Shown here: piece by piece, positions 1 through 64,000 of the stretch | Layout of the letters: every line of letters begins with the position of its first letter | Position numbering within the stretch: position 1 is the stretch's first letter | From: a virus | Virus record (IMG/VR): IMGVR_UViG_3300038443_002312 | Span: 1 to 64,000 of that record | Strand: one strand, 5' to 3' | DNA: 64,000 nt | The notes under the pieces: model-generated | Databases searched by the model: none | The model's input: the letters and a program-made list of their open reading frames with translations, nothing else | Told to the model about the DNA's origin: nothing | Translations under genes and position numbers: made by a program

Positions 1-496
1 GGGCCGTCCCGCCGGCCTGGCCGATCGCGTTGTTCCCGTTCGCCCCCGTCCCGGCCGACGACCCGCCGCCCCCGCCCTTAACCGACGTGTTGCTGGCCCC
101 GGCCCCGCCGCTGTACCCGGCCGACGGGAGCGACCCGCCGGACCCGCCGCCGGTCCCGCCGGTCCCGCCGGTCCCGCCGTTGGCGGCACTCAGGCCGGGC
201 TGGCCGCCGAACGCCAGGACGTGCCCGTCTTCCCCGGTAAAGATCGTCAGGCCGCCGGCCGTCCCGTCGGACCCCGACCCGCTCCCCCCGGCGGCGCCGA
301 CGGTAACCGTGTACGCGGTTCCGGGGTTGACCCGGATCAGGAGGGTGCCGTACCCGCCCCCGCCGCCGCCCCCGCCCCCGGCCGTCCCGTTCCCGGCCCC
401 GCCGCCGCCGCCCCCGCCCCAAACCTGGACCTGGACCTGGCCCACGAAGTCGGGGCAGGTCCAGGTGCCGGAGGTGGTAAAAGTCTGCGAGGGCAT
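1..496 (-). CDS. Glycine-rich virion/tail-associated protein (partial, runs off window start)
   Basis: Minus-strand frame from ATG at 496: MPSQTFTTSGTWTCPDFVGQVQVQVWGGGGGGGAG..., the typical start of phage glycine-rich domains. The listed + strand Pro-rich ORF is its shadow. Confidence 0.7.
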   Translation of the reverse strand, partial: MPSQTFTTSGTWTCPDFVGQVQVQVWGGGGGGGAGNGTAGGGGGGGGGYGTLLIRVNPGTAYTVTVGAAGGSGSGSDGTAGGLTIFTGEDGHVLAFGGQPGLSAANGGTGGTGGTGGGSGGSLPSAGYSGGAGASNTSVKGGGGGSSAGTGANGNNAIGQAGGTA

Positions 497-514
497 GTGC
501 CAACCCGCTGGCGG

Positions 515-2920
515 TTAGAACCGGACCACGGCCTGGTTCGGGGCCCGGGCCTCGACCCGGGGGCCGAACGCGGCCCGCAGGGTGGGCTCGACCCCCGGGC
601 ACCCGGGGAGCCCGCAGTCGTCCCAGACGATCACCCCGCCCGGGACCATCCGCGGGGCGAAGTAGGCGACGGCCGCCTTCGTCGTCTGCTCGATGTCCCC
701 GTCCACGTGGACGAACGCGTACCGGCCGCCCGGCGGGGCCGTGGCCGGGAAGACCCCGCGGTGGAAGACGGCCGCGGGGTGGGCGACCGTGGCCCGGGCC
801 TCGGCCTCGTCGGCCGCGAAATTCCCCTTGGCGTGCCCGCCCGGGGCGGCGTCGTCCTCGGGCATCCCCTCCCAGGTGTCGAACAGGTGCAGGGGCCGGC
901 CGCCCGCGAACCGGGCGATCAGGCGGGCACTGCCGCCGCGGAAGACCCCCAGTTCGGCGAAGTCCCCCTCCGGGAGCCGGGCCGCCCGCCGGGCCTCGTC
1001 GCGGATGACGGCCAGGCGGTCGGCCCCGATCAGGGACCGGCCGCCGGCCAGCCCGCGGGCCAGGGCGATCTCGTCCACGTGCCGGGCGACGGTCCGCGGC
1101 TCGATCGCCCCGACCGCCGGGCACTGCGGCTTGCACCGCTCGCCGAGCCAGGAGGGGGGTTGCCACCAGCACCCGGTGCAGGAGAACGGGCCGGCCAGCC
1201 AGGACACGTGCGGGCCGTACCCGGCGAAGACGCACTCCCCGGTGGTCGGGCCCATCAGGGCCAGGGTCGGGACGCCCAGGGCGCAGGCGACGTGCGTCAT
1301 CCCGGAGTCGATCCCGACCGCGGCCGCCGCCCGGCGGAGGACGCCGGCCGCCCGCTCGGCCGACGCCCCGGTCACGCACTCGAAGTCGGCCAGGAGCCTC
1401 GCCCGGTCGTCGGCGGCCAGGAAGACGACCCGGTACCCCTTCTCGGCGAGCAGGGGGGCGACCGTCTTCCACCCCTGGACCGGGTACTCGCGGTCCGACC
1501 CGCGGGAGAAGGGGAGGATGCAGATAAAGGGCGGCGAGGTCGCGAAGTCGGCGCTCTGCCGGTCGCACTCGGCCGGGTCGCGGAGGGCCCACACCGGCGG
1601 CGGCGTGGCCCCGATGTTCCGGGCGTACCGGGCCAGGCGGGGCTCGGGCCCCCGCCGCCGCTCCTCGACCCGGTAGTCGGTGTTCAGTTGCCGGTCCGGC
1701 CCCCGCAGGACCCGGCGGGCGTCCTCGTCGTACTCGAACGGGCGGTACTCGTCCGGGCCGGCGAACAGCCGGGCGAACGGGAGGCCCCAGTCGCTCACCC
1801 GGTAGACGACCTTCTTGTCCGGGTGCTCGCGCTTGAGGGCCGCCACGGCCCCGGCCCCCTGGACCGCGTCCCCGACCCCGCCGGCCCCGTGGTTGACGAC
1901 GATCGTGTCGGGCCCGGCGTCCGCGAACGGGTCGGGCCGGAGGGCGTCGGCGAAGTGCTGCCGGGCCCGGTGTTCGAGCGGCAGGCCGAGGGAGACCAAT
2001 TTCGGCTCGGACGTGTGAACGATCACGTCCCGCCCGCGGTACTGGTAGACGTACACGTGCCGGGCGTCGGGGTGCCGCCAGAAGTCGCCGAGGTCGTGGA
2101 AGGCCCGCCCGGTGATCGCCAGCGCGGCCCGCCACGCGTCCTGGTCGCCGAGCATCCGCGGGAAGTAGTACCCGGCCCGCGAGCAGACCCACCGGGCGAT
2201 CAGGAACTCTTTCCAGACGGCGTCCTTGCGGAACGCGAACTGCCCGGACGACAGCGGGCGGGGGACCGGCCGGGCCCCCGGGGCGACGGCGTCCGGCCAG
2301 ACCTCGGCCCAGTTGAGGACGTCGGCCGACGGGTGCGGGTCGGTCCACGCGGCCAGCCCGTGGTCGGCCGCGAGGTCGAGCAGGAAGGACGGGTCGGCGG
2401 CCGGCCAGGCGTCCGAGTCGAGCCACAGGACGTCCCGCCACGGGGCCCGGCGCATCATCTCCAGTTTGGCCGCCCACCCGGCCCACTGGGGCCGGTCCGG
2501 CGGGACCCCCGGGGGCTGGTAGTCGGTCGCGTCCAGGTCGACGCACTCGCACCCCAGGCCGGCCAGGCGGTGCGGGCGGGCGGCCCCGGCGGTGGACCGG
2601 TAGAAGGCGAGGACGGGCAGGGCGCACCCGACCTCGCGGAGGGTCTTGACCAGGACCTCGACGCCCGGCCAGTACGCCCCCTCGCCGGCCGTGACGAGCC
2701 CGCGGCCGGCCAGCCCGGCCGGCGGGTCGAAGGCCGCCTCGGCGTACAGGCGGAGGGCGGCCAGGTGGGCGGCCGACGGGCCGGGCGGCCAGTCGTACCG
2801 CCCGGGGTCGGCCCGGCTCGCCTTCGGCTGGTGCCGGGCCAGGCAGTGGGCGCAGGTCCGGCCGGCGGCGTCCGGCCGCCCGCCCGACGTCCCGCCGCAG
2901 GTGCAGTGCACGACGGCCAT
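515..2920 (-). CDS. Multidomain glycosyltransferase (GT-A/mannosyltransferase-like + GT9 heptosyltransferase-like) fused to TylF/MycF-family O-methyltransferase
   Basis: GWAAKLEMM..DVLWLDSDAWP..DP (DxD GT-A); GGVGDAVQ...GIDSGMTHVACALGVPTLALMGPT (GT9); GDFAELGVFRGGS..LHLFDTWEGMP..FVHVDGD..GGVIVWDD (TylF). Start reassigned to ATG 2920. Confidence 0.8.
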   Translation of the reverse strand: MAVVHCTCGGTSGGRPDAAGRTCAHCLARHQPKASRADPGRYDWPPGPSAAHLAALRLYAEAAFDPPAGLAGRGLVTAGEGAYWPGVEVLVKTLREVGCALPVLAFYRSTAGAARPHRLAGLGCECVDLDATDYQPPGVPPDRPQWAGWAAKLEMMRRAPWRDVLWLDSDAWPAADPSFLLDLAADHGLAAWTDPHPSADVLNWAEVWPDAVAPGARPVPRPLSSGQFAFRKDAVWKEFLIARWVCSRAGYYFPRMLGDQDAWRAALAITGRAFHDLGDFWRHPDARHVYVYQYRGRDVIVHTSEPKLVSLGLPLEHRARQHFADALRPDPFADAGPDTIVVNHGAGGVGDAVQGAGAVAALKREHPDKKVVYRVSDWGLPFARLFAGPDEYRPFEYDEDARRVLRGPDRQLNTDYRVEERRRGPEPRLARYARNIGATPPPVWALRDPAECDRQSADFATSPPFICILPFSRGSDREYPVQGWKTVAPLLAEKGYRVVFLAADDRARLLADFECVTGASAERAAGVLRRAAAAVGIDSGMTHVACALGVPTLALMGPTTGECVFAGYGPHVSWLAGPFSCTGCWWQPPSWLGERCKPQCPAVGAIEPRTVARHVDEIALARGLAGGRSLIGADRLAVIRDEARRAARLPEGDFAELGVFRGGSARLIARFAGGRPLHLFDTWEGMPEDDAAPGGHAKGNFAADEAEARATVAHPAAVFHRGVFPATAPPGGRYAFVHVDGDIEQTTKAAVAYFAPRMVPGGVIVWDDCGLPGCPGVEPTLRAAFGPRVEARAPNQAVVRF

Positions 2921-3336
2921 CAGCGGGCGCCCTCCCGCGGGGGGCTCGTCCAGTCCAGGTCGACCTGGTTCTGCCCGAAGTCGTTCATCCGCCGGGCCAT
3001 CCAGGTCACCTCCAGGACGAGTTCCTGGAGGTCCGGGCGGTCGCCCAGTTCCTGGTACAGGGCCCCCAGGAGCGAGCAGACGAACCGGTGGTGCCCGGGC
3101 TTGTACAGCCACAGGTCGGCGTTCAGGTGCCGGGCCTGTTCGAGCCGGTCGGCCGCGGTGAACGGGGCGAACGGGACGGTGTCCCGGACGGCCAGGAGCC
3201 GGCGGGGCCGCCCGGTCCCCGGGTCCGGGCCGGCGGCGGCCGCCGGGAAGTTGGCCGCCCGGCAGTGGGGGCAGGTGACCTCGGCGGCCGCCCGGCCCCG
3301 GCTCCACCCGCCGCAGACGCACTCGATCCCCGGCAT
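2920..3336 (-). CDS. Hypothetical protein with N-terminal Zn-ribbon (CxC...CxxC)
   Basis: MPGIECVCG...TCPHCRAAN; start/stop overlap with both neighbours. Confidence 0.6.
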   Translation of the reverse strand: MPGIECVCGGWSRGRAAAEVTCPHCRAANFPAAAAGPDPGTGRPRRLLAVRDTVPFAPFTAADRLEQARHLNADLWLYKPGHHRFVCSLLGALYQELGDRPDLQELVLEVTWMARRMNDFGQNQVDLDWTSPPREGAR

Positions 3337-4139
3337 CAGACCCCGGCCGGGTCGACCCCGACCGCCCCCCGGACCGTGGCTTCCCGTGCCGCCATCGCCG
3401 CCGCGAACCGCAGGGCGGCCGGCCGCGGGACGCCCGCCGCCGCGCACGCCCCCAGGCACGCCAGGACCATGTCCCCGCACCCGGTCGGGTCGGCGGCCTC
3501 GGCCGGCGCCGCCGGGACCGTCACCGCCTCCCCGCCGGCCCCGTGGTGGGTGAGCCCCCGGGCCCCGTCGGTCACGACCAGTTCGACCGCGTGGGCCCGC
3601 CACCAGTACGGCGGCCTCCCCCGGGACGCGGCCTCCCACTCGGCCCGGTTGCACTTGACCAGGCTCGCCCCGCGGTAGGCGGACCAGTCGCGGCCGCGGG
3701 CCGGGTCGACGAGGACGGGGACCCCGGCCCCGGCGGCCGCCGCGAACACCCCGCGGAGGAGTTCCGCGGAACACGTCCCGAGCCCGTGGTCGGCCACCAG
3801 CACGGCCCCGACCCGCGCGGCCAGGGCCGCCGCCCGGGCGGCCACGCACACCGGCCGGGCGTCCACGTCCCGCCGCCCGACCATCGCCCCGCCGACCCAG
3901 AACCGCTCCCGGAGGGCGGTCGGGAACCCGGCCAGGCTGACCTGGGCCCCGAGCGCGGCGGCCATGGCCGCGACCGCCCCGGCCCCGCCCGGCCGCTCGA
4001 CCCGCCCGGTCTCCCGGATGACGGGCACGCCCGGGGCCTCCGGGGCCTCGCGCTCGACCACCCCGGTCACGTCCCGGTCCGTCAGGTGGTCGCCGACCAC
4101 CAGGACCCGGGCCCCCGCGAACGTCTCCCGCCAGCCCAT
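3336..4139 (-). CDS. PfkB-family sugar kinase, HldE/RfaE heptose-7-phosphate kinase-like domain
   Basis: VLVVGDHLTDRDVTG..REAPEAPGVPV..RPGGAGAVA resembles the RfaE N-terminus; VLVDP, VKCNRAE and DPTGCGD PfkB signature. Confidence 0.8.
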   Translation of the reverse strand: MGWRETFAGARVLVVGDHLTDRDVTGVVEREAPEAPGVPVIRETGRVERPGGAGAVAAMAAALGAQVSLAGFPTALRERFWVGGAMVGRRDVDARPVCVAARAAALAARVGAVLVADHGLGTCSAELLRGVFAAAAGAGVPVLVDPARGRDWSAYRGASLVKCNRAEWEAASRGRPPYWWRAHAVELVVTDGARGLTHHGAGGEAVTVPAAPAEAADPTGCGDMVLACLGACAAAGVPRPAALRFAAAMAAREATVRGAVGVDPAGV

Positions 4140-4231
4140 GCCCCGCCCCCGGAACAACACCGCCCCGCCCGGACCGGGCGGGGCGGCGGCGTAACGACCG
4201 GTCGCCACCGGTCGGCCCCTCGGAGGCCCGG

Positions 4232-4690
4232 CTACTCCTCGCAGGTCGCGGCGAACATGAGCGTCGGGGTGCCCGGGCTGGTGCACTCCAGTTGGGCCGA
4301 CTGGGCCCCGGGGATCTTGATCTCCTGCCCCGGGTAGAGCATGTCGAGGATCGCCTGCTGGGGCTGCAACTCCCACCACAGCCCGCCGTCGGACGGGCTG
4401 GTCGGCTCGACCGACGCGTTCGCCCCGCAGGTAGTCTGGATCGTCTCCGAGTCCGTCGGGTCGTTCTTCCCCGGGGTGGCCCCGGTGAAGGTGCCGAAGT
4501 TCGCCGTCGACCGCGTCAGCCGGATCTTGACCGGGGTGTCCGTCCCGCCGGCCGGCTGCTTGCCGAACAGGCGGAGGCCCTTGATCAGGACCCGCTGGTT
4601 GGCCGCGGCCTTGATCTGGAGCAAGGACTTCGCGGTGCTCGCGACCAGCGCGGCTTCCCCGCTGTTGACGTGCCAGAGAACGCCGGCCAT
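4232..4690 (-). CDS. Hypothetical structural protein
   Basis: MAGVLWHVNSG..., balanced composition, lies in the morphogenesis module. Confidence 0.6.
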   Translation of the reverse strand: MAGVLWHVNSGEAALVASTAKSLLQIKAAANQRVLIKGLRLFGKQPAGGTDTPVKIRLTRSTANFGTFTGATPGKNDPTDSETIQTTCGANASVEPTSPSDGGLWWELQPQQAILDMLYPGQEIKIPGAQSAQLECTSPGTPTLMFAATCEE

Positions 4691-4764
4691 TGTCAGGTAC
4701 CTCGGTAAACGGGTGGTCGGGTCAGGGGGCGGGCCCGCCAGCGTGTTGGCAGGGCCCGGGCGGG

Positions 4765-5163
4765 TCAGCCGGTGATCGACACGGCCAGGGGCGGGACCAG
4801 GGCCAGGAGTTCGTCCCGGATGGTGTGGAACACGTCGTTCCAGTCCCGGGAGTCGATCGCGAACGTCCCGTCGGCGGCCGGCCTCTTGGCCGCGTACTCC
4901 TCCGCCAGCGCGGCCCGGCGGCGGTCGGTCGCGGTCGACCCGTCGTGCAGGGCGGCGGCCAGCCGGTCGGCCCCGCTGGCCAGGGCGGCCTGGACGCGGG
5001 CGACGTCGTCCCCGTGGAAGACGTGGTCCCGGGCGGTGTGCACGCACACCAGGTCGTGCTTGATGACCGGCTCGCCCTTCTTCCGGGGGGACTCGCCCTC
5101 CTCGTGCAGTTTGAGGTGGGCGGCCTTGGCGGCGGCGACTCGCTCGGCGGCGGACGGGGGCAT
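4765..5163 (-). CDS. Hypothetical protein
   Basis: ORF with GGAG RBS, protein-like composition. Confidence 0.6.
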   Translation of the reverse strand: MPPSAAERVAAAKAAHLKLHEEGESPRKKGEPVIKHDLVCVHTARDHVFHGDDVARVQAALASGADRLAAALHDGSTATDRRRAALAEEYAAKRPAADGTFAIDSRDWNDVFHTIRDELLALVPPLAVSITG

Positions 5164-5172
5164 GGGGGACTC

Positions 5173-5397
5173 CTACGCGGGTGAAACGATCCTTTCGAGG
5201 CCGTCCCGGATCGACTCCAGGAACTCGTCCAACTGGGGGGCGAGCAGGTCCGCCAGGACGTCGCACCCCATCCGGTTCCCGGTCCGCTCGTCGCGGAACA
5301 CGATCTCGGCCCCGGTGTTCTTCTCGACCACGCCCGGGTTCCGCCCGAGCCGGACGGGGGCCCCGGCCGGCAGGGCGGCGATCTCGCGGATGGTCAT
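5173..5397 (-). CDS. Hypothetical protein
   Basis: MTIREIAALPAG...; ATGA overlap with the upstream gene. Confidence 0.55.
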   Translation of the reverse strand: MTIREIAALPAGAPVRLGRNPGVVEKNTGAEIVFRDERTGNRMGCDVLADLLAPQLDEFLESIRDGLERIVSPA

Positions 5398-5900
5398 CCG
5401 ACTCTCCCGGCCGCGGCCGCCCCGACCCGGGCCATGGCCACGAGCGGGGCGGCGTACCGCGGGTCCTTCAGGTGGTGGCACCGCAGGTGCATGAACTCGG
5501 TCGCGTACCCCTGGGTCGGGCCGACCGTGTTGATCTCCTTGACGACCAGGACCAGGTTCAGGGCCTCCGGGGCCCGGGGGACGACGACCTTGCCGGTGAA
5601 CCCGGTGACGACGATGAAGTCGTCCTGGAGGACGTCCCGCCAGTCGCAGTACACCGCGTACCCCAGGACCTCCGCCACCCCGCCGGCCGCCGTCACCTCG
5701 GTCCACCGCGTCCGGTTCGCCCGGCCGAGGAACCCGAGGAGGGGGTCGACCCCTTCCACCCGCATCTGGTCCGCGTCGTTCGGCCCGACGACCGGGACCG
5801 GCCCGGCCGCGACCGTCCCGCCCTTCTTGTCCCGCTCCGGGGTCGGGCGGAACTGCTTGAGCGTATGAATATAGGTGTAGACGCGGGGGTTCTGTTCCAC
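5394..5900 (-). CDS. Hypothetical protein, possible head-closure protein
   Basis: Position after the connector-like gene; beta-rich sequence. Confidence 0.45.
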   Translation of the reverse strand: MEQNPRVYTYIHTLKQFRPTPERDKKGGTVAAGPVPVVGPNDADQMRVEGVDPLLGFLGRANRTRWTEVTAAGGVAEVLGYAVYCDWRDVLQDDFIVVTGFTGKVVVPRAPEALNLVLVVKEINTVGPTQGYATEFMHLRCHHLKDPRYAAPLVAMARVGAAAAGRVG

Positions 5901-5901
5901 G

Positions 5902-6627
5902 TCAGCCCCCGAACGGCATCCCCGGGCAGTTCGGCGGGGCGCTGGTGACCCGCCGGGTGGTCGCCGGCCCGGTCCCGCCGGCCGCCCCCGGGGCGAGCGG
6001 GCCCTGGGTGAAGGACGCGACGTCGGGCGGGCGGGCCGACTGCGGGGCGGCCGGCTCGGAGGACACCGGGACCGTGAGGGCCGGGGCCTCGTGCGACACG
6101 CCGACCGTCGAGGTCGACATGGGCGGCGGGTCCATCGCCTTGGCCCCGGCCCGCATCTCGCCCGCCCCGGCCAGGGCCTTCTCGGCCGCGGCCGGGCTGG
6201 ACCGGCCGAAGACGGTCGCGCCCGGGACGACGACGGCCCCGGCCCCGCCCGCCTCCTCCATCCCGCACCCCTTCAGGCTCATCCCGACGCACTTCCCGTC
6301 GGGCATGGCGTGGTGCTCGAACTTGACCGGGCTGACGCCCTTGACGGCCATCTGCTCGCCGTGCCCGTCGGCCGGGCGGCCGGCCCCGTGCGGCTCCAGC
6401 CCGGCCTCGGGCGTCCCGCCGGTCGCGTGGGCGTCGGGCCCGGCGGTCACCCCGCCCTCCCCGTGGTGGCTCCCGGTCGCGTGGCTGGCGTACGGCTCGG
6501 TCATGGCCTTCTCCCCGGCTTCCCGGTACGCCGCCGCGGCGGCCTGGTCGGCCGGATGGCCCGCCCGGACCATCTCGGCGATGTTGTGCGAAATCACCGC
6601 CCGGCTGCTCCCGCGTTCGAGCGGCAT
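5902..6627 (-). CDS. Hypothetical phage protein
   Basis: N-terminus MPLERGSSRAVISHNIAEMVRAGHPADQAAAAAY is a motif common in phage head-module proteins. Confidence 0.55.
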   Translation of the reverse strand: MPLERGSSRAVISHNIAEMVRAGHPADQAAAAAYREAGEKAMTEPYASHATGSHHGEGGVTAGPDAHATGGTPEAGLEPHGAGRPADGHGEQMAVKGVSPVKFEHHAMPDGKCVGMSLKGCGMEEAGGAGAVVVPGATVFGRSSPAAAEKALAGAGEMRAGAKAMDPPPMSTSTVGVSHEAPALTVPVSSEPAAPQSARPPDVASFTQGPLAPGAAGGTGPATTRRVTSAPPNCPGMPFGG

Positions 6628-6637
6628 CCCGTCGCCC

Positions 6638-7399
6638 TCAAGGAACCACCCCGTGGCACCCGCCCGGGGTCAGGCGCTTGTACTGGCCCAGGAGCCCGCG
6701 GACGTTCGAGAACAGGTACTCGCCGGAGAGCGTGGCCCCGAGGGCCCGGCCGTACGAGTACCCCTCCTCGCTCTCGCTGGTCGTCACCCCGAGGTTCGAC
6801 AGGTGCACGTACCAGATGCACGCCGCCTGGACGACCGCCAGTTGGACCGCCCCCGGGATCGTCTGGACGGCCGGGTCGTCGGACACCGTGTACCCGCCCG
6901 AGTACGTGACCTTGACCGTCCCCGGGGCCTGCTCCTTCGAGTACCTGATCAGGTCCTGCCGCCAGAACCGGGAGAACGGCCAGGTCTGCCCGGTCCGGTA
7001 CAGGAACCCGGTCGCGCTCCAGACCGGCGGCCCCTGGAGTTTGGGGTCGACCGCGTCCAGGGCGAGGTAGTAGTCCGCCCCCGGCTGCATGACCGTGGTC
7101 GACGGGCAGTCCGGGGTGAACGTCCCCGGGGTCTGCCCGAACCCGCCGGTCGGGTCGTACATCACCGACTGGACCGCCTCGACCGGGGTGAGCGACAGGA
7201 CCAGCCGGTCGTCGTCCCGCGGGCTGAACCACTCGGTGTACGCCGCCCGGTAGGTGAACGCCGGGCGGTTCAGCCAGCCGAGCATGGCCTGCTCGATCTG
7301 GGGGACCCAGACGGCCAGCCACGACGCGGGCGGGGTCGGGGTGCCGGTCGACACCCCGGTCAACAGCTGCGCGTCGGTGATCAGGGTCCCGATCGCCAT
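6638..7399 (-). CDS. Head-tail connector/adaptor protein (gp6-like)
   Basis: LVLSLTPVEAVQSV...VKVTYSGGY..IPGAVQLAV...SESEEGYSY..VRGLLGQYKR. Confidence 0.7.
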   Translation of the reverse strand: MAIGTLITDAQLLTGVSTGTPTPPASWLAVWVPQIEQAMLGWLNRPAFTYRAAYTEWFSPRDDDRLVLSLTPVEAVQSVMYDPTGGFGQTPGTFTPDCPSTTVMQPGADYYLALDAVDPKLQGPPVWSATGFLYRTGQTWPFSRFWRQDLIRYSKEQAPGTVKVTYSGGYTVSDDPAVQTIPGAVQLAVVQAACIWYVHLSNLGVTTSESEEGYSYGRALGATLSGEYLFSNVRGLLGQYKRLTPGGCHGVVP

Positions 7400-7400
7400 G

Positions 7401-7643
7401 TCAGCCCGTGTCCCCGGCGACCATGCGCCTGACCCCGATCGTCCCGAAATTCCGCTTGGTCTCGGCGTTGAGCAGGCGGTTGACCGACCGCCGGGCCTTC
7501 CGCTCGTTCGGGGTCGTCGCCCGGCCCCCGCGGGTCGCCCGCTCCAGGGCCCCGGCCGACCCCATCCCGGAGTACCGGGCGGCGTTCCGCCGGGCCGTCT
7601 GGTAGGCCGGTGTCTCCGCCGGTTTCTTCGGCCGCCTGGCCAT
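7401..7643 (-). CDS. Small basic hypothetical protein
   Basis: 80-aa Arg-rich ORF with RBS. Confidence 0.5.
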   Translation of the reverse strand: MARRPKKPAETPAYQTARRNAARYSGMGSAGALERATRGGRATTPNERKARRSVNRLLNAETKRNFGTIGVRRMVAGDTG

Positions 7644-7808
7644 CGCCCGCCCTCCCGGTTAGCCCCCCGCCCGTGGACAACGCCCCGCCGGAGATTCTTG
7701 CCCGACCCTCCCCTCACGGTCCCACGGCCCTCACGGGTCTAGGGGTTGGGGAGACTCGACGCCCGGCGGGGCGTGTGGTCCGCCAGTCCGCTGGCCGCCC
7801 GGCCCGCC

Positions 7809-8342
7809 CTACGGCATGACCGACGGCATCGTGTCCGGCTTGCCGGCCCACAGCCCGGCGTACGCGACCGCCAGGGCGAAGACGTTGACCGTCCCGTTCG
7901 CGCTGGCGGCGATCGTCATGCGGACGTTGTTGAACCCGTTGTTGATGTCCAGCTGCGCGTCGTACACGTCCATGACGTACAGGCAGTTCGCGTTCGTCGC
8001 CGGGGCCGGGAGGCTGAAGGCCACGCCGGGCGAGCCGATCGCGTTGGTCGTGACCGCGTCGGTCGCCCCGGTCTGGGACTGGGCCGCGGTCGACCAGTAG
8101 TAGTCGGTCTCCAGGGTCTTCGCCCCGGTCCCCGACGAGTCCTGGGCCTGCTGGAGGCCGACCGCCGGGGTGTCGGTGGCGGTCGCCCCGGTGTACGTCC
8201 CGAGGACGAACGCCACCCGCTTGTACTCCTTCATCAGGACCCAGAGCGAGTTCTTCGCGGTCTGGTTGGCCGAAACGGGGGGCAGGACGTACGCCAGTTT
8301 CGTCCCGTCGACCAGTCGGCCCAGCATCCACCCGGCGGCCAT
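7809..8342 (-). CDS. Putative capsid accessory/decoration protein
   Basis: Ala/Thr-rich, downstream of capsid; start ATG 8342. Confidence 0.5.
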   Translation of the reverse strand: MAAGWMLGRLVDGTKLAYVLPPVSANQTAKNSLWVLMKEYKRVAFVLGTYTGATATDTPAVGLQQAQDSSGTGAKTLETDYYWSTAAQSQTGATDAVTTNAIGSPGVAFSLPAPATNANCLYVMDVYDAQLDINNGFNNVRMTIAASANGTVNVFALAVAYAGLWAGKPDTMPSVMP

Positions 8343-8420
8343 AGCGGAACCCTCGCGAACAGAGGTTTGAGCGGTCACCCGGGCGGGCCGGGGGTTGTCG
8401 TGCGGCGGAACGGCCGTCCG

Positions 8421-9401
8421 TCAGGACGTCGCCCCCTTCGTAACTGAAAAATTCAGGACCGGCTGCTCGGTCGTCGTCCCGCCGGTCGTGAACGCGGTGA
8501 TGTTGAACGACCCGGCCCCGACGGCGGTCACGAACACCTGGTACTTGTCCGTCCCGCTGGCCTGGACCACGTCGACCGTGTCGGTCGCGGCCACGGTCGA
8601 GTTCGTCACGGTGAACGTGAACGGGGTGGTGCTGCCGGCGGCCGAGACCAGGGTGATCGACCCGGTCGGCTTGTTGATCGTCACCCCGGTCGTCCGGCTG
8701 GTCGCCTGGGTGACCGTCCCGCCGGCCCCGGCCCCGTACCCGAGCCCGCCGGTCCCGGTCACCAGGGCGCTCGTGCCGAACGTCGCCGGCTTGGCGAACG
8801 AGATCCCCGGGGTCGACGAGTTGACCGACAGGTACGTGTTGGTCCCGTCCGAGATGGACGTGGCGACCGCCGCCCCGGACGGGACGGTGACCGTGTTGGC
8901 CGCGCTCGCCCCGGTCAGGTTGACCCCGGACGTGAACGTGGCCTGGCTGGCGGCCGTGTTGTTGACGATCGTCGACAGGGTCTTGGCGTCGGTCGTCGAG
9001 GCGTCGAGCTCGACCGTCAGGTTGCCCTGGGTCAGGCTCGTCACCGCCGCCAGGACGACCTCGGCGTCGAGGTACGTGTTGGGCGGGATGGGCAGGAGGT
9101 ACGTCTTGGTCGCGTTCGCCGCCGGGGCGATGTTCGCCGCCGCCCCGGCGATCAACTGCTGGGTCTGCCCGTCGAACACCGGCTGGGTGACCCACACCCC
9201 GCCCAGGGTCAGGAGCTTCAGGGCGAACGTGCAGTTGTACGTCCCGGACAGCTGGATCGTCAGGAGGTTGTAGTTCCCCTGGAGCGGGCCGTTGTTGGCC
9301 GCCAGGGACACGTCGGCCGCCGGGTTGAGCCCCTGGGACAGGGTCAGCCGGTCGGCGGCGTTCGCGAACTGGGTCGTCGTCTTCGACAGGACGGGGGGCA
9401 T
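8421..9401 (-). CDS. Thr/Ala/Gly-rich virion protein (putative head fibre/decoration)
   Basis: Immediately follows the capsid gene; C-terminal GGTVTQATSRTTGVTINKPTG..FTVTNSTV beta-sandwich-like region. Confidence 0.55.
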   Translation of the reverse strand: MPPVLSKTTTQFANAADRLTLSQGLNPAADVSLAANNGPLQGNYNLLTIQLSGTYNCTFALKLLTLGGVWVTQPVFDGQTQQLIAGAAANIAPAANATKTYLLPIPPNTYLDAEVVLAAVTSLTQGNLTVELDASTTDAKTLSTIVNNTAASQATFTSGVNLTGASAANTVTVPSGAAVATSISDGTNTYLSVNSSTPGISFAKPATFGTSALVTGTGGLGYGAGAGGTVTQATSRTTGVTINKPTGSITLVSAAGSTTPFTFTVTNSTVAATDTVDVVQASGTDKYQVFVTAVGAGSFNITAFTTGGTTTEQPVLNFSVTKGATS

Positions 9402-9489
9402 CTCGGGTCCTCGCCAGCGGGTTGGCAGGTCGGGTCACCCGGCGGGCCCGCCACGCGGCGGGCCCGGGCCGGGCCGGGCTGGCCGGCTC

Positions 9490-10842
9490 TTACTGGAAGT
9501 CCCCGCCGGTCCCGCGGGTCTGGAGGGTGACCGCCCACGACTGGGTCGGGCCGCCGGAGTGCGGGGTCAGGGCCTTGGTCCACCACGGCTTCCCGTCCAT
9601 GCGGATGATGAACCGGAACGCGTACTCGTTCGTGTCGAAGTACAGGTGCATCGACACCGCGGTCGCGATCCCGCCGCGGGTGGCGCACAGGTACTGGGAC
9701 AGGTCGGCGCAGATCAGGTCCCCCTCGGTCCCGAGCGGCTGGCCGAACTCCATCGGGATCATCGGCTTGCCGAACAGGGTCGCGTACTGGGCCCCCGACA
9801 CCCCGCCCGCGGGCAGGAAGGCCGGCCAGAACGACGACCCGCCGACCGTCATGTTGTACAGGGCGGGCTCGATCGACTGGTCGTACAGCCAGACGGCGTT
9901 CGGCCGGCACGACAGGTGGACCCGGGACCACATGTTCATCACGTCGGTCGACGAGATCGTGGCCGTGGTCTCGGCCGCGACCTTCGGGCACGCGATCTTC
10001 GAGGCCGCGTTCATGATCCCGAGCGGGGTCCCGTTCCCCTTCCCGTTGATGATCGCGTTCCCGAGCTGGAACTGGATTTCGGAGGCCGCGATGGTCGTCA
10101 GGAAGACCTCCAGGGCCCCGCCCGAGTCGGCCAGGAGTTCGTCCGTGACCCGCATGAACACCATCAGGCTGTTCAGGGTCAGGTCGACGGTCATCAGCCC
10201 GGGCTTCGTCGACTGGACGCTCTGGGCCTCGCTCCGCCAGTACGAGTTCACCCCGCCGTACCGGGACCCGTCGGCCCGGCTCGTCTCGTTGATCGCCGGG
10301 ATCTTGATCATGTTCCCGCCGAGCGGGAAGATCGTGGTCCGGCTCATGATGTCGTTGTTGTACATGCGCATCAGGATCTGCGCGACGAACTCGGGCGGGA
10401 TCAGGACGCCGCCGTCCGCGGCCGAGAACGACTCGCTCATCCCGAGCGGGGCGTTCGCCTTGACCCGCTGGTCGACCTCCTTGTTCCAGCGGTGCAGGCA
10501 CGTCTTGTAGTGCTCGGTCTCGTCCGGCCCGTACCCCTGGTTCGGCTGGGACGAGAACCGGACGGCCTTCAGGAACTCGCCGAACCCGCGGCGGAACGGC
10601 CCGCGGTCGCCCGCGTGCATCTTCTTGAGCTCGGCCATCGGGGCGCCGAACACGCTCCCGGGCAGGCCGGACGACCCCCACGTCCAGCCGTTCGCGTCCG
10701 GCTGGCCGATCACGGTCCCGGGCAGGTCCTTGACCCGGGCCGCCTCGGCCAGGGCGGTGTCCATCGCGTGGGACTCGCGGGCCGCGCCGGCCAGGGCCCC
10801 GCTCATCTGCGCGATCCGGTTCAGGGTGTTCAGGCTCGACAT
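9490..10842 (-). CDS. Major capsid protein, HK97 family
   Basis: ADGGVLIPPEF..I, VTDELLADS, IINGKGNGTPLGI, TLFGKPM, GDLICADLSQY, AFRFIIRMDG. Confidence 0.92.
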   Translation of the reverse strand: MSSLNTLNRIAQMSGALAGAARESHAMDTALAEAARVKDLPGTVIGQPDANGWTWGSSGLPGSVFGAPMAELKKMHAGDRGPFRRGFGEFLKAVRFSSQPNQGYGPDETEHYKTCLHRWNKEVDQRVKANAPLGMSESFSAADGGVLIPPEFVAQILMRMYNNDIMSRTTIFPLGGNMIKIPAINETSRADGSRYGGVNSYWRSEAQSVQSTKPGLMTVDLTLNSLMVFMRVTDELLADSGGALEVFLTTIAASEIQFQLGNAIINGKGNGTPLGIMNAASKIACPKVAAETTATISSTDVMNMWSRVHLSCRPNAVWLYDQSIEPALYNMTVGGSSFWPAFLPAGGVSGAQYATLFGKPMIPMEFGQPLGTEGDLICADLSQYLCATRGGIATAVSMHLYFDTNEYAFRFIIRMDGKPWWTKALTPHSGGPTQSWAVTLQTRGTGGDFQ

Positions 10843-10905
10843 CGCGGGGTCCTAGTGGCCGGCCCGGGGGCGCGGCGGGGTGGGTGGGGCGGGGGCGGGT
10901 CCGGC

Positions 10906-12480
10906 TCAGCGGAGCGGGAACCCCTGGGTGAGCTTGGAGATCTTCTTCCGCAGGGCGACATTGTCCGCGGTGATCTTCTCGATCGCGGCGGCCTGGTCCT
11001 TCAGGGCCTTCTCGACGTCGTCGTCCTCGACCGGGTGCAGGGAGATCCCGCCGTCCCCGATCATCTCGTTGAGCCGCTTGACCTGTTCCAGGGCGCTCGC
11101 CCGCAGCCCGTCCGGGATCGGGGCCGCGGCCGGGAGCTCGGCCAGGGTCTTGAGGACGGCCGACGCCCCGTGCACCCGCTTGTGGTGGGCCCGGGTCCAG
11201 CCGGTCGTCTTGACCGCCCACATGAGCGCCTTCCCGAGCAGGGTCTTGTACTGCTGTTCTTCCGTGAACCGGCTCTCGTACACGTCGGCCGGGGTGACCG
11301 CGGCCCACGGGGCCGGCTCCCCGTACAGCCGCTGGTACTCGTCGGCCGCCTTGACGCACATCTCGCACTGGGCCTTGACGTACTGGCTGGCGAACTGCTC
11401 GGCCCCGCCCTCGACCGAGGTCATCGACTCGGTGACGGACAGGACGTTGAACAGGGCGACGTCGTGGATCGCCTCCAGCATCTTCTGGCTGGGCTTGCCC
11501 TCGTAGTCGCCCAGCCGCAGCCCGAGCCCCTTGCCGACCGCCTCGTTCCACCACTTCCCGTCCTCGGCCAGGGCCAGGACGTCGGCCGGGATGGCCGCCG
11601 GGGTCGGGGTCGGGGTCGCCGCCGGGGTCGGGGTCGGGGCCGGCGGGGTGGTGTTGGGGGTGGTCACGCCTTTGTCCTGTTCGGTGGTGGCGGCGGGGGT
11701 CGGGGTCGGGTCCGGCGCGGCCGGCAGGGTCGCCCCGGGGGCCCAGGCGGCGCCCGGGTCGGCGTACGGGGCGAGCAGGCTCTTGAGCACCGGCAGGAGC
11801 GGGACCGGGGCCGTCCCGCCGCCGCCCGAGAGCCCCTTGCGGACGACCTCGGTGATCAGGCTGCGGTCGTTCTCCGGGATGAAGACCAGGCTGGCCTCGA
11901 ACGCCTTCGACTTGCGGATGAACGTGGTCGCCGGCCCGTACGGCTCGGCCGGGTCGTCCGGCCGCCGGTCGTAGTCCTTCCAGGCGGCGACGAACCCGAT
12001 CGAGATCCCGTTCAGGACCTTGGACTCGCACAACTGGAACGCCTGGACGGCGAACGGGGCCATCGGCCCGGTCTGGACGAAGTAGCCCGTCCCGAGCAGG
12101 GTCTTGCCGGCCCGGCGGACGGTGAAGGACTTGGTGTTCGGGTCCTGCCACAATCCGAGGGGGACGTCCCGGTGGTGCTGGAAGCACATCATCGGGTTGC
12201 GGCCCCAGCCCGAAGTATCGAGCCCGTCGAGGACGAGGACTTCCTTGGCCCGGTCGGGCTCGCGCTCGTCCGAGATGACCCCGGTCACGCTCATGGTCTT
12301 GCCGTCGACCGTGAACGCGTTCTCGCCCTCCCGGGCCGCCTTCGTGGCGATGGCCAGGGCGACCTCGTCGGCCGCCCGCCCGGCCCCGGGCAGGGGGCGG
12401 AACACCTCGAACGCCGGGTCGGCCAGCGCCCGGGCGGCGACGTCCTGGTACTTGATGATTTCGAGTGCGGCGAGATCCAT
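10906..12480 (-). CDS. HK97-type prohead protease with long C-terminal extension (possible scaffold)
   Basis: DRAKEV..G, NPMMCFQH..PLG (His), LNGISIGF (Ser), FEASLVFIPEN; Pro/Thr linker then a helical/coiled-coil tail. Confidence 0.8.
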   Translation of the reverse strand: MDLAALEIIKYQDVAARALADPAFEVFRPLPGAGRAADEVALAIATKAAREGENAFTVDGKTMSVTGVISDEREPDRAKEVLVLDGLDTSGWGRNPMMCFQHHRDVPLGLWQDPNTKSFTVRRAGKTLLGTGYFVQTGPMAPFAVQAFQLCESKVLNGISIGFVAAWKDYDRRPDDPAEPYGPATTFIRKSKAFEASLVFIPENDRSLITEVVRKGLSGGGGTAPVPLLPVLKSLLAPYADPGAAWAPGATLPAAPDPTPTPAATTEQDKGVTTPNTTPPAPTPTPAATPTPTPAAIPADVLALAEDGKWWNEAVGKGLGLRLGDYEGKPSQKMLEAIHDVALFNVLSVTESMTSVEGGAEQFASQYVKAQCEMCVKAADEYQRLYGEPAPWAAVTPADVYESRFTEEQQYKTLLGKALMWAVKTTGWTRAHHKRVHGASAVLKTLAELPAAAPIPDGLRASALEQVKRLNEMIGDGGISLHPVEDDDVEKALKDQAAAIEKITADNVALRKKISKLTQGFPLR

Positions 12481-12524
12481 TCGGCGGCCCCGGGCTGGCG
12501 GCCGCCAATCGGTTGGCGGCGGCG

Positions 12525-14336
12525 TCAGTGAGCGCCGTTGGCACCGGCCCCGAGTCGCCCGATCCCGCGGTACAGGTCGCGGACGAGGGTCAGATTGGGG
12601 ACGGCGTCCCCGGGGAGGAGTAGGTCGGTCGGGCGGACCGACGGCGGGCCGGCGAGTTGCTTCCGCGGGGCCCGGGACGTGGTCCGGGACCCGGCGGGCC
12701 CGACCCGGCCGGCGGGGCCGGTCCGCGAGGCGGGGCCGGTCCGCTGGGGCTGGTCGGGGCCGGGCGTACCGCCCGGCTGGCGACTGCCGGCCGGGCTCGA
12801 CCCCGGCGGCGGCTTCCCTCCCGGCCCGGAACTGCCAGAGGTGGAAGAAGGATTCGCAGTAGTATCGGGGACCCCCTCGCCGAGGTCAATACCAAGTTTC
12901 TTGGCGAGCACCCCGGCGACGTCGGTCCCGATCAGGAGGTCGCCGATGTCGGCCGGGAGCGGCGGGAGTTTCCGCCGCTTGCGGGCCTCGTTGAACGTCA
13001 CGTACCCGTACCGGCAGTCGAGGTCGTGCTCCCGCTCGGCCTGCTCCTTGTCGTGGATCGGCGGGGTCGGGACGTGGACCTCGATGTCCCCGCCGAACGC
13101 CGGGGCCAGGTCGTGTTCGAGGGCGTCGGCCAGGAGTTGCAGGATCGGGGCGACGGCCTGGTCCATGAAGCTGATCATGGCCGCGTAGTACGCGGCGTAC
13201 GCCCCGGGCTCCTGGAACCCGCACGCGATCGGGGTGACCCCGAAGAGGCCGAGGATGTTGTGCCCGATCGCCGTCCGCCCGTTGGCGTAGTCGAGTTCGC
13301 GGACCGACCGGTCGGCGTCCGCGATCTCGACCCCCTTCGGCAGGCGCATGTGCCGGCCGACGTTGTCCGGGCCGCCGAGCCGGCTGCGGATGATCGCGTC
13401 GAACCGGTCGGACTCCTCCCGGGTGGGCTCCTCGGCCGCGTTCTGCATCTGGAAGATGTACCCCGGGCGGAGGGTGTTCTTGAACCCGGCCCAGGTCGCC
13501 CGGTCCAGCTGGTTGCCGACGTCGATCCACAACTGGCCGGCGTCCATCGGGGAGAGGGCGTCGGTCAGGAAGCACACGTGCGGCCACCGGATCGGCATGA
13601 CCTCCCGGCCGTCCACGACCCCGCCACTGATCATCAGGTTCATCCACGACACGTCGCCGAACGGGTCGGCGTCCGGCCGCATCCCGCCGAACGTCCCGAC
13701 CGGCATGACCCGGTACGCCCCGTTCGGGTACTCGCGGGCGTCCGGCGGGACCGGGAAGGTGATCCCGGTCGGGATGATGTACAACTGCCGCGGCGTCCCC
13801 CGCCGGTCGAACCGGCGGACCCCGTCCCGCCGGACCCACATGAGCGTGGTCCCGGTCGCGCACGACTGCTGCGCGTGCTGGAACAAGAACTGCCCGCGGG
13901 TCATCCACGGGTTCGGCCGGCGGAGCAGGCGGTTGAGGGGGAAGTCCGGCGGGAGCGGGACCGAGTCCCCGCCGTCGTGGTTGGACGCCTGGACCGTCGC
14001 CTTGAAGTGGTCGTAGACCTCGGTCGGGACGAGCCCCTTCCGGTGCGCCTTGTGGGCCCGGTGCAGGATGTCGGCGGCCCGGGCCCCGGTCGCGAAACAG
14101 ATCGGCTGGGCCTTCGCGCACACCCGGGCCACCGCCCGGACGGCCGCGAACGTCCACCCGGTCACCAGGCGGGATTCTACGAAGTGGTTGGACGCCCAGC
14201 CGCCCGGCCCGCCGCCCGCCACGTACAGCGGGAACTGGCTCGGGACGGCCGTGTTGAAGCCCTTTTCGGCGGCCGAAACGGGGGCGGACGGCCCCTCGGG
14301 GCCGTCCCGCGATTGCAACCAGCCTGCGACGTTCAT
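12525..14336 (-). CDS. Phage portal protein
   Basis: LNRLLRRPNPWMT..F, ALSPM, ILGLFGVTP, VTFNEARKRRKLPPLP; sits upstream of protease and capsid. Confidence 0.85.
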   Translation of the reverse strand: MNVAGWLQSRDGPEGPSAPVSAAEKGFNTAVPSQFPLYVAGGGPGGWASNHFVESRLVTGWTFAAVRAVARVCAKAQPICFATGARAADILHRAHKAHRKGLVPTEVYDHFKATVQASNHDGGDSVPLPPDFPLNRLLRRPNPWMTRGQFLFQHAQQSCATGTTLMWVRRDGVRRFDRRGTPRQLYIIPTGITFPVPPDAREYPNGAYRVMPVGTFGGMRPDADPFGDVSWMNLMISGGVVDGREVMPIRWPHVCFLTDALSPMDAGQLWIDVGNQLDRATWAGFKNTLRPGYIFQMQNAAEEPTREESDRFDAIIRSRLGGPDNVGRHMRLPKGVEIADADRSVRELDYANGRTAIGHNILGLFGVTPIACGFQEPGAYAAYYAAMISFMDQAVAPILQLLADALEHDLAPAFGGDIEVHVPTPPIHDKEQAEREHDLDCRYGYVTFNEARKRRKLPPLPADIGDLLIGTDVAGVLAKKLGIDLGEGVPDTTANPSSTSGSSGPGGKPPPGSSPAGSRQPGGTPGPDQPQRTGPASRTGPAGRVGPAGSRTTSRAPRKQLAGPPSVRPTDLLLPGDAVPNLTLVRDLYRGIGRLGAGANGAH

Positions 14337-14344
14337 AGCCGGGG

Positions 14345-14373
14345 ATTATCCCCGCCGCGGGCCGTTTGGTCAA
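14345..14373 (-). promoter_or_regulatory. Sigma70-like promoter for the portal operon (probably leaderless mRNA)
   Basis: TTGACC-N17-GATAAT, 8 nt before the portal ATG. Confidence 0.6.
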
Positions 14374-14417
14374 CCGGACTGGTGTTCCGCGGAACGCCAA
14401 CGGGTTGGCGGGGAACG

Positions 14418-14443
14418 AAAAAACCGGGGCCGGGCCCCGGTTT
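14418..14443 (-). terminator. Rho-independent terminator ending the guide-array transcript
   Basis: Minus strand AAACCGGGGC-CCG-GCCCCGG-TTTTTT. Confidence 0.8.
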
Positions 14444-14457
14444 CTGCTGCATACCCC

Positions 14458-14621
14458 CTCGCCCTCACCCGCACCTCATCCCGTCACCCGCGTACCCTCA
14501 CCCCATACCCCTCACCCGCGAACCGCTGAACCAGTCCCACCTCACCCGCGAACCCGGACGCAGTTCCCCTCACCCGATCGGTGCGCCACCCTCGCCCGCG
14601 TGGCGGTGGACCCCTCACCCG
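14458..14621 (-). CRISPR. Mini-repeat array C (~8 units, repeat ~(CG)CGGGTGAGGG)
   Basis: Plus-strand CCCTCACCCG(CG) variants separated by unique spacers, degenerating toward the terminator; non-canonical CRISPR-like. Confidence 0.6.
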
Positions 14622-14729
14622 GTCGCGAGACGTCGTCGAAAAATCGCGGGCCGGCCTACCCGGGTCGCCCCGGATAATCAGCCGGTTACGGGGCCGACTG
14701 GGACCCCGTGCTGGCCTGAGAGTGGGCCA
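14612..14729 (-). ncRNA. Structured guide-RNA scaffold (tracr/omega-like), copy 1
   Basis: Homologous to 16734-16847 with compensatory base changes in two helices and a GNRA loop; ends in the first repeat of array C. Confidence 0.75.
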
Positions 14730-14761
14730 TTGTGTCTCGCGGAACACCCGTCATCGTCAAC

Positions 14762-15066
14762 GCCTCACCCGCGGGATCATGAGCCCTCGCCCGGCTTCCA
14801 CCCGTCTCACCCGACCGACTTTGCGCCTCTCGCCCGCGGGTCCGGTTATGATCCCCTCGCCCGACCGAACCTCTCACCCCTCACCCGCGGGTCTGAGCCT
14901 GTGACCCCTCGCCCGCGACAGTTCCCGGTTCTTCTGCCCCTCACCCGTCGAACCTCGCCCTCACCCGCGGCCCTTCGCGAACTCCTTCCCCTCGCCCGGA
15001 TGTCCTGGGTCTGGTTCTCCCTCATCCGCGACCCCACCCGCCAGCCCATCCCCGCTCTCACCCGCG
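14762..15066 (-). CRISPR. Mini-repeat array B (~12 units, repeat ~(CG)CGGGYGAGGG)
   Basis: Repeat starts near 14762, 14784, 14804, 14827, 14854, 14878, 14906, 14938, 14958, 14989, 15019, 15055; unique spacers of about 10-24 nt. Confidence 0.65.
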
Positions 15067-15068
15067 AC

Positions 15069-16367
15069 TCACTCCTCCTCGTCGGCGAAGACGACCACAC
15101 ACCCCATCTCCTCCAGCTTGTACCGGAGGCTCTGCCGGAACTGGGTCCAATTCCACGGGTGCCCGGCCAGGCACCCGACCGGCGGCCCGCCGTTGAAACT
15201 GCGGGTCGGCAGGGCGGCCACGCGGACGATCCCGCACCGCCACTGCCGCGCCCGGTCGGCGATCCGCCGGGTCCAGGCGTGGTTCCGGGCCTTCTGCCCC
15301 TCCTCGCGCTGGGCCGTGGCCCGGGCCAGGGTGGCCTGGTTGACCGCCCACCCCTTGCCGAACCCCCACGGCCGCCGCGGGCTCCCGCAGTCGCCGCGCC
15401 GCCGCTCCAGGGCCGCCCGGCGGTTGGCCGCGTAGGCCAGGAAGGCCCGGACGTCGGCCGCCCCGAGCGTGTCGGCCGTCTCCGCCCCGTCCGGCCCGGC
15501 CAGCCCGAAGAGGGGCAGGTCGGCCGACGGGTCGCGCCGGCCCTCCGGGACCAGGTCGGTCGCCCCGTCCCGCGGGGTGACCACGAGGGTCCGGGCCGGG
15601 TCCAGGTCCGCGGCCGACCGCGGTCGCTCGTGCGACACGGTGGCGAACAGCTTGCCGTCGACCTCGGACAGGAAGACCGTGCCGAGCTTCCACCCGTCGG
15701 CCCCGTCCCGCAGGGCCTGCCACACCCGCCACCGCCCGCCGTCGAGGTTCTGGGTCAGTTGGAAGGCGACCTCGCCGATGTCCCGGTCCCAGCGCAGGAC
15801 CAGGGCCCGCTTGTCGAGCCGGGGCTTGGCCGTGGCGACCGGGAGGCCGATCCCGCGGCGGTTGAACTGGGCCAGCCCGCGGGCCCCCTGGAGGACCAGC
15901 CAGCCGCGGGTCGCCTGCGGGAACTCCGGGTCCCGGGCCTGCCACGCGGTCTGGAGGTCCCGGCGGGCGCTGTCGTTGACGAACGCGAGCATGGTCGGCA
16001 ACTGGCGGGCGACCTCGGCCCGCAGTTCGTACACCGGGCCCCGCGGGATCTTGACCTGGTAGACCTCGCCGTCGCCGCGCTTGCGCTCCTCGGGGACCAC
16101 GACCTCCGCCGTCGCCTGCCCGTGGGCCAGGGCGGCCAAGACTTTGGCGTTGTTGTTGCTCGGGGTCACCCGGCACTCGTCCCCGGTCCAGGTGATCTCG
16201 GCCCCGGCCGCCCGGGACTCGGCCATCAGCCCGTAGCAGTGCCGCAGGCACGCCCGGTAGGCCCGGACCGACGCCACCACCCGCTTGCGGTCCTCGGCCC
16301 GGTCGGCCGGCATCGCCAGATCGACCCGGAGCGACCGCTGGACGCCTTTCGCCTCTGCTGCCGCCAT
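15069..16367 (-). CDS. Nuclease-dead, C-terminally truncated TnpB/Cas12f-like RNA-guided DNA-binding protein (432 aa)
   Basis: DGKLFATVSHERP..DLDPARTLVVT (RuvC-I position, no Asp); RNHAWTRRIADRARQWRCGIVRVAALP (RuvC-II, Glu replaced by Ala); WNWTQFRQSLRYKLEEMGCVVVFAD; no Zn finger or RuvC-III. GGAG RBS before ATG 16367. Confidence 0.7.
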   Translation of the reverse strand: MAAAEAKGVQRSLRVDLAMPADRAEDRKRVVASVRAYRACLRHCYGLMAESRAAGAEITWTGDECRVTPSNNNAKVLAALAHGQATAEVVVPEERKRGDGEVYQVKIPRGPVYELRAEVARQLPTMLAFVNDSARRDLQTAWQARDPEFPQATRGWLVLQGARGLAQFNRRGIGLPVATAKPRLDKRALVLRWDRDIGEVAFQLTQNLDGGRWRVWQALRDGADGWKLGTVFLSEVDGKLFATVSHERPRSAADLDPARTLVVTPRDGATDLVPEGRRDPSADLPLFGLAGPDGAETADTLGAADVRAFLAYAANRRAALERRRGDCGSPRRPWGFGKGWAVNQATLARATAQREEGQKARNHAWTRRIADRARQWRCGIVRVAALPTRSFNGGPPVGCLAGHPWNWTQFRQSLRYKLEEMGCVVVFADEEE

Positions 16368-16395
16368 GCCGGAACTCCGTGTGCCCCATGACAAG

Positions 16396-16743
16396 CCGTC
16401 ACCCGCGACCGGTTGCCACCCGCATCCCCTCACCCCGCATCCGCCGCCGGAATAGCCCTTCACCCGCGACCTGCCACAGGTCGGTTCCCGTCACCCGCGG
16501 CATCTCCCGCCGATGTTCCCGTCACCCGCAGTTCAGATTGAGCCATCACCCGCTGGCCCGACTGTTCGTCCCCCGATGCTCACCCGTCACCCGCTGGCGA
16601 CCGCTGGGCACACCCCGTCACCCACTGTTCCGAACCTTGCCGTCACCCGCGGCCGGCCATTCCGGGTTACCATCACCCGAGACACCCGAGAGCCAACCGT
16701 CACCCGCGGGCCGGGCACGCCACCCGGATGGGACCCTCGCCCG
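16396..16743 (-). CRISPR. Mini-repeat array A (~12 units, repeat ~(C)GCGGGTGACGG)
   Basis: Repeat starts near 16396, 16427, 16457, 16488, 16519, 16543, 16584, 16615, 16640, 16670, 16697, 16734; period mostly 24-31 nt; unique spacers. Confidence 0.7.
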
Positions 16744-16847
16744 GTCGCGGTGTCAAAGAAAAGTCGCGGGCCGACCTGCCGGGTTGCCCCGGTAATCAGT
16801 CGGTTAGCCGGCCGACTCGGGCCGGCTGTTGGCCTGAAGGTGGGCCA
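16734..16847 (-). ncRNA. Structured guide-RNA scaffold (tracr/omega-like), copy 2
   Basis: Hairpins GGCC-CACCTTCA-GGCC, AGCCGGCC/GGCCGGCT, CCGAC..CCGGG-GCAA-CCCGG..GTCGG, then anti-repeat CCCGCG; begins at the predicted TSS. Confidence 0.75.
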
Positions 16848-16854
16848 CGAACTA

Positions 16855-16883
16855 AATCTATACACACCGACAGGAGTGGTCAA
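16855..16883 (-). promoter_or_regulatory. Sigma70-like promoter driving scaffold/array/dTnpB unit
   Basis: TTGACC-N17-TAGATT about 7 nt upstream of scaffold copy 2. Confidence 0.7.
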
Positions 16884-17272
16884 GGGGCCGGGGACGATTC
16901 TGCCAGAGTGTTGTCAGGGGTGGCGAGCCAGGCGGCCAGGGTGGCGGCCGACAGGCCGACCGGGTAGACGTCCTCGGGCCGCGCGGCCGGGGCGCGGGAG
17001 ACCTGGAGGGCGTGCCGAACCCCGCGGTCGGACACTTTGGCGTCGGGAACGGAGCGGCCGTTCCCGCCGACGACCCGGGCCGCCCGCTCGCAGAACAGGG
17101 GGTCGAGCCCGGGCTCCGGGCCCGGCCGGTTGTGCGGGGCCTTGCGGGCCCACCGCCGCCAGGCGGCGGCCCGGCGGACGGCCCGCCAGTAGCGGGCACT
17201 GAGTTTCCGGAGCAGGCAGAACGTCGCGTAGTCGACGGGGTGGTAGCCCCAGCGGGACTGGTAGGTGGTCAC
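16880..17272 (-). CDS. Hypothetical protein
   Basis: VTTYQSRWGYHPVDYATFCLLRKL...; GGAG RBS. Confidence 0.55.
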   Translation of the reverse strand: MTTYQSRWGYHPVDYATFCLLRKLSARYWRAVRRAAAWRRWARKAPHNRPGPEPGLDPLFCERAARVVGGNGRSVPDAKVSDRGVRHALQVSRAPAARPEDVYPVGLSAATLAAWLATPDNTLAESSPAP

Positions 17273-17304
17273 TTTTGAGCACTCCCGAGTAGCGGAAACG
17301 AACG

Positions 17305-17343
17305 AAAAAAGCCGCGGGCCCGCCCGGCGACGGGGCCCGCGGC
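17305..17343 (-). terminator. Rho-independent terminator
   Basis: 11-bp stem GCCGCGGGCCC/GGGCCCGCGGC followed by T6 on the minus strand. Confidence 0.8.
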
Positions 17344-17649
17344 CACGGCGGTCAGTTCCCCGCCCCGGTCCTCCTCGCGGAACTCCTCCACGGGCAGGCC
17401 GGCGGCGGTCAGGCGGGCCCGGGCGGCGGCCAGGGCGGCCTCGTCGGGGACGGCGAGCAGGACGAGATGGGGGTGGGGGAGGAAGGCGAGGGGCCGGGAA
17501 CGAACCGCCTCGATGGCGGCGTGGCACGCCTGAACGGCAGGCTGGGCCCCGGGCAGATCGGCGCGGACGAGGACGTACAGGTAGGACGGCCGGCGGGGCT
17601 CAGACGGGCCGGCGCATTCACGTAAACCCGGACATGGGAACCTCCTCAG

Positions 17650-17722
17650 ACCACCCGGTCGGGATCGAACCGACGTGTCACCGATTTGAAGTTCGGTTGC
17701 CGTTCCACTTGGCTACGGGTGG
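17650..17722 (-). tRNA. tRNA-like gene with 8-nt anticodon loop ACUUCAAA (contains UCA)
   Basis: Acceptor CCACCCG/CGGGTGG, D-arm GCC-AAGTGGAAC-GGC, anticodon stem ACCGA/TCGGT, T-arm GTCGG-TTCGATC-CCGAC. Confidence 0.75.
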
Positions 17723-17733
17723 AAGATTAAGGT

Positions 17734-17910
17734 AACCGGGGGCAGGGGTCGAACCTGCGACCACGGCTTACAAGGCCGCCGCTCTTGCCGGTCGGGCGGG
17801 CGGTTTACACGGGGCCGCGCTAGCTCGGCCGTCCCCCGCCTGCCCCGTCGGCCCCGGGACCGTCCGCTTGTACCTGCGGCGCAGTTACCGGCCTTCTGAG
17901 CTACCCCGGC
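17734..17910 (-). tRNA. tRNA-Thr(UGU) with ~100-nt insertion in the D-loop
   Basis: GCCGGGG-TA-GCTC-[113-nt D-loop]-GAGC-G-GCGGC-CTTGTAA-GCCGT-GGTC-GCAGG-TTCGACC-CCTGC-CCCCGGT. Confidence 0.7.
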
Positions 17911-17913
17911 ACG

Positions 17914-17940
17914 AAAAAAGGGCGGCCCGAGCCCGCCCCG
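17914..17940 (-). terminator. Terminator-like hairpin plus U-tract directly 5' of the interrupted tRNA-Thr
   Basis: GGGCGG-GCTCGGG-CCGCCC-TTTTTT on the minus strand. Confidence 0.6.
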
Positions 17941-18097
17941 CACACTCTGTCACCGAACCGCACATGGAGGGAGTCGTTCGGATGGAGGAAGTCACTTGCG
18001 ATCCGGGGTGTCCGCCGACGGTTCCCGGCTTGGTCTGCCGGTCGCCTGAAGCGGACGTCACGCCACCTTGGGTTGTACGGTTGCCAGTGAGATCGAA

Positions 18098-18264
18098 TAC
18101 CCGGCGGGGGAGTCGAACCGCCCATCTCCGGCTTAGCCGCCGGTGTCCTCCCAGGGATTGACGGGTGCAGGCGGTACTCGGTCGGGCGTCGTTGGGTGAC
18201 CTGCCACTTACCGACACCGACCGCACCTGCCGTCTCGCCCCTGCCTCCGCTGAACGAGCCGGGC
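18098..18264 (-). tRNA. tRNA-like gene with large D-loop insertion and aberrant 6-nt anticodon loop (GGCUAA)
   Basis: Acceptor GCCCGGC/GCCGGGT, D-stem GTTC/GGAC enclosing ~100 nt, CCGGC/GCCGG stem, GGTTCGACT T-loop. Confidence 0.55.
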
Positions 18265-18330
18265 TTGTTTAGGTCCGGGGCGACGAAAGAGGTGTCGCCC
18301 ATTCACCCGGAGATCCCCGCCCCGGACCAG

Positions 18331-18400
18331 ACGCCCCACCGGGACTCGAACCCGGACCTGCCCCTTTGATAGGGCCGTGCTGCCATCGCACCCTGGGACG
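18331..18400 (-). tRNA. tRNA-like gene with non-canonical anticodon arm
   Basis: Acceptor CGTCCCA/TGGGGCG, D-arm GTGC/GCAC, T-arm CCGGG-TTCGAGT-CCCGG; anticodon arm GCCCT-ATCAAA-GGGGC is 1 nt short. Confidence 0.6.
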
Positions 18401-18485
18401 AAAACCCCGGCATCCTCTTCCGGGGCGCCGGGCCGCGGGGAAGCCCCGACCTCTCAAGGAAGGGCCCGCGGCGACCGACTCCCTA

Positions 18486-18516
18486 AATCTATACGCACAG
18501 GCACGGAACGTGTCAA
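18486..18516 (-). promoter_or_regulatory. Sigma70-like promoter for the tRNA-like cluster
   Basis: TTGACA-N17-TATAGA(TTTAG); shares GTATAGATTTAG with the 16855 promoter. Confidence 0.65.
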
Positions 18517-18722
18517 GCCCGGGCAACGGCATTCTCGCGCGGCCGGCGGACCGGGCCCGGCTTCCGCGGCGGGACCGGCGGCCCGGCCGGCGGGGCCAGC
18601 ACCCCGCGGGCGGCGGCCCGCAGGACGGCGTCCCGCTCCTCCCACACCAGGTCCGCGATCACCTCCGACTCGGTCGCGAACGGGTCCGCCAGCAAACGCT
18701 CGGTCACCAGGATCGGGTCCAT
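18513..18722 (-). CDS. Hypothetical protein
   Basis: MDPILVTERLLADPF...; GGAGG RBS. Confidence 0.5.
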   Translation of the reverse strand: MDPILVTERLLADPFATESEVIADLVWEERDAVLRAAARGVLAPPAGPPVPPRKPGPVRRPRENAVARA

Positions 18723-18868
18723 TGTCGCACCTCCGGAACGATAGGCGACGGGTGGTCGCCCCCGGCGGTGCAAATCGCGTTCCGGAGATGAGGCAAACCG
18801 TCGCCGTACCATTATAGACGGCGGCGGTCGGGAGGTGGTTCGGGCGGTGCCAAGCGGTTGGCGGGCGG

Positions 18869-19225
18869 TCAGGTGAGGACGCGAACTCCTGTCGCACTGG
18901 TCCCCGTCTTGTACACGTACAGGGCGACCAGCGGGTAGACCTGGCCGACGTCCGCGGCGGCGAAGGTCCAGGTGTCGACCGACCCGTCGAAGGCCACGAA
19001 CTTGACCGTCCCGGCCCCCTCGACCCGGACGTACCGCCCGTAGGCGCCGCTCGTGGGGCCGGCCTGGGCGTTCGTCGGGTCGGCCGGGGTGGTCCCGGCC
19101 GGGCAGGTGAGGTCGACGTCCTTCGTCGCCAGGAGGTCGTCGAGCGGGTAGCTCCCCTTCGGCGGGGCGGCCGAGACGGCCACGCCCTGGTTGGGGAAGT
19201 CGGTGACGTTGGTCGGGGCGCTCAT
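18869..19225 (-). CDS. Hypothetical protein (possible small virion protein)
   Basis: Beta-rich ORF ending VYKTGTSATGVRVL; preceded by TTGACA-N17-GACAAT 8 nt upstream. Confidence 0.55.
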   Translation of the reverse strand: MSAPTNVTDFPNQGVAVSAAPPKGSYPLDDLLATKDVDLTCPAGTTPADPTNAQAGPTSGAYGRYVRVEGAGTVKFVAFDGSVDTWTFAAADVGQVYPLVALYVYKTGTSATGVRVLT

Positions 19226-19258
19226 GGGAGGGAATTGTCCCCGCCCGGGGCCGGCCTG

Positions 19259-20272
19259 TCAACGCCGGACCGGCGGGAGGCCGGCCCACTCGCGGCCGAG
19301 CGCGACCAGGGCGGCCGACAGGGCGAGTTCCGCGGCCGCCCGGGACGGGTAGTCGCGGGTGGTCGGCCCCCGGCCGCCGCGGCGGCCGGCGACGTGGCCG
19401 CCCTCCAGGCGGGCGAAGACGGCCGGGGGCAGTTCCCACGGCAGGGAGTCGGCGGCGTCCGACTCCCGCCAGAAGTAGTGGTGCCCGTCGCGCACGATGC
19501 CGCCGGGGATCAGGTCGCCCGGGTCGGCCGGGCGGGCGTGCTGCGGCTCGACGGACTCGACCGGGCAGACGCGGAACACCGCCGCGAGCCCGGCCCCGGT
19601 CGACCCGCGGCCCTTGCAGGCGTAGCACGGCGGGTCCGGGTCCGGCCGGCCCGAGAATAACCGCCCGGTCCCGGCGCACAGCCCGCACACCCAGCCCCAG
19701 AGGTCACTGCCGGGCAGCGACAGGCGGCCGACGAACCCGCGGACGAACGTCGCCCCGGCCCGGGCCCGCTGGCTCACCCGGGCGGCCGGGATGCGGGCGC
19801 TCAGTTCGGCCCGCAGCCACCGGGCCTGGTACCGGGCCAGGATGGTGCTCACCCGGCCCTCCAGTTCGTCCTGCCGGCGGTCGTTCGCCTCGCTCGCCGG
19901 GTACCTCCCCCGCCGCTGGTCGGCGATCTCGACCTGGACGCGGATGAACTCGGCCCGGGCGCGGAATTCGGCGGCGTGCGTCCCCTCCCCGCCGCAGTCC
20001 GGGCAGACCATCGTCGCCGGGCCGGCGAACGACCCCCGCCCGCGGCAGGCCGGGCAGGCCCGCGACGACATCGGGGTCAGGGCGACCCGCCGGCTCCCGC
20101 GGCACCTCTCGCAGGTCCAATTCGTCCGCCCGCCGGCAACGCGGCCGTGGCCGGCGCACGCCTGGCAGGTCGCCCCGGCGGCGTGATCGTCCAGCCAGTC
20201 GGCCGCCTGGAGGCGGGGCAGGTCGTCGGCCGGGTCGGCCAGGATCGCGGCCAGCGCTTCGGGCGGGATCAC
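19259..20272 (-). CDS. TIGR02996-domain protein with DnaJ-like CxxCxGxG zinc-binding repeats
   Basis: LAAILADPADDLPRLQAADWLDDH...RAEFIRVQ; six CxxCxGxG-type motifs. Confidence 0.75.
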   Translation of the reverse strand: MIPPEALAAILADPADDLPRLQAADWLDDHAAGATCQACAGHGRVAGGRTNWTCERCRGSRRVALTPMSSRACPACRGRGSFAGPATMVCPDCGGEGTHAAEFRARAEFIRVQVEIADQRRGRYPASEANDRRQDELEGRVSTILARYQARWLRAELSARIPAARVSQRARAGATFVRGFVGRLSLPGSDLWGWVCGLCAGTGRLFSGRPDPDPPCYACKGRGSTGAGLAAVFRVCPVESVEPQHARPADPGDLIPGGIVRDGHHYFWRESDAADSLPWELPPAVFARLEGGHVAGRRGGRGPTTRDYPSRAAAELALSAALVALGREWAGLPPVRR

Positions 20273-20493
20273 GGGCGGGCCTCCAGTCGCTTCCGGGTGT
20301 CGGCCGTGTGCAGCCCGTACTCGTTTGCACACCGCAGGCACGCCTTGACCACCCACCACATCCCGGACCGGTTGACGTCGTGCCACGGCGGGCAGGCCGC
20401 GTACAGGTACCGGTCGCCCGGGCGGATGGCGTGGTAGGACTGCTCGGTGCACCGGTGCTCTTTGCGGGCCGTCCGGATCGTCGGGGCGCTCAC
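20269..20493 (-). CDS. Small Cys-containing hypothetical protein
   Basis: RTARKEHRC..IRPGDRY..CLRC, a common phage small-protein pattern. Confidence 0.55.
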   Translation of the reverse strand: MSAPTIRTARKEHRCTEQSYHAIRPGDRYLYAACPPWHDVNRSGMWWVVKACLRCANEYGLHTADTRKRLEARP

Positions 20494-21266
20494 GGCCGGG
20501 CCTCCCCGGCGGCAACCGCGTGGGCCTTCTGCATACACCGGACCAGCTCCCGGACCCGGGTGGCCCACAGGATGACGACGTCGGCCGGCGGGTGGGCGGA
20601 CTCGCGGAGGGCCCAGATCGCCTCGGCGTCGGCCAGCCACCCGAGGCGGAAATCGCCCAGCCCGATCTCCTCCAGCGCGGCCCGCAACTGGGCCCGGTCG
20701 GCGTCCAGCCGGTCGAGCAGCCAGGCGGCGTTCTCGGCCGTCGTCCGGTTGTCCCACTCGTGCCCGGGGCAGTCGACGACGGCGCCTCCCCACCGGGCGA
20801 CGGCCTCGCCGTACGTTTGCGGGACGGCCGCGGTGAACCGGGCGAGGTCGGCGGCCAGTTTGTCCCGCTCGATCTGAAGATAGACGTTCCCCGTGGCCAC
20901 CCGCATGGTGACGGCGTCGTCGGCCTTGGCCTTCTCGCTCACGTCGTGGATCGACCACTTGCCCGAGGTCTCCATGACGGCGAACCCGGCGTCCCGGATC
21001 GCCCGCCGCAGGTGGTCCCGCTCGGCCTCCAGGTCCGCGTAGGTCGGCCAGTGCCCGCCCTCGCACCGCCGGTCGATGAACCGCTCGCAGTTCCGGAGCA
21101 TGGCGAGCTTGTCCCCGACCCGCCGGTCGCACTTGATGCCGTCGCCCAGGGCGGCGTACAGCCGGTCGTCGTCAAGGTGGCAGCGATCATCCGCCCGCTG
21201 CGACCGGTGTTCTCGTATGGCTGCTTCAAGTACCGCCACCCGGGCGGTGAGTTGGTCGCTATCCAC
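20490..21266 (-). CDS. Hypothetical protein
   Basis: AAIREHRSQRADDRCHLDDDRLY...MLRNCERFI. Confidence 0.6.
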   Translation of the reverse strand: MDSDQLTARVAVLEAAIREHRSQRADDRCHLDDDRLYAALGDGIKCDRRVGDKLAMLRNCERFIDRRCEGGHWPTYADLEAERDHLRRAIRDAGFAVMETSGKWSIHDVSEKAKADDAVTMRVATGNVYLQIERDKLAADLARFTAAVPQTYGEAVARWGGAVVDCPGHEWDNRTTAENAAWLLDRLDADRAQLRAALEEIGLGDFRLGWLADAEAIWALRESAHPPADVVILWATRVRELVRCMQKAHAVAAGEARP

Positions 21267-21276
21267 CCCTGCCCCC

Positions 21277-21828
21277 TCAGTGAGAGACCACCCAAGTCCA
21301 AGCTTTGCCATCGCGAATTCGGGCAATAATTGCCCCGTCAACGCCGTGCTCTCTTGCCAGTTTGGCGATCAATCCTCGCGACGGTTCAGAGGCGAGTGCT
21401 GCCTTAATCCTGCCAACCTTCTCCGGGGTCAATTTTGCCACAGGGTGCCTGTCGCCGAGTAGCTTCCGGCCGTGCCTTGCTTTGTCATCCTCGTTGTCCT
21501 TGTAGGTGCCGTACTTGAGGTTCTTGGGCCGATTGTCTCCGGGATTGCCGTTATCGTGGCAAACGAGCAGGCCCACTGGCCGCGGGCCAATAAACGCCAT
21601 CGCGACGATCCAACAGACGAGCATCCGGAACGTCTTGCCGCCCCGCCTAAGGGACACGACCGGCCGACCCGCCTTATCAGGATCTGCCTTCAACCGCTTC
21701 CACTCCCCAATCCGCCCGTAGCCGTAGCCGGGTTTGCGGCAACTCCACACAGAGCCATCATCTCCCACGCGGTACCCCGGGAACCCCGAAACGTCCCTGT
21801 AAGTGACCGCAGGCTGACATTCAGACAT
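21277..21828 (-). CDS. NUMOD4/HNH homing-type endonuclease
   Basis: YRDVSGFPGYRVGDDGSVWS (NUMOD4); VAMAFIGPRP..VCHDNGNPGDNRPKNLKYGT (HNH); visibly lower GC than flanks. Confidence 0.85.
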   Translation of the reverse strand: MSECQPAVTYRDVSGFPGYRVGDDGSVWSCRKPGYGYGRIGEWKRLKADPDKAGRPVVSLRRGGKTFRMLVCWIVAMAFIGPRPVGLLVCHDNGNPGDNRPKNLKYGTYKDNEDDKARHGRKLLGDRHPVAKLTPEKVGRIKAALASEPSRGLIAKLAREHGVDGAIIARIRDGKAWTWVVSH

Positions 21829-22013
21829 GATTCGCCTCCCGGTCGTCCGCCTTCTGGGCCCGGTGCTCCCGGATGGCCGCTTCGAGGGCCGCGACCCGGG
21901 CCCGGGCGGCGTCCCGCTCGGCGATCAGGAACTCGGCCACGGCGGCGCCGGGGTCGGGCAGGGGATCGGGACTCACGACGGATCTCCGGGTGGGGTGCCA
22001 AGGGGTTGGCGGG

Positions 22014-23381
22014 CTACAGGGTGTTGACCACGTTGATGACCAGGGCGGCCGCCCGGACGTCCTCCTTGTCCCGGGCCTTGCGGACCATCGCGGCCATCAC
22101 GTCGGCCACGTCGTCCGGGGTAACCTTGGCCAGGATGGCGGCCCTCAGGGCGGCGGCCCGGTCGGCGGCCTCGGCGGGGGCGGGGCAGGCCCCGCGGACG
22201 GCGGCGACGGACCGGCGGCCGGGGCCGTCGCCAGCCGGGACAAGAGCGCCACGGTCGGCAGGTAGTGGTCGGGGGCCCGGGCCCCCGACGGCTTGTTCCG
22301 CCTCAGCCGGGCGATCAGCCCCCGGGCCTCCAGTTCCGTCACGTAGTTCCGCCGCCCGCCGCCCGTCCGGGCCGCCCCGATCGAGGTCGACAGGCCGCAC
22401 GCCGAGAGCCACTCCGCCCGGGTCAGGGCCCGGCCGGCGGTCGCCAGGGCGACCGCCAGGTGGACCTCCTTCGGCCGCAGGTCCGCCGGCAGGTTGTACG
22501 CCCGGGCCAGGGCCTCCGCCCGGGCCCGCTCGGCCAGCAGTTTCCCCCAGCTCCCCCGGCTCGCCAGGGCCGCCATCTTCGCCACCGCCGCCGAGCGGGC
22601 CGGAGGGCCCGGGTCGTTCGAATCCGTCACGGGCAAATCCCTCCCTGACCGCCGTGGCCACCGCTTCGAGGGCGGCCGCCTTGTCCCGGTCGACCACCCG
22701 CCCGTCCGGGGCCAGGACGGCCCGCAGGTCGAACCGGGCCCGGGCCTCGCGCTGGGCGACCCGCTGGCGGCTCATGCCCAATTGCTCCCCGATCTGCCGC
22801 ATGGTCAGCCCGTCGAACGCCCGGAGCCGGAGGATTTGCAGGTCGAGCGGGCGGAGGACCCGGGCGGCCAGGTCCCACAGGTCGGTCACCTCGGCCCCGG
22901 GCTCGACCCCGCGGTCCGGGACCAGGTCCCGGCCGGCGATCTTGCCGTCGTCGCCGCCCGGCCCGCCGCCCATGTCGTCGAGGCTCGGCCCCCACCCCCA
23001 GTAGAACGCCGCCTTGGCCTCGCCGCAGTTGACGTGCACCCCGCGGTTACTCTCGGCCAGGACGTGCTTGCGGATGGCCGAGTGGATCGAGTGCCCGGCG
23101 GCCGTCTGGAAGCTGGCCCCGCGGGTCGGGTTGAACCGCCGGGCCCCGATCACCAGCCCGAATTCGGCCGCCCCGCAGATGTCGTCGAAGTCGAGGGCCG
23201 GGTGGTTCGCCGCCCACTGTTTGGCGTACCGCCGGGCCAGGGGCCGCCACTGGCGGATGTGGGCGTCCTGGCACGCGGCGCACAACCGGGGCGGGCCGGC
23301 CATCGGCAGCGGGCGGCGGGCGTACCGCCGCGGGGTGGCCGTCGGGTTGAGGCGTTTGGGCGGGGCGGTCGGCGCGGGCAA
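22014..23381 (-). CDS. Sigma-70 family RNA polymerase sigma factor (regions 2 and 4); C-terminal extension doubtful
   Basis: DFDDICGAAEFGLVIGARRFNPTRGASFQTAAGHSI (region 2); ILRLRAFDGLTMRQIGEQLGMSRQRVAQRE (region 4 HTH). Confidence 0.75.
   Translation of the reverse strand: MPAPTAPPKRLNPTATPRRYARRPLPMAGPPRLCAACQDAHIRQWRPLARRYAKQWAANHPALDFDDICGAAEFGLVIGARRFNPTRGASFQTAAGHSIHSAIRKHVLAESNRGVHVNCGEAKAAFYWGWGPSLDDMGGGPGGDDGKIAGRDLVPDRGVEPGAEVTDLWDLAARVLRPLDLQILRLRAFDGLTMRQIGEQLGMSRQRVAQREARARFDLRAVLAPDGRVVDRDKAAALEAVATAVREGFARDGFERPGPSGPLGGGGEDGGPGEPGELGETAGRAGPGGGPGPGVQPAGGPAAEGGPPGGRPGDRRPGPDPGGVALGVRPVDLDRGGPDGRRAAELRDGTGGPGADRPAEAEQAVGGPGPRPLPADRGALVPAGDGPGRRSVAAVRGACPAPAEAADRAAALRAAILAKVTPDDVADVMAAMVRKARDKEDVRAAALVINVVNTL
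22145..22630 (-). CDS. Putative winged-helix DNA-binding protein (overlaps the sigma ORF tail)
   Basis: LRPKEVHLAVALA..ALTRAEW..NYVTELEARGLIARL; GGAGG RBS. Confidence 0.45.
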   Translation of the reverse strand: MTDSNDPGPPARSAAVAKMAALASRGSWGKLLAERARAEALARAYNLPADLRPKEVHLAVALATAGRALTRAEWLSACGLSTSIGAARTGGGRRNYVTELEARGLIARLRRNKPSGARAPDHYLPTVALLSRLATAPAAGPSPPSAGPAPPPPRPPTGPPP

Positions 23382-23396
23382 GGGGCTCCCTCCACT

Positions 23397-24176
23397 TCAG
23401 GACCCGGTGAACGATTCGAGCGGCGGCGGGGCCAGTCGGCCGGCCGGCGGGGGCGGGGTCTCGCCGTCCGCTTCCGGCGACAGGGCCCAAGCGATCAGGG
23501 CGGCCGACAGGGCGCCGACCGCCTCGGTCTCGGTGTGGAACGTGACCCACCCGTACGGGACGATGTGCCCGCCGGCCAGGGCCTTCATGTGCCGGCAGAC
23601 GCCCTCCGGGAACGCCCCGGGCACGGCAATTTCCGGGTAGTACCAGCCGACGTCGGCGTTGCGCGGGGTCAGCCCGGCCAGGCCGACCCGGGTCACCGGG
23701 TTCCGCCGGCACACGTGGGCCGCCACCCCGGGCAGGAAGAACAGGGCCGGCACCATCTCGACCCGGTCCAGGAACCCGCGGGCGTACTCCTCGCGGGTCG
23801 CGTTGAAGGCGGTCAACCTCGGGCTGACTCGCCCCGCGGTGTCGCACCCCCACCGCCGGCCGTGGCGGATCATCGTCTGCTCGCACGTCGCCTCGTGGGC
23901 CAGCCACTCCCCGAGGGCGATCTTGTACGCACCCAGTCGCCGCGTCGTCCGGCTCGGCCACAGCCCGGCCCCGAGCATGACCTGGACCAGTCCGGGCCGC
24001 CGCGGCTTGGGGTTCCGGGCGAGCCACACGGCCGACCGGATGTACACGCCCCGGTCCGGGTCGCCGGCCTCGGCGCACCAGTCGGCCGCGACGAGCCGGG
24101 GCGTGTCGTTCCCCGGGGCCGCCCGGATGCCGGCGACGAGCGCCAGCCACTCGGAACTCCCGTACGGGTCGGTCAT
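23397..24176 (-). CDS. TIGR02996-domain protein
   Basis: LVAGIRAAPGNDTPRLVAADWCAEAGDPDRGVYIR...RGFLDRV. Confidence 0.75.
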   Translation of the reverse strand: MTDPYGSSEWLALVAGIRAAPGNDTPRLVAADWCAEAGDPDRGVYIRSAVWLARNPKPRRPGLVQVMLGAGLWPSRTTRRLGAYKIALGEWLAHEATCEQTMIRHGRRWGCDTAGRVSPRLTAFNATREEYARGFLDRVEMVPALFFLPGVAAHVCRRNPVTRVGLAGLTPRNADVGWYYPEIAVPGAFPEGVCRHMKALAGGHIVPYGWVTFHTETEAVGALSAALIAWALSPEADGETPPPPAGRLAPPPLESFTGS

Positions 24177-24739
24177 CCGGCCTCCGGGCGGGCGGGCCGG
24201 CGGGACGTGTCGACCAGGACGGCCAGGGGCTGGTCCGCGGCCACGGCGGCGGCCAGGGCGGCGAAAGCGTGGGGCGAGTGCACGGTCACCTCGGTACAGA
24301 ACCCGCGGGAGAACCGCCAGGCGGTCGAGTACGACCGGAACGACGGCCGGGGCGTCTTCAACCGGACCAGCCACCGGATCGTCCCGCCGCCCCGCCACGA
24401 CCGCCCGCGGACCGAGGCCAGGTGGGCGGCCTCCCCGACCAGGACCGCGCCGCCGTCGACCACGCCCAACTCGGCGTTCCACGAGAACGGCGGGGTGTCG
24501 GCCGCGACGGCCGCCGGGACGAGCCGGGGCCAGTTCCCGCCGAGCCAGGCGTACGCGGCCTTCGGCATGTACACCCGCCCGCCGGCCCGGGCCGGGCACG
24601 CGACCCGGATGAACTCGACCGTCGCCGCGTCCCGGTCGCCCGCCCCGAACTCCTCCAGCCAGTCGGCGTAGCCCAGCCGGAGGACGTCGTCCTCGGGCCG
24701 GGCCCGGATCGCCGCGAGCAGCCGGTCCCGGTCGGTCAC
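24173..24739 (-). CDS. TIGR02996-domain protein
   Basis: LLAAIRARPEDDVLRLGYADWLEE..EFIRV. Confidence 0.75.
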   Translation of the reverse strand: MTDRDRLLAAIRARPEDDVLRLGYADWLEEFGAGDRDAATVEFIRVACPARAGGRVYMPKAAYAWLGGNWPRLVPAAVAADTPPFSWNAELGVVDGGAVLVGEAAHLASVRGRSWRGGGTIRWLVRLKTPRPSFRSYSTAWRFSRGFCTEVTVHSPHAFAALAAAVAADQPLAVLVDTSRRPARPEAG

Positions 24740-25107
24740 CACTCGCCCCTTCCCGTCTCCGTGTCGACCAGGGCGGCCGCGCGGGCCCGCAGCCGCCGCC
24801 TGCCGTGCCGCCCCGACCCCTTCTCGTGCCCGGTCTTCCGCTTGGTCGACACCGCCCGCGCGGCGTGCGCCGACCACACCGACACCACCCGGACGGCCTC
24901 CGGGGCGAGGAACTGGACCAGGAAGACGGCCTCCCCGTGGACGAGGTACGTCTGGTGTGGCTTGGTCGGGGCGGCCCTGCGGACCCAGGCCGGGGCCGGG
25001 GCGGAGTGCCGGACCTGGTCGACGATCAACTCGTCCGTCGCCGCCGCGTTGAACCGCTCGCGGAATCGCTCCCGGGCGTGCCTCGTCAGATATACGGCCT
25101 GGATCAC
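24736..25107 (-). CDS. Hypothetical protein (T.HA.ERF.ER motif)
   Basis: YLTRHARERFRERF; overlapping start/stop. Confidence 0.5.
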   Translation of the reverse strand: MIQAVYLTRHARERFRERFNAAATDELIVDQVRHSAPAPAWVRRAAPTKPHQTYLVHGEAVFLVQFLAPEAVRVVSVWSAHAARAVSTKRKTGHEKGSGRHGRRRLRARAAALVDTETGRGEW

Positions 25108-25583
25108 GTCGGACTCCCTCCGGCGGCGGGGCCGAGCAGGTCGTCCCCGGGGCCCGCCCCGCCGCCGGGCCCCGGGTCGTCGTCGCCCCCGTCCACCGGG
25201 CCGCGGAGCTCGCGGGCGACCGCGGCGGCCACCCGGGCGAACTCGGCCCGGGACAGGTGGCAGAGCGCGGCCACCAGGACCTCGCACTGCCGCTCGTACG
25301 TCGCGCGCCCCGGGGTCAGGACCGATTCGACCAACTCGGCGCAGGCCAGTTTCGGGTCCGCGACCTCCCGGGCCAGCTGTTCGACCTCCGCGGCGACCGC
25401 CTCCCGGAGCGGGTACGGGCTCCCGGGGTCGCCGAACCCCTCCCGGGCGGCCTTTCTCCGGCCCCGGGCGGGCCCCCGGGGGTCCCCCGGGGCGAGGCCC
25501 GGGCCCGGGTCGGCCAACCCGCTGGCGGCTTCCTCGGCGGGGTCGGGCCCCAGGCCGTCGAACAGGGACCGCTGGGTCTTCAC
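25104..25583 (-). CDS. Hypothetical protein
   Basis: VKTQRSLFDG...; GTGA overlap. Confidence 0.5.
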   Translation of the reverse strand: MKTQRSLFDGLGPDPAEEAASGLADPGPGLAPGDPRGPARGRRKAAREGFGDPGSPYPLREAVAAEVEQLAREVADPKLACAELVESVLTPGRATYERQCEVLVAALCHLSRAEFARVAAAVARELRGPVDGGDDDPGPGGGAGPGDDLLGPAAGGSPT

Positions 25584-25671
25584 GGGGACCCCCGCCAGTG
25601 GGCCCAGGCGGCGGCGACCACCGCCCCGGCCAGGAGGCTCACGACCGGGACCAGGCACCCGCGGAACCCGC

Positions 25672-25887
25672 TCACGGCTTGGCCCTCATCACGCCCCGGG
25701 CCACGTACGCGCTGATGACGACCTCGTCCGGGTCCCGGGCGACCGCCTCCGCTTCGGCCCGCGGGACGACGACGCACCCGGCCGGCCGCCCGTCGGCGTC
25801 CCGGGTCAGGACCCGCAGGGCGACCAGTTCGTACAATTTGTCCCCGGCCCGGACGGTCACGGGCAGATCGGCCAGGTTCATGTTCAC
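25672..25887 (-). CDS. Hypothetical protein
   Basis: Coupled small ORF. Confidence 0.5.
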   Translation of the reverse strand: MNMNLADLPVTVRAGDKLYELVALRVLTRDADGRPAGCVVVPRAEAEAVARDPDEVVISAYVARGVMRAKP

Positions 25888-26267
25888 TCCCGGATCACGC
25901 CGTCGACGACCTCGCCGTACACGTCCCCCCACCAGTCGCAGGTGAGCCGGACCCTGGCCCCGACCTTCAGGTCCCGGCAGTCGGCGTCGTCGCGGAGGTA
26001 CAGGCGGGCGATCTGGATCGCCCGGCCCGCGTCGTCGACGACCCGGACCGTGGTCCGGGACGTGTTGTAACTGAACGGGGACGCGCTGATCCGCATCCCG
26101 TTGTCGGTTACTTTGACCGCCCCGTACCCGGCCAGTCGGTCGCGCCGCTCGGCGGCGCGCTCGGCCTGGGCGCTGTACCCGAGGGGCACGCACGCCACGA
26201 GCGTGCCCACCAGGCCCGCACCGACGAGGGCCCCGACCAGCTTCTTCAGGTCGACCGTCAGTTTCAC
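25884..26267 (-). CDS. Hypothetical membrane-anchored protein
   Basis: N-terminal hydrophobic helix LVGALVGAGLVGTLVAC. Confidence 0.55.
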   Translation of the reverse strand: MKLTVDLKKLVGALVGAGLVGTLVACVPLGYSAQAERAAERRDRLAGYGAVKVTDNGMRISASPFSYNTSRTTVRVVDDAGRAIQIARLYLRDDADCRDLKVGARVRLTCDWWGDVYGEVVDGVIRE

Positions 26268-27247
26268 GACCCACCTCCGGGACCGCCCGCGGCGCGGGCG
26301 TGGAACTCGCACCCCAGTTCGGCCGGGGGCGGGAAGTCGGCCGGACTCCGGGTCCGGCCCGCGTCCCGGTACGCCTGCGGGGTGCACTCGCGGACGGGTT
26401 CCGGGACGGCCTTCAGGGCGAGAAGCGACCGTTCGACGGTCGCCAGCTCGTCGGCCGTCATCTCGTACAAGACCCCGGCCCCGTCCGCGCGGCAGTCGCG
26501 CAGGCACGAGTCGATGCTCCCGTCGTCGAAGTTGTGGTCGCCCCAGACGACGTGGGCCGGCCCGTGGTCGAGCAGGTCCCCGCCGTGCGCGGCGTAGACA
26601 TCCCGGATCACCCGCGGCCAGCCCCAGTAGCACAGCCAGCACGACCCGGCGGACGGGGGCGGGTCGGCCGCCCTGGCCGGTGTCGCCACCCCGGCCAGGG
26701 CGGCGGGCGGCGGGAGGACCAGACTCGGGGCGAACCCGTCGAACAGGCTCCGGCCGTACGCCTCCAGGGACGCGGCCGACGCGGCGTAGTTCGCCCCGAT
26801 CGTCGTCATCGTGTCGGCCAGCAGGCGGGCCGGGACGGCCAGGGCGGCCACCACCTCGGTCACACTCGGGGCCACCTGGCGGATGAGTTCGGCCAGGGCG
26901 GCCCCCGGGGCCTGCGGGTCGACCCAGGCGAACCCGGGCTTGCGCAGTTGCCGCAGGAGCCAGTCGAACCCCTCCCCGGTCGCGTCGTGGTCGGGCAAAT
27001 CCTCCAGGGCGTCGGCCAGGATCGGCAGGAGGTCGGCCCGGTGCCCCTTGCGAACCTGGTCGAACAGGATCGCGGCCGTCGCCCCGTAATCGCCCGGCTC
27101 CCAGTACCGGTCGGCCGACTCCTTCCACCCGCCGGCCAGGTACCGGGTGGCGGCGACGAAGTGGCGCAGCTCGCGGTCCCGGTACGCCTCGACCCGGACC
27201 TCGACCCGGCACCCCTTGGCATCAGCAGGGATAGCAAAGAGGGTCAC
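26264..27247 (-). CDS. Hypothetical protein
   Basis: Contains LLPILADALED (Gemmata-type motif) and CWLCYWGW...GPAHVVWGDHNFDD. Confidence 0.55.
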   Translation of the reverse strand: MTLFAIPADAKGCRVEVRVEAYRDRELRHFVAATRYLAGGWKESADRYWEPGDYGATAAILFDQVRKGHRADLLPILADALEDLPDHDATGEGFDWLLRQLRKPGFAWVDPQAPGAALAELIRQVAPSVTEVVAALAVPARLLADTMTTIGANYAASAASLEAYGRSLFDGFAPSLVLPPPAALAGVATPARAADPPPSAGSCWLCYWGWPRVIRDVYAAHGGDLLDHGPAHVVWGDHNFDDGSIDSCLRDCRADGAGVLYEMTADELATVERSLLALKAVPEPVRECTPQAYRDAGRTRSPADFPPPAELGCEFHARAAGGPGGGS

Positions 27248-27720
27248 AGGTCGGCCTCCGGCGCAAACGCCCCCACGTCGATCCCGGCCGCCACGTACAC
27301 CTTGACCAGGGCGCCACGGGTCGCCGCCCCGACCGCGGGCAGGAGGTCGAGCGGGTCCCGGCCGTAGGCGACCCCGACGAGGGCGACCAGCTCCCGGCAC
27401 TCGGCCGCGGATATCGTGGCGGTCCGCTTCTCGGCCTCCCGGGCGGACTCCCAGGCGTCGAACGCGGCCCGCTCGGCCCGGACCCGGACCGGGCACGTCT
27501 CGGCGTGGTCGTGCGGGGCCAGGTACCCGTTCGGCCGCGGGCACCCCGGGCAGTCGAACGGGACGTAGAAGACCCCGCCGAACGAGGACCGCTGGGGCTG
27601 CACCGGGAGGCCGGCGCGGAGGCAGACCGCGCACTCGCCGGCCGGCTCGACCGGCTCGCGGCAGAGGTCCCCGAACCGCCCCCGGTTCTTGCCCAGGCAC
27701 TCGCGGCACACCTTCGGCAT
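27244..27720 (-). CDS. Cys-rich (zinc-binding) hypothetical protein
   Basis: Several CxxC pairs; upstream TGGACG-N17-TAAGAT promoter-like element at 27741-27769. Confidence 0.55.
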   Translation of the reverse strand: MPKVCRECLGKNRGRFGDLCREPVEPAGECAVCLRAGLPVQPQRSSFGGVFYVPFDCPGCPRPNGYLAPHDHAETCPVRVRAERAAFDAWESAREAEKRTATISAAECRELVALVGVAYGRDPLDLLPAVGAATRGALVKVYVAAGIDVGAFAPEADL

Positions 27721-27792
27721 CGTCCGCCCCTCCCGCGAGCATCTTATACTAAATCTGCATCTCCGTCCAGTGCCCCGCCAGCGAATTGGCGG

Positions 27793-28560
27793 TCACCCGT
27801 AGCGGAAGTGCGTCTCGCCGAGCTCGGGGCTGTAGGTGACGGCCCCCGGGCCGAATTTGGCGGCGCACTCGGCGCGCACGAAGGCGACCAGGGCCCCCCA
27901 GTCCTTGCCGGTGGCCAGGGGCGGGCGGACGACCAGATCGACCGGCCGCCCGCCCCGGCGGTGGACCGTGTACCGGCAGTGCAGGCGGGGGTCGGCCGGG
28001 TTGTCCGGGGTCGGGGTGAAGTGGAGGGCGGACGCCCCCTTCCAGATGAGCTGCCCCGGCCCGAACTGGGCGGCGCACGCCTGGTAGGCGGCGGCGAAGA
28101 CGACGGACTCCTGGTCGGCCCCGGGGAAGACGGCGGTCCGGACGTGCAGGGTCTGGTCGAAGTCCCGGTCCGGGCAGGCGACCCGGACGTCGGCCGCGAC
28201 TTGCTCGCGGACCGCGTCGGGCCACCACTCGCGGAACTCCAACTGGGTCCCGAGGACGGGGGCCGGGAGGGCCCGGCACGTCCCGCGGGAGACGCCGAAC
28301 CGGAACCGGCAGGCGGCGGTGATCAGGTCGTCCCGCCACACCCCGCCCGGGGCCGGCGGGCGGACCCCCGGGTCGACGAACCAGACGGCGTGGGCCCGGG
28401 CCCGGTACAGGACCCTCGCGCACACCCGGTCGCCCGGCAGGTCCCGGGCCAGGCCCTGCGGGCGGGTGGCGACGTTCTTCCCGTCTTCGAGCGTCCTGAC
28501 GACCTCGGCGACCCGGTCGTCGGAGGTAATCAGGGGCGCGGGAAACTGGTCGTCAGACAT
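27793..28560 (-). CDS. Hypothetical protein
   Basis: 255-aa ORF, GGAG RBS. Confidence 0.6.
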   Translation of the reverse strand: MSDDQFPAPLITSDDRVAEVVRTLEDGKNVATRPQGLARDLPGDRVCARVLYRARAHAVWFVDPGVRPPAPGGVWRDDLITAACRFRFGVSRGTCRALPAPVLGTQLEFREWWPDAVREQVAADVRVACPDRDFDQTLHVRTAVFPGADQESVVFAAAYQACAAQFGPGQLIWKGASALHFTPTPDNPADPRLHCRYTVHRRGGRPVDLVVRPPLATGKDWGALVAFVRAECAAKFGPGAVTYSPELGETHFRYG

Positions 28561-28562
28561 GG

Positions 28563-29111
28563 TTACTCCTGGAACTCCGATAAGGGCGACCGGTTCGCGT
28601 TCGGCCGGTCGCCCGGACGGGGCAGGGATTCCCCGGCGGTCCCGGTCGCCTCGGGCCCGCCGGCCGACCCGTCGACCCCGGAGCGGCGGGCCCGGGCCTC
28701 GTTCGCCGTCTGGAACCCGGCTTGGAGCAGGTCGCCGACGACGTCGCCGCGGCAGGTCGCCTTGTACGGGTAGTGGAACGGGCTCTGTCGCGGGTCCGGG
28801 CCGAGCGGCGGGACTTCGTGCCGGACGGTCACGTGCACCTCGACCGGCCCGACCAACCGGACCGCCCGGGGCTCGTCGTCCTCGTCGTCCTCGTCGTCGT
28901 CATCCGCCTCGTCGTCCCTGGCGGCCGGCGGGGCAACCCCGGCGGCGGCCATGGCCCGCTCGTGGGCCCACTCGGCCCGCTCGTGGGCCTTGTCGGCCGC
29001 GTCCGTCACCACCCACCAGACCGCCCAGATCAGGACGCCGGCCACGACGGCGGCGCCGGAAGTGGCCCAGTTCACGACTTCCGGGTTGGCCAAGACGCGG
29101 TTCCAGTCCAC
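28563..29111 (-). CDS. Hypothetical membrane protein with acidic tract
   Basis: TM helix then DDEADDDDEDDEDDE. Confidence 0.55.
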   Translation of the reverse strand: MDWNRVLANPEVVNWATSGAAVVAGVLIWAVWWVVTDAADKAHERAEWAHERAMAAAGVAPPAARDDEADDDDEDDEDDEPRAVRLVGPVEVHVTVRHEVPPLGPDPRQSPFHYPYKATCRGDVVGDLLQAGFQTANEARARRSGVDGSAGGPEATGTAGESLPRPGDRPNANRSPLSEFQE

Positions 29112-29128
29112 GGGGAAACTCCGGGGTG

Positions 29129-29353
29129 CTAAGGGGTGACGAGCACGTGCTGGGGCAGGAACAGGTGGCCGAACAGGACGCCGGCCAGGAAGGCCAGGAC
29201 GATGGCGAACCCGCGGTAGCGGACGCTCGTCCGCCACAGCCGGACGCTGATCGTCGCGTCGTTCCCCCGGATCGCGTACGCCAGCACGTCGTACATGAGC
29301 CAGGCGAGCAGCCCGCCCACGATCACCAGGGCGGTCACGGTCGCGTCGGTCAT
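29129..29353 (-). CDS. Small two-TM membrane protein
   Basis: MTDATVTALVIVGGLLAW...TIS..GFAIVLAFLAGVLFGHLF. Confidence 0.6.
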   Translation of the reverse strand: MTDATVTALVIVGGLLAWLMYDVLAYAIRGNDATISVRLWRTSVRYRGFAIVLAFLAGVLFGHLFLPQHVLVTP

Positions 29354-29393
29354 GCGGCCTCCGGGTCCGTCCGGGGCCGCCAAATCCTTGGCG

Positions 29394-30593
29394 TCAGCCC
29401 GCGGGTTCGAGGTTCTTGGGGTCGACGCACTGCTCGCCCCACTCGGCGAACCGCACGGCCAGGCCGGGCGGGTGCGTGCCGGCCGCGCACAGCTTGCACG
29501 CGCACGGCCCCAGGACCTCGCCGACCTCGCCCGTGTGGGACAGGCCAGTGTACCGGACCATCGCCCCGGCGGCAAACGCGGCCGCCCCGGCCACCGGAAC
29601 CGTAATCAGGGGTACGAATTCCGGCGGGACGACGATGCCGCCGCCCGGGGCGGGCGGTTCGACCAGCCGGGTTTCCATCCCCTCGGGCAGGGTGACCGGG
29701 GGTCCGGTGGCCGCCCGGACGGCGGCGGCCGTGGCCGGGTCGACGACCGCGGCAACCGAGACGGGGATGGTCATCCGCCGCGTGGCCAGGGTGATGCCCG
29801 GGCCCAGGGGCTCGGGCGGGTGGGCCAGGGCCAGGCCGGCGGCCAGGCACACGACCTCGCCGACGGCGAACCGGGCCCCCGGGGCCCGGGCCCCCGACTC
29901 GTCCGGGGTCAGCCACTCGGCCAGGAACGACCAGTGGATGCCCGCGAGGTGCACGACGGGGCGGCCCGTCTCGACCTTCTCGACGGTCGCCGCCCTCCCG
30001 CCCAGGGCGTTCATCTGCTCGACCCAGAAGACGCCCACGTCCCGGCCGGACACCCGACTGCCGGCCGCGGGCGGGGTGTCGGTCACCCGCACCCGGTCGC
30101 CGACCGCGTACCGGACCCGGGCGACCACCCGCAGGTCCTTCTCGGAACAGTGGACGACCCCCCGGCCGGTCTTGACCTCGACCGTCGTCCCGGTCGCGAA
30201 CGTGGCCCAGCCGGTCACCTCGCCGACGCACCGCCCGCCCGGCCCCTCGGCCCAGACGACCGTGTCCTGGATGCGGACCCGACCCAGGACATCCGGGCGT
30301 GCCGGCCCGGCCGCGACCGGCATCCCGCCCTCGGCCCGGGCGGCCGCCACGAACCGGCTCACCGGGGTCGGCGGCGCGGCGAACGCCGGGAACACCGGCT
30401 CCGGGGCCTCCGCCGTCCCGCCCAGGTTCGCGTGCTCGTACAGGAACTCGACCGCCGCGAGGTCGGCGCTCCGCCGGGTCGCGATCAGGGCGGCCCCCGC
30501 CGGCAGGCCGCCGGTGACGGCGAAGGCCGGCGCCCCGTGGGTGAACCACTCCGCCAGCACGTCGGCGGTCACCCGCACCATCCCGAATCCCAT
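29394..30593 (-). CDS. Hypothetical protein with repeated SH3/KOW-like modules
   Basis: RYAVGDRVRV, RFAVGEVV and FAAGAMVRY repeats. Confidence 0.55.
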   Translation of the reverse strand: MGFGMVRVTADVLAEWFTHGAPAFAVTGGLPAGAALIATRRSADLAAVEFLYEHANLGGTAEAPEPVFPAFAAPPTPVSRFVAAARAEGGMPVAAGPARPDVLGRVRIQDTVVWAEGPGGRCVGEVTGWATFATGTTVEVKTGRGVVHCSEKDLRVVARVRYAVGDRVRVTDTPPAAGSRVSGRDVGVFWVEQMNALGGRAATVEKVETGRPVVHLAGIHWSFLAEWLTPDESGARAPGARFAVGEVVCLAAGLALAHPPEPLGPGITLATRRMTIPVSVAAVVDPATAAAVRAATGPPVTLPEGMETRLVEPPAPGGGIVVPPEFVPLITVPVAGAAAFAAGAMVRYTGLSHTGEVGEVLGPCACKLCAAGTHPPGLAVRFAEWGEQCVDPKNLEPAG

Positions 30594-30636
30594 GTCGTCC
30601 CTCCGTTCGGGTTCCGAACTAGCCCGGGGCCCGCCA

Positions 30637-30978
30637 CTAGGCCCCCGCGGTCGCCTTCTTCCGCCCGGGCTTGCCGGGCGCCTTGGCCGCCGGCCGGGCC
30701 GCCTTCGCCCGCGCCCGGTACTCCTCCCACGGCATCTCGTACACCCCGTACTCGGCCGCCTCCCGGCCGAGGTCGGTCAGCGTGTACGTGGCGGCCAGCG
30801 GGTCGGGCCCCGCCTCGGCCACGGCCAGCAGGCCGATCGCGACCAGGTCGGCCAGGAAGCCCCCGCCCTTGGTCCGCCGGCTCATGTCCATCCGGAGCGT
30901 GTGCCCCGGGGACGGCTTCCGGGTCCGGGCGACCTGGCGGAGGGCCCGCCATTCGAGGTGGCGGATGTGGAACTGCAC
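30637..30978 (-). CDS. Hypothetical winged-helix-like protein
   Basis: FLADLVAIGLL...YTLTDLGREAA; GGAG RBS. Confidence 0.55.
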   Translation of the reverse strand: MQFHIRHLEWRALRQVARTRKPSPGHTLRMDMSRRTKGGGFLADLVAIGLLAVAEAGPDPLAATYTLTDLGREAAEYGVYEMPWEEYRARAKAARPAAKAPGKPGRKKATAGA

Positions 30979-31054
30979 GGCGGGGGTCTCCTGTTTATCT
31001 GGTCGGGAAATTCGGAGTTCAACATCTCTCCGGATATGCCGACTGTTCAAATCT

Positions 31055-31083
31055 AATCTATACCAGACACATGGCGGGGTCAA
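31055..31083 (-). promoter_or_regulatory. Sigma70-like promoter
   Basis: TTGACC-N17-TAGATT, same architecture as the 16855 promoter. Confidence 0.65.
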
Positions 31084-31720
31084 GCGGCGGGAGGCCGGCG
31101 GCCTGGCGGCCGAGTCCGACCAGGGCGGCGGACACCGCCCGCAGGGCCGCCGCCCGGTCGGCGAAGATTAGACTGCGGGCGTCGGACAGGGCGCACAGCC
31201 GGGCGGACGGGACGGCCCGCCACAGGTGGTCGAACAGGTCGTCGGGCAGGCGGTACGTCGGGGCCGGCGGGTACCCGATCCAGGCCCCGCCCGGGAGCCA
31301 GTGGCACGGGCGCAGGGGGCCGTGCGGCTGGCGGGGCTCCCACATGAAGACCTCGACGCGATCGACCGGGTGGCGGCGGAACCAGTCCGGGAAGTAGGCG
31401 TACCAGGTGGAGGCGGCGACGTACAGGTCGGCCACGAACCCGCGGCGGAACGCGACGTGCTGGGGGGCCAGGGGACTCGCCCACCGCCGGCCGTGCCCGA
31501 CAATCAGGGCCGCGGCCCGGCCGAGGCGGCGGCTCGTGGCCCCGGGGTCGGCCGGGTCGTCGGCCGCGCACTGGAGGCGGATGAGTTCCGCCCGGGCCGG
31601 GTCGCCGTGCTCGTCCAGCCAGTCGGCGAAGACGAGTCGGTGCGCGTCCTCGGCCGGGTCGGCCAGGACCCGGGCCAGGAACTTGCCGGCGTCGGGGTGG
31701 TCGTACGGGGCGTCGGTCAT
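31058..31720 (-). CDS. TIGR02996-domain protein
   Basis: FLARVLADPAEDAHRLVFADWLDEHGDPARAELIRLQC...FRRGFV. Confidence 0.85.
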   Translation of the reverse strand: MTDAPYDHPDAGKFLARVLADPAEDAHRLVFADWLDEHGDPARAELIRLQCAADDPADPGATSRRLGRAAALIVGHGRRWASPLAPQHVAFRRGFVADLYVAASTWYAYFPDWFRRHPVDRVEVFMWEPRQPHGPLRPCHWLPGGAWIGYPPAPTYRLPDDLFDHLWRAVPSARLCALSDARSLIFADRAAALRAVSAALVGLGRQAAGLPPLDPAMCLV

Positions 31721-31743
31721 GGGTGGTGCCAACCCCTTGGCGG

Positions 31744-32517
31744 TCACTCGGGCTCGTCGGCGTCGGCGGGCGGCGGGAGCAGGCCGTTGAGCAGCATGAG
31801 GCGGATCACCCGGTCCCGGAGGCCCGGCGGCCGCCCGGGCGGGGGCTCGGGCCGCCGCGCCTCGGCCAGGCGGTCCAGGGCGGCCCGGATGGCGGCGTGG
31901 TTCTCTTCCAGCGGGCGGGGGTGGCCTTGGGCGGAGGCGATGGCGGCCTCGACCTGGTCGTCGGCCGCCTCCATCGTCAGGGGCGGCAGGCCGTTGCGGC
32001 GGCGGATCTCGGCCACCTGCCCGCGGATCTCCTCCAGTTCGGCCCGCAGGCGGCGGACCTCCTCTTCCCGGTACCGGGCCAGGTCGCGTTCCAGGTCCGC
32101 CCGCGGGACGAAGACCGCCCCGGCCTCCCGGGCGGCGGCCTCGGCCTCCCCCTCGTCGCGGATCTTCTCGGTCAGCAGCCAGTCGGGGCACTCGCCCGTG
32201 AGCAATTGCACGGCCAGGGCCGCGGCGTCGGCCGACGGGCGGTGCCCGTCGGGCAGGGCGGACGCGGTGTTCCCGAACGCGGTCACCTCCAGGAGCCCGA
32301 GGCGGTGCCGGCCGTGCTCGCGGAGGAAGCGGACGGCGCTCGGGACCGGCCAGATCATGGGGTCGTTGCCGGCGACGGCGAACAGGTAGTCCCACGCGGC
32401 CGACACGAGCGGCCAGGCCCGGTACAGGGCGGCGGGCAGGTCGGGGTTCGGCCCGACGCTCGCGGACGTGCGGCCCGCGCAGTCGTGGCACTGGTAGGCG
32501 TAGTACCCGCTCGACAT
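31744..32517 (-). CDS. Hypothetical protein (coiled coil)
   Basis: 257-aa ORF, GGAG RBS. Confidence 0.55.
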   Translation of the reverse strand: MSSGYYAYQCHDCAGRTSASVGPNPDLPAALYRAWPLVSAAWDYLFAVAGNDPMIWPVPSAVRFLREHGRHRLGLLEVTAFGNTASALPDGHRPSADAAALAVQLLTGECPDWLLTEKIRDEGEAEAAAREAGAVFVPRADLERDLARYREEEVRRLRAELEEIRGQVAEIRRRNGLPPLTMEAADDQVEAAIASAQGHPRPLEENHAAIRAALDRLAEARRPEPPPGRPPGLRDRVIRLMLLNGLLPPPADADEPE

Positions 32518-32536
32518 CCGCGGAACTCCTCCGAAG

Positions 32537-32833
32537 TCAGGTCTCGCCCGCGGCCAGCCGGCCGGCCAGGTCGTCGGCCAGTTGGCACACGGGGATCAGA
32601 TCGTCCGGGTTGGCCAGCACGGCCAGGGCGAGCCGGGCGGCGTCGGCCTGAAGCGGGGTAAGTTGCGGTCGCCACTCCCCGCACCAGTCGCCCGCGTACA
32701 CCGTCGGCCGCCGGAGGCCGTCCGCGACCAAGGGCGGGTGCCGGGCACACCTCCCGACGACGCCCACCGGGACCGGCTCCGCCGGCGGGTAGCCCATCAG
32801 GAACCGGCAGTTCGTGCATACCCGGTCGGTCAT
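32537..32833 (-). CDS. Cys-rich hypothetical protein
   Basis: CTNCRF...GRCARHPP..DWCGEW. Confidence 0.6.
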   Translation of the reverse strand: MTDRVCTNCRFLMGYPPAEPVPVGVVGRCARHPPLVADGLRRPTVYAGDWCGEWRPQLTPLQADAARLALAVLANPDDLIPVCQLADDLAGRLAAGET

Positions 32834-32855
32834 CGTGGCCCCTGGGGAACGGGGA

Positions 32856-33233
32856 TCACCAATACCGCACCTCACCCGCGGCCGGCAAGCCGGCCTGACG
32901 ATCCTGGTCGAGCGAGAACCGCCGGGCGTAGCCGACCACCTTCATGTCATCCCACCCGGCCTTCAGCGTCCGAATGTCGAACGGCCCGCTGGGCCGGAAC
33001 CGCCACGGGGCCTTCCCGTCGGCCTCCACGTCCCCGACGCCGAAGATGAGGGCGTAGTGTTCCATGACCGAGACGATCGCCCCCAGGCAGAACGCCCCGG
33101 GGTCCCGCGTGGGCTTGATCGGGTCGGCCGGCTCCCACCCGCACCCGTCGACGGCCTCCCACTCCCACCCTTCGGTGTTACTGAACACCGCCGTCCCGTC
33201 GCCGATGATAACGTCGAAAACACGGGTCAACAC
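32856..33233 (-). CDS. Hypothetical protein (paralog of 33742-34101)
   Basis: EGWEWEA..DG.CGWEP..DPGAFCLGAIV..GWDDMKVVG shared with the 33742 ORF. Confidence 0.55.
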   Translation of the reverse strand: MLTRVFDVIIGDGTAVFSNTEGWEWEAVDGCGWEPADPIKPTRDPGAFCLGAIVSVMEHYALIFGVGDVEADGKAPWRFRPSGPFDIRTLKAGWDDMKVVGYARRFSLDQDRQAGLPAAGEVRYW

Positions 33234-33745
33234 GGCCGGCCTCCAACCGCGGGTTCCGTAACCACCGTCCCGTCCGACAGGAACTCGCCCGGCTGCGGGG
33301 CCAGGGGGTCGGTGAACTGGGTGACCGACCCGTCCCCGCGGAAGACGACGCTCACCTTGTTCTGCCGCGCGTCCAGGCACCCGTCCCCGCCGACATCCCA
33401 CTGCCGGCACGCGTCCGGCCGCCACGCGTACTGGGCGCACCGGCCCGTCCCCCGGTCGAGCCACAGGCACGGGGACCCGGAGGGGTCGGCGGCCAAGTCC
33501 CGTAAGACCGCCGCGTGGGCCGCCCGGACCGCCTCCGGCATGGCCAGGAACAGGTTTTGTTCGAGCAACACCGACCGGAACCGCGGCGGGAGCAGTTCCG
33601 GGGTGTCGGCGAACTCGGCCAGGGTCGCCAGCCGCGGGTCACCCCCGAGGTCCGGGTTGCGGCACTCGAACGGCGGCAGGCCAATGGATTGGCAGCACTT
33701 GCCACCGCACGCCGCACACGGCTCGATCTGGGGGAGCGGGATCAA
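33227..33745 (-). CDS. YkgJ-family cysteine-cluster protein
   Basis: CAACGGKCC...PCLWLD..GRCAQYAWRPDACR. Confidence 0.75.
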   Translation of the reverse strand: MIPLPQIEPCAACGGKCCQSIGLPPFECRNPDLGGDPRLATLAEFADTPELLPPRFRSVLLEQNLFLAMPEAVRAAHAAVLRDLAADPSGSPCLWLDRGTGRCAQYAWRPDACRQWDVGGDGCLDARQNKVSVVFRGDGSVTQFTDPLAPQPGEFLSDGTVVTEPAVGGRPC

Positions 33746-34101
33746 GACGCCTCCGTGACCGGGGCGGCCGGGAACTTGCACCGCCTCGCCTGCCCGACCA
33801 CCTCCATGTCCGCCCAGCCGCCCGCTAAGGCCGCGGTCATGTCCGTCACGCCGGGCGGGGCGGTGAACGACATCCGCCACACCGGCCGGCCGTCCGCCGC
33901 CGGCTCCGGCCCCTCGACCAGGCCGTAAGCGGCCCCGACGCGGACGATGGCCCCGGGGCACAGGCACCCCGGGTTGTCCGCCACCCGGACCGGGCCGGTC
34001 TTGACCGCCGGCTCGTACCCGCAGGACCGGCCGTCCCGCTCGGCCGCCTCGAACTCCCACCCCTCGCCCGTCGCGGGGAAGTCGTGAATCATAAGGTGCA
34101 T
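33742..34101 (-). CDS. Hypothetical protein (paralog of 32856-33233)
   Basis: EGWEFEA..DG.SCGYEP..NPGCLCPGAIV..GWADMEVVG. Confidence 0.55.
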   Translation of the reverse strand: MHLMIHDFPATGEGWEFEAAERDGRSCGYEPAVKTGPVRVADNPGCLCPGAIVRVGAAYGLVEGPEPAADGRPVWRMSFTAPPGVTDMTAALAGGWADMEVVGQARRCKFPAAPVTEAS

Positions 34102-35018
34102 GTCGCCTCCAGTCCGCTCAGTTTCAGGTACACCGCCAGACACGCCTCCGCGTCCCGCCCGGCGTGGTGGTGGGACGCGAGCCGGATACCCAGTCTTTGA
34201 CAGACCTCCGGCAGCTTATTCCCGGCCTTCCTGCCCCATTTTCGCTGGGACAGGGCCAGGGTACAGGCCCAATTCAGGGGCGGGCACGGGGCCACCGCGT
34301 CGGACAGGCAGGCCAGGAGGACCCGGCGGTCGAACGAGACGTTGTGGGCCACGACGACGTCGGCCCGCCCGACCAGAATCCCCAGCCAGTCCCGCCAGTG
34401 GTCGCCGAACACCGGCTCGGTCTCGACCCGGGCCGCCGAGATCCCGTGGATCTGGACGAACCGGGGCAGGAAGGCGCCGCGGGCCGGGCGGACGAGCCGG
34501 GCGTGCCGCTCGGTCAGTCGCCCCGCCTCCCAGGCCGCCACCCCGACCGCGCACGCGCTGCCCGGGTTCTCGTTCGCCGTCTCGAAGTCGATGGCGACGA
34601 CCCGGGCCGGGGCGGGCGGACGGGCGGGCCCGTCAGGTACGCCCACGCCGCCCGCCCCCAGTCCCGGCACGCCGCCCGGAAGTCCCGGGCGAACGCCCGG
34701 TCCGCGGCCGGGTCGTTGCTCGGGATCAGGACGAGCGGGACCGCCGCCAGGAGGGCCGCCCCCTGGAGGACCCACCGGCAGAACCCCCGGGGACTGTCCA
34801 CGGTGGCCGACCTCCCGCTCGACGTGCTCCAGGATCTTGGCCCGGGCGGCCGCCACTGCCTCGGCTGCCCCCACCTTCCTCGACGCCGCCGCGTGCTCGG
34901 CCTCGGCCCACGCGACCCGCAGGTCGAACGGGACGAGCCGCCAGTGGGCCGGGCAGAGCAGTTGCCCGGCCGCCACGTGGCACCGGCAGGCCGGCAACTG
35001 GCAGACGGGGCGGTCCAC
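34089..35018 (-). CDS. DEDDh 3'-5' exonuclease (DnaQ-like); N-terminal part may be a separate gene
   Basis: VAIDFETAN (ExoI), VVAHNVSFD (ExoII), HHHAGRDA (ExoIII). Confidence 0.8.
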   Translation of the reverse strand: MDRPVCQLPACRCHVAAGQLLCPAHWRLVPFDLRVAWAEAEHAAASRKVGAAEAVAAARAKILEHVEREVGHRGQSPGVLPVGPPGGGPPGGGPARPDPEQRPGRGPGVRPGLPGGVPGLGAGGVGVPDGPARPPAPARVVAIDFETANENPGSACAVGVAAWEAGRLTERHARLVRPARGAFLPRFVQIHGISAARVETEPVFGDHWRDWLGILVGRADVVVAHNVSFDRRVLLACLSDAVAPCPPLNWACTLALSQRKWGRKAGNKLPEVCQRLGIRLASHHHAGRDAEACLAVYLKLSGLEATCTL

Positions 35019-35522
35019 GGTCGGCCTCCTACCACGTCCACCGGCCGATCTGGACGGCGACCGCGGCGAGGCTCGCCCCGACCGCCGCCCCGAGCCAGAC
35101 CCCGACCCACAACCCGCCCCGGTACCCGCGGTCGAACGCCCGGCCGACGACCAGCCCGATCAGGGGTGCCGGCAACTCGCCGGACGTCCCGCCCCGGGCG
35201 CGATCGATCAGCACGTCCAGGGCCGCGTCATCGACGATCTTCACCAGCGGTTTCATCGGACCTCCCGGTTAGCGGTTGCCCGCCGCCGCGGCGTGGGCGG
35301 CGGCCAGTTCGGCCCGCAGCCGCAGGACCTCCTCGGCCAGGGCCGCCGCGTCGGCGTCCAGGGCGAACGTGTCGACCCCGCCCCGCCCGGCCCCTTCGGC
35401 TTTCAACCGGGACCGGGTCCACGCCACCCGCTCCCCGCACCGCTCGCGGCGGAACCGGTACGGGCCGAGGTCGACCTCGACCACCTCGTCGGGCTTGTTC
35501 GCCTGCGCCATCGCCCGCCTCC

Positions 35523-36071
35523 TCAGCACGAACAGCTCAGGAACGCCTGGGCCGGGTCGGCCGGCGGGTCCCGGCCGGTCACGAGCGCCCAGGCCGCCCA
35601 GAACTTCCCGTACGACCACTCGTCCTTGTACATCGTGTCCCGCCAGTGCTCCCCGCCGTGCTCGACCAGGTAGTCGTCGAACGTGACCGAATCGTCGGCC
35701 GCGCCCAGGAGCCGGTCGTACGACATCCGCCCGTCGTGCTCGTGGACGCCGGAATGCACCCGCCCGTCCCGGTCCGTCCACTCCCACGCCTCCGCCGTCG
35801 GGGGCCCCTGGTCCAGCTCCGCGACCAGGGCGTCGATCCACGCGACCGCGTCGGCGGACTCCCGGGAGAAGGCGAGCGCGACGAACCGCTCCCGGGCCCA
35901 CCGCGGCAGGTCGTCCCGGCGCATCTCGGCCAGGGCCGCCTGGTCGGCGTACCCGGCCTCTTCGAGCAGGTCGGCGAGGACCGGGAGGGCCGAGTAGTCC
36001 CGGGCCTCGCGCAGCGCGGCACACATCGCCCGGACCGCCTCGGTCCGCCACCGCGGGTCGGCGTCAGCCAC
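35523..36071 (-). CDS. Hypothetical protein with Gemmata-type 'P.WRT..V...LPVLADLLEEAG' motif
   Basis: DPRWRTEAVRAMC..DYSALPVLADLLEEAGY. Confidence 0.6.
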   Translation of the reverse strand: MADADPRWRTEAVRAMCAALREARDYSALPVLADLLEEAGYADQAALAEMRRDDLPRWARERFVALAFSRESADAVAWIDALVAELDQGPPTAEAWEWTDRDGRVHSGVHEHDGRMSYDRLLGAADDSVTFDDYLVEHGGEHWRDTMYKDEWSYGKFWAAWALVTGRDPPADPAQAFLSCSC

Positions 36072-36411
36072 GGCCGGCGCCCTCCGCCGGGGCCGCCGCG
36101 GGCAGGACCGCCTCGGCCGGGACGTGCGGGTGGGTCCAGGCGTGCCGCAGGCTGGTGACCGTGCCGGGGATGAGGAACAGGTAAAAGGTCTCGCCCGGCT
36201 TGACCGCGGCGTCGAGGAACGGGTCGACCACGCCGAGGACCCGGGCCGGGTACTTGCCGGCCGACCCGTCGGCGTACAGCCCGCACTTCCGGCCGGGGTC
36301 CATCGCCTCGGCGGCGACCACCGGCAGGACCGCCACGTGGATCGCGTCCCGCGTCGCCCCCGGCCCGGCCAACTGCCCGACCGGGACCTTCTCCTGCTGC
36401 GGCCTGCTCAT
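36064..36411 (-). CDS. Hypothetical phage protein
   Basis: RDAIHVAVLPV...GVVDPFL...PGTVTSLRHAWTHP. Confidence 0.6.
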   Translation of the reverse strand: MSRPQQEKVPVGQLAGPGATRDAIHVAVLPVVAAEAMDPGRKCGLYADGSAGKYPARVLGVVDPFLDAAVKPGETFYLFLIPGTVTSLRHAWTHPHVPAEAVLPAAAPAEGAGRG

Positions 36412-37097
36412 GATGCCCTCGCGCAGTTGCGGAACCGCCGGCCCGTCTTCAGGGCCAGTACCTTGGGGGCCCGGGCGAACCGGGACCGCGGGAACGGCGG
36501 GACGACCGGTTCGGCCGGGCCCTTCGCCCGCCACCACCCGCCCTTACTCCGGGTGCCCATTACTTCGCCATCTCCTCGCGGGCCCCGTTGAGCAGCCCGC
36601 GGCCGAACTGGACGCCCCGCCGGCCGATCCCCTCGCCGACCTCCTCGGTCGTCGGCAGGGTCGGGCCCGGTTGGGCCGGCTCGACCTGGGGCGGGGGCGG
36701 GGACGGTTTGGGCTCGTGGGTCGCCACCTGGTACGCCGCGCACGACCCGACGACGAGCAGGAGCAGCCCGCCGACGACCAGCGCGAGCAGGTCGCCCGCC
36801 GTCACCTCGGTCGGCCGGACCCGGACCCAGTTGCGCATCTCGCCCCCCTCAGTCGGTGATGGTGACCGTCGCCTCGACCGCGTAACACAGCCCGTCGGGC
36901 GTGACCCCGTGCTGCTCGGCCCCGTGCCGGAGGTCGGCGAAGAACTTCCGCCCGTCCAGGCCCACGACGACCAGGCCCAGGACGCCGGACTCCTTCAGTT
37001 GGACCACCGTCCCCGGGTCCACGTCGGCGATCGGCCCGGGAACCCGCTTCAACCGCTCGTCCTTGAACTTCACCGCGCACCCCCGCCAAGATGTTGG

Positions 37098-37760
37098 CTA
37101 CCCCGGCCGCCGGTACGGGGTCCACTCGCCCAGGATTTCCAGGAGCGACGGGGTCCGCTTCGGCGGCAGGACCCCGTCCCGCCGGTACCCCACCCCGGCC
37201 CAGTACGCCCGGGCCTTCTTCACGCGGTCGATTTCCGCCGGCTTCGCCGCCGCGATCGCCCGGGCGTCCTTCGCGGCCTGCCGGAGGGCCGCCGCCGGGA
37301 TATTGTCGGCCCCCGCGGCGACCGTGAACCGGTCGGCCATCGCCTCCAGGGCGGCCGCCTCCTTTTCGAGGTTCCGGACCTGGTCGGCCAGTTCGCGCTC
37401 CCGCAGGGCCAGGAGCCGGGACACCTCCGCCGCCAGGTCGGCCGCCCCGGGCGGGGCCCCGGCCTTGACCGCGTCCCCGGCGGCCTTCATCAGGGCCGGG
37501 CGGATCGTGTCGACCAGGTCCACCACCCCCGGGTCCGTCGGCGGGCCCGGGTCGGCCCCGGACCGGTCGTACGCGTCCTTCCGGGAGGGGTCCCGGAGGA
37601 CTTCGTAGGCGGCCTGGACCTCCTTGTACCGCGCCTCCGCCGCCGGGTTGCCCGGGTTGCGGTCCGGGTGCAGGTGCCGGGACAGCTTGCGGTAGGCCGC
37701 GAGGATCTGTTGCTGGGTCGCGGCCCGGGACAGCCCGAGCACGGCGTACGGGTCGGTCAT
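37098..37760 (-). CDS. DnaJ (J-domain) protein
   Basis: DPYAVLGL..AYRKLSRHLHPDRNPG..AYEVLRDP.RK.YD with intact HPD. Confidence 0.9.
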   Translation of the reverse strand: MTDPYAVLGLSRAATQQQILAAYRKLSRHLHPDRNPGNPAAEARYKEVQAAYEVLRDPSRKDAYDRSGADPGPPTDPGVVDLVDTIRPALMKAAGDAVKAGAPPGAADLAAEVSRLLALRERELADQVRNLEKEAAALEAMADRFTVAAGADNIPAAALRQAAKDARAIAAAKPAEIDRVKKARAYWAGVGYRRDGVLPPKRTPSLLEILGEWTPYRRPG

Positions 37761-38486
37761 AGCCCCTCGCGGTCGGCCGGGTTGGTCAGGAAGCGGCGGG
37801 CGAAGACCCGGCCGGTCCCGCAGAAGAGGGCGATCGGGAGGAGGACCGGCGAGACGGCCCAGCAGAAGAACCTGTGCCCGGGGTCCCAGCCATCGTGGTA
37901 CCGCTCACCGAACGCGAAGTCCACGTGCCGGGCCTTGTTCCGGACGAACCAGGCGGCGAAGGCGTACCACAGTTTGGCGACCAGGAGGGCCCATGCCCAG
38001 GTCGGCAGGGCCGACAGATCGGGGACGGGGATAGCGAGCGTCACGGTCTCCATGTACGGCCCCTGCAAGTTGGGAATGCGGACGATCACCGCGGAACTCC
38101 TCGAACGGTCAGAACGGGCGGGCGGCCAGGCACCAGACGAGCACGTGGGTGGCCCCGCCGAGGGCGAGGACGCCCAGGGCGGCCAGGCCCGCCCGGGCCA
38201 TGACCTCGACGTCGGCGTCGGTCGGCCCGGGGGCGTCCCCGGCCAATCGCGCGGCGAACATCGCCAGGCAGAAGACCGGCAGGCCGACCTGGCGGATCTT
38301 CCTCCGGGCCCGGGCCTTCTTGCGGCGGCGGTTCACGCCGGCCCCTCCCCGGCTTCGAGGCCGGCGAGCACGTCCCGCAGCCGGGCGACCGCCTCGGCCC
38401 CGACCACGACCACGGCCACGTACCCGTTGCACTCGACCACGCCCACGTACCCCGGCGGCTTCGCCTCGGCCGCCTCCGGGACGCCC

Positions 38487-39872
38487 TCAACCGGACCTGC
38501 CTTCGCCATCGGCCACCTCCACGCCCGGGACCTCGTCGGGACCGACCTCGTACACGTCCACGGACCACCCCGGGCCGGGCAGAACTATGACCTCGCCCCG
38601 GCCGCTCCGCACCCACGCCTCGACCGCCCGCGAGGCGTGCTCCTGCTGGCTCACGCCGATCTCCCGGGGCGGGTGGACGACCACCTTCATCCGGGCCCGG
38701 TCGCCGACCACCCGGACCGGGACCCGGTAACTGCCGTACCCGAACTCCTGCATGGCCAGGTCGATCAGCGGGCCCAGGATCGCCTCGCCCCGGTCGCCCC
38801 CGGCCAGGACCTGGATCGCCAGGTCCTCGGCCGCCGTCAACCGCCCGGCCGCCTTCCGCTCGGCCAGGTCCGCCAACCGGGCCGCCGGGATGTCCCGCAG
38901 GACCTGCGACTCGGTCCGCGGCCGGGCCACCCCGCCCGCGGCCGCCACCCGGTCCGTCCAGGTCGATGATAACCCGGCCCGCCGGTCGCCGGAGATGACC
39001 ACCTCCCGCCCGGCCTCGAAGTGCGTGACGTCGAGGTCGGCGATCCCCCCGCCCGGCCGCCAGGCCCGCGGGTTTCCGGCGGCGGCCAGGTGCTCCCGGA
39101 CGCTCCGCCACACGGCCGGCGGGACCGCGTGCGCGAACCCGCCCGCCGGCCACGCGTAGGCGTTCACCCGGACGACGGGGCCCAGTTCGACCTCGGCCAC
39201 GACCGGGAAGGACGGGTGCGCCAGGCGGACGGCGACCTCGTTGGTCGAAAACCACAGGCCGTCGGAAACCCCGACGGCCGCGGCGTCTTCCGGGATCTCG
39301 CGGTCGGCCCACAGGGCCGGCTCGGTCGCCCCGCCCGCGGCCACGAACGCGTCGAACACCTCCCCGGTCAACCGCAGGACGACGGACCCCCGGGCGGCCC
39401 CGCCGGCCCCGGCGGGGCCGCGGAGGACGTCGTCGATCACCCCGATCGCCCGCTCGACCTCCCCGCCCGGCAAGACGACCTCGTCCCGCATCATCCGGTC
39501 GATCGCCCCGGCGACCGCCGGGGACACGTCCCGCAACCGCTCGGCCACGCTCACGGTCGCCGGCCAGTCCCGGTCGGCGGCCTGGGCGGCGGCGCGGAAA
39601 TCGAACCCGTGCCGGGACAGGTCGTACAGGTACGCGGCATTCCGCTCGCCCTCCTCGACCCAGTGGACCGGCGGGGCCTCGCCGGACTGGACCACCATCG
39701 GCCCCTCGCCGACCCGGACCATCAGGCCCTCGCCCCGGCTCCACCAGTACGCCGCCCGCCCGCGGGCCCGGCGGTGCAAAAAGACGATCCGCCAGCCGAT
39801 CCCGTGGGCGCACACCCGCTCGGCATCGACCCGGGGAAACCCGACCGCGACCAGGGCGTCCACGGCGTCCAT
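38487..39872 (-). CDS. Hypothetical multidomain protein
   Basis: Long ORF with protein-like composition. Confidence 0.55.
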   Translation of the reverse strand: MDAVDALVAVGFPRVDAERVCAHGIGWRIVFLHRRARGRAAYWWSRGEGLMVRVGEGPMVVQSGEAPPVHWVEEGERNAAYLYDLSRHGFDFRAAAQAADRDWPATVSVAERLRDVSPAVAGAIDRMMRDEVVLPGGEVERAIGVIDDVLRGPAGAGGAARGSVVLRLTGEVFDAFVAAGGATEPALWADREIPEDAAAVGVSDGLWFSTNEVAVRLAHPSFPVVAEVELGPVVRVNAYAWPAGGFAHAVPPAVWRSVREHLAAAGNPRAWRPGGGIADLDVTHFEAGREVVISGDRRAGLSSTWTDRVAAAGGVARPRTESQVLRDIPAARLADLAERKAAGRLTAAEDLAIQVLAGGDRGEAILGPLIDLAMQEFGYGSYRVPVRVVGDRARMKVVVHPPREIGVSQQEHASRAVEAWVRSGRGEVIVLPGPGWSVDVYEVGPDEVPGVEVADGEGRSG

Positions 39873-40930
39873 CAGTCCACCACCAAAAGGGTGCGCGTCT
39901 CGACCCGGACCCAGCCCGGCTCCGGGTCGGGGGCGAACCAGCACAGGGTTCCCGCCCCCCCCCGCCGCCACATCTTACCGACGTACGCCCCGGACGGGTT
40001 CGACCGGTCATAGTCGCACAACTTCGCGAACGTCGTCCGGGTCACGACCGCGTGCGTCTCGTCGACCAGGACGTCCGCCCGGGCGGGCTGGTCCCAGTAC
40101 CGGCCGAGCGGAGCGGTGACCTCGGGGATCGGGTGGGCGTCGGTCACGGGCACGGGAACCCCTCCCAGGCCCCGGGCAGGGGGCCGCACCAGCGGTGCAG
40201 GGCGCACTCCAGCCGCCACACCCGGCTGGCGACGACGTACCGGGCCCGCCGCTTCAGACCCGGTCGCGGGCCGGACGGCGACCACCCCAGGGGCGGACGG
40301 AGGGCGCCCACCGGCCCGTACCGGGCGAGCAGGTACCGCCGGGCCAGGTGACGCACTCCCGCCCAGCCGAGCAGCCAGACGGTCAGGGCCAGGTCGAGCG
40401 GCCAGACGAGCCGGACGGCCGCGGTCAGGGCCGGCCCGAGCAGGGCCCAGTCGTTCCCCCCGGACAGGTCGTACCCGACCGGGTCGACCCGCCGCAGGGC
40501 GCCCCGGGCGAGCGGCACGACGACCAGGCCGGCGGCCAGGTAGGCGATCAGGTAGAGCGGCCAGGCGGCGGGCACGGGCGTCTCCTCTGCCAGTTCGTTG
40601 GCTACGCGGCCCGCAGCGGGGCCCCGCCGCCGGCCAGGAGGGCGGCGACGACCCGCCCCCTCTCGGTCACCTCGCACGGGCCCGCGACCAGCCCGCGGGC
40701 GGCCAGGACCCGGGCGGCGTGGACGGCCCCGCGGACGACCAGGGCCTTCGGGTCCCCGCCCGCGGCCAGGGCCCCCAGGAGCCGGGCGGCCGGCCCGGTC
40801 AGCCGGCAGGCGGCGGCCCGGGCGACGGCGAGCGGCCAGCGGAGGTCGGGCCCGCCGCACGCGCGGCACACGTCGCCCCCGGCATATTCTCCGCCGGCCA
40901 GGGCGGCGTACTCGGCCCGGTGGAGGGCGG

Positions 40931-41443
40931 TCACCCCGCACGCGGGGCAGAACGGGTCGTCTCCGGCGGCGGGGGCGGCAGACTCGGGGCGGGGGCCGGG
41001 GCGGACGCGGGGCACGGCGAAACCTCCATGAGGGCCCGGGCGGCCCGGTGCAGGTCGGCCGCCGTGGTCCCGAGGACCGCGGCGACCCGGGGCAGGTGGA
41101 CGAAGGCGGCCCGCGGGGCGGACCCGTGCTCGTACCGGTGGATGGTCCCGGCCCCGCGCCCGACGGCCCGGCCGACCTCGGCCAGGGTCTTCCCGGCGGC
41201 CAGCCGGACCAGGCACAGGACGGCCCCCAGGGCCTCGGCCGCCGACCCGCCCGGCGGGTAGGACGGGGCCGACTTCCGCCCCCGCCCGCGGCCGATCCCG
41301 GCCCGGATGACCCACGACCGGGCCGTCGCCCGGGTCACCCCGGCGGCCGCGGCGGCCTCGATCAGGGTGCCCCCGGCCCGGTACCGGGTGAGGACGGCGG
41401 CCCGCTCGGCCGCGGTGTACCTGCGACGGGACGTGGCGGCCAT
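40931..41443 (-). CDS. Double HTH (XRE-like) transcriptional regulator
   Basis: YTAAERAAVL..TLIEAAAAAGVTRATARSW; RLAAGKTLAEVGRAVG..TIHRYEHG. Confidence 0.75.
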   Translation of the reverse strand: MAATSRRRYTAAERAAVLTRYRAGGTLIEAAAAAGVTRATARSWVIRAGIGRGRGRKSAPSYPPGGSAAEALGAVLCLVRLAAGKTLAEVGRAVGRGAGTIHRYEHGSAPRAAFVHLPRVAAVLGTTAADLHRAARALMEVSPCPASAPAPAPSLPPPPPETTRSAPRAG

Positions 41444-41491
41444 CTTGGCCTCCGGCGGGGGAGAGTGAACCGGCGAGTAGTTGACACCGGA

Positions 41492-41548
41492 ATCCTACTC
41501 CCGCCCTGTCGGTCTGTCCAGTCGGATTTTTGCAAGATTTATACAGTC
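41492..41548 (-). promoter_or_regulatory. Promoter module TGGACA-N17-TAGGAT with upstream GACTGTATAAATCTT box
   Basis: Closely similar module at 61851-61905; both precede HTH regulator genes. Confidence 0.65.
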
Positions 41549-42432
41549 GGCCCGCGCCCCGTCAGGTCCCGGTCCAGACGGTCGGCCATGCGCCGGCCTA
41601 ACTCGGCGGCCAGGGCCGCCGGGAGGTCGGCCGGGTCGGGCCCGGCGGCGACGACGTGCAGGTCGAACAGGACCCCGGGCCAGCGGAGCTGGCAGACGGC
41701 CCAGGCGAGGGCCTGGGCGGGCGGGTCGTCGGGCAGGTGCCACCGGCCCCGGGGGGCGGCCCGGTCCCGGGCCCGGACCCGGCCCATCTCGCGAGCGACC
41801 GCGTCGTCGGTGAACCACCGGCCGGGGGCGGGCGGGTCGGCGGTCAGTTTGACGCACGGGGCGCCGGGGCGGACGCGGGCGGCCAGGCCGACGTCCGGGA
41901 GGGTGGACAGGGTGACGGTCCGGACGGGTTCCGCGGCGTACACGGCGTCCCCGGCCGCGTGCCAGGCGTCCCAGGCGGCGTCCCGGACATCGCCGACGAA
42001 CCCGCGGTCGAGGAACGGGCGGCCGGGCAGGGGGCCGAACCAGGCGGCGGCGTGCCCGGACCGGAGGGCCGCCAACAGCTTGGCGAGTTCGTCCCGGCGG
42101 TGGCCGGCGACCGGGTCGGCGGCGTCCTGGCGGCGCCACTTGCGGAGGCGGTGTGACCCGCACACCTTGCACGCCCGGATGCTGACCCAGGGCCAGGGGT
42201 CGTGCCGGGTGAGGCAGTCCTCGCACGTGTAGGCGTTGCCGACCTGCGGGCTGTCCCGGTCGACCGGGCCGAGCCGGGCGGCCTCGACCGACAGGCGGAC
42301 GAACGCCGCCCGGGCGTCCTGGCCGGCCTCGTCGAGCAGGTCGGCGGCCTTGAGCCGGTTCAGGTCGTCGGCCGGCTCCGCCCGGATCGCGGCCAGGGCG
42401 AGGCGCCAGGTGTCGGTCGCGTACAGGTCCAC
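41539..42432 (-). CDS. TIGR02996-domain protein
   Basis: LAAIRAEPADDLNRLKAADLLDEAGQDARAAFVRL...RGFV. Confidence 0.75.
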   Translation of the reverse strand: MDLYATDTWRLALAAIRAEPADDLNRLKAADLLDEAGQDARAAFVRLSVEAARLGPVDRDSPQVGNAYTCEDCLTRHDPWPWVSIRACKVCGSHRLRKWRRQDAADPVAGHRRDELAKLLAALRSGHAAAWFGPLPGRPFLDRGFVGDVRDAAWDAWHAAGDAVYAAEPVRTVTLSTLPDVGLAARVRPGAPCVKLTADPPAPGRWFTDDAVAREMGRVRARDRAAPRGRWHLPDDPPAQALAWAVCQLRWPGVLFDLHVVAAGPDPADLPAALAAELGRRMADRLDRDLTGRGPTV

Positions 42433-43523
42433 TCCGGAACTCCGTCACGGGGTCGGGTCACTCGCCGCCGTCGTCCTTCCAGGCCCGGATAATGCCGTAA
42501 GCCAGCAGGGCCTGGGACCCATCTCGGCCTCCCGGGTCAGTTTCACACCTTTTTCACTCGGCCGTCCGCCTTTTGGCCGCCCCCGGGGCACGTCTCGGAC
42601 CGGTAGAACGTCCCGGCGAAGACGTGCCGGGTGTGGCGGCGGATCGTGCCGCCGCGGAGGGGCACGAACCCCCGCCCGCACACCGGGCACTGGGCCGAGT
42701 GCCGGGCCTCCCACGCGTCCCAGATCCGCTGGGCCTCACTCTTCTCGGCCACCGCCGGCCTCCGGCTGGACCGACCCGAACGGGCACGGGCGGGCCGCGG
42801 TCACGGGCACGAAATCGACCGGGTAGCCGCGGAACGCCGCCGGCACTTCCGGCGGCCGGTCGCCGTCGCCGTACACGACCAGGAACGACCCCCGGCCGCG
42901 GGCCCAGTTCGCGACCATCCGGTGGTACCACGGGTACGGCCGCATGAGGGCGGCCAGATCGCGGGCCGCCGCGTCGATCGTCCCGTCATCCACGCCCGCT
43001 CTCCCGCAGGACCCGGGCGGCCTCCGCGTCGGCCGCCGCGGCACTCGCCCGGGACACGTGGGCCAGCTCGCCGTACCCGCCGACCGAGTACCCGATGAGC
43101 TGGAAGAACTCGTCCACGTCGGCCTGCGGGACCGCCCCGGCCGCCGCCAGGTCCTCCAGCCGGCCCAGGAAGACCCGGCGGGTGTGCCCGTCGGCGTCCA
43201 ACAGCAGCCGGACCAGGGCGTTCGCCTTGAACCGCGGCCGCCCGTCCGCGTCGATCTCGACCGGTCGCATGTTACTACCCCTCGCCAAGCGGTTGGCACT
43301 CACTCTCGCTCCGACGCCACGAACATGGCCAGGGACAGGTCCTCGACCCCGGCGAATTTCCGCCCGACCAGTTGGCACAGCGAGTACCGCACGTCCGCGT
43401 GCGTCAGCCCGCCCTGAAGGACCTCGCGGACGTCCTCCGGGGTGACGTAGTCGCGGCCGTGCCGCCTGGCACAGGCGGCCAGCGGGTTCGCGTCCCGCTC
43501 GGCGATCCACTCGGGCCTCGGCA

Positions 43524-44159
43524 TCAGGATACCCTCTCGGTCTTGCCCGTGGCGGCGTCGGTCATCACCCACTCGGTCGCGGCGATCCCGGCGGCGACCA
43601 GGGAGCCGACCCGGGCGGACGTGTTCCACCGCCGCCGGTCGCCGACCCGGACCACGTGGACGCCCGGGCCCGCCCCCAGCCGGCCGGCGACCGGGTCCAG
43701 GTACAGCCGGTCGCCCCCGGGGTATCCCCACTGCTCGAACCAGTGGTCGGCCTCGGCCCGGGTCCCGCCCATGACGCACAGTCGCCCGGGACCCGGGTAC
43801 GACTCGGCGGCGGCCCGGTAGGCGGCCCCGGGCGACGGGAAGTCCCACCACCGGTTGATGACCTGAGAATTCACGCGCGCCCCGAACCCGGACGGGACCC
43901 CCAGCCGCCACCGCCACGGCAGGCACGACCGGTCGCCGGCCGGCGGGTCGTCCCACGAGAACCAGCCCGTGGTGCGGCCGGCCATCGGGGCCAGGTCGGC
44001 CTTCAGGATCGCCCGGTACCCGGCCTCGAAGGCGGGGTTGACCGGGGCCGCGTCGGTCCCCCAGTAGTCGGCCAGCAGGGCCAGCGGGGTCCGGTCGTCC
44101 GGGTTCACGTCCAGAGATTTGACGAGCGCGTCGGGCGTGCTCACGATCGCGACGGTCAC
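43524..44159 (-). CDS. Degenerate TIGR02996-like protein
   Basis: LVKSLDVNPDDRTPLALLADYW; WDFPSPGAAYRAAA C-terminal motif. Confidence 0.5.
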   Translation of the reverse strand: MTVAIVSTPDALVKSLDVNPDDRTPLALLADYWGTDAAPVNPAFEAGYRAILKADLAPMAGRTTGWFSWDDPPAGDRSCLPWRWRLGVPSGFGARVNSQVINRWWDFPSPGAAYRAAAESYPGPGRLCVMGGTRAEADHWFEQWGYPGGDRLYLDPVAGRLGAGPGVHVVRVGDRRRWNTSARVGSLVAAGIAATEWVMTDAATGKTERVS

Positions 44160-45223
44160 GGTCCCTCCGATCGGGCCAGGTCGACCACGGCGGCCGCGAA
44201 GGCGGCCATCGCGGCGTCGTACGTCGGGTAGTCCCGCCACCGCTCGGGCCCGTCGGCGACCGCGCGACCGCCCGCGAGGCGGGCGAACAGGGCCGCCGGC
44301 AGGGCGTCCGGGCCGCCCCGGGGCCCGCCCGTGTACCAGCCCCACCCGGAGATCCCGCCGCCGGGCGGGCCGGCCGCGCACGGTTGCCGGCCGCACGCGA
44401 CGGCCTCGATCGGGTGGCGGCGGAGGAGGTCGCGCAGCCCGCGGGTCCGGCCGGTGGCGGCACACGCCCGGCACGGGCCCGGCCCCGGCTCCCAGCCGAC
44501 GTGCCGCGGGCCGATCGTCCTCCAACACCCCGCGCACCACTTCGCCCCGCGGCCGGCCGGGGTGTCGTCCCGGCTCACCAGGGCCCCGCCACACGCCCCG
44601 CAGGCCGTTTCCCGGACCGACTCGTACGTCGCGACCATCTCCCGCCCGCCGCCGTCGCAGTCCTGGCACGGGGCCCCCAGGACGGCGGCCAGGTCCACCG
44701 CCTCGACGGCCCCGACGAACCCGCGGCGGAAACGGATCTTCAGACCGGGACCGAACGCGAGGGCCCCGTCCCGCTCGACGTCCGCCGACAGGCCGCCGGG
44801 CCCGGCCCCGCCCAGCCAGTCCCGGCCGAACAGGTGGACCAGGGTGGCCTCCCGGGCCGCCATCTGGCACCCGGTGCAGTCGCACTCCAGGCGGGCGTGC
44901 GCCGCCCGGGCGGTCTCGCCGGTCCGGGCCATCCCCGGCCACGTGCGCCAGCCGAACCGGGCGAGGTCGCACTGGAGGCGGATGAACTCGGCCCGCGCCG
45001 CCCGGGCGGGCGGGCTGTCGACCTTGCCGCGGCACTCCCGGCACACGACGAACCTGACCCCGGGGATGGCAGCAGCCGTTTCGAGCCACAGCCCGCGGCC
45101 GTCGCACCGCGGGCAGGCGGGCTCGCCCGCCCGCTCGTCCAGCCAGTCGGCGTACACGAGCCGGTGCGTGTCGTCGGCGGGCTCGGCCAGGACCCGGGCC
45201 AGGAACTTGTCCTCGTCGGTCAT
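44156..45223 (-). CDS. TIGR02996-domain protein with CxxC zinc motifs
   Basis: FLARVLAEPADDTHRLVYADWLDE...RAEFIRLQC...FRRGFV. Confidence 0.8.
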   Translation of the reverse strand: MTDEDKFLARVLAEPADDTHRLVYADWLDERAGEPACPRCDGRGLWLETAAAIPGVRFVVCRECRGKVDSPPARAARAEFIRLQCDLARFGWRTWPGMARTGETARAAHARLECDCTGCQMAAREATLVHLFGRDWLGGAGPGGLSADVERDGALAFGPGLKIRFRRGFVGAVEAVDLAAVLGAPCQDCDGGGREMVATYESVRETACGACGGALVSRDDTPAGRGAKWCAGCWRTIGPRHVGWEPGPGPCRACAATGRTRGLRDLLRRHPIEAVACGRQPCAAGPPGGGISGWGWYTGGPRGGPDALPAALFARLAGGRAVADGPERWRDYPTYDAAMAAFAAAVVDLARSEGP

Positions 45224-45752
45224 CGGCGCGGCCCTCCCGCCAGCCCGTTGGCCGGCTGGTACCGGTCCCGGAGCCGGGTCACGCCCTTCCAGCCGCGGAA
45301 CAGGTCCAGTTCCTGGCCCAACCCGTGGTCCATGAGCCAGTCCTCGATGACGGAGTCGGGCGTCACCCCCGGGGCCAGGTCGGTGGCCAGGGCGACGATC
45401 GCGGCCCGCACCGCCCGGCTGCGGACGACCGCAACATTTTGGCGGAGGGCCGGCAAAGAGGCGACCACGACCGCCTGCCCCGCGGGGGCGACCACGGCCC
45501 GCCACGGAGCGTCGACGAACACCTCGTACCCGGCGAACAGGAGCGGTTGCAGCCAACCGAGGGAGTGCGTGCTGTACCGGTAGACCCCGGCCCACAATTC
45601 GGCCGGCAGTTGCCAGTCCGGCGGCCCTTCCAGCCGCCGGGGCAGTTCGGGGTGGCCCACGGTCATGGCGCTCCAGGCGTGCGCGACCGCCCCGTCCCGG
45701 GCGATCTTGACCTGGTGCCTCTGGTAGCCGAACGGCTCGACGGTGATCACGC

Positions 45753-46421
45753 CTACCCCCGGGCCAGGGCCACGCACGCGCGGCACACGAGCAGGTACCG
45801 CCCCGGGTTCCGCATCTTACCCGCCAACACGTCCGGGTTCGGGACCCGGTTGATTTCGTCCGCCCACACCCGGGCGATGCAGGCGTGGCAGGTCAGGAGC
45901 AGTCGCACGTGGGGCGGTCTCAGGTGGTCCGGGATCGCCGCCGTCCCCATCTCGCGGACGGCGGCCAGGACCTCCGGGTCGGGCCCCAGTTTCTTGGCGA
46001 CCATGACCAGCGGGTCGCTGCCGTGTTGCGCGTACTCCCGGGCGTGCTCGCGGACGGCGAACTCCAGCTCCGCCCGGAGCGGGTCGACCGCCGGCCCGCC
46101 GACGCGGCCGACGACCTCGTCGGCCAGGGCGGCCGCCGGGGCCAGGTCGTCCGGGTCGCGGAGGACGGCCAGGGCGAGGGCCACCACGGCCGACCGCGGG
46201 CCGGTCAACACCTCGTCCGAAACCCCCGCGAGGAGGTTGACACACCCGGCGATCCGGGCGGCCGCGACCACGTCCCGCTCGCCGGTCGTGTAGTCGGCAC
46301 CCACCAGCGTCACCCGGTTCCCGGCGGCATCGTCCAGCCGCGGATAAGACCCGGGCCAACCGATCTGGTTGTGGATCTGGTTGTGAAGACTGACCCGCCA
46401 CGGCTCGCCGTAGGTGCTCAC
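45753..46421 (-). CDS. Paralog family member 1 (YGEPW...CVNLLAGV)
   Basis: Motifs shared with the adjacent ORFs. Confidence 0.6.
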   Translation of the reverse strand: MSTYGEPWRVSLHNQIHNQIGWPGSYPRLDDAAGNRVTLVGADYTTGERDVVAAARIAGCVNLLAGVSDEVLTGPRSAVVALALAVLRDPDDLAPAAALADEVVGRVGGPAVDPLRAELEFAVREHAREYAQHGSDPLVMVAKKLGPDPEVLAAVREMGTAAIPDHLRPPHVRLLLTCHACIARVWADEINRVPNPDVLAGKMRNPGRYLLVCRACVALARG

Positions 46422-47038
46422 GCCCTCGCCCCCGGCCGCGCCGCCGCGACGCACTTGCGGCACACGCGGAACGTCCCGTGGGTCGGGACGAGCACGTACA
46501 GCCCGTCCCGGTGCCCGCCCATCTCGTCCCAGCAGCACTCGCACCGGGTGCCGGCGTCATCCGGCCAGTACGTCCAGTCGTCGGCGGCGATCTCGGCCGG
46601 GACCGCGGCCAGGACCGCCGGGTCGGGCCCGAGCCCCCGGACCAGGTCGACCACCCCGGCCCGGGACAGCGCGTCCCGCACGTGAGCGGGCACGAGCGAC
46701 AGCTGGCGGGCGACGGCCCGGAGCGCGGCGAGCAGATCCGCCCGCGGCGGGGACGCCCCGGCCTCCTGCCCGGTCGCCCGGGCCATGACCTCGTCCGCGG
46801 CCATCGCGGCCGGCGTCAGGTCGTCCGGGTGCCGCAGGATGGCCAGGGCCAGGTCCGTCAGGTCCCCGCCCCGCCCGGTCAGGGCCGCGTCCGGGACGCC
46901 CGCCAGGAAGTTGACGCACGCGATGGCCCGGTGCTCGCGCTGCCACGTGCCGTACCCGCGGGCGACCATCTCGTCGTCCCGGTCGACGATCGCCCCGCCG
47001 ATGCCGGTGTGGGCCCAGGGCTCGCCGTAGTCGGTCAT
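46418..47038 (-). CDS. Paralog family member 2
   Basis: YGEPW..ACVNFLAGVPD..LALAILRHPDDLTPAAMAADEV..VCRKCVA. Confidence 0.6.
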   Translation of the reverse strand: MTDYGEPWAHTGIGGAIVDRDDEMVARGYGTWQREHRAIACVNFLAGVPDAALTGRGGDLTDLALAILRHPDDLTPAAMAADEVMARATGQEAGASPPRADLLAALRAVARQLSLVPAHVRDALSRAGVVDLVRGLGPDPAVLAAVPAEIAADDWTYWPDDAGTRCECCWDEMGGHRDGLYVLVPTHGTFRVCRKCVAAARPGARA

Positions 47039-47715
47039 ACCCCACCCCCGGTGACCTCGGCCACGCACGCCCGGCACACCGGGACGGCCCCGGCGGCGGC
47101 CGACCGGGCCACCCCGGCGAACCCGTCGTAGTTCTGGAGCAAGTAGCACCCGCCGCACCGGAACGGCATCCGGACGGCCTCCCCGCCGTACCCGACGTGC
47201 TCGCGGATCGCCGCCGCCACGTCCGGGTCGATCCCGAGGGCCCGGGCGGTCGCCAGGGCCTCGCCGCCGACCCAGCCCATCTCGTCGACCCGGGGGTGCC
47301 GGGCCACGTGCCGCAGGATCTTCTCCAGATCCGCCCGCGGGACGAACGGCCGGCCGTCCGCGTGCGCCACCGCCCGGGCCTGGACCTCGTCGGCCGCCAT
47401 CGCCGCCGGGGTCAGGTCCCCGGGGTTCCGCAGGATCGCGAGCGCCAGCCCGGTCAGTTCGTCCCGCGGGGCGGCGCCCAGGAGGGCGTCCGGGACCCCG
47501 GCCAGGAGGTTGACGCACCCGACCGCGCGGAGGGCCATGAGACTATCGAACGTCGACGGCCTCCCGTTGCAGCTGAACCGGCCGACCCGCGTGTCGTCGG
47601 TGCCGGACTCGTCGACCTCCTCGGCCGTCCGGACCCGGGTGGCGTGGACGTCCGACCCCCAGCCCGAGACCCCGAGGCCGAGGCTCCACGGCTCGTGATA
47701 GTTCGGCCCGCTCAC
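47035..47715 (-). CDS. Paralog family member 3
   Basis: YHEPW..GCVNLLAGVPD..LALAILRNPGDLTPAAMAADEV..VCRACVA. Confidence 0.6.
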   Translation of the reverse strand: MSGPNYHEPWSLGLGVSGWGSDVHATRVRTAEEVDESGTDDTRVGRFSCNGRPSTFDSLMALRAVGCVNLLAGVPDALLGAAPRDELTGLALAILRNPGDLTPAAMAADEVQARAVAHADGRPFVPRADLEKILRHVARHPRVDEMGWVGGEALATARALGIDPDVAAAIREHVGYGGEAVRMPFRCGGCYLLQNYDGFAGVARSAAAGAVPVCRACVAEVTGGGV

Positions 47716-48032
47716 GCCCGCTCCAGTTCGATGTCGTAGGTCTGCCGCCCGTCGACCAGGCGCTTCGTCTTGCCCGACCAGTCGGCCCCGGGCGGGTTCC
47801 ACATGACCGTCCCGGCCTGCCACCACACGCGGTCGCCGACCCCGACGGCGACGGCCTCGCCCGTGTCCCGGCGGACCTCGCGGACAACGACCGCCCGCTC
47901 CCGCCCGGCGTCGGGGCCCTGGCCGTCTACGACCAGGACCGCCGTCCCGTCCCGCTTCCGGACCACCCCGGCCACGACCCCGCCGATCATCGCGAACCTC
48001 CTGCCAGCCCGTTGGCGTCCCGCGGAACTCCG

Positions 48033-48743
48033 TCACGCCCCCGGGCCAGCCGGGCCCGCGCACGTCCGGCACACGAGCACGTGCTCCCGCCCCGCCGGAA
48101 TAATGACGTCCCCCGCCGTCGTCCGCTCGGGCGTCCGGGTGACCCACACCCCGCCGGCCAGGTCCTCTTGCCACCGGGATCGGCCGCAGCCCGCGCACGT
48201 GAACCAGCCGGGGAGGCGGCCGGGCGTCGTAAACTCGCCGCCGGCCGCCCGGATCGCGTCGAGGACCGCCGGGTCAGGGCCGATCGCCTCGACCACGCGG
48301 TCGACCTGGTGCCGGGCGAGGCCCTTCAGATCCTCCGGGTGGACCGGCGAGGCGTCGCGGCCCGCGAGCAGGCGGACCACGTGCTCCAGTTCCGCCCGCG
48401 GGACGAACGCCCGGCCCTGGGCCCCGGCGGTCCGCTCGGCCACCCGCTCCTCGACGAGCTTGTCCAGGAGCCCGTCGTCCGGGGCCCGCCCGGCGAGCAC
48501 GGCCAGGGCGAGGGCCTGGGTGTCGGTCAGCCGCCCGGCGTCGTCCTGGGCCAGGATCAGGTCGGCGGCCGCGATCGACTCGCCGGACCACACCCCGGCC
48601 CAGCCGACCGCCTTGACCCACCGCCACGCCGGCCCGTCGTTCACGGCGGCCCCGACCCCGACGGCCGCGAGGTGACACCCGCCGTCGTGCAGCCGGAAGC
48701 GGTAGACGCCGGGCGTCAGGGCGTTCAACTCCTCCCGGGTCAC
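48033..48743 (-). CDS. Paralog family member 4 (shared C-terminal half)
   Basis: FVPRAELE..GPDPAVLDAIR..CAGC..VCRTCA. Confidence 0.55.
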   Translation of the reverse strand: MTREELNALTPGVYRFRLHDGGCHLAAVGVGAAVNDGPAWRWVKAVGWAGVWSGESIAAADLILAQDDAGRLTDTQALALAVLAGRAPDDGLLDKLVEERVAERTAGAQGRAFVPRAELEHVVRLLAGRDASPVHPEDLKGLARHQVDRVVEAIGPDPAVLDAIRAAGGEFTTPGRLPGWFTCAGCGRSRWQEDLAGGVWVTRTPERTTAGDVIIPAGREHVLVCRTCAGPAGPGA

Positions 48744-49941
48744 TTCTCGCCCCCGTCGACCAGGTCGGTGTCGGCCAGCCGGTCGGCCAGGTCCGCGGCC
48801 CACTTCGTCCGGATCTCCCGCAACGTCTCCTCGACGAGTTCGGCCACCGTCGGGGCGAACGTCTTCTCCCAGACGATGAACCCGCCGACCCCGGCCAGCC
48901 AGGCGGCCGCCCCGGTCCAGGTCAACGCCGGCACCCCCAGGGCCACGCCGACCAGTTCGGCCACCACCCCGGCGACCGCGAACGCCAGAAACCCGAGATG
49001 AATCCCCTGCCGGGTCCGGGCCCGCAACCGCCGCACACGCGCGAACATGACTCCTCCTCGGTTAGCGGGCCCCCAGCGCCTCGCCGAGCGTCGGCCCGCG
49101 GCGGAGGTCGGCCGGCATCCGCCCGGTGTCGGTCGGGTCCAGGCACTGCCGCAGGGTGCCGGCCGCGTGCCACGGGTCACCGGCCAGCGGCGGGTGGTAC
49201 TGGCCGCCGCCGGAGAACACCCCGGCCCGCCCGGTCATCGTCCGGACGAGTAGCTTCGACCCCTCCCACTGCACCCGCCGGTCGGCGTCGAGCGTGAGGG
49301 CGACCATCTTCCGCTCGCCCCACGGCACGTACCGGATGCCGTCGACCGCGATCAGCGCCTCGCTCACCTTGTCGGCCCCCGCCGGGACCTGGAGGTGCCT
49401 CACCTCCCAGTCGAGTTGATTCCCCGCGAACCAGAACGGCGGGCTCTCGACCTTCGCCGCCTCCGCGACCAGGAAGGCGACCAGGGCCGCGACCGCCACC
49501 AGACAGCACGCCGGACCGCGCATGAGGGACCTCCTATCAGGCCAGCCACTCCCGCTCCGCCGCCTCGGCCAGGTAGGCCCACAGGAGGTCGGCGTCGCCC
49601 CGCCCCGCGACCGGGACGAGACCCAGGCTCAGGACCCACCCGCCCGCGTAGGCCCGGGTGATGACGTCGAACGGACTACCCGGGCTCACGTTCATCGGCG
49701 TCCTCCACTCGGGCCGCGGACGCCGCCCCCTGGTCCCAGCCGTGCTGGTGCCCGGTCACCGCCCCGCACAGGAACCCGACCGGGGCGAAGACCCAGGCCG
49801 TGGCCAGGACGGCGATGACCGCCCCGCCCAGATCCGGGCAGGCGGCGGCGGCCACGAGCCCGGCCGCCGACCACAGGAAGAGGCACCAGGACAGGACCCG
49901 GGTTGCGATCGTGGCCGGCCGGGTTTCGACCGTCGACTTGT

Positions 49942-50433
49942 TCACGCCCCCTCCCCGCAGCCCAGGGCCCCGACGTCCAGGCGGTCGAAGAACGACCGCC
50001 ACGGGACCGCCCGCCCGGTCAGCCGGCCGGCCGCGTCCAGGCAGTAGAAGAACCAACTGCGGCACTTCGGGCCGCGGAACACCAGCGTCCAGCAGTCCCG
50101 CCCGGGCGGCAGTTCGACCCGGTGCCGCCACGCCGCCGGCCGGCGGAGCACCCGCCCCGGCCCGTACCACCGCCGCCCCGCAGCCCCGTCCGCCCGCGGC
50201 GCGTGCTCGTAATAGCCCCCGGAGAGGATGATCGAGGTGTAGGGCCACGGATGACAGTGCAAAGCGTCGTCCGAGTCCCCCCGCAGGAAGTGGTGCAGGA
50301 AGACGGCCGGGCCGGTCCCGGTCGTCCGCCGCCCGCGGAGCGTCCACCGCCGCAGGTACACGTCGTCCCCGCGGCCGATGTCGGACCGGGGTTCGACGGC
50401 CAGGCGGTCGGCCAGGCGGTCCGGCCACGTCAC
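49942..50433 (-). CDS. Cupin-like phage protein
   Basis: YLRRW..LHHFLRGDSDDALHCHPW..ILSGGYYE..HRVEL..WTLV. Confidence 0.65.
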   Translation of the reverse strand: MTWPDRLADRLAVEPRSDIGRGDDVYLRRWTLRGRRTTGTGPAVFLHHFLRGDSDDALHCHPWPYTSIILSGGYYEHAPRADGAAGRRWYGPGRVLRRPAAWRHRVELPPGRDCWTLVFRGPKCRSWFFYCLDAAGRLTGRAVPWRSFFDRLDVGALGCGEGA

Positions 50434-51797
50434 GACAGCCCCTCCTCGGCCCGCCACACCTCATCGGCCAGACCCAGGGCCTCGTCCGCCTTCCGCCGGG
50501 CGTCGGCCACCTGGGCCCGGAAGTAGGCCAGGGCCTCGCGGACGGTCGACCGCCAGCCGTCGTCCTGGCCCGCGGCCGGGAACAGGACGCCCCAGTCCTG
50601 CCAGCACCCGCGCATGGTGTTCCCCCCGCCCAGGCGGCGGACGATTCCCACCGCGAACTCCCGGACGGCCAGGACGGGCCCCGTGTCGATCTCGACCACC
50701 CGGGCCTGGGTGACGACGTAATTACTCGGGCTGCGGACGTTCCCGACGTCGCGCATCGACACCCGGTACACGATGTCCCCGGGCCGCCGGTCGGCCCAGA
50801 ACGGCAGCAGCCCCGCGGTGGTCTTCTCACTGCCCACGGTCCGCCTCCCCTGCCAGTTGGTTGGCCGAAATGTCCCGGGACCGGACGGCCCGCGGCCCGT
50901 CCGGCGGGTCGGCCGCCGGGTCCGGGTTCGTCCGCGCGACCGCCTCGACCCACTCCCGCGTCCCGGCCGTCGCGACCTCGGCGGACACCGGGCCCCAGGT
51001 CGCCCGCGGGCCGGCCCCGCCGACGAGCCCGCAGAACCCGTTCAGGAGGCCGAGGACGGACACCGCCGGCACGCCGGCCCCGGTCTCCGCCCCGCCCCAG
51101 CACTGCACGGTCGGGTGATCGGCCAGGGCCTCGGAGCACTCGGCCCGGTGCAGGAGCAGGGCCGACACGGCCCCCCGGTCGAGGGCCAGGGCCTCGTTCA
51201 GGTACGCGACCAGCGCGTCCGTCCACGGGGCCGGGCCCCAGGCCGGCCCCCACTTCGGCAGTTGGGAGAGCGGGAGGTTGATACTCGGGGCCCGGGCGAC
51301 CCGGGCGAGCACGCCCGTCAGTTCCGCGCGGGTCAGCCGCTCCAGCGCGGCCACCACCTCGGCCTCGACCGCCTCCACCACCCCCGCCCGGTCGTCACTC
51401 GCCTGGCCCACGGTCGCCCTCCCCCGGTCCGAGTAGTCCCTTGGCCGCCAGTTTCGCGCGGATCGCCCGCAGGAGCGGGTCGGCGTCGACCGCCCGCAGG
51501 GCCGCCTCCAGGTCCGCCGCCCGCTTCTCCAGGGCCTTGGCCCGGGCCTCCAGCCCCTCGATCGCCAGGCCGAGGATGCTGGCCCCGGCGACCATCGCGA
51601 GGGCCAGGAACGGGCAGACGACGCCCATGGTGCGGAATCCGGCGACCGCCGCCGGGCCCGTCGTGTCGCCGAACGCCCCGGCCACGTACAGGAGCCACAG
51701 GACGGCCAGGGTCAGGGCGGTGAGCCCGAAGGTCAGCCACTGATGCTCCCGCGCCGTCAGTTTCCGCCGCTCGTCCGCCATGTGCCCTCCCGGCCCG

Positions 51798-52520
51798 TCA
51801 GGCCGCCCCCGTGTCCATGAACCCGGTGAAGTCCATCCGCCCGGCCAGCCGGGCGAGGATCTTGACCTCCAGCTGCCGGACCCGCTCGCGGGTGATCCCG
51901 AAGGTCGCCCCGACCGCGTCCAGGGTCAGCCCCTCGACGAACCGCAGGCGGACGACCTCGGCCTGCCGCGGGTCGAGCCAGCGGTTGACCTCCCGCCAGA
52001 ACGCCGCCCGGTCCAGGCTGGCGCCGCCCTCCTCGGTCGGGTCCCGCTCGGTGTCGTCCGCGAGCAGGGGCCCGCGCGGCGACCGGGTGAGGTCCCCCTT
52101 CGTCGCCCCGATCGGCTGGTCGAGCGAGACCGGGCGGTGGACGTAGCGCATCTCGGTCTCGTTCGGGACCCGGGCCCCGGCGTTCGACTCGCGGGCCCGG
52201 AACCGGCGGAGGCGCATCTCGACCCAGTAGGTGGCGTAGGTCAGGTACGACGTCCCGCGGGTCGGGTCGTACCGCCGGGCCGCGAGGACCAGGCCCACGA
52301 CCGCCTCCTGCCGCATGTCGTCGAGGGCCACCGCCGCCCGGTTCATCTGCCACCACCGGTACGCCAGCCCGAAGGCCAGCGGGCGGAACCGGACGACGAC
52401 CGCCTCGCGCTCCGGGGCGGTCAGGTAGGGCAGGTCGGCCGCGGGGCCGCCGTCGTCCGCGAGGCGGCCGAGGGCCGCCTCGTCCGCCCCGTCCCACTCG
52501 ACCGGGGTGGCCCGCCTCAG
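51798..52520 (-). CDS. Sigma-70 family RNA polymerase sigma factor (start uncertain)
   Basis: LDDMRQEAVVGLVLAARRYDPTRGTSYLTYATYWV; VSLDQPI; VVRLRFVEGLTLDAVGATFGITRERVRQLE. Confidence 0.85.
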   Translation of the reverse strand: MRRATPVEWDGADEAALGRLADDGGPAADLPYLTAPEREAVVVRFRPLAFGLAYRWWQMNRAAVALDDMRQEAVVGLVLAARRYDPTRGTSYLTYATYWVEMRLRRFRARESNAGARVPNETEMRYVHRPVSLDQPIGATKGDLTRSPRGPLLADDTERDPTEEGGASLDRAAFWREVNRWLDPRQAEVVRLRFVEGLTLDAVGATFGITRERVRQLEVKILARLAGRMDFTGFMDTGAA

Positions 52521-53125
52521 CGGGGGCGGGTCAGTTCCTCCAGCCGCCGCTCCCCCGCCGGGGTCAGCCGCCACTTCGCCCCGGTCGACCACCCGGTCAG
52601 CTGGAACAGGTGGCGGTGGACCGCCATCGCGTTCCGGGTCGACTGGGCCGACCGGCCGACCGCCCGGGCCAGCACGGTCACCTTGGTCGGCCCGCCCGCG
52701 AGCAGGCGGATCAGGCGGTCCACGACGTCGCCCCCGGCTGGGACCGGGTCCGGGGCGACGGCTTTTCCCGGTGGGGCCGCCGGGCGGTCCGGCCGCGGCG
52801 GGGGCGGGGCGAAGCAGGGGGCCGGGGGCGGTGGCCCCGGGTCCGGCTGGTCGGGGTCCGGCGCCCGGGCCGGCAGCGCGTCGACCAGTCGCGGCGGCGC
52901 GTCCCGGGCGACGACGACCAGGGCGGCGATGGGTCCGGCCTCGGCGACCACCCGGACGGCCTCCCGGCCCAGCAGGCGGGCCAGGGCGTTCCGCTGGGCC
53001 ACGAATTCGGCCAGCCGCGCGTCGGCCGCCGCCAGCGTGTCCGCCGACACCCGCGGCAGGACCGCGAGGAAGGCGGCCCACGGGTCGCCTTCCGCCGCCG
53101 TCAGTTCTGCGGGCGACTCTCCCAC
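52517..53125 (-). CDS. Hypothetical protein with C-terminal HTH
   Basis: LIRLLAGGPTKVTVLARAVGRS. Confidence 0.5.
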   Translation of the reverse strand: MGESPAELTAAEGDPWAAFLAVLPRVSADTLAAADARLAEFVAQRNALARLLGREAVRVVAEAGPIAALVVVARDAPPRLVDALPARAPDPDQPDPGPPPPAPCFAPPPPRPDRPAAPPGKAVAPDPVPAGGDVVDRLIRLLAGGPTKVTVLARAVGRSAQSTRNAMAVHRHLFQLTGWSTGAKWRLTPAGERRLEELTRPR

Positions 53126-54504
53126 GGCCGATCTCCCCGTCAGTTGCTCTCGGTGGCCACCACGGCGTCCGGCCCGACCGGATCGCCCGCGTCGCGGAAC
53201 TCCTTCAAAACCGCGAGCATGTCGTGCACCTCGCCCCGCCCGACCACGAGCAGGTAGTCGAACCCGGCCGCCTGGGCCGTCGGGATGCCGCCGCCGTCGA
53301 CCGTGACGGTCAGTACGGGTTCCGCGGCCAGCCTCTCCAACCGGGCGACCACGTCCGCGAGCGTTTTCATCACCCCTCCGCCGGCCGGGCCGGCACGTTC
53401 ACCAGTTCGAGCCGACCCCGGTCAGTTCCCGCCGACTCCCGGCCCCGCCCCGCCGAGCCCGCGGACGACCACGTGCCGCTCGTGCATGTCGCGGAGCACG
53501 GCCGCGTCGGCGTCGGACAGGCCCGGGATCTTCGCCGCGTCCACCACCACCCGGACGACGCCCGGCCAAAACGCTTCCCGCCGCCGGCACAGGGCGACCA
53601 CGAACGCCAGGTCGGACAGGATCGCGGCCGCCGGGTCGCCCGGCTCGATGTCCTCCAGCCGCCGGGCCAGGTCGCACGGGTCGACCTCGACCGGGATCGC
53701 CTTCAGGGCGTCCGCGAGCCGGCTGTCTCGTACCGGGCGCGCCGGTCGCCCTCACCCCCGACCCCGCCGTCCAGGGCGTACTCCACGACGACCCGCAGTT
53801 TGACCCGCCCCTCCATCGCACCCCTCCCGGCCAACCCGTTGGCCACTAGCCCCGACCGTCCCCGGCCGGCGCGTTCGCCACCCGGACGTCGGGGGTGTTC
53901 TCGGCCATCTCCCGGAGGGCGCCCAGGTACCGGGCCCGCTCCTCGGCGTCCGCCGCCCGCCCCGCGACCACCCCGGCGTCGACCACCAGGACCGCCGGGG
54001 ATGTCACCCCCGTCGTCCCGCCCCCGGCCAACCGCTGGACCACCGCCGCCGCCGTCAGGACGTCGTCAGCCGCCTCCCCGGCCGCCTCCATGAGCCCGAG
54101 CACCAGGTCCTCGGGCAAGACCTCCTCGCTCGCCAGGGTCGCCACCAGGGCGACCCCGATCGCCCGGCCGATCGCCTCCCCGGCCGGCCCGTTCACCCCG
54201 GCCTGCTCGGTCGTCTCGAACCGCCGGGCCCGCGACCCGTCGTCGAACTCCAGGACGAGCCGGAACTTCACCGTGTCGCCCATGTCGCCCTCCCTCGCCG
54301 CCACTAGGACCACTTACCGCCGGGCCCCGAAGTACCACCGCACGAACTGCACGTAGGCCACCCCGAACCCGGACCCCCAGACCGCGAACACGAACACCAC
54401 CCCGTGCAGGGCCGGCGGCAGGGTCGCGGCCGCGGCACACGCCGCCACCCCCAGGCACCCGAACCCGAAGGCCAAGGGCTTCAGCCAGTCCCCCGCGTCG
54501 TCCA

Positions 54505-56136
54505 TCACGCCGCCTCCAGGTCCGCCCACCCGAGTTTCACCCGCATGTCCGCCGCCGCGATCGCGATCCCCCACGCCACCGCCAAATCGTCCAGCAGCGG
54601 GGCCGGGGCCGCGAGCGTGTCCGCCTCGATCGTGATGATCTGGTCGTACAGGTCCCGGGAGTGCACCACGCACCGGTTCGCCGTGATCCGGCTCGCCGCC
54701 CGGTGGTACATGAGTTCCTTACTCCGCCCGTCCGTCGCCCACCCCTTGCCCCCGTCCGGCCCGTTCCCCAGGCTCGCGTCGTAGTCCCCCCGGTCCCGGA
54801 CCGTGTGCCACCACGTGATGAACGCGTGCCCGTGGTTGTTCCGCTCCGGCATCACCCGGCACTTCGCCCCGGCCGGCTTCCGGTACCAGTCGCACAGGGC
54901 CGCCGAGTAACTGGCCAGGACCTCCGGCGTGTACTTCCCCCGGACGATCGCCACCTCCTCGCCCGACTCGTCGTCCACCACCACGAGCGCCGAGTCGCAC
55001 GACGTCCGCAGGCCCTGGGCCGGGTCCCCGCCGATCGTGTACGCCCGCCCCATCTCCGGCACCCGGTACACCCGGCACCCCTGCTGGTGCTGGTACCCCG
55101 GCAGGGACGCCGGGCACCGGGCCTCGCCCTTCCCGTAGGTGGGGTGGTCCCACGCCGCCTTGGCCCGCGCCAAGGGCACCGGGTCCAGCGGCACGAAGAC
55201 GTGCGAGCACCGGTCCTCCGGGAACCGCTTGTCCAACTGCGAGGCCGCCAGGGCCTCCTCGGGCGTGGCCGGGTACGACTCGTGGACCGCGTCCAGACTG
55301 AACGTCGTCGCCTTGCTGTGGGCCACCTGAGCCCGGTACCACGCCCGGGTCCGCTCCGGCCGCGCCCACCACGGCAGGAAGCACGCCGCCGCCCCCGGCA
55401 GGTTCCCCGCCCGGGCCTCCCGCCACAGGTTCTTGAACACGCTCCCCGGGGCCTTCTTGTCCACCCGGGAGATCAGGAACAGTTTCCCCCCGTTGTCCAC
55501 CGTCGGCTTGACCCGGGACAGGAGCACCTCCAGCTTCGGGATCAGGTCGCACTCGTCGATGACGGCGACCGAGGCCGTGTACGAGTCCCCGGCACTGGTC
55601 GGGAAGGCCCGGGCCGTCGCCCCGTTCGCCAGGAACCACTGGTGCCCGCTCTCCCCCTGGAGCTTCCCGCCCCGGGTGAACGACCCCGCCGGGTGCAGCC
55701 ACGGCGGCAGGCGGACGAACATCCCCTTCAGCCGCCGCATCATCTCCAGGGCCTCGGTGTCCCGGAGGGAGAACAGCAGGGCCGACGTCTGCGGGACGAA
55801 GAGGAGCATCCACAGCACGAACGCGAGGGCCAGCCAGGTCAGCCCGATCTGCCGGGGCTTGAGCACGTACACCTGGGAAAATCGCCTAAACTTCTGGAGC
55901 GGGTCGATCTGGGCCGGCCACAACTCGAACCGCACCCAGTCCCCGCCCACCGACTCCCCGAGCGACGTCGTCCTCGCCGCCACCTCGATACTGCAATACG
56001 TGCTGACGAAGTACCACGGGCTCGTCGCGCACTTCGCCGCCTCGGCCGCGACCACCTCCGCGGCCGGCTCGTCGTCCCACGCCGCCCAACTGGGGCGGAC
56101 GTACCCCGCCACGGCCTCCTTACCCCGGGTCGCCAT
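54505..56136 (-). CDS. terL: Terminase large subunit
   Basis: LKPRQIGLTW (Walker A variant), AVIDECD (Walker B), ESYPATPEEAL, IGGDPAQG..DS, PERNNHG, DDLAVAWG nuclease motifs. Confidence 0.9.
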   Translation of the reverse strand: MATRGKEAVAGYVRPSWAAWDDEPAAEVVAAEAAKCATSPWYFVSTYCSIEVAARTTSLGESVGGDWVRFELWPAQIDPLQKFRRFSQVYVLKPRQIGLTWLALAFVLWMLLFVPQTSALLFSLRDTEALEMMRRLKGMFVRLPPWLHPAGSFTRGGKLQGESGHQWFLANGATARAFPTSAGDSYTASVAVIDECDLIPKLEVLLSRVKPTVDNGGKLFLISRVDKKAPGSVFKNLWREARAGNLPGAAACFLPWWARPERTRAWYRAQVAHSKATTFSLDAVHESYPATPEEALAASQLDKRFPEDRCSHVFVPLDPVPLARAKAAWDHPTYGKGEARCPASLPGYQHQQGCRVYRVPEMGRAYTIGGDPAQGLRTSCDSALVVVDDESGEEVAIVRGKYTPEVLASYSAALCDWYRKPAGAKCRVMPERNNHGHAFITWWHTVRDRGDYDASLGNGPDGGKGWATDGRSKELMYHRAASRITANRCVVHSRDLYDQIITIEADTLAAPAPLLDDLAVAWGIAIAAADMRVKLGWADLEAA

Positions 56137-56453
56137 TCAACCCATCTCCCGCAGGGCCGCCTCGTACACCTTCACCAGCCCGTCCCGGTCGGTCGGCTCG
56201 TCCCCCCGACAAATGGCCAGGACCGCCTGCCGGGCTTCGAGCAGGGGCCAGTCCGTTGGCAGAACCCGGTCCCCGAACGGGTCGGCGAAAAAGGCCGCGT
56301 CCGCCGTCGCCTCGTCGTCGGCCATCCCCTTGGCGGCCGCGAGGCAGCACCGCAGGCAGTACGAGCCCGCCCCGGCCGGGCACGTCTCCGGGTGCGGGTC
56401 GCCCCCGTCCCGGGCGACCGCGAGGGCCAGTTCCACCACCCGCCGGGCCGTGG

Positions 56454-58133
56454 TCATTCCGGGACCACCTCGACCCAGTCGGTCCGGGTCGTGTACGCGT
56501 CGAGCCCGCCGGACTCCTCCGCCCGCAACCGGGTCATCCGCCCCGGTTCCGGCGACTCGGCCACCCGGTACACCGGCCCGCCCCGGCTCGTCCGTACCCG
56601 GGTCCCGACCGGCACGTCTTCGAGGGCGAAGAGTCGCGTGGTCTCCGCCCCGGCCGTGACGTCCTTCGGCACCGGGTAGACCATCGCGCCTTCCCCGATG
56701 CAGGCCCTGACGTTGTGCCGGAGGTTGACCAGTTCCAGGACCCCCGGGCCCCGGTCACTGGCGGGACCGATCACCCGGAACACCGTCTCTTTCTCCGGCG
56801 ACTCGCGGAACCAGTCCCCCGGCTTCAGGTCGCCCGCCCGGACCGCCCGCGGGCCCGCGGTCGGCTCACCGGAACCCGACTTCGTCTCACCGGCCGGTCC
56901 GCCCGCGGGTTCCGGGTAGACGACCGCGTCCGCCCCGACCCGCGTCTGCCGGTTCTCGGCGAGGTTCTTCACCGCCACGACGGCCGGGAGGTCGAGCGGG
57001 CCGACCACCTCGAAGACCGTCTCGGCCCCCGGGGAGCAGCGGAACCAGGCGCCCGGCTCCAGGTCGCGGGCCCGGACCGCCCCGGCCGGCAGGGGACTCG
57101 GCTCGGCCGGCCACGCCCCCGCCCCGATCACCTCGACCCGCGTCTCGGGGTCCATCCACAGCGTCCCGCGGTCGGGCACGTGGACCTCGACCCCCCTCAG
57201 GGAGTCGTACCCGCGGACCTTGTACACACCCCCGCCCGGCCGGGTGCGGACGACCGCCCCGGCGTCCAGGTCGCCGATCCGCACCAGCCCGGCGGCGTCG
57301 GGCCCGACCGCCGTCTTGTCCCGGGCCGGGGCGGCCTCCCTCGTCGCCTCGTGGACGACCTCGACCACCGTGTCGGTCGACTCCCAGGAGACGCCGCCGT
57401 CCGGGGCGGTCAGTTTGACCCCCTTCAGGGAGTCGTACCCGCCGACCGTGCTGGCCGGGTCGCCCGGATTGCCCCGGACCGCCGACCCCAGGGGCAGGTC
57501 GCCGAGCCGGGCCCGCCGCCCGGTGGGGAAGGGGACCTCCGCCTCGGCCCGGGCTCGCCGCCTGCCAAGCGGGATTTCCGCCTGGACCCGACCGAGCAGG
57601 TCCGCGGCCAGTTTCACGCCGTCCCGGGACGCCTGCTCGACCCGCTCCTTCGCGGCCTCGACCGCCGCCAGAGCGGCGGGCACGTCCGCCTTAGCCGCCC
57701 CGACCACCTCGACGAACCGGCCGGCCGAGGCGTGCATCAGCGGTTCCCCGCCGGGCGTCTCCATCTGGACGTAGTTGGGCATCCCCTGGACCGCCGCCAC
57801 CCGCTCGACCTCGCCGCCCGCGAGCGTCCGGACCAGCGTCCCCGGCGGGAGCTTGCCGAGGACCGCGAACAGGGGGGCGGCGGGCGCGGGGGCCGCCGCC
57901 TCCGGGACGACCCGCAGGGCCGCCGCCGGGAGGGTCGCGAGCCGCACGCCCCCGTCCGGCCCCATCCAGGCGACCGCCACGTCCCCGGCCGCGAGCCGCA
58001 CCGGTTCGACCCCGCCCTTGCGGTGGTTGTACAGGGTGTCCCCCGCCACCGCCGAGACGACCATCCGGACCCCGCCGTCCTCGGGTTCCGAGGCCAGCCG
58101 GACCACCACCCCCTTCGCCACCCCGTCGCTCAT
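56454..58133 (-). CDS. Hypothetical protein built of tandem SH3-like repeats
   Basis: Repeated L.DL..G..VR...G..Y.V modules (about 6 copies). Confidence 0.6.
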   Translation of the reverse strand: MSDGVAKGVVVRLASEPEDGGVRMVVSAVAGDTLYNHRKGGVEPVRLAAGDVAVAWMGPDGGVRLATLPAAALRVVPEAAAPAPAAPLFAVLGKLPPGTLVRTLAGGEVERVAAVQGMPNYVQMETPGGEPLMHASAGRFVEVVGAAKADVPAALAAVEAAKERVEQASRDGVKLAADLLGRVQAEIPLGRRRARAEAEVPFPTGRRARLGDLPLGSAVRGNPGDPASTVGGYDSLKGVKLTAPDGGVSWESTDTVVEVVHEATREAAPARDKTAVGPDAAGLVRIGDLDAGAVVRTRPGGGVYKVRGYDSLRGVEVHVPDRGTLWMDPETRVEVIGAGAWPAEPSPLPAGAVRARDLEPGAWFRCSPGAETVFEVVGPLDLPAVVAVKNLAENRQTRVGADAVVYPEPAGGPAGETKSGSGEPTAGPRAVRAGDLKPGDWFRESPEKETVFRVIGPASDRGPGVLELVNLRHNVRACIGEGAMVYPVPKDVTAGAETTRLFALEDVPVGTRVRTSRGGPVYRVAESPEPGRMTRLRAEESGGLDAYTTRTDWVEVVPE

Positions 58134-58245
58134 GGTGCCCTCACGCCGTGGATTCCGAGATTGTAACGGAGTGCCGTAGGCCACCCTCATCAACCGCAGC
58201 CCGCCAAAGGCTGATCGGTTAAGTTGCCATCAAGCAGGCAGCAGA

Positions 58246-59094
58246 CTACGCCGTGGAAGATCCCGTTTCCCAACTCCGCCCGCAGGCGTCACACCGGACC
58301 TCCTGCGCGTCCCCGCCCTGCGGGCCGGTGTCGGACCGGGCGTACACCTTCCCCGCCGCCCGGCAGAACCGGCACGGTTCGTCCTCCAGCCACGCCCAGT
58401 CCCCGAACCCGGCGGCCGCGGTCTCGGCCGCCGGGCGGAGGGGGGTCGCCCCCGCCGGCACGAACCGCCCGTCGCGGAACTCCGTCAGGGGCCGGACCCA
58501 CGTCCCCGACGCCCCGCAGTAGACCACCACCGGGGTCATATCCTTCTCCAGGACCCCGCACGTGAGGACCTTGTACTCGCCCCCGGACTTCACGTGCCGC
58601 CACAACGACTCCGGCGGCGGCCCGTCCCGGGCGATCACCGCGTGCACCGCCGGCAGCGGGTCGCCGGCCAGCGGATTGGCAGGTGTGGCCGGGGGCGCGG
58701 CCCCCAGCACCCCCCGGACGGCCCGGGCGGCGGCCAGGTCGGCCGCCTCGACCGTCGGGTACTCCCGCCACCCCGGTCCCCGCTCGGTCCCGCCCCGGAG
58801 GGCCCGGAAGACGGCGGCCGGCAGGCACGGGTACGCGTCCCCCGGGTAGATCGTGGGGTCGTACCAGGCCGAAACGGTCGTGTACGGGCTCCGGGCCCGG
58901 ACCGCCCGGGCGAACGCCTCGGGCGGGTCGAGCCGGTCGACCTGGTCCGCCCGCTCCCGGTCCGCCCGCAGCCGGGTCACCTCGCCGAGCAATTTCAAGA
59001 CCAGCCGGGACTTGCGGCACCCGACCGCCGACAGTTCCACGCTCCCGGCCCGGAGTTCTTCTTCCTCGCCGGCCGTGATGTTCTCGTCGCTCAT
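58246..59094 (-). CDS. Multidomain protein with DUF1653-like domain and C-terminal Zn ribbon
   Basis: WRHVKSGGEYKVL..VVVY..WVRPLTEF; CRFC..CDAC. Confidence 0.65.
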   Translation of the reverse strand: MSDENITAGEEEELRAGSVELSAVGCRKSRLVLKLLGEVTRLRADRERADQVDRLDPPEAFARAVRARSPYTTVSAWYDPTIYPGDAYPCLPAAVFRALRGGTERGPGWREYPTVEAADLAAARAVRGVLGAAPPATPANPLAGDPLPAVHAVIARDGPPPESLWRHVKSGGEYKVLTCGVLEKDMTPVVVYCGASGTWVRPLTEFRDGRFVPAGATPLRPAAETAAAGFGDWAWLEDEPCRFCRAAGKVYARSDTGPQGGDAQEVRCDACGRSWETGSSTA

Positions 59095-60507
59095 CGCCTT
59101 GCCCGTCAAGAGGTTAGTCCGGCAGGTCGCCCGCCGAATCGTAGGTGAACGCGCCCTCGCGGGCACCTTCCAAGCACCCGGCGTACCAGAGGAAGACGCC
59201 GAGCAAAAGCCCCGCCTGGCGGACCGAGTCGACGTTGTGCGGCAGGAGCACTTTCCCGCCGCGCGGGGCCCCGATCCCGTCGGCGAGGTCGAGCCCGCAG
59301 GCGTTGCCGGGCACGGTGATGTGCTCCGGCCCCCACTCCCCGCCCGCCACCCGGACCGCCAACGGGTCGTCCGTCTCGAACCCGAACGCCTTGAGCCACA
59401 CCGGGGCCAGTCGCCGGGCCGCCGCCCGGATCAGGTCGGGGGTGAGCCGCGCCCGCGCGACCTCGGCCCGCCACGCCGGGTAGAGGCGGACGGCGGGGCC
59501 GCAGACCCCGCGGGCCGCGTCCGGGTGCCAGTCGATCCCGTAAAGTTGTTCGGGCACGGCCACTCCGCCTTGTACACCGCCCACGCCGCACGGGTGGTAC
59601 GTGACCACCCGGGCTACCGGTTCGCGTCCCGCCACTCGTCCACCCCACTGTTCGGGGCCACCGGGTCGGGCCGGGCGGCGGCGAGCAGGTCGCGGAGGTC
59701 CGCGTTCTCCCGCCGCAGGGCGGCGACCTCGTTCTCCAGCCCCAGCAGGTACGCCCACAGGTCGGCCATCACCGCCCGGGTTCGCTTGACCAGGTCCGCC
59801 CCGTTCACCGCCCCGTCCAGCCGGACCCGCTTCTTCTCGGCGGTCTCGGCCTGGGCGAGGCGGTGGACCGCGTCGTTCAGCCGCCCCAACTCGCTCGCCT
59901 TCGCCGCCAGGGCCGCCGTCAGCCGCCGCCGCAGCGGGGTGTCCGCCTTGGCGAGCCCGGCGACCCGGACCTGGATCTGGCGGTACTCCTCGCTCGCCCG
60001 GAGCCGGCGGGACTTGGCCTCGTCCTGGGTCGCGGGCTCTTTCCAGTCGCAGGGGTCGCCGACGTCGGGCGTCTTCGGGGTCTCGGTCACAACTCGTCTC
60101 GCTCGCAGGTCCAGCCGAACAGCACGCGCAGCACCAGGCGGCGGAGCCAGTTCGGCCGGGGCAGGAGTTCGCTCCCGGGCAGGACGACCGGCCGGCCGGC
60201 CGTGTCCCGGCCGGTCACGACCACCCACCCGGTCGGCCGCGGGGGCCGGTCCAACCGGCCCCCGGCGTGGGTCATCGGGCCGGCCGGGTCCAGCCCGACC
60301 GTCGCCCCGGCCGGGTCGGCCAGCCCGGCCGACGCCAGCCGCCCCCGGGCGAAGTCCTCGACCAGCCCGACCGTCTTGTCCCCGCACGCGGGGCACGGGT
60401 CGGCGGGCGTCGATGCGCGGCAGGTGACGCACCACCGCGGCGAAACCGGCCGCGGCGGGACGGGGACTTCGGGGCTCACGGGGACTCCGGGGCGACCGGT
60501 TGGCGAA

Positions 60508-61506
60508 TCACTGGCGGCCGGACTGGGCCCGCTTGAGGCCGGCCTCGAACTGCTTGACCGCGTCGATCGCGAACGAGATGGCCGGGCCGGCCCAGTCCGT
60601 CACGTTCGCCGAGTAACCGGCCCGGACCCCGGCCTGGGTCACGTGGGCGAGCAGGGCCCCGGGCTGGCACAGCCTCTGGCCGGCCAGCTTGGAATCGTAG
60701 TCCCGCAGCCGGGCGTGCAGTTCCTGGCCGGTCGACGGGGCCGCCCCGGGCAGGCCGGGCCTGGGGAACTTCCGCCCGAACTGGGCGAACAGGTCCAGGA
60801 CCGCCTTGTCGACCGCGGTCGACACCAGCCCGCGGGCCTTCTCGCCCTCGAACGCGTGCCACAGGGCCTCGAACCCGGGCCGGTCCCGGAGGGCGGCGAA
60901 CTGGTCCTGGTAGGCGCTGATGGCCAGGCGGTCGTCGTCGCTCATCCCGCCCGCGGGCGCGCCCGCCGTCGCCCCCTGGGCGGCCGGGTTCGCCCCCTGC
61001 CCCTGCCGCGGCGGGCCGGCCGAGTCGACCGCCCCCCTCCGCTGCTTGCCCGGGTCGGCCCAGTCGGGGAGCTGCGGGATCTGGGTGATCTGCTTCTTCT
61101 GGGGGTCGTAATCGACCCACACGGGCGGCAGGCGGTACAGGTACCGGCCGATGCCGAACTTGACCGCGGCCCGCTTGAGGGCGTCACTGAAACTCGCCTT
61201 GAGCCGGTCGCCGCCGTCGGGCTGCTCGCTCGGGGAACCGACGTCCTCCTTGGTCACCCACTCGCCGTCGACCCGGACGGACAGTTGGCAGACGACGCAC
61301 CCGTCGTTCAGGACCTCGTAGTGGTCCTTCCAGTTCTCCGCCCCGAGCACGTCATCCAGCCGCTCCTCGACCAGCCGGGCGTCCACGTACGGGACGGCCA
61401 TGGCCCGGTTGTTCTTCGCCGCCTGCGGCTTCCACTTGAGTTGCCGGGCGTCAAAGAACGCGGCCAGGGCCCTCATCTTCTCGGCGGTCGTCGTCCCCTC
61501 GCTCAT
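60508..61506 (-). CDS. Rad52/Rad22-family single-strand annealing protein (Sak-like)
   Basis: YVDARLVEERLDDVLGAENW..KEDVG..KASFSDALKRAAVKFGIGRYLY. Confidence 0.88.
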   Translation of the reverse strand: MSEGTTTAEKMRALAAFFDARQLKWKPQAAKNNRAMAVPYVDARLVEERLDDVLGAENWKDHYEVLNDGCVVCQLSVRVDGEWVTKEDVGSPSEQPDGGDRLKASFSDALKRAAVKFGIGRYLYRLPPVWVDYDPQKKQITQIPQLPDWADPGKQRRGAVDSAGPPRQGQGANPAAQGATAGAPAGGMSDDDRLAISAYQDQFAALRDRPGFEALWHAFEGEKARGLVSTAVDKAVLDLFAQFGRKFPRPGLPGAAPSTGQELHARLRDYDSKLAGQRLCQPGALLAHVTQAGVRAGYSANVTDWAGPAISFAIDAVKQFEAGLKRAQSGRQ

Positions 61507-61826
61507 GGCAGACTCCCCTGGGCGGCCCGACGCAGCAGGTCGTCGAAATGCGTCCCGATCGCGGGGCCGACCGCCTCGGCCAGGCCCGGGATCTGGAGCC
61601 CCCGCGTCCGCACCGGGCCCTTCGCGTGCCGGAAGACCACGAGCCCGGCCCGGTCCAGGGCGAGCAGGTGCGTCACCACCGCGTTCGGGCTCCGGTACTC
61701 CAGGGCCGATTGCAGTTCCCGGACCGTCGGCGACTGCCCGCCGGTCCGGACCATGTAGTCCCGGACCGCCAGGAAGACCCGCAGCCGCGGGCCGGTCAGC
61801 CGGTGCTCGTCACCCACTCCCGACAC
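61503..61826 (-). CDS. LexA-like N-terminal DNA-binding domain protein (no peptidase domain)
   Basis: LTGPRLRVFLAVRDY...SPTVRELQSALEYRSPNAVVTHLLALDRAGL. Confidence 0.8.
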   Translation of the reverse strand: MSGVGDEHRLTGPRLRVFLAVRDYMVRTGGQSPTVRELQSALEYRSPNAVVTHLLALDRAGLVVFRHAKGPVRTRGLQIPGLAEAVGPAIGTHFDDLLRRAAQGSLP

Positions 61827-61850
61827 GTCGACCCCTCCGCGGACACCAGA

Positions 61851-61905
61851 ATCCTACGGCGGGCCTGTCGCTTTGTCCAGATCGGGAGGAAAGATTTATG
61901 CAGTC
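61851..61905 (-). promoter_or_regulatory. Promoter module TGGACA-N17-TAGGAT with upstream GACTGCATAAATCTT box
   Basis: Paralogous to the 41492-41548 module. Confidence 0.65.
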
Positions 61906-62702
61906 GGGGGCGCGGGGCCGGGGGACGGCCCGGGGGGCGGCGGCGGGTCGGGCGGCTGGCCGTCGGGCGGCTGGTCGTCGGGCGGGGGCGGGAGGTCGGG
62001 GACCTTGGGCTCGGCGGCCAGGGCCTCGCGGGCGGCGTCCCGGGCGATCTGGTGCAGTTCGTCCTTCGACGCCCCGCCGCCCCGGGCCGTGCTCTCGGCC
62101 AGGGCCCGGTCCGACGCGTCCGGGTTGTCCAGCCCGTGAATCCGCCGCTCCAGGTCGGTCACCCGGACGAGGGTCGACACGAAGTCCATGACCGTCATCT
62201 GGTCGATCTTCATGGCCAGGCTGTTCGGGGCCTTGTCGTCGAGCACCCGCTGGGCGAACTTGGCGGCCATCGCCTGCCCGAGTTCGGCCATCCGGGCCTG
62301 CCGCTGGACGACGGCCCGGGTCTGGCGGACCTGCTCGGCCGTGGCCTCGGCCGCCATGAACGCGTCGTACGCCCGGGCCCGCTTGACCCACTCGTAGTCG
62401 CCGGCCGTCCGGTACATGGTCGAGTGCACGTACGCCGCGACCCGGGCGTCCTGGTCGACCGCGGCCAGGGACCCGAACCCGGCCTCGGTCTGCTCCAGGT
62501 ACGCCCGGGCGGCCTTCGGGATCGTCCGGACGAGCGGGTCGATCCCGAGGTACAGGCGGAACTGGGCGAACGCCGTGGACGGCTCGTTCGGCTGGATCTG
62601 CCACGGGTCCAGGGCCGGGTCGTACGCGAACTTCTGGTTCCGCCGCTTCCGCGGGCCCGGCCGCGGGCGGTTACTGGGCAGTCCCTTGGGCACGGCTGTC
62701 AC
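61896..62702 (-). CDS. Hypothetical HTH protein, possible terminase small subunit
   Basis: PWQIQPNEPSTAFAQFRLY...WVKRARAYD pattern seen in phage proteins near packaging genes. Confidence 0.45.
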   Translation of the reverse strand: MTAVPKGLPSNRPRPGPRKRRNQKFAYDPALDPWQIQPNEPSTAFAQFRLYLGIDPLVRTIPKAARAYLEQTEAGFGSLAAVDQDARVAAYVHSTMYRTAGDYEWVKRARAYDAFMAAEATAEQVRQTRAVVQRQARMAELGQAMAAKFAQRVLDDKAPNSLAMKIDQMTVMDFVSTLVRVTDLERRIHGLDNPDASDRALAESTARGGGASKDELHQIARDAAREALAAEPKVPDLPPPPDDQPPDGQPPDPPPPPGPSPGPAPPTA

Positions 62703-62733
62703 TCGCTGGGGTCAGTGCCAACGGGTTGGCGGG

Positions 62734-63675
62734 CTAGAAGTGGGCCTCGCCGCCGCCCGCCGGGGCCCGCGGCCGTTCGGCCTCGCGGGCCAGGACGGTG
62801 GCCTCGCCCGGCTCCGGGGGCGGTTCCGAAACCCCGTCCTGGCCCGGGTCGGGGGGCGGGGCCCAGCCGATATCTATGGCGATGCCCCGCCGCATCAGGT
62901 CGGCGACCAGGGCCCGGCCCTGGACCCACTTGGAGTTCGGGGACAGGTTGAAGAACGCGCAGAACTTCTCCTTCTCGTCGGGCGTCTTGAACACGAGCCC
63001 GACGTAGAACCCGTCCTTGGCCGCCTCGCCCGAGACGTCCTTGTACTCCTCCTTGGCGGCCTTCATGGCCCGGACGGCGTCGGCGTCGGCGGCCGCCGGG
63101 TCGTCCTTCTTCGGGAAGATGTGGGCCAGGTCGATCCCGCCCAGGTCGGACACCTGCGAGTCGAGGATGGACTTGAGCCGGGCGGTGTCGAACCCGAGCA
63201 GGTCGACGTCGATCTGCGGGTCGACCAGGACGTCCTTGGCGAGCTTGTTCCAGTCGAAGAACCCCTGGGCCTCCGGGTTGTTCAGGACGACGTTGAGCTC
63301 CTTCTCCTTCGTCTCGTCCAGGTCGACCACCTTGACCTCGACCCCGTACCCCTCCTCCCGGCCGGCCTGCTGGTCGAGGATCGTCAGCCGCTGGTGCCCG
63401 CCGACCAGGTTCCCCGTCCGCTGGTTCCAGATCAGGTTCTCGACCATGCCGAACTCGCGCATGGACTTCTTGAGCCGGGACTGGCCGGACGTGTCGATCT
63501 GGCGGGGGTTGTACGGGGCCTTGTTGATCCGCTCGCGCGGGATCACGGTGGTCTGCCAGCGGGCGAACAGCGGGTGCAAGGGGGGCGGTTCCGGCCGGGC
63601 GGCGGCCCGGGCCGGCTCGGCGGGCTCGGGCGGGGCGGCGGCCTCGCGGGCGGTGGGCGGCTTGGTCTTGGCCAT
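62734..63675 (-). CDS. ParB/Srx-like N-terminal domain protein
   Basis: APYNPRQI..LKKSMREFGMVENLIWNQRTGNLVGGHQRL. Confidence 0.85.
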   Translation of the reverse strand: MAKTKPPTAREAAAPPEPAEPARAAARPEPPPLHPLFARWQTTVIPRERINKAPYNPRQIDTSGQSRLKKSMREFGMVENLIWNQRTGNLVGGHQRLTILDQQAGREEGYGVEVKVVDLDETKEKELNVVLNNPEAQGFFDWNKLAKDVLVDPQIDVDLLGFDTARLKSILDSQVSDLGGIDLAHIFPKKDDPAAADADAVRAMKAAKEEYKDVSGEAAKDGFYVGLVFKTPDEKEKFCAFFNLSPNSKWVQGRALVADLMRRGIAIDIGWAPPPDPGQDGVSEPPPEPGEATVLAREAERPRAPAGGGEAHF

Positions 63676-63706
63676 CGGTGCGGGTCGGGGGCTAGGGGTG
63701 AAGGGG

Positions 63707-64000
63707 TCAGCGCTTGACCTGGTTCTTGGCCCGCGGGCGGCCGGTCAGGCCGAGCTCGTGGCGGAGCAGTTCGGCCTCCGCGAACGGGAAGCGGGCGAGC
63801 ACCTTCTGGTAGTCGGCCGGGTAGTGGTCTCGCAGGAAGACCAGGTCCCCGCCCTCCAGCCCGCCGCCGTACGAGTGCCCGATGTGGGCGTACTCGGGGG
63901 AGAGCGGGATGTCGTGCAGCTTCAGGTAGGTGACGACGTCCGCGTTACTCCACTCCGAGAGCGGGTAGCCGCGGCACGACACGAGCATGATCCCGTTGGA
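63707..64000 (-). CDS. PAPS-reductase-family protein, C-terminal part (extends beyond window)
   Basis: YPLSEWSNADVVTYLKLHDIPL..Y...HYPADYQKVLARFP. Confidence 0.65.
   Translation of the reverse strand, partial: SNGIMLVSCRGYPLSEWSNADVVTYLKLHDIPLSPEYAHIGHSYGGGLEGGDLVFLRDHYPADYQKVLARFPFAEAELLRHELGLTGRPRAKNQVKR

Follow-up and report, generated by a model that had tools for sequence, protein, structure and literature searches.

A phage locus with a nuclease-dead Cas12f-like protein, duplicated scaffold RNA and arrays of 12-nt repeats: a probable RNA-guided DNA-binding system

What is the function of a compact phage locus in which a Cas12f-like gene is accompanied by two copies of a structured RNA and by three arrays of repeats only 12 nt long? 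We have addressed this question in a high-GC phage with a full record of 115.7 kb, of which 64 kb constitute the window, i.e., the whole stretch of DNA analysed. The locus (14418-16883) is organised as one unit in the order promoter, scaffold 2, array A, gene, array B, scaffold 1, array C and terminator, all on the minus strand (Table 1). The same elements had been listed in the initial annotation, and every one was found at, or a few bases off, the place given there. The phage origin claimed for the DNA agrees with its neighbourhood of phage head genes and tRNA-like genes. The proposed promoter was picked up by a consensus scan (two sites in the region versus 0.1 expected), and the proposed terminator, absent from the list of that scan, was confirmed by direct reading of a 9-bp GC stem, a 3-nt loop and T6. 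The following promoter-like site (14373-14345) is the head of the portal operon. The claim that cas1 is missing was likewise correct, as no Cas1 was found in the entire phage record, nor in four related phage records.

Table 1. Features of the locus, with positions in the 64-kb window
Feature	Coordinates	Strand	Basis
Sigma-70-like promoter TTGACC-N17-TAGATT, head of unit	16855..16883	-	Consensus match alone, 9/12
Scaffold RNA copy 2 (three hairpins, CCCGCG tail, U-run)	16756..16849	-	Covariance model R1, 59.8 bits, E 9e-17
Array A: 11 units, mostly CGCGGGTGACGG (16708-16396), plus first tag unit (~16745-16734)	16396..16745	-	Repeat count
Nuclease-dead Cas12f-like protein P0001, 432 aa (predicted)	15069..16367	-	Foldseek, family profile and motif check
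Array B: 12 units, CGCGGGTGAGGG or CGCGGGCGAGGG	14762..15066	-	Repeat count
Scaffold RNA copy 1, paralogue of copy 2	14636..14732	-	Covariance model R1, 55 bits, E 3e-15
Array C: 8 units	14462..14623	-	Repeat count
Intrinsic terminator AACCGGGGC-CCG-GCCCCGGTT + T6	14418..14443	-	Read directly from the letters

The gene for P0001 is preceded by GGAG 8 nt upstream of its ATG. The top Foldseek matches of the protein model (pLDDT 86) were all Cas12f (8j12, E 4.6e-13, probability 1.00), and about 20 Cas12f/TnpB chains were matched with E values from 4.6e-13 to 1e-7. The natural dCas12f 9n9c was match number three (E 3.3e-12), and TnpB scored weaker than Cas12f (8h1j, E 1.7e-7). The family profile searched against the PDB retrieved OsCas12f (9nzq, 1e-17) and AsCas12f (1.5e-12); Foldseek and profile thus both assign P0001 the Cas12f fold with its WED/REC/RuvC core. 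Neither an intact RuvC D-E-D triad nor a Zn-finger (TNB) domain is present: T264 occupies the position of the RuvC-I Asp and A384 that of the RuvC-II Glu, the chain ends 19 residues past the YK motif, CxxC pairs are absent, and the Pfam TNB match is limited to profile positions 1-25 of 60. The family comprises about 183 clusters at 50% identity (183 representatives counted at E<=1e-3), and these losses are widespread in it. The RuvC-I Asp was found in 0/23 and 0/45 members, with neither this residue nor two CxxC motifs in any of the 68 sequences examined; the RuvC-II Glu is retained in only 6/23 and 4/45, and in all members examined the chains stop before the Zn finger and RuvC-III. Judged by fold, profile and motif loss, P0001 is a Cas12f homologue predicted to be unable to cut DNA, which narrows the dead TnpB/Cas12f-like protein first suspected here to a nuclease-dead Cas12f-like one.

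The two scaffold copies align over 61 nt at 77% and 33 nt at 79% identity. A U-run closes the scaffold, and the arrays stand apart from it. No further copy was detected with covariance model R1 in the 115.7-kb genome, nor, accordingly, a third scaffold able to fit array A, and no Rfam family matched the scaffold or anything else in the locus. The fold is supported by compensatory changes at 13 of 15 pairs among 11 scaffold sequences, and this covariation indicates that the scaffold is a genuine conserved structured RNA, present in two copies as the initial annotation had claimed. It had also suggested a check on homologues for the same scaffold and mini-repeats. At least one scaffold match together with co-oriented arrays was present at 9/9 distinct family loci, a set of nine that were read and to which the contigs of the closest homologues P0002-P0007 do not belong; the mini-repeat design itself recurs in a distant phage (L011, see below).

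The arrays correspond well to the about 30 ultra-short repeat units in three arrays that had been reported for this DNA (11 + 12 + 8 units with 12-nt repeats, hereafter tags). Neither repeats of ordinary length (about 28-37 nt) nor an adaptation module exist in the window. Array A sits in the 5′ leader of the gene, with its first tag unit abutting scaffold 2 and spacers of 11-29 nt; array B begins 3 nt past the stop codon; in array C a 12-nt linker separates scaffold 1 from the first unit, and the final three units are almost back to back. Spacers of all arrays range from 0 to 32 nt and are mostly 10-20 nt long; several of array C measure just 2-7 nt, and these are too short for guiding. Of the 19 exact GGGTGASGG sites of the window, 17 fall within the arrays (about 1.15 kb), all on the minus strand; 6.8 sites would be expected per whole window, and 19 were reached in 0/100 shuffles. 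When the motif was loosened, 130 minus-strand matches were obtained genome-wide, 32 of them at 14-17 kb. Up to 3 mismatches occur in the degenerate tags, and their 5′ block is only partly conserved, GGG being its sole constant part. Some 30 units retain the docking core of the tag, and the flanks past about 13 nt are not conserved.

Loci of seven relatives carry repeats of 28-29 nt and spacers of about 32 nt. In the closest of them (L001), the 3′ end of the 28-nt repeat agrees with the 12-13-nt repeat of the window at 12 of 13 positions. Another design was seen in L011, a low-GC phage whose protein is 31% identical to P0001 (BLASTP): its array contains 50 TAATGG units on the gene strand (median gap 19 nt) versus two on the other, and the hairpin-1 loop of its scaffold, CCAUUA, is the exact complement of its own 6-nt tag UAAUGG. 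The L011 array has the same mini-repeat design as that of the window. In a single case (L013), a second scaffold looks fused to a guide.

The relation between repeat and scaffold follows one rule, by which the last 6 nt of the hairpin-1 loop complement the 6 nt that precede the final G of the cognate repeat. In ten cognate pairs, 57 Watson-Crick and one G-U pair were counted over 60 positions, compared with 3.6 Watson-Crick pairs of 6 in non-cognate combinations, and the cognate score was reached in 0/200,000 permutations; the hexamer registers were at first chosen by eye, and the single fixed rule was afterwards applied across all loci. For an eleventh locus (L010) the loop CCCACG was predicted beforehand, and an R1 scaffold with precisely this loop was located 2.4 kb upstream; its tail is a perfect 11-nt complement of the repeat. 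The scaffold tail also fits the 5′ block of its own tag better than that of others (cognate -11.7 versus non-cognate -8.6 kcal/mol, permutation p 5e-5), and at the single locus with two differing scaffolds (CCCGCA and CCCGCG) the arrays differ to match (UGCGGG and CGCGGG). The main tag of array A, UGACGG, has a central C.U mismatch to the loops of both scaffolds. The predicted pairing of tracrRNA with repeat thus takes the form of loop-tag and tail-tag complementarity with covariation. As the loop complements the cognate repeat hexamer, the 12-nt repeat of the window keeps the part of a CRISPR repeat that is predicted to dock on the scaffold; the ultra-short repeats noticed at the outset correspond to that part of the longer repeats of the relatives.

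Taken together, we consider it probable that this phage locus encodes a type V-F-like, Cas12f-derived and nuclease-dead system that binds DNA under RNA guidance and uses a split guide. A single transcription unit would yield the 432-aa protein, two tracrRNA-like three-hairpin scaffolds of ~95 nt and three arrays, each array unit consisting of a 12-nt tag (CGCGGG followed by UGAGGG or UGACGG, then usually G) and a guide of about 10-20 nt. Docking on the scaffold would occur in trans, the 3′ hexamer of the tag pairing with the hairpin-1 loop and the 5′ hexamer with the CCCGCG tail before the U-run, and would rebuild an omegaRNA/sgRNA-like guide. The protein, devoid of the RuvC-I Asp, Zn finger and RuvC-III, would then bind guide-matching DNA and leave it uncut, and the likely outcome would be that transcription of genes of the host or of rival elements is blocked or steered during infection. 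We infer that array units are transcribed, processed and loaded; the same holds for DNA binding, the regulatory outcome and the targets. We know of no route for the processing of units with such short repeats, or for the gain of new ones, Cas1 being absent. The guide lengths fit those of published dead effectors, which are 14-16 nt for dCas12f, working above 10 nt (PMC13472631), and 9-16 nt for TldR (10.1101/2023.11.30.569447).

Searches for targets returned nothing beyond chance. When compared with the 115.7-kb record of the phage itself, the guides of the window did not surpass their shuffled counterparts, and spacers of L005 gave only chance-level matches in the MAG holding the same gene. 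The L013 array had no match in 50,697 phage records, one L010 spacer matched only itself in IMG/VR, and comparison of a G005 array with its three sister records revealed identical arrays and no protospacers. Counted against the explanation preferred here were the mismatch of array A, the partly conserved 5′ block of the tag, the 2-7-nt spacers of array C, the lack of a known route for processing or gaining units, the hexamer registers first chosen by eye and these empty target searches.

The mini-arrays could also be decayed or collapsed remnants of ordinary arrays with 28-nt repeats, in which the scaffold-adjacent unit or units, or none at all, still work and the rest is junk. The irregular units, with spacers down to 0 nt and some units almost back to back, would suit such a history, as would the degenerate tags, the mismatch of array A to both scaffolds and the absence of acquisition genes (Cas1 was searched for). 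We nevertheless regard decay as unlikely, since the precise retention of the docking hexamer is not expected of it: about 30 units keep this core while their flanks vary freely, and the same design recurs in 50 units of a low-GC phage with ~31% protein identity, where the tag exactly complements the phage's own loop.

A second possibility accepts RNA-guided DNA binding and replaces the roadblock by a recruiter or activator, which might cooperate with a phage sigma factor or control replication or packaging. It draws on the published dCas12f, which lacks the Zn finger and RuvC-III and recruits sigmaE through the space thereby freed (PMC10691335; PMC13472631), and on a sigma-70-family protein (455 aa, including a long C-terminal extension) that the phage itself encodes ~5 kb upstream. 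That gene is the nearest sigma gene but is not adjacent to the effector gene, and no operonic rpoE or HTH gene exists at the locus. Moreover, sigma-70 region 4 had no match in the relatives G003 and G004, the latter 91% complete, and the effector is the sole protein common to the nine loci, i.e., no partner protein is conserved with it. Recruitment therefore seems to us improbable.

It is also conceivable that the arrays are RNA decoys, with many repeat 3′ handles soaking up Cas proteins or crRNA partners of the host as an RNA anti-CRISPR or crRNA-like RNA, and that the dead Cas12f is secondary. The repeats of the relatives resemble those of type I-E in size and shape (29-nt repeat, 32-nt spacer and a hairpin preceding the handle), which we counted in favour of this option. 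Phage repeat-like RNAs that subvert host Cas proteins have been published as well (10.1101/2024.10.29.618823). The tags, however, co-vary with the phage's own scaffold and not with a host element, the mini-repeats lack the hairpin bound by class 1 processing enzymes, and the L011 tag is merely UAAUGG, which makes the decoy option very improbable in our judgement. That the repeats, unrelated to guide RNA, act as DNA or by structure alone (as protein-binding iterons or G-quadruplex tracts) or code for a repetitive peptide is scarcely credible: the motif is G-rich (GGG-N3-GGG) and mechanical ORFs overlap the arrays, but strand bias, co-orientation with gene and scaffold, and loop complementarity all favour RNA, and we rejected a coding repeat and a G-quadruplex because unit spacing is not in multiples of three and the L011 tag has no G-tracts.

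Returning to the proposed nuclease-dead, split-guide DNA-binding system, its closest known counterparts are type V-F Cas12f proteins (AsCas12f 8j12/7wju, OsCas12f 9nzq and SpCas12f1 9i8y), the best structural and profile matches to P0001. Both are miniature and have a separate tracrRNA-like scaffold, with guides placed 3′ of a handle derived from the repeat, and CRISPR arrays occur in most relatives. Unlike them, the phage system has no RuvC-I Asp, Zn finger, RuvC-III or Cas1, its repeats measure 12 nt and its spacers about 10-20 nt, and scaffold pairing would involve a hairpin loop and a short tail instead of a long repeat:anti-repeat duplex. Natural dCas12f proteins of Bacteroidota occur in sigmaE-linked systems and in a ‘distinct cluster near CRISPR arrays’ (Hoffmann, Wiegand et al., Nature 2026, PMC13472631; PDB 9n9c). 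They resemble the present system in their Cas12f derivation, a C-terminal truncation removing part of RuvC, short guides and an action on transcription, presumed or shown. The sequence link is weak, though (profile E 1.3e-5 over the C-terminal part), the operonic rpoE of the dCas12f-sigmaE systems is missing here, and the published systems are chromosomal and use fused single guides with no tracrRNA, whereas scaffold and guides are separate in the phage.

TldR (Wiegand et al. 2024; 10.1101/2023.11.30.569447) has in common with our locus a dead RuvC, short guides and phage-encoded members, the RNA-guided repression being that of TldR. It possesses one omegaRNA-like guide fused to the scaffold at the 3′ end of the gene and is linked to fliC or oppF; neither neighbour occurs beside the gene of the window, where ~30 units and a trans scaffold are found and the protein has better scores against Cas12f than against TnpB. 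Foldseek matches of P0001 to Cas12m were weak (E about 1e-4, TM about 0.2). Cas12m (type V-M) also binds DNA without cutting and silences its targets, but is larger, has ordinary arrays and uses no tracrRNA. In the ‘Half-DR’ scenario for sigma-TnpB (Altae-Tran et al., PNAS 2023, PMC10691335), Cas12f loses RuvC-III and the array shrinks to the tracrRNA-adjacent 3′ half repeat. The repeat of the window is a half repeat of this kind. The published scenario continues with fusion of the half repeat to the tracrRNA, after which complete omegaRNAs are duplicated, whereas here the half repeat was multiplied ~30 times and the scaffold stayed separate.

The initial annotation went too far in calling this a new RNA-guided system, as it represents a variant of already published dead Cas12f/TldR-type systems. 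No description of the family or of mini-repeat arrays was found in the literature, which does not by itself prove that none exists. We give an even chance to a more specific proposal, namely a natural split-guide design in which a 6-12-nt tag docks by loop and tail pairing on a separate scaffold bound to dead Cas12f, so that about 1 kb could hold 30-50 guides with no need for CRISPR-length repeats, for Cas6-type processing or for Cas1-Cas2. This design would have emerged, or persisted, in two or more very distant phage lineages and would represent a living intermediate between omegaRNA and tracrRNA:crRNA. No natural multiplex guide array known to us would be as compact, at about 29 nt per guide, provided that the units do serve as guides.

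If these readings are true, hexamer pairing with a hairpin loop would be the minimal loading rule for a Cas12f-type scaffold, one that multiplex CRISPRi with miniature effectors could adopt. They would raise the questions of how guides are cut out, how new ones arise without Cas1-Cas2 and which genes phages silence using about 30 guides. A phage-borne, CRISPR-linked branch would be added to the nuclease-dead Cas12f/TnpB regulators, and the proposed ‘half-repeat’ evolutionary stage would be seen as a working array.

By Foldseek, the AlphaFold model of the 432-aa protein, built from a 23-sequence alignment (pLDDT 86), matched Cas12f throughout (8j12, E = 4.6e-13; the natural dCas12f 9n9c, 3.3e-12) and TnpB thereafter, and the family profile matched OsCas12f (1e-17) and AsCas12f (1.5e-12). 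Pfam gave no above-threshold match; a sub-threshold one, at the extreme C terminus, was to the Cas12f1-like TNB model and reached no further than that model's first 25 positions. In the Foldseek and profile alignments, T264 and A384 occupy the positions of the RuvC-I Asp and RuvC-II Glu, and the chain ends 19 residues past the YK motif, at the expected start of the Zn finger and RuvC-III. The dead TnpB/Cas12f-like protein proposed in the initial annotation is thereby borne out. Neither the RuvC-I Asp nor a CxxC-rich tail was present in any of 23 close and 45 distant members; the dead-Cas12f lineage is thus old and, in these sequences, uniformly dead, and not a broken gene. The family comprises 183 representatives (50% clustering) and no name for it was found in the sources searched. 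Dead Cas12f/TnpB derivatives with RNA-guided DNA binding are established, namely TldR, Cas12m and dCas12f-sigmaE.

The virus record measures 115.7 kb (estimated 71% complete), the window being its first 64 kb, and the dCas12f locus sits between a tRNA-like cluster and the head module. The element order claimed for the unit, from promoter to terminator, was matched exactly on the minus strand. No Cas1 was found in the phage record.

Coordinates of the dCas12f unit and the adjacent head module in the window, and of the arrays of the relative L011
Feature	Position	Strand	Remarks
Sigma-70-like promoter	16883-16855	minus	First element of unit
Scaffold 2	16849-16756	minus	After promoter
Array A		minus	Between scaffold 2 and 432-aa gene
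432-aa gene	16367-15069	minus	GGAG 8 nt upstream
Array B		minus	Begins 3 nt past stop codon of 432-aa gene
Scaffold 1	14732-14636	minus	Between arrays B and C
Array C		minus	Between scaffold 1 and terminator
Terminator	14443-14418	minus	Textbook form; last element of unit
Portal gene	12525-14336		Head module
Protease/scaffold-like gene	10906-12480		Head module
Major capsid gene	9490-10842		Head module
L011 array, TAATGG	4310-5058		30 units
L011 array, TAATGG	5813-6350		20 units; ~750 bp from the other

Within the tRNA-like cluster (17649-18400), which lies directly upstream of the dCas12f locus, ARAGORN identified two tRNA-like genes (17649-17722 and 18330-18400) of undetermined identity with odd anticodon loops, and Rfam gave one good and one sub-threshold tRNA match; tRNA genes also adjoin the cassettes in relatives L004 and L013. 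The window further encodes a sigma-70-family protein of 455 aa (22014-23381, minus strand), with regions 2 and 4 within its first 220 residues followed by ~235 residues of unknown nature, and a second sigma gene near 51846-51977. The published dCas12f binds an extra C-terminal domain of a sigma factor; in the relatives searched, a sigma factor link was not consistent, and no conserved partner gene emerged among the family loci compared.

Parsing, alignment and motif counts confirmed the ultra-short repeats claimed in three arrays. A fuzzy parse gave 11, 12 and 8 units of 12 nt in arrays A, B and C, with spacers mostly of 10-20 nt (range 0-32), some in array C of 2-7 nt. The conserved stretch spans only ~13 nt, (C)GC-GGG-YGA-SGG-(G), with freely varying flanks. 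Exact GGGTGASGG occurs 19 times in the window against 6.8 expected, a count reached in 0/100 shuffles; 17 of the 19 sites lie in the ~1.15 kb of array DNA, all on one strand. The mini-repeats are therefore real. A coding repeat was ruled out, as the unit spacing is not in threes. Immediately 5' of the repeat, five units (14500-16650, minus strand) carry GGTTCG, and GAAC starts three guides; such sequences may be left over from a longer repeat or may reflect a common target feature.

Loci of relatives were drawn from IMG/VR, a GTDB MAG and metagenomes. The expectation that they would be flanked by the same scaffold and mini-repeats held for the scaffold, a compact RNA found upstream or downstream of the effector gene in 9/9 distinct loci; mini-repeats recurred in L011, whereas seven loci carry ordinary arrays with repeats of 28-29 nt and spacers of ~32 nt, whose repeat size and hairpin recall type I-E repeats. 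The RNA consists of hairpin 1, hairpin 2, AAU, hairpin 3 and a C-rich tail, with a U-run in most loci; RNAalifold recovered all three hairpins, and 13/15 of their pairs showed compensatory changes. A covariance model trained on 11 copies recovered all of them plus one untrained, and detected only two copies in the genome of the window phage and up to four per phage in the L013 group (four each in L013, L014 and L015). Cassette duplication of the kind seen in the window is not unusual, since L005 has two scaffold-plus-array cassettes, both upstream of the effector gene.

Several relatives showed peculiarities of their own. In L013 (920-1045; also L014 and L015) a second scaffold copy continues directly into UAAGGG, ~20 nt and a terminator-like hairpin, and so resembles a naturally fused single guide, with ordinary arrays next to it. 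In L010 (54.6-kb record with terminal repeats), pieces of the effector gene 3' end and of an upstream gene recur within the array or beyond it (4500-4560, 4700-4790), the cause being either repeat-mediated recombination or an artefact of assembly. The L005 (5811-7000)/L002 copy, assigned to a Bacteriovoracaceae MAG, carries a 200-aa ORF and a GSGKSS P-loop protein after the effector, and may represent a defence-island rather than phage context.

All loci were compared by a single fixed rule, in which the six 3'-terminal bases of the hairpin-1 loop are set against positions -7 to -2 of the repeat (the tag). Ten cognate loop/tag pairs gave 57 Watson-Crick and one G-U pair over 60 positions, against a mean of 3.6/6 Watson-Crick in non-cognate combinations; the observed total was reached in 0/200,000 permutations. 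As the hexamers vary from locus to locus (CCCUUG/CAAGGG, CCGCUG/CAGCGG, CCCGAA/UUCGGG, CCAUUA/UAAUGG and others), the match is one of covariation, not common composition. In L005, a single loop base distinguishes the two scaffolds, and the corresponding base distinguishes their arrays. For L010, the repeat led to a prediction of CCCACG in the loop at a time when no scaffold had been located there; the covariance model then found a scaffold 2.4 kb upstream with CCCACG in its loop and a tail that complements the repeat perfectly over 11 nt. The tail also pairs better with the block immediately preceding the tag hexamer in cognate than in non-cognate combinations (-11.7 vs -8.6 kcal/mol; p 5e-5), but as evidence this is weaker than loop pairing, both sides being G/C-rich. 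In array A, the predominant tag, UGACGG, is mismatched at a central position against both scaffold loops, and the variants UGAAGG and UGAGGG are its only tags fitting scaffold 2; covariation of tags with scaffolds inside the window is therefore not borne out. In omegaRNA and Cas12f sgRNA, the guide-adjacent segment pairs with scaffold elements further upstream and is thereby kept in position; the tag would likewise set the guide in place in the effector.

The window repeat, which has no hairpin, agrees at 12/13 bases with the 3'-terminal part of the 28-nt repeat in the closest relative, L001. It holds precisely both scaffold-contacting blocks (CGCGGG against tail CCCGCG, UGAGGG against loop CUCUCA) and is therefore a 'half repeat' of which just the docking part is left. 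This layout is not confined to the window: L011, a low-GC phage whose protein is ~31% identical to that of the window, has two arrays totalling 50 TAATGG units (2 on the opposite strand; median gap 19 nt), with CCAUUA in its hairpin-1 loop. Several L011 spacers recur with a few changes, so the array grew by internal duplication.

The window guides gave no match beyond chance in the phage's own genome, and target searches with the ordinary spacers of relatives found nothing. The window guides are of the size with which published dead relatives work: dCas12f uses guides of 14-16 nt, anything >10 nt working (PMC13472631), and TldR guides of 9-16 nt (10.1101/2023.11.30.569447). Arrays in the three L013-type records are identical, a hint of fixed rather than fast-turning guides. 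The one array sampled, with 100% identical spacers in virus records G003, G004 and G005 (L013-L015, L034) from different metagenomes, showed no sign of spacer turnover.

A dCas12f cluster adjoining CRISPR arrays in Bacteroidota has been mentioned (PMC13472631), and an evolutionary step in which a Cas12f array contracts to a half repeat has been proposed (PMC10691335); the repeat of the window is likewise a half repeat. In the literature examined we found no description of this phage dead-Cas12f family, of a trans scaffold reading a 6-nt tag via a hairpin loop, or of arrays of 30-50 such tags. It is the guide architecture of the locus that is of high interest.

Follow-up and report, generated by a model that had tools for sequence, protein, structure and literature searches.

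In the stretch of phage DNA analysed here (the window; 64,000 nt, positions 1 to 64,000 of IMG/VR record IMGVR_UViG_3300038443_002312), two similar minus-strand segments lie on either side of the gene for a compact Cas12f-like protein, P0001; the question raised by this locus is whether the segments encode a functional RNA, and what such an RNA would do for a phage whose host is presumed to be a planctomycete. The two segments are very probably paralogous tracrRNA-like scaffolds, which would form the guide RNA of a phage-encoded, nuclease-dead effector of the Cas12f type. The locus is flanked by a phage portal gene, a tRNA gene and an ORF without a family match, and is laid out as follows:

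16855–16883, minus strand: putative sigma-70-like promoter (−35, 17-nt spacer, −10), 9 of 12 consensus matches
16754–16846, minus strand: scaffold copy 2, predicted to be tracrRNA-like (direct reading, MAFFT, folding; covariance-model match of 54.2 bits, E 5e-10)
16846–16831, 16827–16806 and 16803–16771, minus strand: P1 (loop 16842–16835), P2 and P3 of copy 2
16792–16779, 16770–16764 and 16763–16754, minus strand: GNRA hairpin inserted in P3, putative anti-repeat tail and U-rich tract of copy 2
16393–16753, minus strand: linker, cis-fused repeat-like unit (16749–16734) and array 2, 12 units altogether; 16499–16488 exemplifies the 12-nt mini-repeat, and the gaps between repeat cores are 15–32 nt
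15069–16367, minus strand: P0001 gene, 432 aa, Cas12f/TnpB fold (translation, AlphaFold2, Foldseek, profile search)
14762–15066, minus strand: array 1a, about 12 units of the mini-repeat (14969–14958 being typical), beginning 3 nt past the stop codon
14634–14728, minus strand: scaffold copy 1, predicted to be tracrRNA-like (direct reading, MAFFT, folding; covariance-model match of 45.2 bits, E 4.6e-8)
14728–14713, 14709–14688 and 14685–14651, minus strand: P1 (loop 14724–14717), P2 and P3 of copy 1
14673–14660, 14650–14644 and 14643–14634, minus strand: GNRA hairpin, tail and U-rich tract of copy 1
14456–14633, minus strand: linker, cis-fused repeat-like unit (ending at 14612) and array 1b, with 8 units in all
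14418–14440, minus strand: candidate intrinsic terminator of the whole locus, a GC-rich hairpin with a 7-bp stem and 3-nt loop followed by six T (direct reading)

The initial annotation had described two minus-strand copies, each with helices P1, P2 and P3, a GNRA loop and a shared tail and linker, and direct reading bears this description out. Copy 2 lies upstream of the gene, and copy 1 starts 340 nt past its stop codon with an array in between; the copies share 81% column identity (MAFFT), and all substitutions between them within P2 and P3 keep the pairing. The P1 stems (16846–16843/16834–16831 and 14728–14725/14716–14713) each enclose an 8-nt loop, two positions of which differ. P2 has 8 bp in both copies (16827–16820/16813–16806 and 14709–14702/14695–14688); four of its pairs differ, three being altered on both sides and one by a C-G to U-G change. 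The outer part of P3 (16803–16799/16775–16771 and 14685–14681/14655–14651) shows a single A-U to G-C change, and the inner hairpin is capped by a GNRA tetraloop in both copies (16787–16784 and 14668–14665). On the 3' side of P3 both copies continue into an identical 7-nt tail, followed by a U-rich linker of 14–16 nt that joins them to a 16-nt end resembling the repeat (to 16734 and 14612) and the sequence after it. When each sequence is folded by itself, P2 and the inner hairpin appear in both copies, and the full set of helices only in copy 1; the folding-energy z-scores of about −1.9 are marginally better than those of shuffles, which in a genome of 73.5% GC makes thermodynamics alone weak evidence for the scaffold structure.

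Nine further scaffolds adjoining homologous genes came from seven other records, metagenomic or viral, among them three complete phage genomes (55–208 kb; some GC-rich, some AT-rich); with the two from the window, the covariation set consists of 11 scaffolds from 8 records. Their general form is a P1 of 4–5 bp with an 8-nt loop, a P2 of 7–8 bp with a 6-nt loop, P3, a short 3' tail and a U-rich tract. From an unguided MAFFT alignment of 7 scaffolds RNAalifold predicts P1 to P3, with 14 of 16 pairs compensated. In the model-based alignment of all 11, double compensatory changes are seen in 15 of 17 pairs and 84% of cells pair, as against 55% in shuffles; the alignment behind these pair counts was fitted to the model and favours structure, and the unguided alignment yielded the same helices. 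The covariation score is 0.773 compared with 0.214 for shuffled alignments, none of 500 shuffles reaching the former, and it falls to 0.20 or less once partners are slid by 1–3 columns. It had been proposed that structure is kept more than sequence, and a larger covariance analysis had been named as the check; the strong covariation of P1 to P3 across this set, together with the pairing-preserving substitutions in P2 and P3, upholds that proposal. A comparison with the omegaRNA and tracrRNA models of Rfam had also been suggested, and here no match was returned: no Rfam covariance model matches positions 14300–17000 even at E ≤ 1, and in the window tRNA alone reaches the gathering score, which makes this RNA a new family, outside the known omegaRNA and tracrRNA models.

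All 11 scaffolds adjoin a P0001 homolog and a repeat array, within about 2.5 kb and on the same strand. Hairpins beside a gene may also be cis-regulatory elements of its mRNA (terminators, attenuators or RNase sites), or repeats at the DNA level that flank the gene by chance; P3 with its U-rich tract does resemble a terminator, a consensus scan reports sites resembling terminators within each copy, and copy 2 would form part of the gene's 5' leader. A terminator, however, leaves three covarying helices and a loop fixed at 8 nt unexplained, and the scaffold has no fixed place with respect to the gene, lying upstream of it, downstream of it or 2.4 kb away. The G-U pairs of the 11-scaffold alignment are confined to the sense strand of the gene, which points to RNA rather than DNA; a cis-regulatory or DNA-repeat origin is considered very unlikely. 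The same terminator scan did not list the hairpin at 14418–14440. The promoter-like site, an AT-rich patch within the GC-rich genome, ends some 9 nt ahead of scaffold copy 2 and overlaps with the stop codon of the ORF upstream; two such promoter sites were found in the region by consensus scan, with 0.1 expected from shuffles. Transcription of the locus probably runs from 16883–16855 to the candidate terminator at 14440–14418.

The RNA is identified as tracrRNA-like by its P1 loop and tail, which are complementary to, and co-vary with, the cognate repeat. Between nucleotides 3–8 of the P1 loop and the hexamer of the cognate repeat that adjoins the guide, 56 of 60 positions are complementary, a match reached by 1 of 100,000 permutations of the scaffold–array assignments (in a smaller earlier set, 40 of 42 positions and 6 of 5040 permutations); locus L012 was scored at 4 of 6, its pairing needing a hexamer shifted inward by one base from the repeat end. 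Complementarity of the 3' tail extends over 5–11 consecutive nucleotides directly upstream of the hexamer, the runs summing to 71 nt over 10 modules, which 9 of 100,000 permutations equal; in the window the tail–repeat pairing is 6 bp. At L008, where a single locus holds two scaffold–array pairs, a change in the loop hexamer from one pair to the other is matched by one in the repeat hexamer, and between the close relatives L011 and L012 both loop and repeat hexamers have changed with the pairing kept. These comparisons support the assignment of the window RNAs as tracrRNA-like, with a layout of short and long repeat/anti-repeat and pseudoknot as in the Cas12f1 tracrRNA:crRNA; together with the covariation and gene adjacency, they support the initial annotation in its reading of a functional noncoding scaffold of the omegaRNA or tracrRNA kind. 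That the complementarity of loop and tail tracks the neighbouring repeat across GC-rich and AT-rich phages is a further point against a cis-regulatory role.

Within the window, the dominant repeat variant of array 2 places a C opposite a U of the copy-2 loop, giving 5 of 6 pairs, and both P1 loops pair at least as well with the repeat variant of the other array; specificity between scaffold and array is therefore without support inside the window. A compensatory relation between the G/C difference of the array repeats and the C/U difference of the P1 loops was considered and rejected, as it yields a C-U mismatch and no pair. Because it needs a 4-nt bulge, the cis-fused unit is a poorer partner for the tail than the free units are.

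The window holds about 30 units of the 12-nt mini-repeat in three arrays, with guides of irregular length (roughly 10–29 nt), and these 12 nt are exactly the scaffold-pairing part of the repeat. The relatives compared, all more distant than the window's closest (58–63% identity), have 29-nt repeats and diverse 32-nt spacers; degenerate, shortened repeats also occur at the array ends of L008 and L009. Across the 115.7 kb phage genome 20 of the 25 minus-strand matches to the strict mini-repeat motif fall at the locus, as do 0 of 8 plus-strand matches. The locus is letter-identical wherever it is covered by fragmentary contigs from four further soil or rhizosphere metagenome runs. Among runs recorded as RNA, none was found to contain it. 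Searches for targets gave the window spacers no matches beyond shuffle level within the 115.7 kb of the phage itself. In four phage genomes the 32-nt spacers of L009, L011 and L012 had no protospacer, and the L011 and L007 arrays had no matches to GenBank phages; one exact spacer scan of IMG/VR returned the array itself as its sole match.

Given irregular spacers without target matches, the mini-arrays could be decaying remnants. A fuller form of this idea holds that each scaffold is a self-contained single-guide RNA, similar to an omegaRNA or TldR guide, with its sole guide in cis and the mini-repeat units left as debris of a collapsed CRISPR array; the linker that ties both copies to a repeat-like end and following sequence would fit such an RNA, as would the eroded repeats at the L008 and L009 array ends, and chimeric single guides thought to be array-derived are used by dCas12f-sigmaE and TldR (PMC13472631). 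The retention, some 30 times over, of precisely the two segments that pair with the scaffold nevertheless looks like selection rather than random decay, and the motif is strand-specific and well conserved. The poorer tail pairing of the cis unit and the letter-identity of the locus among soil and rhizosphere runs also count against the self-contained guide, which is regarded as improbable when compared to a scaffold serving many guides.

P0001 is, as judged from its alignments and predicted fold, a nuclease-dead effector of the Cas12f type. Its AlphaFold2 model (pLDDT 86.3) is closer to Cas12f than to ISDra2 TnpB in Foldseek, which returns AsCas12f at E 4.6e-13 and TnpB at 1.7e-7; a profile search against the PDB returns OsCas12f at 1e-17 and dCas12f at 1.3e-5. 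In the OsCas12f profile alignment the RuvC motif-I Asp is replaced by Thr and the motif-II Glu by Ala; the protein has no zinc ribbon or RuvC-III, the chain stopping about 25 residues into the TNB profile, and both the RuvC motif loss and the C-terminal truncation hold throughout the family alignment. The weaker profile match to the published dCas12f than to the nuclease-active OsCas12f suggests a separate inactivation event. A 443-aa ORF at 15058–16389 was rejected as an off-frame artefact of high GC without matches, the real frame being 15072–16367. The family comprises at least 154 sequence clusters and is largely viral; P0001 homologs were absent from GenBank phages and PLSDB plasmids. The 69-member family alignment is too diverse for locus finding, and a search of IMG/VR with an alignment of the closer clade gave no new loci. 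Cas1/Cas2 matches were found neither in the window's genome nor in three complete relatives, under a search in which control genomes do match.

Solitary repeats and mini-arrays carried by phages are known to inhibit host CRISPR systems (the Racr literature), and the scaffolds and mini-arrays might by analogy act as RNA decoys, an RNA anti-CRISPR that soaks up a Cas12f-type effector of the host or its tracrRNA; the very short repeats, the missing adaptation module and the empty target searches are all in keeping with such a function. A decoy would, however, have no need of the conserved effector gene that is always present in the phage, its family being mostly viral, nor of an effector that co-evolves and a scaffold–repeat covariation within the phage, and the arrays of the relatives are ordinary in repeat and spacer length with diverse spacers; the decoy is thought to be the least probable of the explanations considered here, with hardly any credence attached to it.

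For tracrRNA-like scaffolds of a dead effector, the following mechanism is proposed. The locus transcript would be processed and bound by P0001; the six guide-adjacent repeat nucleotides would pair with nucleotides 3–8 of the P1 loop to form a pseudoknot (the short repeat/anti-repeat), and the 5–11 nt upstream of the hexamer would pair with the tail as the long repeat/anti-repeat. Docking in two parts would present the spacer 3' of the pseudoknot, as in the Cas12f sgRNA and the TnpB omegaRNA. The repeat of this phage appears to be reduced to its 12 docking nucleotides, which would serve the short guides of all three arrays, and each scaffold is in addition joined in cis to its own initial guide unit. 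The protein–RNA complex is predicted to bind complementary DNA without cutting, leading to CRISPRi-like silencing of host or rival-element genes. Nuclease-dead Cas12f homologs have been shown by experiment to be RNA-guided DNA binders for which guide matches of 13–14 bp suffice (PMC13472631), which makes the short window spacers plausible guides. It is tentatively suggested, with confidence somewhat short of even, that the phage carries a multiplexed CRISPRi-like system midway between a CRISPR array and single-guide RNAs; here a repeat pared to the pseudoknot hexamer and a 6-nt stem would dock on a duplicated tracrRNA, so that about 30 guides packed into less than 1 kb without adaptation genes could direct the dead protein, during infection, to the simultaneous silencing of many genes of the host or of rival elements.

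The scaffolds represent a guide-RNA family outside Rfam with a clear covariation-supported secondary structure and an explicit repeat-docking rule, by which the RNA component of the dead-Cas12f family becomes directly testable. The window also appears to capture an intermediate state that is discussed but rarely seen, in which a tracrRNA is fused to a first guide and followed by minimal repeat–spacer units; this bears on how omegaRNAs, dual guides, arrays and chimeric single guides turn into one another. An evolutionary exchange between arrays and such chimeric guides has been proposed (PMC13472631). Large soil phages with many guides but neither nuclease nor adaptation module would point to RNA-guided silencing as a phage strategy.

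Among known systems, TnpB omegaRNA and TldR share with the P0001 locus a compact effector of TnpB fold and a pseudoknot made with guide-adjacent nucleotides (PMC10097598); TldRs are further alike in being nuclease-dead, partly phage-encoded repressors with short guides, and the cis-fused scaffold–guide units of the window resemble a natural sgRNA. Unlike an omegaRNA, the window scaffolds overlap neither the gene's 3' end nor the end of a transposon and are accompanied by many guide units instead of one; an association with fliC or oppF is absent from the window locus.

The dCas12f-sigmaE systems (PMC13472631) likewise show a C-terminal truncation in which part of the RuvC site is lost and the Cas12f fold kept, and use short effective guides in RNA-guided DNA binding, which for P0001 would be the corresponding function. 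The window locus has no rpoE or HTH partner, its neighbours being the portal gene and tRNA genes, and no sigma factor was found adjacent to P0001 among the flanking genes. The published systems use single guides, no tracrRNA being detected there, and are chromosomal in Bacteroidota (PMC13472631), whereas scaffold and arrays are present here and the P0001 family occurs in soil phages. A CRISPR-linked dCas12f cluster, for which the comparison extends to its mention in the source (Hoffmann et al. 2026, PMC13472631, Extended Data Fig. 1), may include the P0001 family.

The dual guide of type V-F Cas12f1 (AsCas12f, OsCas12f) is the system with the closest protein fold and profile homology; it also has a separate scaffold RNA beside the array and a guide 3' of the repeat. 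The Cas12f1 repeat pairs with its tracrRNA in two parts, a long stem and a pseudoknot stem of 5–7 bp from guide-adjacent repeat nucleotides (PMC11246509), and by sequence comparison the tail and P1 loop would do the same here. The effector of the phage differs in being predicted nuclease-dead and in ending short of the zinc ribbon and RuvC-III, the locus is without cas1, cas2 and cas4, and the P0001 family is mostly phage-borne; both the RuvC D-E-D residues with the zinc ribbon/TNB and the cas1/cas2 pair that mark a type V-F immune system are missing. The window further differs by its 12-nt repeat, 6-bp long stem and two scaffold genes, each fused to a first guide. The scaffold core is about 93 nt in the window and about 70 nt in relatives; with a 12-nt repeat handle and a 432-aa effector, the ~70-nt core is far below the Cas12f1 guide RNA of roughly 200 nt (PMC12255294), and would be of interest for the design of compact CRISPRi tools and base editors.

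The window derives from a 115.7-kb virus record in IMG/VR with an estimated completeness of 71%, and carries on its minus strand a gene for P0001, a 432 aa protein with a Cas12f/TnpB-like fold, set between two RNA scaffolds and three arrays of short repeats.

Features of the locus, in minus-strand order
Ending ~9 nt before copy 2, minus: predicted sigma-70-like promoter
16846-16754, minus: scaffold copy 2, read from the sequence
After copy 2, minus: array of 12 units
15072-16367, minus: gene for P0001, between the two scaffold copies
Between gene and copy 1, minus: array of 12 units
14728-14634, minus: scaffold copy 1, read from the sequence
After copy 1, minus: array of 8 units
14440-14418, minus: GC-rich hairpin followed by six T, closing the locus

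The locus is flanked downstream by a phage portal gene and upstream by a tRNA gene (17650-17722, minus); in the homologous metagenomic locus L007, genes for tRNA-Met and tRNA-Ile (1691-1841) lie within ~100 nt upstream of the effector gene, and the system may recurrently sit beside phage tRNA genes. A strong sigma-70-like promoter (14345-14373, minus; 10 of 12 consensus matches) stands immediately in front of the portal gene and shortly past the likely terminator of the locus, an arrangement that suggests separate transcription of the portal gene and the RNA-guided locus. A 443 aa ATG-initiated ORF that overlaps the P0001 gene in another frame (15058-16389, minus) has no homologs and was rejected as an artefact of high GC content; gene calling by longest ATG ORF would mis-annotate this locus.

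The scaffold copies are 93-95 nt long and 81% identical. In each, a 4-bp P1 stem closes an 8-nt loop, P2 has 8 bp and a 6-nt loop, and P3 consists of 5 bp around a further 5-bp hairpin that ends in a GNRA tetraloop. Downstream, both copies have the same tail of 7 nt, then a U-rich linker and a repeat-like end of 16 nt; the linker (14-16 nt) joins each scaffold to its first repeat-like unit in the fashion of a natural sgRNA. The helices listed in the initial annotation are all present exactly, and its observation that pairing is kept despite sequence change holds for four P2 pairs (three two-sided changes and one C-G to U-G) and one outer P3 pair (A-U to G-C), with no pair-breaking substitution between the copies. 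Minimum-free-energy folding also finds these helices, with z-scores of only about -1.9; in a genome of 73.5% GC, folding energy alone is insufficient for a claim of structure.

Searches guided by the protein yielded homologous genes, with flanks that could be used, in seven more records.

Homologous loci
L004/L010: IMG/VR contig
L005: MAG, 3' part of an L008-type locus, truncated
L006, L007, L008: metagenome contigs
L009: complete phage genome, 54.6 kb (IMG/VR, CheckV)
L011: complete phage genome, 208 kb (IMG/VR, CheckV)
L012: complete phage genome, 186 kb (IMG/VR, CheckV)

Except for the truncated L005, the relatives have ordinary arrays (28-29-nt repeats, ~32-nt spacers) and one or two elements of ~70 nt that share the P1-P2-P3-tail-U-tract layout of the window's scaffolds but differ greatly in sequence; two scaffolds are present in L008 and in L011. 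Scaffold placement varies: between gene and array, ahead of both, behind the array, or at 2.4 kb on the upstream side. The relatives' scaffolds have no GNRA hairpin; it was therefore inserted into the P3 loop in the phage of the window.

From seven scaffolds aligned with MAFFT alone, RNAalifold predicts P1, P2 and P3, with double changes in 14 of 16 pairs. When a covariance model of 11 scaffolds is run on 110 kb comprising the window and the loci, and on four whole phage records, only those 11 reach E ≤ 5e-8; the next-best matches have E ≥ 0.08. The resulting alignment is fitted to the model, and both an unguided and a hand alignment agree with it, the latter displaying full pairing in all helices. 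The covariation proposed in the initial annotation extends to this larger set: two-sided changes occur in 15 of 17 pairs, standard pairs fill 84.0% of cells (55.3% ± 2.7 in shuffles), and the covariation score is 0.773 (0.214 ± 0.038 in shuffles; reached by 0 of 500), falling to 0.08-0.20 when partners are slid by 1-3 columns. Several helix positions hold G-U and U-G pairs, which would be mismatches on the opposite strand; the RNA is therefore read in the sense of the gene. No Rfam family matches the scaffold, even at E ≤ 1.

In every module (a scaffold with its cognate array), nucleotides 3-8 of the eight in the P1 loop can pair with a repeat hexamer that stands before the last one or two G and forms the spacer-adjacent part of the repeat; the 3' tail is complementary to the 5-11 nt directly upstream of this hexamer. 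Of the 60 loop positions in ten independent modules, 56 pair with the cognate repeat; equally good pairing arises in only 1 of 100,000 random array-to-scaffold reassignments for the loop and in 9 of 100,000 for the tail. The two scaffold-array pairs in the single L008 locus differ by a matched change in loop and repeat hexamers, and where the hexamers of L011 and its close relative L012 differ, the loops carry the corresponding changes; the L012 match requires a hexamer one base further from the repeat 3' end, the scripted position scoring 4/6. This two-part pairing matches that published for the tracrRNA:crRNA of Cas12f1 (PMC11246509); in the omegaRNA of TnpB the guide-adjacent nucleotides likewise pair with a distant 5' segment (PMC10097598). 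From this layout and the loop and tail pairing, the scaffold appears to be a tracrRNA-type RNA; together with helix covariation, repeat complementarity supports the functional non-coding RNA scaffold first proposed, and it is very probable that the scaffolds are functional tracrRNA-like RNAs. The pairings inside the window do not point to scaffold-array specificity: in array 2, which follows copy 2, the prevailing repeat variant sets C against U of the copy 2 loop, and the loops of both copies pair at least equally well with the variant of the other arrays.

The arrays of the window contain 32 occurrences of a 9-nt core on the minus strand (14456-16749), usually preceded by three more conserved bases to form a 12-nt unit; a strict motif searched over the whole 115.7-kb record places 20 of 25 minus-strand and 0 of 8 plus-strand matches in the locus. 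The 12-nt mini-repeat consists exactly of the tail-pairing hexamer followed by the loop-pairing hexamer, the 5' two-thirds of a normal repeat being gone. Gaps between cores are mostly 10-32 nt, and the spacers are shorter than usual and irregular in length; dead Cas12f homologs work with 13-14 matched base pairs in experiments (PMC13472631), which makes short guides not implausible. The chance that many functional guides come from the mini-arrays is judged to be about even.

Further features were seen in the relatives' arrays. Just downstream of the L009 scaffold is a second, unrelated repeat family (100-300) of ~29 nt in three copies, whose opposite-strand end resembles the mini-repeat core of the window; the L009 array is interrupted (3990-4280) by duplicates of the phage's own sequence, comprising the effector-gene 3' end and the start of an upstream ORF (88% identical), which suggests recombination within the array. 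In L007 one repeat-spacer unit is duplicated in tandem, two neighbouring spacers (3227-3320) having the same 32 nt. In L011 (3960-4640) at least one spacer is by eye markedly GC-rich within an AT-rich 208-kb phage, which suggests a foreign-genome origin; no match to it was found in IMG/VR.

Pfam gives P0001 only a sub-threshold match to the start of a Cas12f1-like TNB domain. Its AlphaFold2 model (pLDDT 86.3; 23 homologs as input) matches AsCas12f by Foldseek (E 4.6e-13), as well as TnpB and other Cas12 types; a family profile matches OsCas12f (1e-17), AsCas12f (~1e-12) and a published nuclease-dead Cas12f (1.3e-5). Profile alignment places Thr at the RuvC motif-I Asp and Ala at the motif-II Glu, and P0001 and its whole family end just past the helix preceding the zinc ribbon, so that the zinc ribbon and RuvC-III are absent. 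An exhaustive profile search returned 154 clusters (50% identity) at E ≤ 1e-30 and 588 at E ≤ 1e-3, nearly all of 360-450 aa with a common end point; ten longer members contain no gathering-level zinc-ribbon domain. The nearest ESM-Atlas clusters are mostly viral. In L008 the dead-Cas12f gene and two modules lie between genes for an SNF2-family helicase and BrxB (BREX) (599-1999 and 4177-4776), and in L005 too the system neighbours genes for these two proteins, so that the family also occurs in defence-island-like surroundings; ORFs past BrxB in L008 look fragmented.

The four phage genomes (three complete) encode neither Cas1 nor Cas2. The spacers match neither their own phage genome nor the other three, the L011 and L007 arrays have no match in GenBank phages, and an exact-string IMG/VR search with one L011 spacer returned only its own array. 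By analogy with characterised dead Cas12f and TldR systems, and given the dead RuvC, the effector most likely binds DNA under RNA guidance and does not cleave it, which would silence genes of the host or of competing elements.

No description of the P0001 family with its RNA was found in the literature. Hoffmann et al. (PMC13472631) described C-terminally truncated dCas12f proteins, of which most are sigma-E-linked and work with single guides, no tracrRNA having been detected, and briefly mentioned a CRISPR-linked dCas12f cluster in Bacteroidota. The P0001 family is closer by profile score to the nuclease-active Os/AsCas12f than to this dCas12f, is largely phage-borne, has a clear tracrRNA and has no adjacent sigma-factor gene; it looks like an independent inactivation, with possible overlap with the CRISPR-linked cluster. 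The system is best classed as type V-F-like, with dual guides and a dead effector; unusual in the window are the duplicated, cis-fused tracrRNAs and the arrays of 12-nt mini-repeats, compared to repeats of 28-29 nt in the relatives.

What the first reader, a model, noticed from the sequence alone, without database searches (positions are those of the whole stretch)
14458..16847. Mini-repeats are bipartite anti-scaffold handles that appear to co-vary with their cognate scaffold
The 5' half of each repeat (CGCGGG) is complementary to the scaffold CCCGCG, and the 3' half is complementary to the P1 loop. Arrays B and C (UGAGGG/UGAGAG) pair with the scaffold-1 loop CUCUCA. Array A (UGACGG/UGAAGG/UGAUGG) fits the scaffold-2 loop CCUUCA, with one variable position. 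This mirrors the two repeat:anti-repeat duplexes/pseudoknot of Cas12f and TnpB guide RNAs, and implies each spacer is loaded 3' of its repeat, in trans or by register switching (inference). It could be an intermediate between single-guide omegaRNA and tracr/CRISPR architecture.
Basis: partly seen in the sequence, partly recalled or inferred. Interest (0 to 1): 0.8.

Follow-up and report, generated by a model that had tools for sequence, protein, structure and literature searches.

The report
Minimal guide handles of phage dCas12f
A soil phage carries a non-cutting miniature Cas12f with two copies of its scaffold RNA and about 40 twelve-letter repeats; these repeats are the stripped-down ends of normal CRISPR repeats and keep only the letters that pair with the scaffold, which makes this an unusually compact, untested kind of guide array.

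Summary
The repeats and their two-part complementarity to the scaffold are real. The gene between the arrays (15069-16367, minus strand) is a C-terminally truncated, nuclease-dead Cas12f. Relatives in four other lineages carry the same three-hairpin scaffold followed by ordinary CRISPR arrays (29-nt repeat, 32-nt spacer). In all seven scaffold/array modules, the last ~12 nt of the repeat pair with an anti-repeat after hairpin 3 (4-7 bp). In six of seven they also pair with the loop of hairpin 1 (6 bp). The paired letters differ between loci (permutation 8/5040 and 2/5040). The window's 12-13-nt repeats are exactly this segment.

The covariation claimed inside the window is weak. Handles of arrays B and C pair about equally with both loops. 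The main array A variant has a central mismatch with its own scaffold, and only 2 of 13 A handles pair cleanly.

The "evolutionary intermediate" idea is not supported, because the tree places this protein among lineages with canonical arrays, so the mini-repeats are derived.

No targets, RNA data or adaptation genes were found, so function is inferred.

This scan has met phage dCas12f-plus-array systems on other DNA before, and one paper mentions such systems. The 12-nt repeat array is a new variant.

The parts
16855..16883 (-). Sigma-70-like promoter of the module (two hexamers with a 17-nt spacer), ending about 9 nt before hairpin 1 of scaffold 2
   Evidence: one of only 2 promoter-like sites in 14300-18600 (shuffles give a mean of 0.1). 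A similar -10 region recurs before the tRNA cluster near 18486.
16765..16846 (-). Scaffold 2 (tracr-like RNA). Hairpin 1 is 16846-16831 with an 8-nt loop at 16842-16835. Hairpin 2 is 16826-16807. Hairpin 3 is 16803-16771. The anti-repeat hexamer is 16770-16765 and is followed by a U-rich stretch.
   Evidence: Fold z-score -3.4, with loop and anti-repeat unpaired. Hairpins 1 and 2 covary across 7 homologous scaffolds: 11 of 12 pairs show compensatory changes.
16734..16749 (-). Handle 0 of scaffold 2, a repeat-like unit in cis about 15 nt after the anti-repeat. Together with the scaffold it resembles a natural single-guide RNA.
   Evidence: It is conserved between the two scaffold copies.
16396..16733 (-). 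Array A. Twelve further handles follow handle 0 (which is listed separately). In the 13 handles scored, handle 0 included, the fourth letter of the 3' half is C in 8 copies, U in 2, G in 2 and A in 1. Spacers are mostly 18-19 nt. The last handle ends 29 nt before the start codon.
15069..16367 (-). Nuclease-dead Cas12f-like gene (432 aa, P0003). The RuvC-I Asp column holds Thr and the RuvC-II Glu column holds Ala. The protein ends before the zinc ribbon and RuvC-III.
   Evidence: Profile against PDB: OsCas12f 5e-27 and dCas12f 1.6e-15. AF2 pLDDT is 93.8. Foldseek top hits are AsCas12f and dCas12f. The family has 183 clusters, and all but one of the C-termini inspected end at the same point.
14762..15066 (-). 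Array B, with 16 handles starting 2 nt after the stop codon. Several are tandem handles without a usable spacer.
14645..14728 (-). Scaffold 1. Hairpin 1 is 14728-14713 with its loop at 14724-14717. Hairpin 2 is 14708-14689. Hairpin 3 is 14685-14651. The anti-repeat is 14650-14645 and is followed by a run of five U.
   Evidence: Fold z-score -2.6. Hairpins 2 and 3 show compensatory differences from scaffold 2.
14611..14628 (-). Handle 0 of scaffold 1 (cis copy).
14456..14610 (-). Array C, with 10 further handles. The distal ones are tandem and degenerate.
14417..14445 (-). Intrinsic terminator closing the module: a GC-rich hairpin followed by six U. The portal gene's own promoter-like site follows at 14373-14345.
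   Evidence: Fold -19.7 kcal/mol. Promoter scan. Portal gene.

Best explanation
The stretch is one transcription unit of a soil phage. In order it holds: promoter, scaffold 2, array A, a nuclease-dead truncated Cas12f gene, array B, scaffold 1, array C, terminator.

Each 12-13-nt repeat is the minimal crRNA handle of this Cas12f lineage. It is what remains of a 29-nt CRISPR repeat once everything except the scaffold-pairing letters is removed. Its 5' half pairs with the anti-repeat that follows hairpin 3 of the tracr-like scaffold. Its 3' half pairs with the loop of hairpin 1 and closes a pseudoknot. This places the next ~18 nt as the guide.

The protein, probably together with one scaffold and one handle-guide unit, would then bind matching DNA without cutting it and block or modulate transcription of unknown targets in rival elements or the host.

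Shown here: the protein's fold and the loss of its catalytic residues; the scaffold structure; the two pairings and their covariation across loci; the derivation of the handle from canonical repeats.

Inferred: that the arrays are transcribed and processed; that handles downstream of the cis copy are loaded (in trans, or by displacing handle 0); DNA binding; repression.
For: Protein: Cas12f fold and profile matches. No catalytic triad and no zinc ribbon.

Unit boundaries: promoter-like site and terminator.

Scaffolds: both fold alike, with z-scores of -2.6 and -3.4, and leave the loop and anti-repeat free. Hairpins covary across 7 scaffolds.

Relatives L001, L003, L004 and L005 have the same scaffold directly upstream of regular 29/32 arrays.

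Pairing: the repeat's last ~12 nt pair with the hairpin-1 loop, 6 contiguous pairs in 6 of 7 modules, each with different letters (permutation 2/5040). They also pair with the anti-repeat over 4-7 bp (8/5040). L005 holds two modules whose loops and repeats differ by one matched pair, A-U versus G-C.

Handles: conservation is limited to 12 nt while spacers are all different. The modal spacer of 18-19 nt is close to, slightly longer than, the 14-16-nt guides reported for dCas12f (PMC13472631).

Assembly: the same sequence is found without differences in contigs of several soil and rhizosphere runs, so it is not an assembly artefact.
Against: There are no expression data and no identified target or TAM. 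About a third of the handles are tandem copies with 0-5-nt spacers that cannot guide anything. Most array A handles carry a central mismatch with either loop. The 5' half of the handle is complete in only about half of the copies. The duplexes of 6 bp or so are too short for the RNase III processing used by tracr-dependent systems (established knowledge), so maturation is unexplained. No relative with mini-repeats could be fetched, so conservation of this architecture is untested.
Confidence: 0.6

Rival explanations
1. Relic arrays. Only the cis unit of each scaffold (scaffold + handle 0 + the letters after it) is a working single-guide RNA, as in dCas12f-sigmaE or TldR systems. Arrays A, B and C would be decaying, slippage-prone leftovers of a former CRISPR array with no present role.
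For: Spacing is irregular, many handles are tandem or overlapping, and distal copies are degenerate. Array A handles are mismatched to the loops. There are no adaptation genes. Handle 0 and the first letters after it are conserved between the two scaffold copies.
Against: Forty copies keep the same 12 letters while every spacer differs and the flanks carry no information. Plain decay of a 61-nt-period array should leave pieces of the 5' repeat hairpin, yet such traces appear at most in the unit right after each handle 0 and in no other unit. The sharp mode at 30-31 nt is not expected from random decay.
Confidence: 0.25
2. The handles act as regulators rather than guides. They could be decoys that titrate the scaffold. 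Alternatively, if the TAM is G-rich, they could be self-sites through which the complex binds its own array DNA and autoregulates the operon.
For: Handles outnumber scaffolds by far. Many handles have no spacer. The related dCas12f uses a single 5' G as TAM (PMC13472631), and every spacer here is preceded by G.
Against: This is pure inference and nothing here tests it. Relatives use ordinary arrays with diverse 32-nt spacers, which points to guiding.
Confidence: 0.08
3. The G-rich repeats serve something unrelated to the Cas12f-like gene, such as terminase or other protein-binding sites next to the portal gene, or G-quadruplex elements.
For: The block lies immediately upstream of the portal gene, where packaging signals often sit. 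Each handle holds two G runs.
Against: The handle is homologous to the 3' end of the CRISPR repeats of related loci, and it pairs with the adjacent scaffold in a way that covaries. Array A handles have only one G triplet. All copies are on the gene's sense strand. A collection-wide scan for paired handles found only coding repeats without the gene.
Confidence: 0.04

Closest known systems
CRISPR-array-associated nuclease-dead Cas12f cluster noted by Hoffmann, Wiegand et al., Nature 2026 (PMC13472631)
   Same: A Cas12f-like protein whose C-terminal truncation removes part of RuvC. Arrays lie nearby. A conserved structured RNA sits upstream of the array. A repressor role is proposed.
   Different: That cluster was described only bioinformatically, with a Chitinophagaceae MAG as the example. 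Here the system is on a high-GC soil phage and has two scaffolds, and its repeats are cut down to 12-13 nt with ~18-nt spacers. I could not test whether the two protein groups are the same clade, because their sequences were not at hand.
Type V-F CRISPR-Cas12f1 with tracrRNA (AsCas12f, OsCas12f)
   Same: Best sequence-profile and fold matches. The crRNA pairs with the tracrRNA in two parts, a longer duplex plus a 5-7-bp short duplex that forms a pseudoknot next to the guide (PMC11246509).
   Different: Here the nuclease is dead and the zinc ribbon and RuvC-III are absent. The long duplex is reduced to 4-7 bp. The window's repeats contain nothing beyond the two pairing segments.
dCas12f-sigmaE RNA-guided transcription systems of Bacteroidota (PDB 9n9c)
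   Same: A truncated dead Cas12f fold and short guides.
   Different: Those use chimeric single guides and an adjacent sigma-E gene with a special C-terminal domain. Here no sigma gene adjoins the locus, and none is found near relatives L001-L005. The phage's two sigma-like genes lie about 5 kb and 35 kb away.
TldR (TnpB-like nuclease-dead repressors), partly phage-encoded
   Same: A mobile-element RNA-guided DNA binder without nuclease activity that is used for gene repression.
   Different: TldRs derive directly from TnpB and use one omega-RNA guide at the 3' end of the gene. This protein is closest to CRISPR Cas12f and has arrays.
TIGR-Tas arrays (PMC12045711)
   Same: Phage-associated arrays of short, weakly conserved repeats with short spacers that standard CRISPR finders miss (abstracts only).
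   Different: The effector is unrelated (a Tas protein rather than the TnpB/Cas12 fold), and there is no separate scaffold RNA.

Membership tests
Cas12f / TnpB-fold RNA-guided proteins | WED-REC-RuvC fold and sequence-profile similarity | tested here: met
   Family profile against PDB: OsCas12f 5e-27, AsCas12f about 1e-21. Foldseek gives AsCas12f 2e-14 with TM about 0.6. PADLOC Cas12f 7e-4.
Active type V-F Cas12f nuclease | RuvC Asp-Glu-Asp triad and C-terminal zinc ribbon (TNB domain) | tested here: not met
   The RuvC-I column is Thr and the RuvC-II column is Ala in P0003. The protein ends about 25 positions into the 60-position TNB model. All but one of the family C-termini inspected end there.
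Type V-F guide RNA architecture | tracrRNA pairing with the repeat in two segments, one of which forms a pseudoknot next to the guide | tested here: met
   Tested in silico only: free loop and anti-repeat and cognate complementarity across 7 modules. No RNA data.
CRISPR array (operational definition) | Regular direct repeats of about 23 nt or more, separated by spacers of similar, fixed length | tested here: not met
   In the window the repeats are 12-13 nt and spacing runs from 6 to 41 nt. Relatives L001 and L003-L005 do meet it, with 29/32 units and a period of 61.
CRISPR-Cas adaptive system | cas1/cas2 adaptation genes | tested here: not met
   No Cas1 or Cas2 match in the 115.7-kb record, with positive controls working. 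The record is about 71% complete, and many V-F loci lack these genes anyway.
dCas12f-sigmaE system | Operonic sigma-E gene with a dCas12f-binding C-terminal domain | tested here: not met
   The nearest sigma-like gene is about 5 kb away. Its apparent C-terminal extension loses the coding GC3 signal. No sigma gene is found in L001-L005.
TldR | Direct descent from a transposon TnpB, with a single omega-RNA overlapping the 3' end of the gene | tested here: not met
   The best relatives are CRISPR Cas12f rather than TnpB. The NCBIfam TnpB model scores 15 bits against a cut-off of 100. Scaffolds are separate from the gene and are followed by arrays.

The most novel reading that the evidence does not exclude
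The three blocks form a working, adaptation-independent guide array in which each ~30-nt unit equals one mature crRNA (a 12-13-nt handle plus a ~18-nt guide). A 61-nt CRISPR unit would have lost exactly the part that maturation discards, namely the spacer's 3' half and the next repeat's hairpin. One phage transcript would then supply about 20 guides to a DNA-binding dCas12f through two scaffold RNAs acting in trans. Handle variants, such as the mismatched array A type, would set how strongly each guide is loaded.
Probability: 0.3. Interest if true: 0.8.

Novelty: new variant of a known kind. Interest (0 to 1): 0.6.

Why it matters
If the handles work, this locus shows the smallest natural crRNA repeat for a Cas12-type effector: twelve letters that do nothing but dock onto the tracr-like scaffold. 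That defines by natural experiment which parts of a Cas12f guide are indispensable, which is useful for very compact multiplexed guide arrays. It would also show that a CRISPR array can persist and diversify without any feature that Cas1-Cas2 or repeat-hairpin nucleases recognise. Such arrays are invisible to CRISPR finders, so similar guide sets may be overlooked in phage genomes. It would add a phage case to the growing set of nuclease-dead RNA-guided regulators.

Tried and rejected
- My first Pfam and PHROG calls on the central ORF used the wrong frame. This was corrected.
- Rfam: nothing in the locus.
- Targets within the phage: exact matches of array sequence to the rest of the genome are no longer than for random segments. 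Anchored 14-nt seeds with at most 1 mismatch gave 3 hits, against a shuffled mean of 1.0 and maximum of 4, with no common flanking motif.
- Protein in isolate phages: no match.
The genome scan gave one cut locus. A broad alignment had no usable pattern.
- Collection scans: a scan for the scaffold core found nothing. A scan for paired handles found 48 loci, all without the gene; the six motif clusters I inspected looked like coding repeats.
- Third scaffold matching the array A handle: none found in the record.
- RNA evidence: no RNA holder listed.
- Laid contigs of four DNA runs: fragmentary, and identical where they cover, so they say nothing about array turnover.
- Sigma-factor partnership, considered by analogy with dCas12f-sigmaE: not adjacent and not conserved.
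- A formal pair count of the pseudoknot on a MAFFT alignment was dropped, because the L005 loops and the anti-repeats were out of register. The permutation tests replace it.
Full report
CONTEXT. The window is the first 64 kb of a 115.7-kb IMG/VR virus record, about 71% complete. It is very GC-rich. A portal gene lies at 12525-14336 on the minus strand, and a cluster of odd tRNA-like genes lies at 17.6-18.4 kb. Almost all genes, and everything discussed here, read on the minus strand.

THE OBSERVATION. About 40 copies of a short G-rich unit lie on the sense strand in three blocks: A 16396-16733, B 14762-15066 and C 14456-14610. When the copies are aligned on their core, information is confined to about 12 positions and the flanks carry about 0 bits. 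Spacings run from 6 to 41 nt and are not multiples of three, with a clear mode at 30-31. Nineteen units carry spacers of 12 nt or more, mostly 18-19 nt, and about 14 are tandem handles with almost no spacer. The motif clusters nowhere else in the record. Contigs from several soil and rhizosphere runs reproduce the arrays letter for letter, so this is real DNA.

THE GENE. The correct frame gives a 432-aa protein, P0003 (15069-16367).
- Alone it barely touches Cas12f/TnpB models.
- A profile of 99 family members hits solved Cas12f structures: OsCas12f 5e-27, AsCas12f about 1e-21, natural dCas12f 1.6e-15.
- A confident AlphaFold model (pLDDT 93.8) superposes best on AsCas12f and dCas12f.
- In those alignments the RuvC-I Asp column is Thr and the RuvC-II Glu column is Ala. 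The protein stops right after the strand that precedes the zinc ribbon, so RuvC-III is missing.
- The family has 183 clusters at 50% identity, and all but one of the C-termini inspected end at the same point.
It is therefore a nuclease-dead, truncated Cas12f.

THE SCAFFOLDS. Two paralogous ~85-nt elements (16846-16765 and 14728-14645) fold into the same three hairpins, with z-scores of -3.4 and -2.6. The 8-nt loop of hairpin 1 and a hexamer after hairpin 3 stay single-stranded, and a U-rich stretch follows. The two copies differ by compensatory changes in hairpins 2 and 3. Across seven homologous scaffolds, 11 of 12 predicted pairs in hairpins 1 and 2 show double changes. A promoter-like site ends about 9 nt before scaffold 2, and a strong terminator follows array C. 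The whole stretch from 16883 to 14417 therefore looks like one unit.

RELATIVES. Four further lineages could be read: L001 (viral), L003 and L004 (phage-like context), and L005/L002 (next to a BrxB gene). Each has the same scaffold directly upstream of ordinary CRISPR arrays with 29-nt repeats, 32-nt unique spacers and a period of 61. L005 has two scaffold-array modules in tandem. The window's mini-repeat corresponds to the last ~12 nt of these repeats. The 5' hairpin part of the repeat is absent from the window, except for traces right after each cis handle.

THE PAIRING. In every module the repeat's last ~12 nt fall into two halves.
- The 3' half pairs with the hairpin-1 loop over six contiguous base pairs in six of seven modules, with different letters in each lineage. 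Only 2 of 5040 permutations of scaffolds against repeats do as well.
- The 5' half pairs over 4-7 bp with the segment between hairpin 3 and the U tract (8 of 5040).
- The two L005 modules differ by a single matched pair, A-U versus G-C.
- In L001, two repeat variants change in ways that keep pairing through G-U wobbles.
Two caveats apply. The two window modules are paralogues of each other, as are the two L005 modules, so the seven are really about five independent lineages. Also, within the window alone the anti-repeat hexamer is too common to be meaningful (1 per 661 nt), whereas the loop hexamers are rare. This layout matches what is published for Cas12f1 guide RNAs: a long repeat/anti-repeat duplex plus a 5-7-bp short duplex that forms a pseudoknot (PMC11246509). 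Here the long duplex has shrunk to a few pairs.

WHAT FAILS. The title claim, that the window's arrays co-vary with their own scaffold, is weak.
- The commonest B/C handle pairs with either loop with one wobble.
- Only the minor variant whose fifth letter is A prefers scaffold 1.
- In array A, 8 of 13 handles have C at the fourth position of the 3' half, which is a mismatch in the middle of the helix against either loop. Only 2 of 13 pair with the scaffold-2 loop without a mismatch.
- Array A is significantly different from B+C at that position (Fisher p = 1e-5), and the facing loop letter also differs between the scaffolds. Both sides have changed, but mostly not in a compensatory way.
- No third scaffold that would fit array A exists in the record.

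ORIGIN. In a quick maximum-likelihood tree (midpoint root, so only indicative), P0003 sits in a well-supported clade with P0004-P0009. That clade is nested among lineages whose loci have canonical arrays. The mini-repeats are therefore most simply a secondary reduction and not a step between omega-RNA and CRISPR. A 61-nt unit that loses the spacer's 3' half together with the next repeat's hairpin, which are adjacent, becomes a ~30-nt unit. That is the observed mode, and it is also the size of a mature type V crRNA. This link is my inference. No cas1 or cas2 gene is present.

FUNCTION. No target was found in the phage itself or, for the relatives' spacers, in isolate phages or the held loci. 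No RNA run holds the sequence (this is not evidence either way). By analogy with dCas12f, TldR and Cas12m, I take RNA-guided DNA binding that represses genes of rivals or the host as the most likely role. It is inference.

PRIOR KNOWLEDGE. Nuclease-dead, truncated Cas12f proteins next to CRISPR arrays, with a conserved RNA upstream of the array, are mentioned without tests in Hoffmann, Wiegand et al. 2026 (PMC13472631). Inactivated Cas12f branches appear in the TnpB/Cas12 census (PMC10691335). This scan has followed up similar phage loci in at least seven other genomes, including one note that decaying repeats keep the tracr-pairing cores. I found no paper and no locus with repeats reduced to 12 nt.

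VERDICT. The bipartite handle is real and is well supported by comparison between loci. Cognate covariation within the window and the "intermediate" reading are not supported. Whether the internal units are used as guides is open; I put it at about 0.6.

Noticed in passing
window 17649-17722 (-), 17742-17797 (-), 18330-18400 (-): A cluster of tRNA-like genes with abnormal anticodon loops. ARAGORN reports undetermined anticodons. The Rfam alignment of the first gene shows one extra base in the anticodon loop, which I read as an 8-nt loop in an otherwise clean cloverleaf.
   Followed up: no
window 16855-16883 (-), 14345-14373 (-), and about 18486 (-): Similar promoter-like sites (the same -35 hexamer, a 17-nt spacer and an A/T-rich -10) precede the dCas12f module and the portal gene. 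A similar -10 region alone recurs before the tRNA cluster near 18486. This suggests one class of phage promoters read by a sigma-70-type holoenzyme.
   Followed up: partly
window 22014-23381 (-) and 51798-53081 (-): Two phage-encoded sigma-70-family proteins (regions 2 and 4). The first open frame runs about 235 codons past region 4, but the GC3 signal is lost in codons 251-400. This points to a frame change or a non-coding stretch rather than a real extension.
   Followed up: partly
L005 5162-5779 (and L002): In the bacterial-looking relative, the dCas12f module with two scaffold-array cassettes sits directly upstream of a BrxB (BREX) homologue and downstream of an SNF2-type helicase, which is a defence-island-like setting.
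   Followed up: partly
L001, L003, L004, L005 arrays: All canonical relatives use 29-nt repeats with 32-nt spacers, and each repeat has a 5' hairpin followed by an 8-9-nt tail. That is the format of type I-E arrays, which raises the possibility that these arrays borrow a host type I-E adaptation or processing machinery. L004 carries the same spacer twice in a row (3228-3259 and 3289-3320).
   Followed up: no
window 12525-16367: The gene immediately upstream of the portal gene is the dCas12f module, not a large terminase. No terminase was recognised among the neighbours tested with PHROGs.
   Followed up: partly
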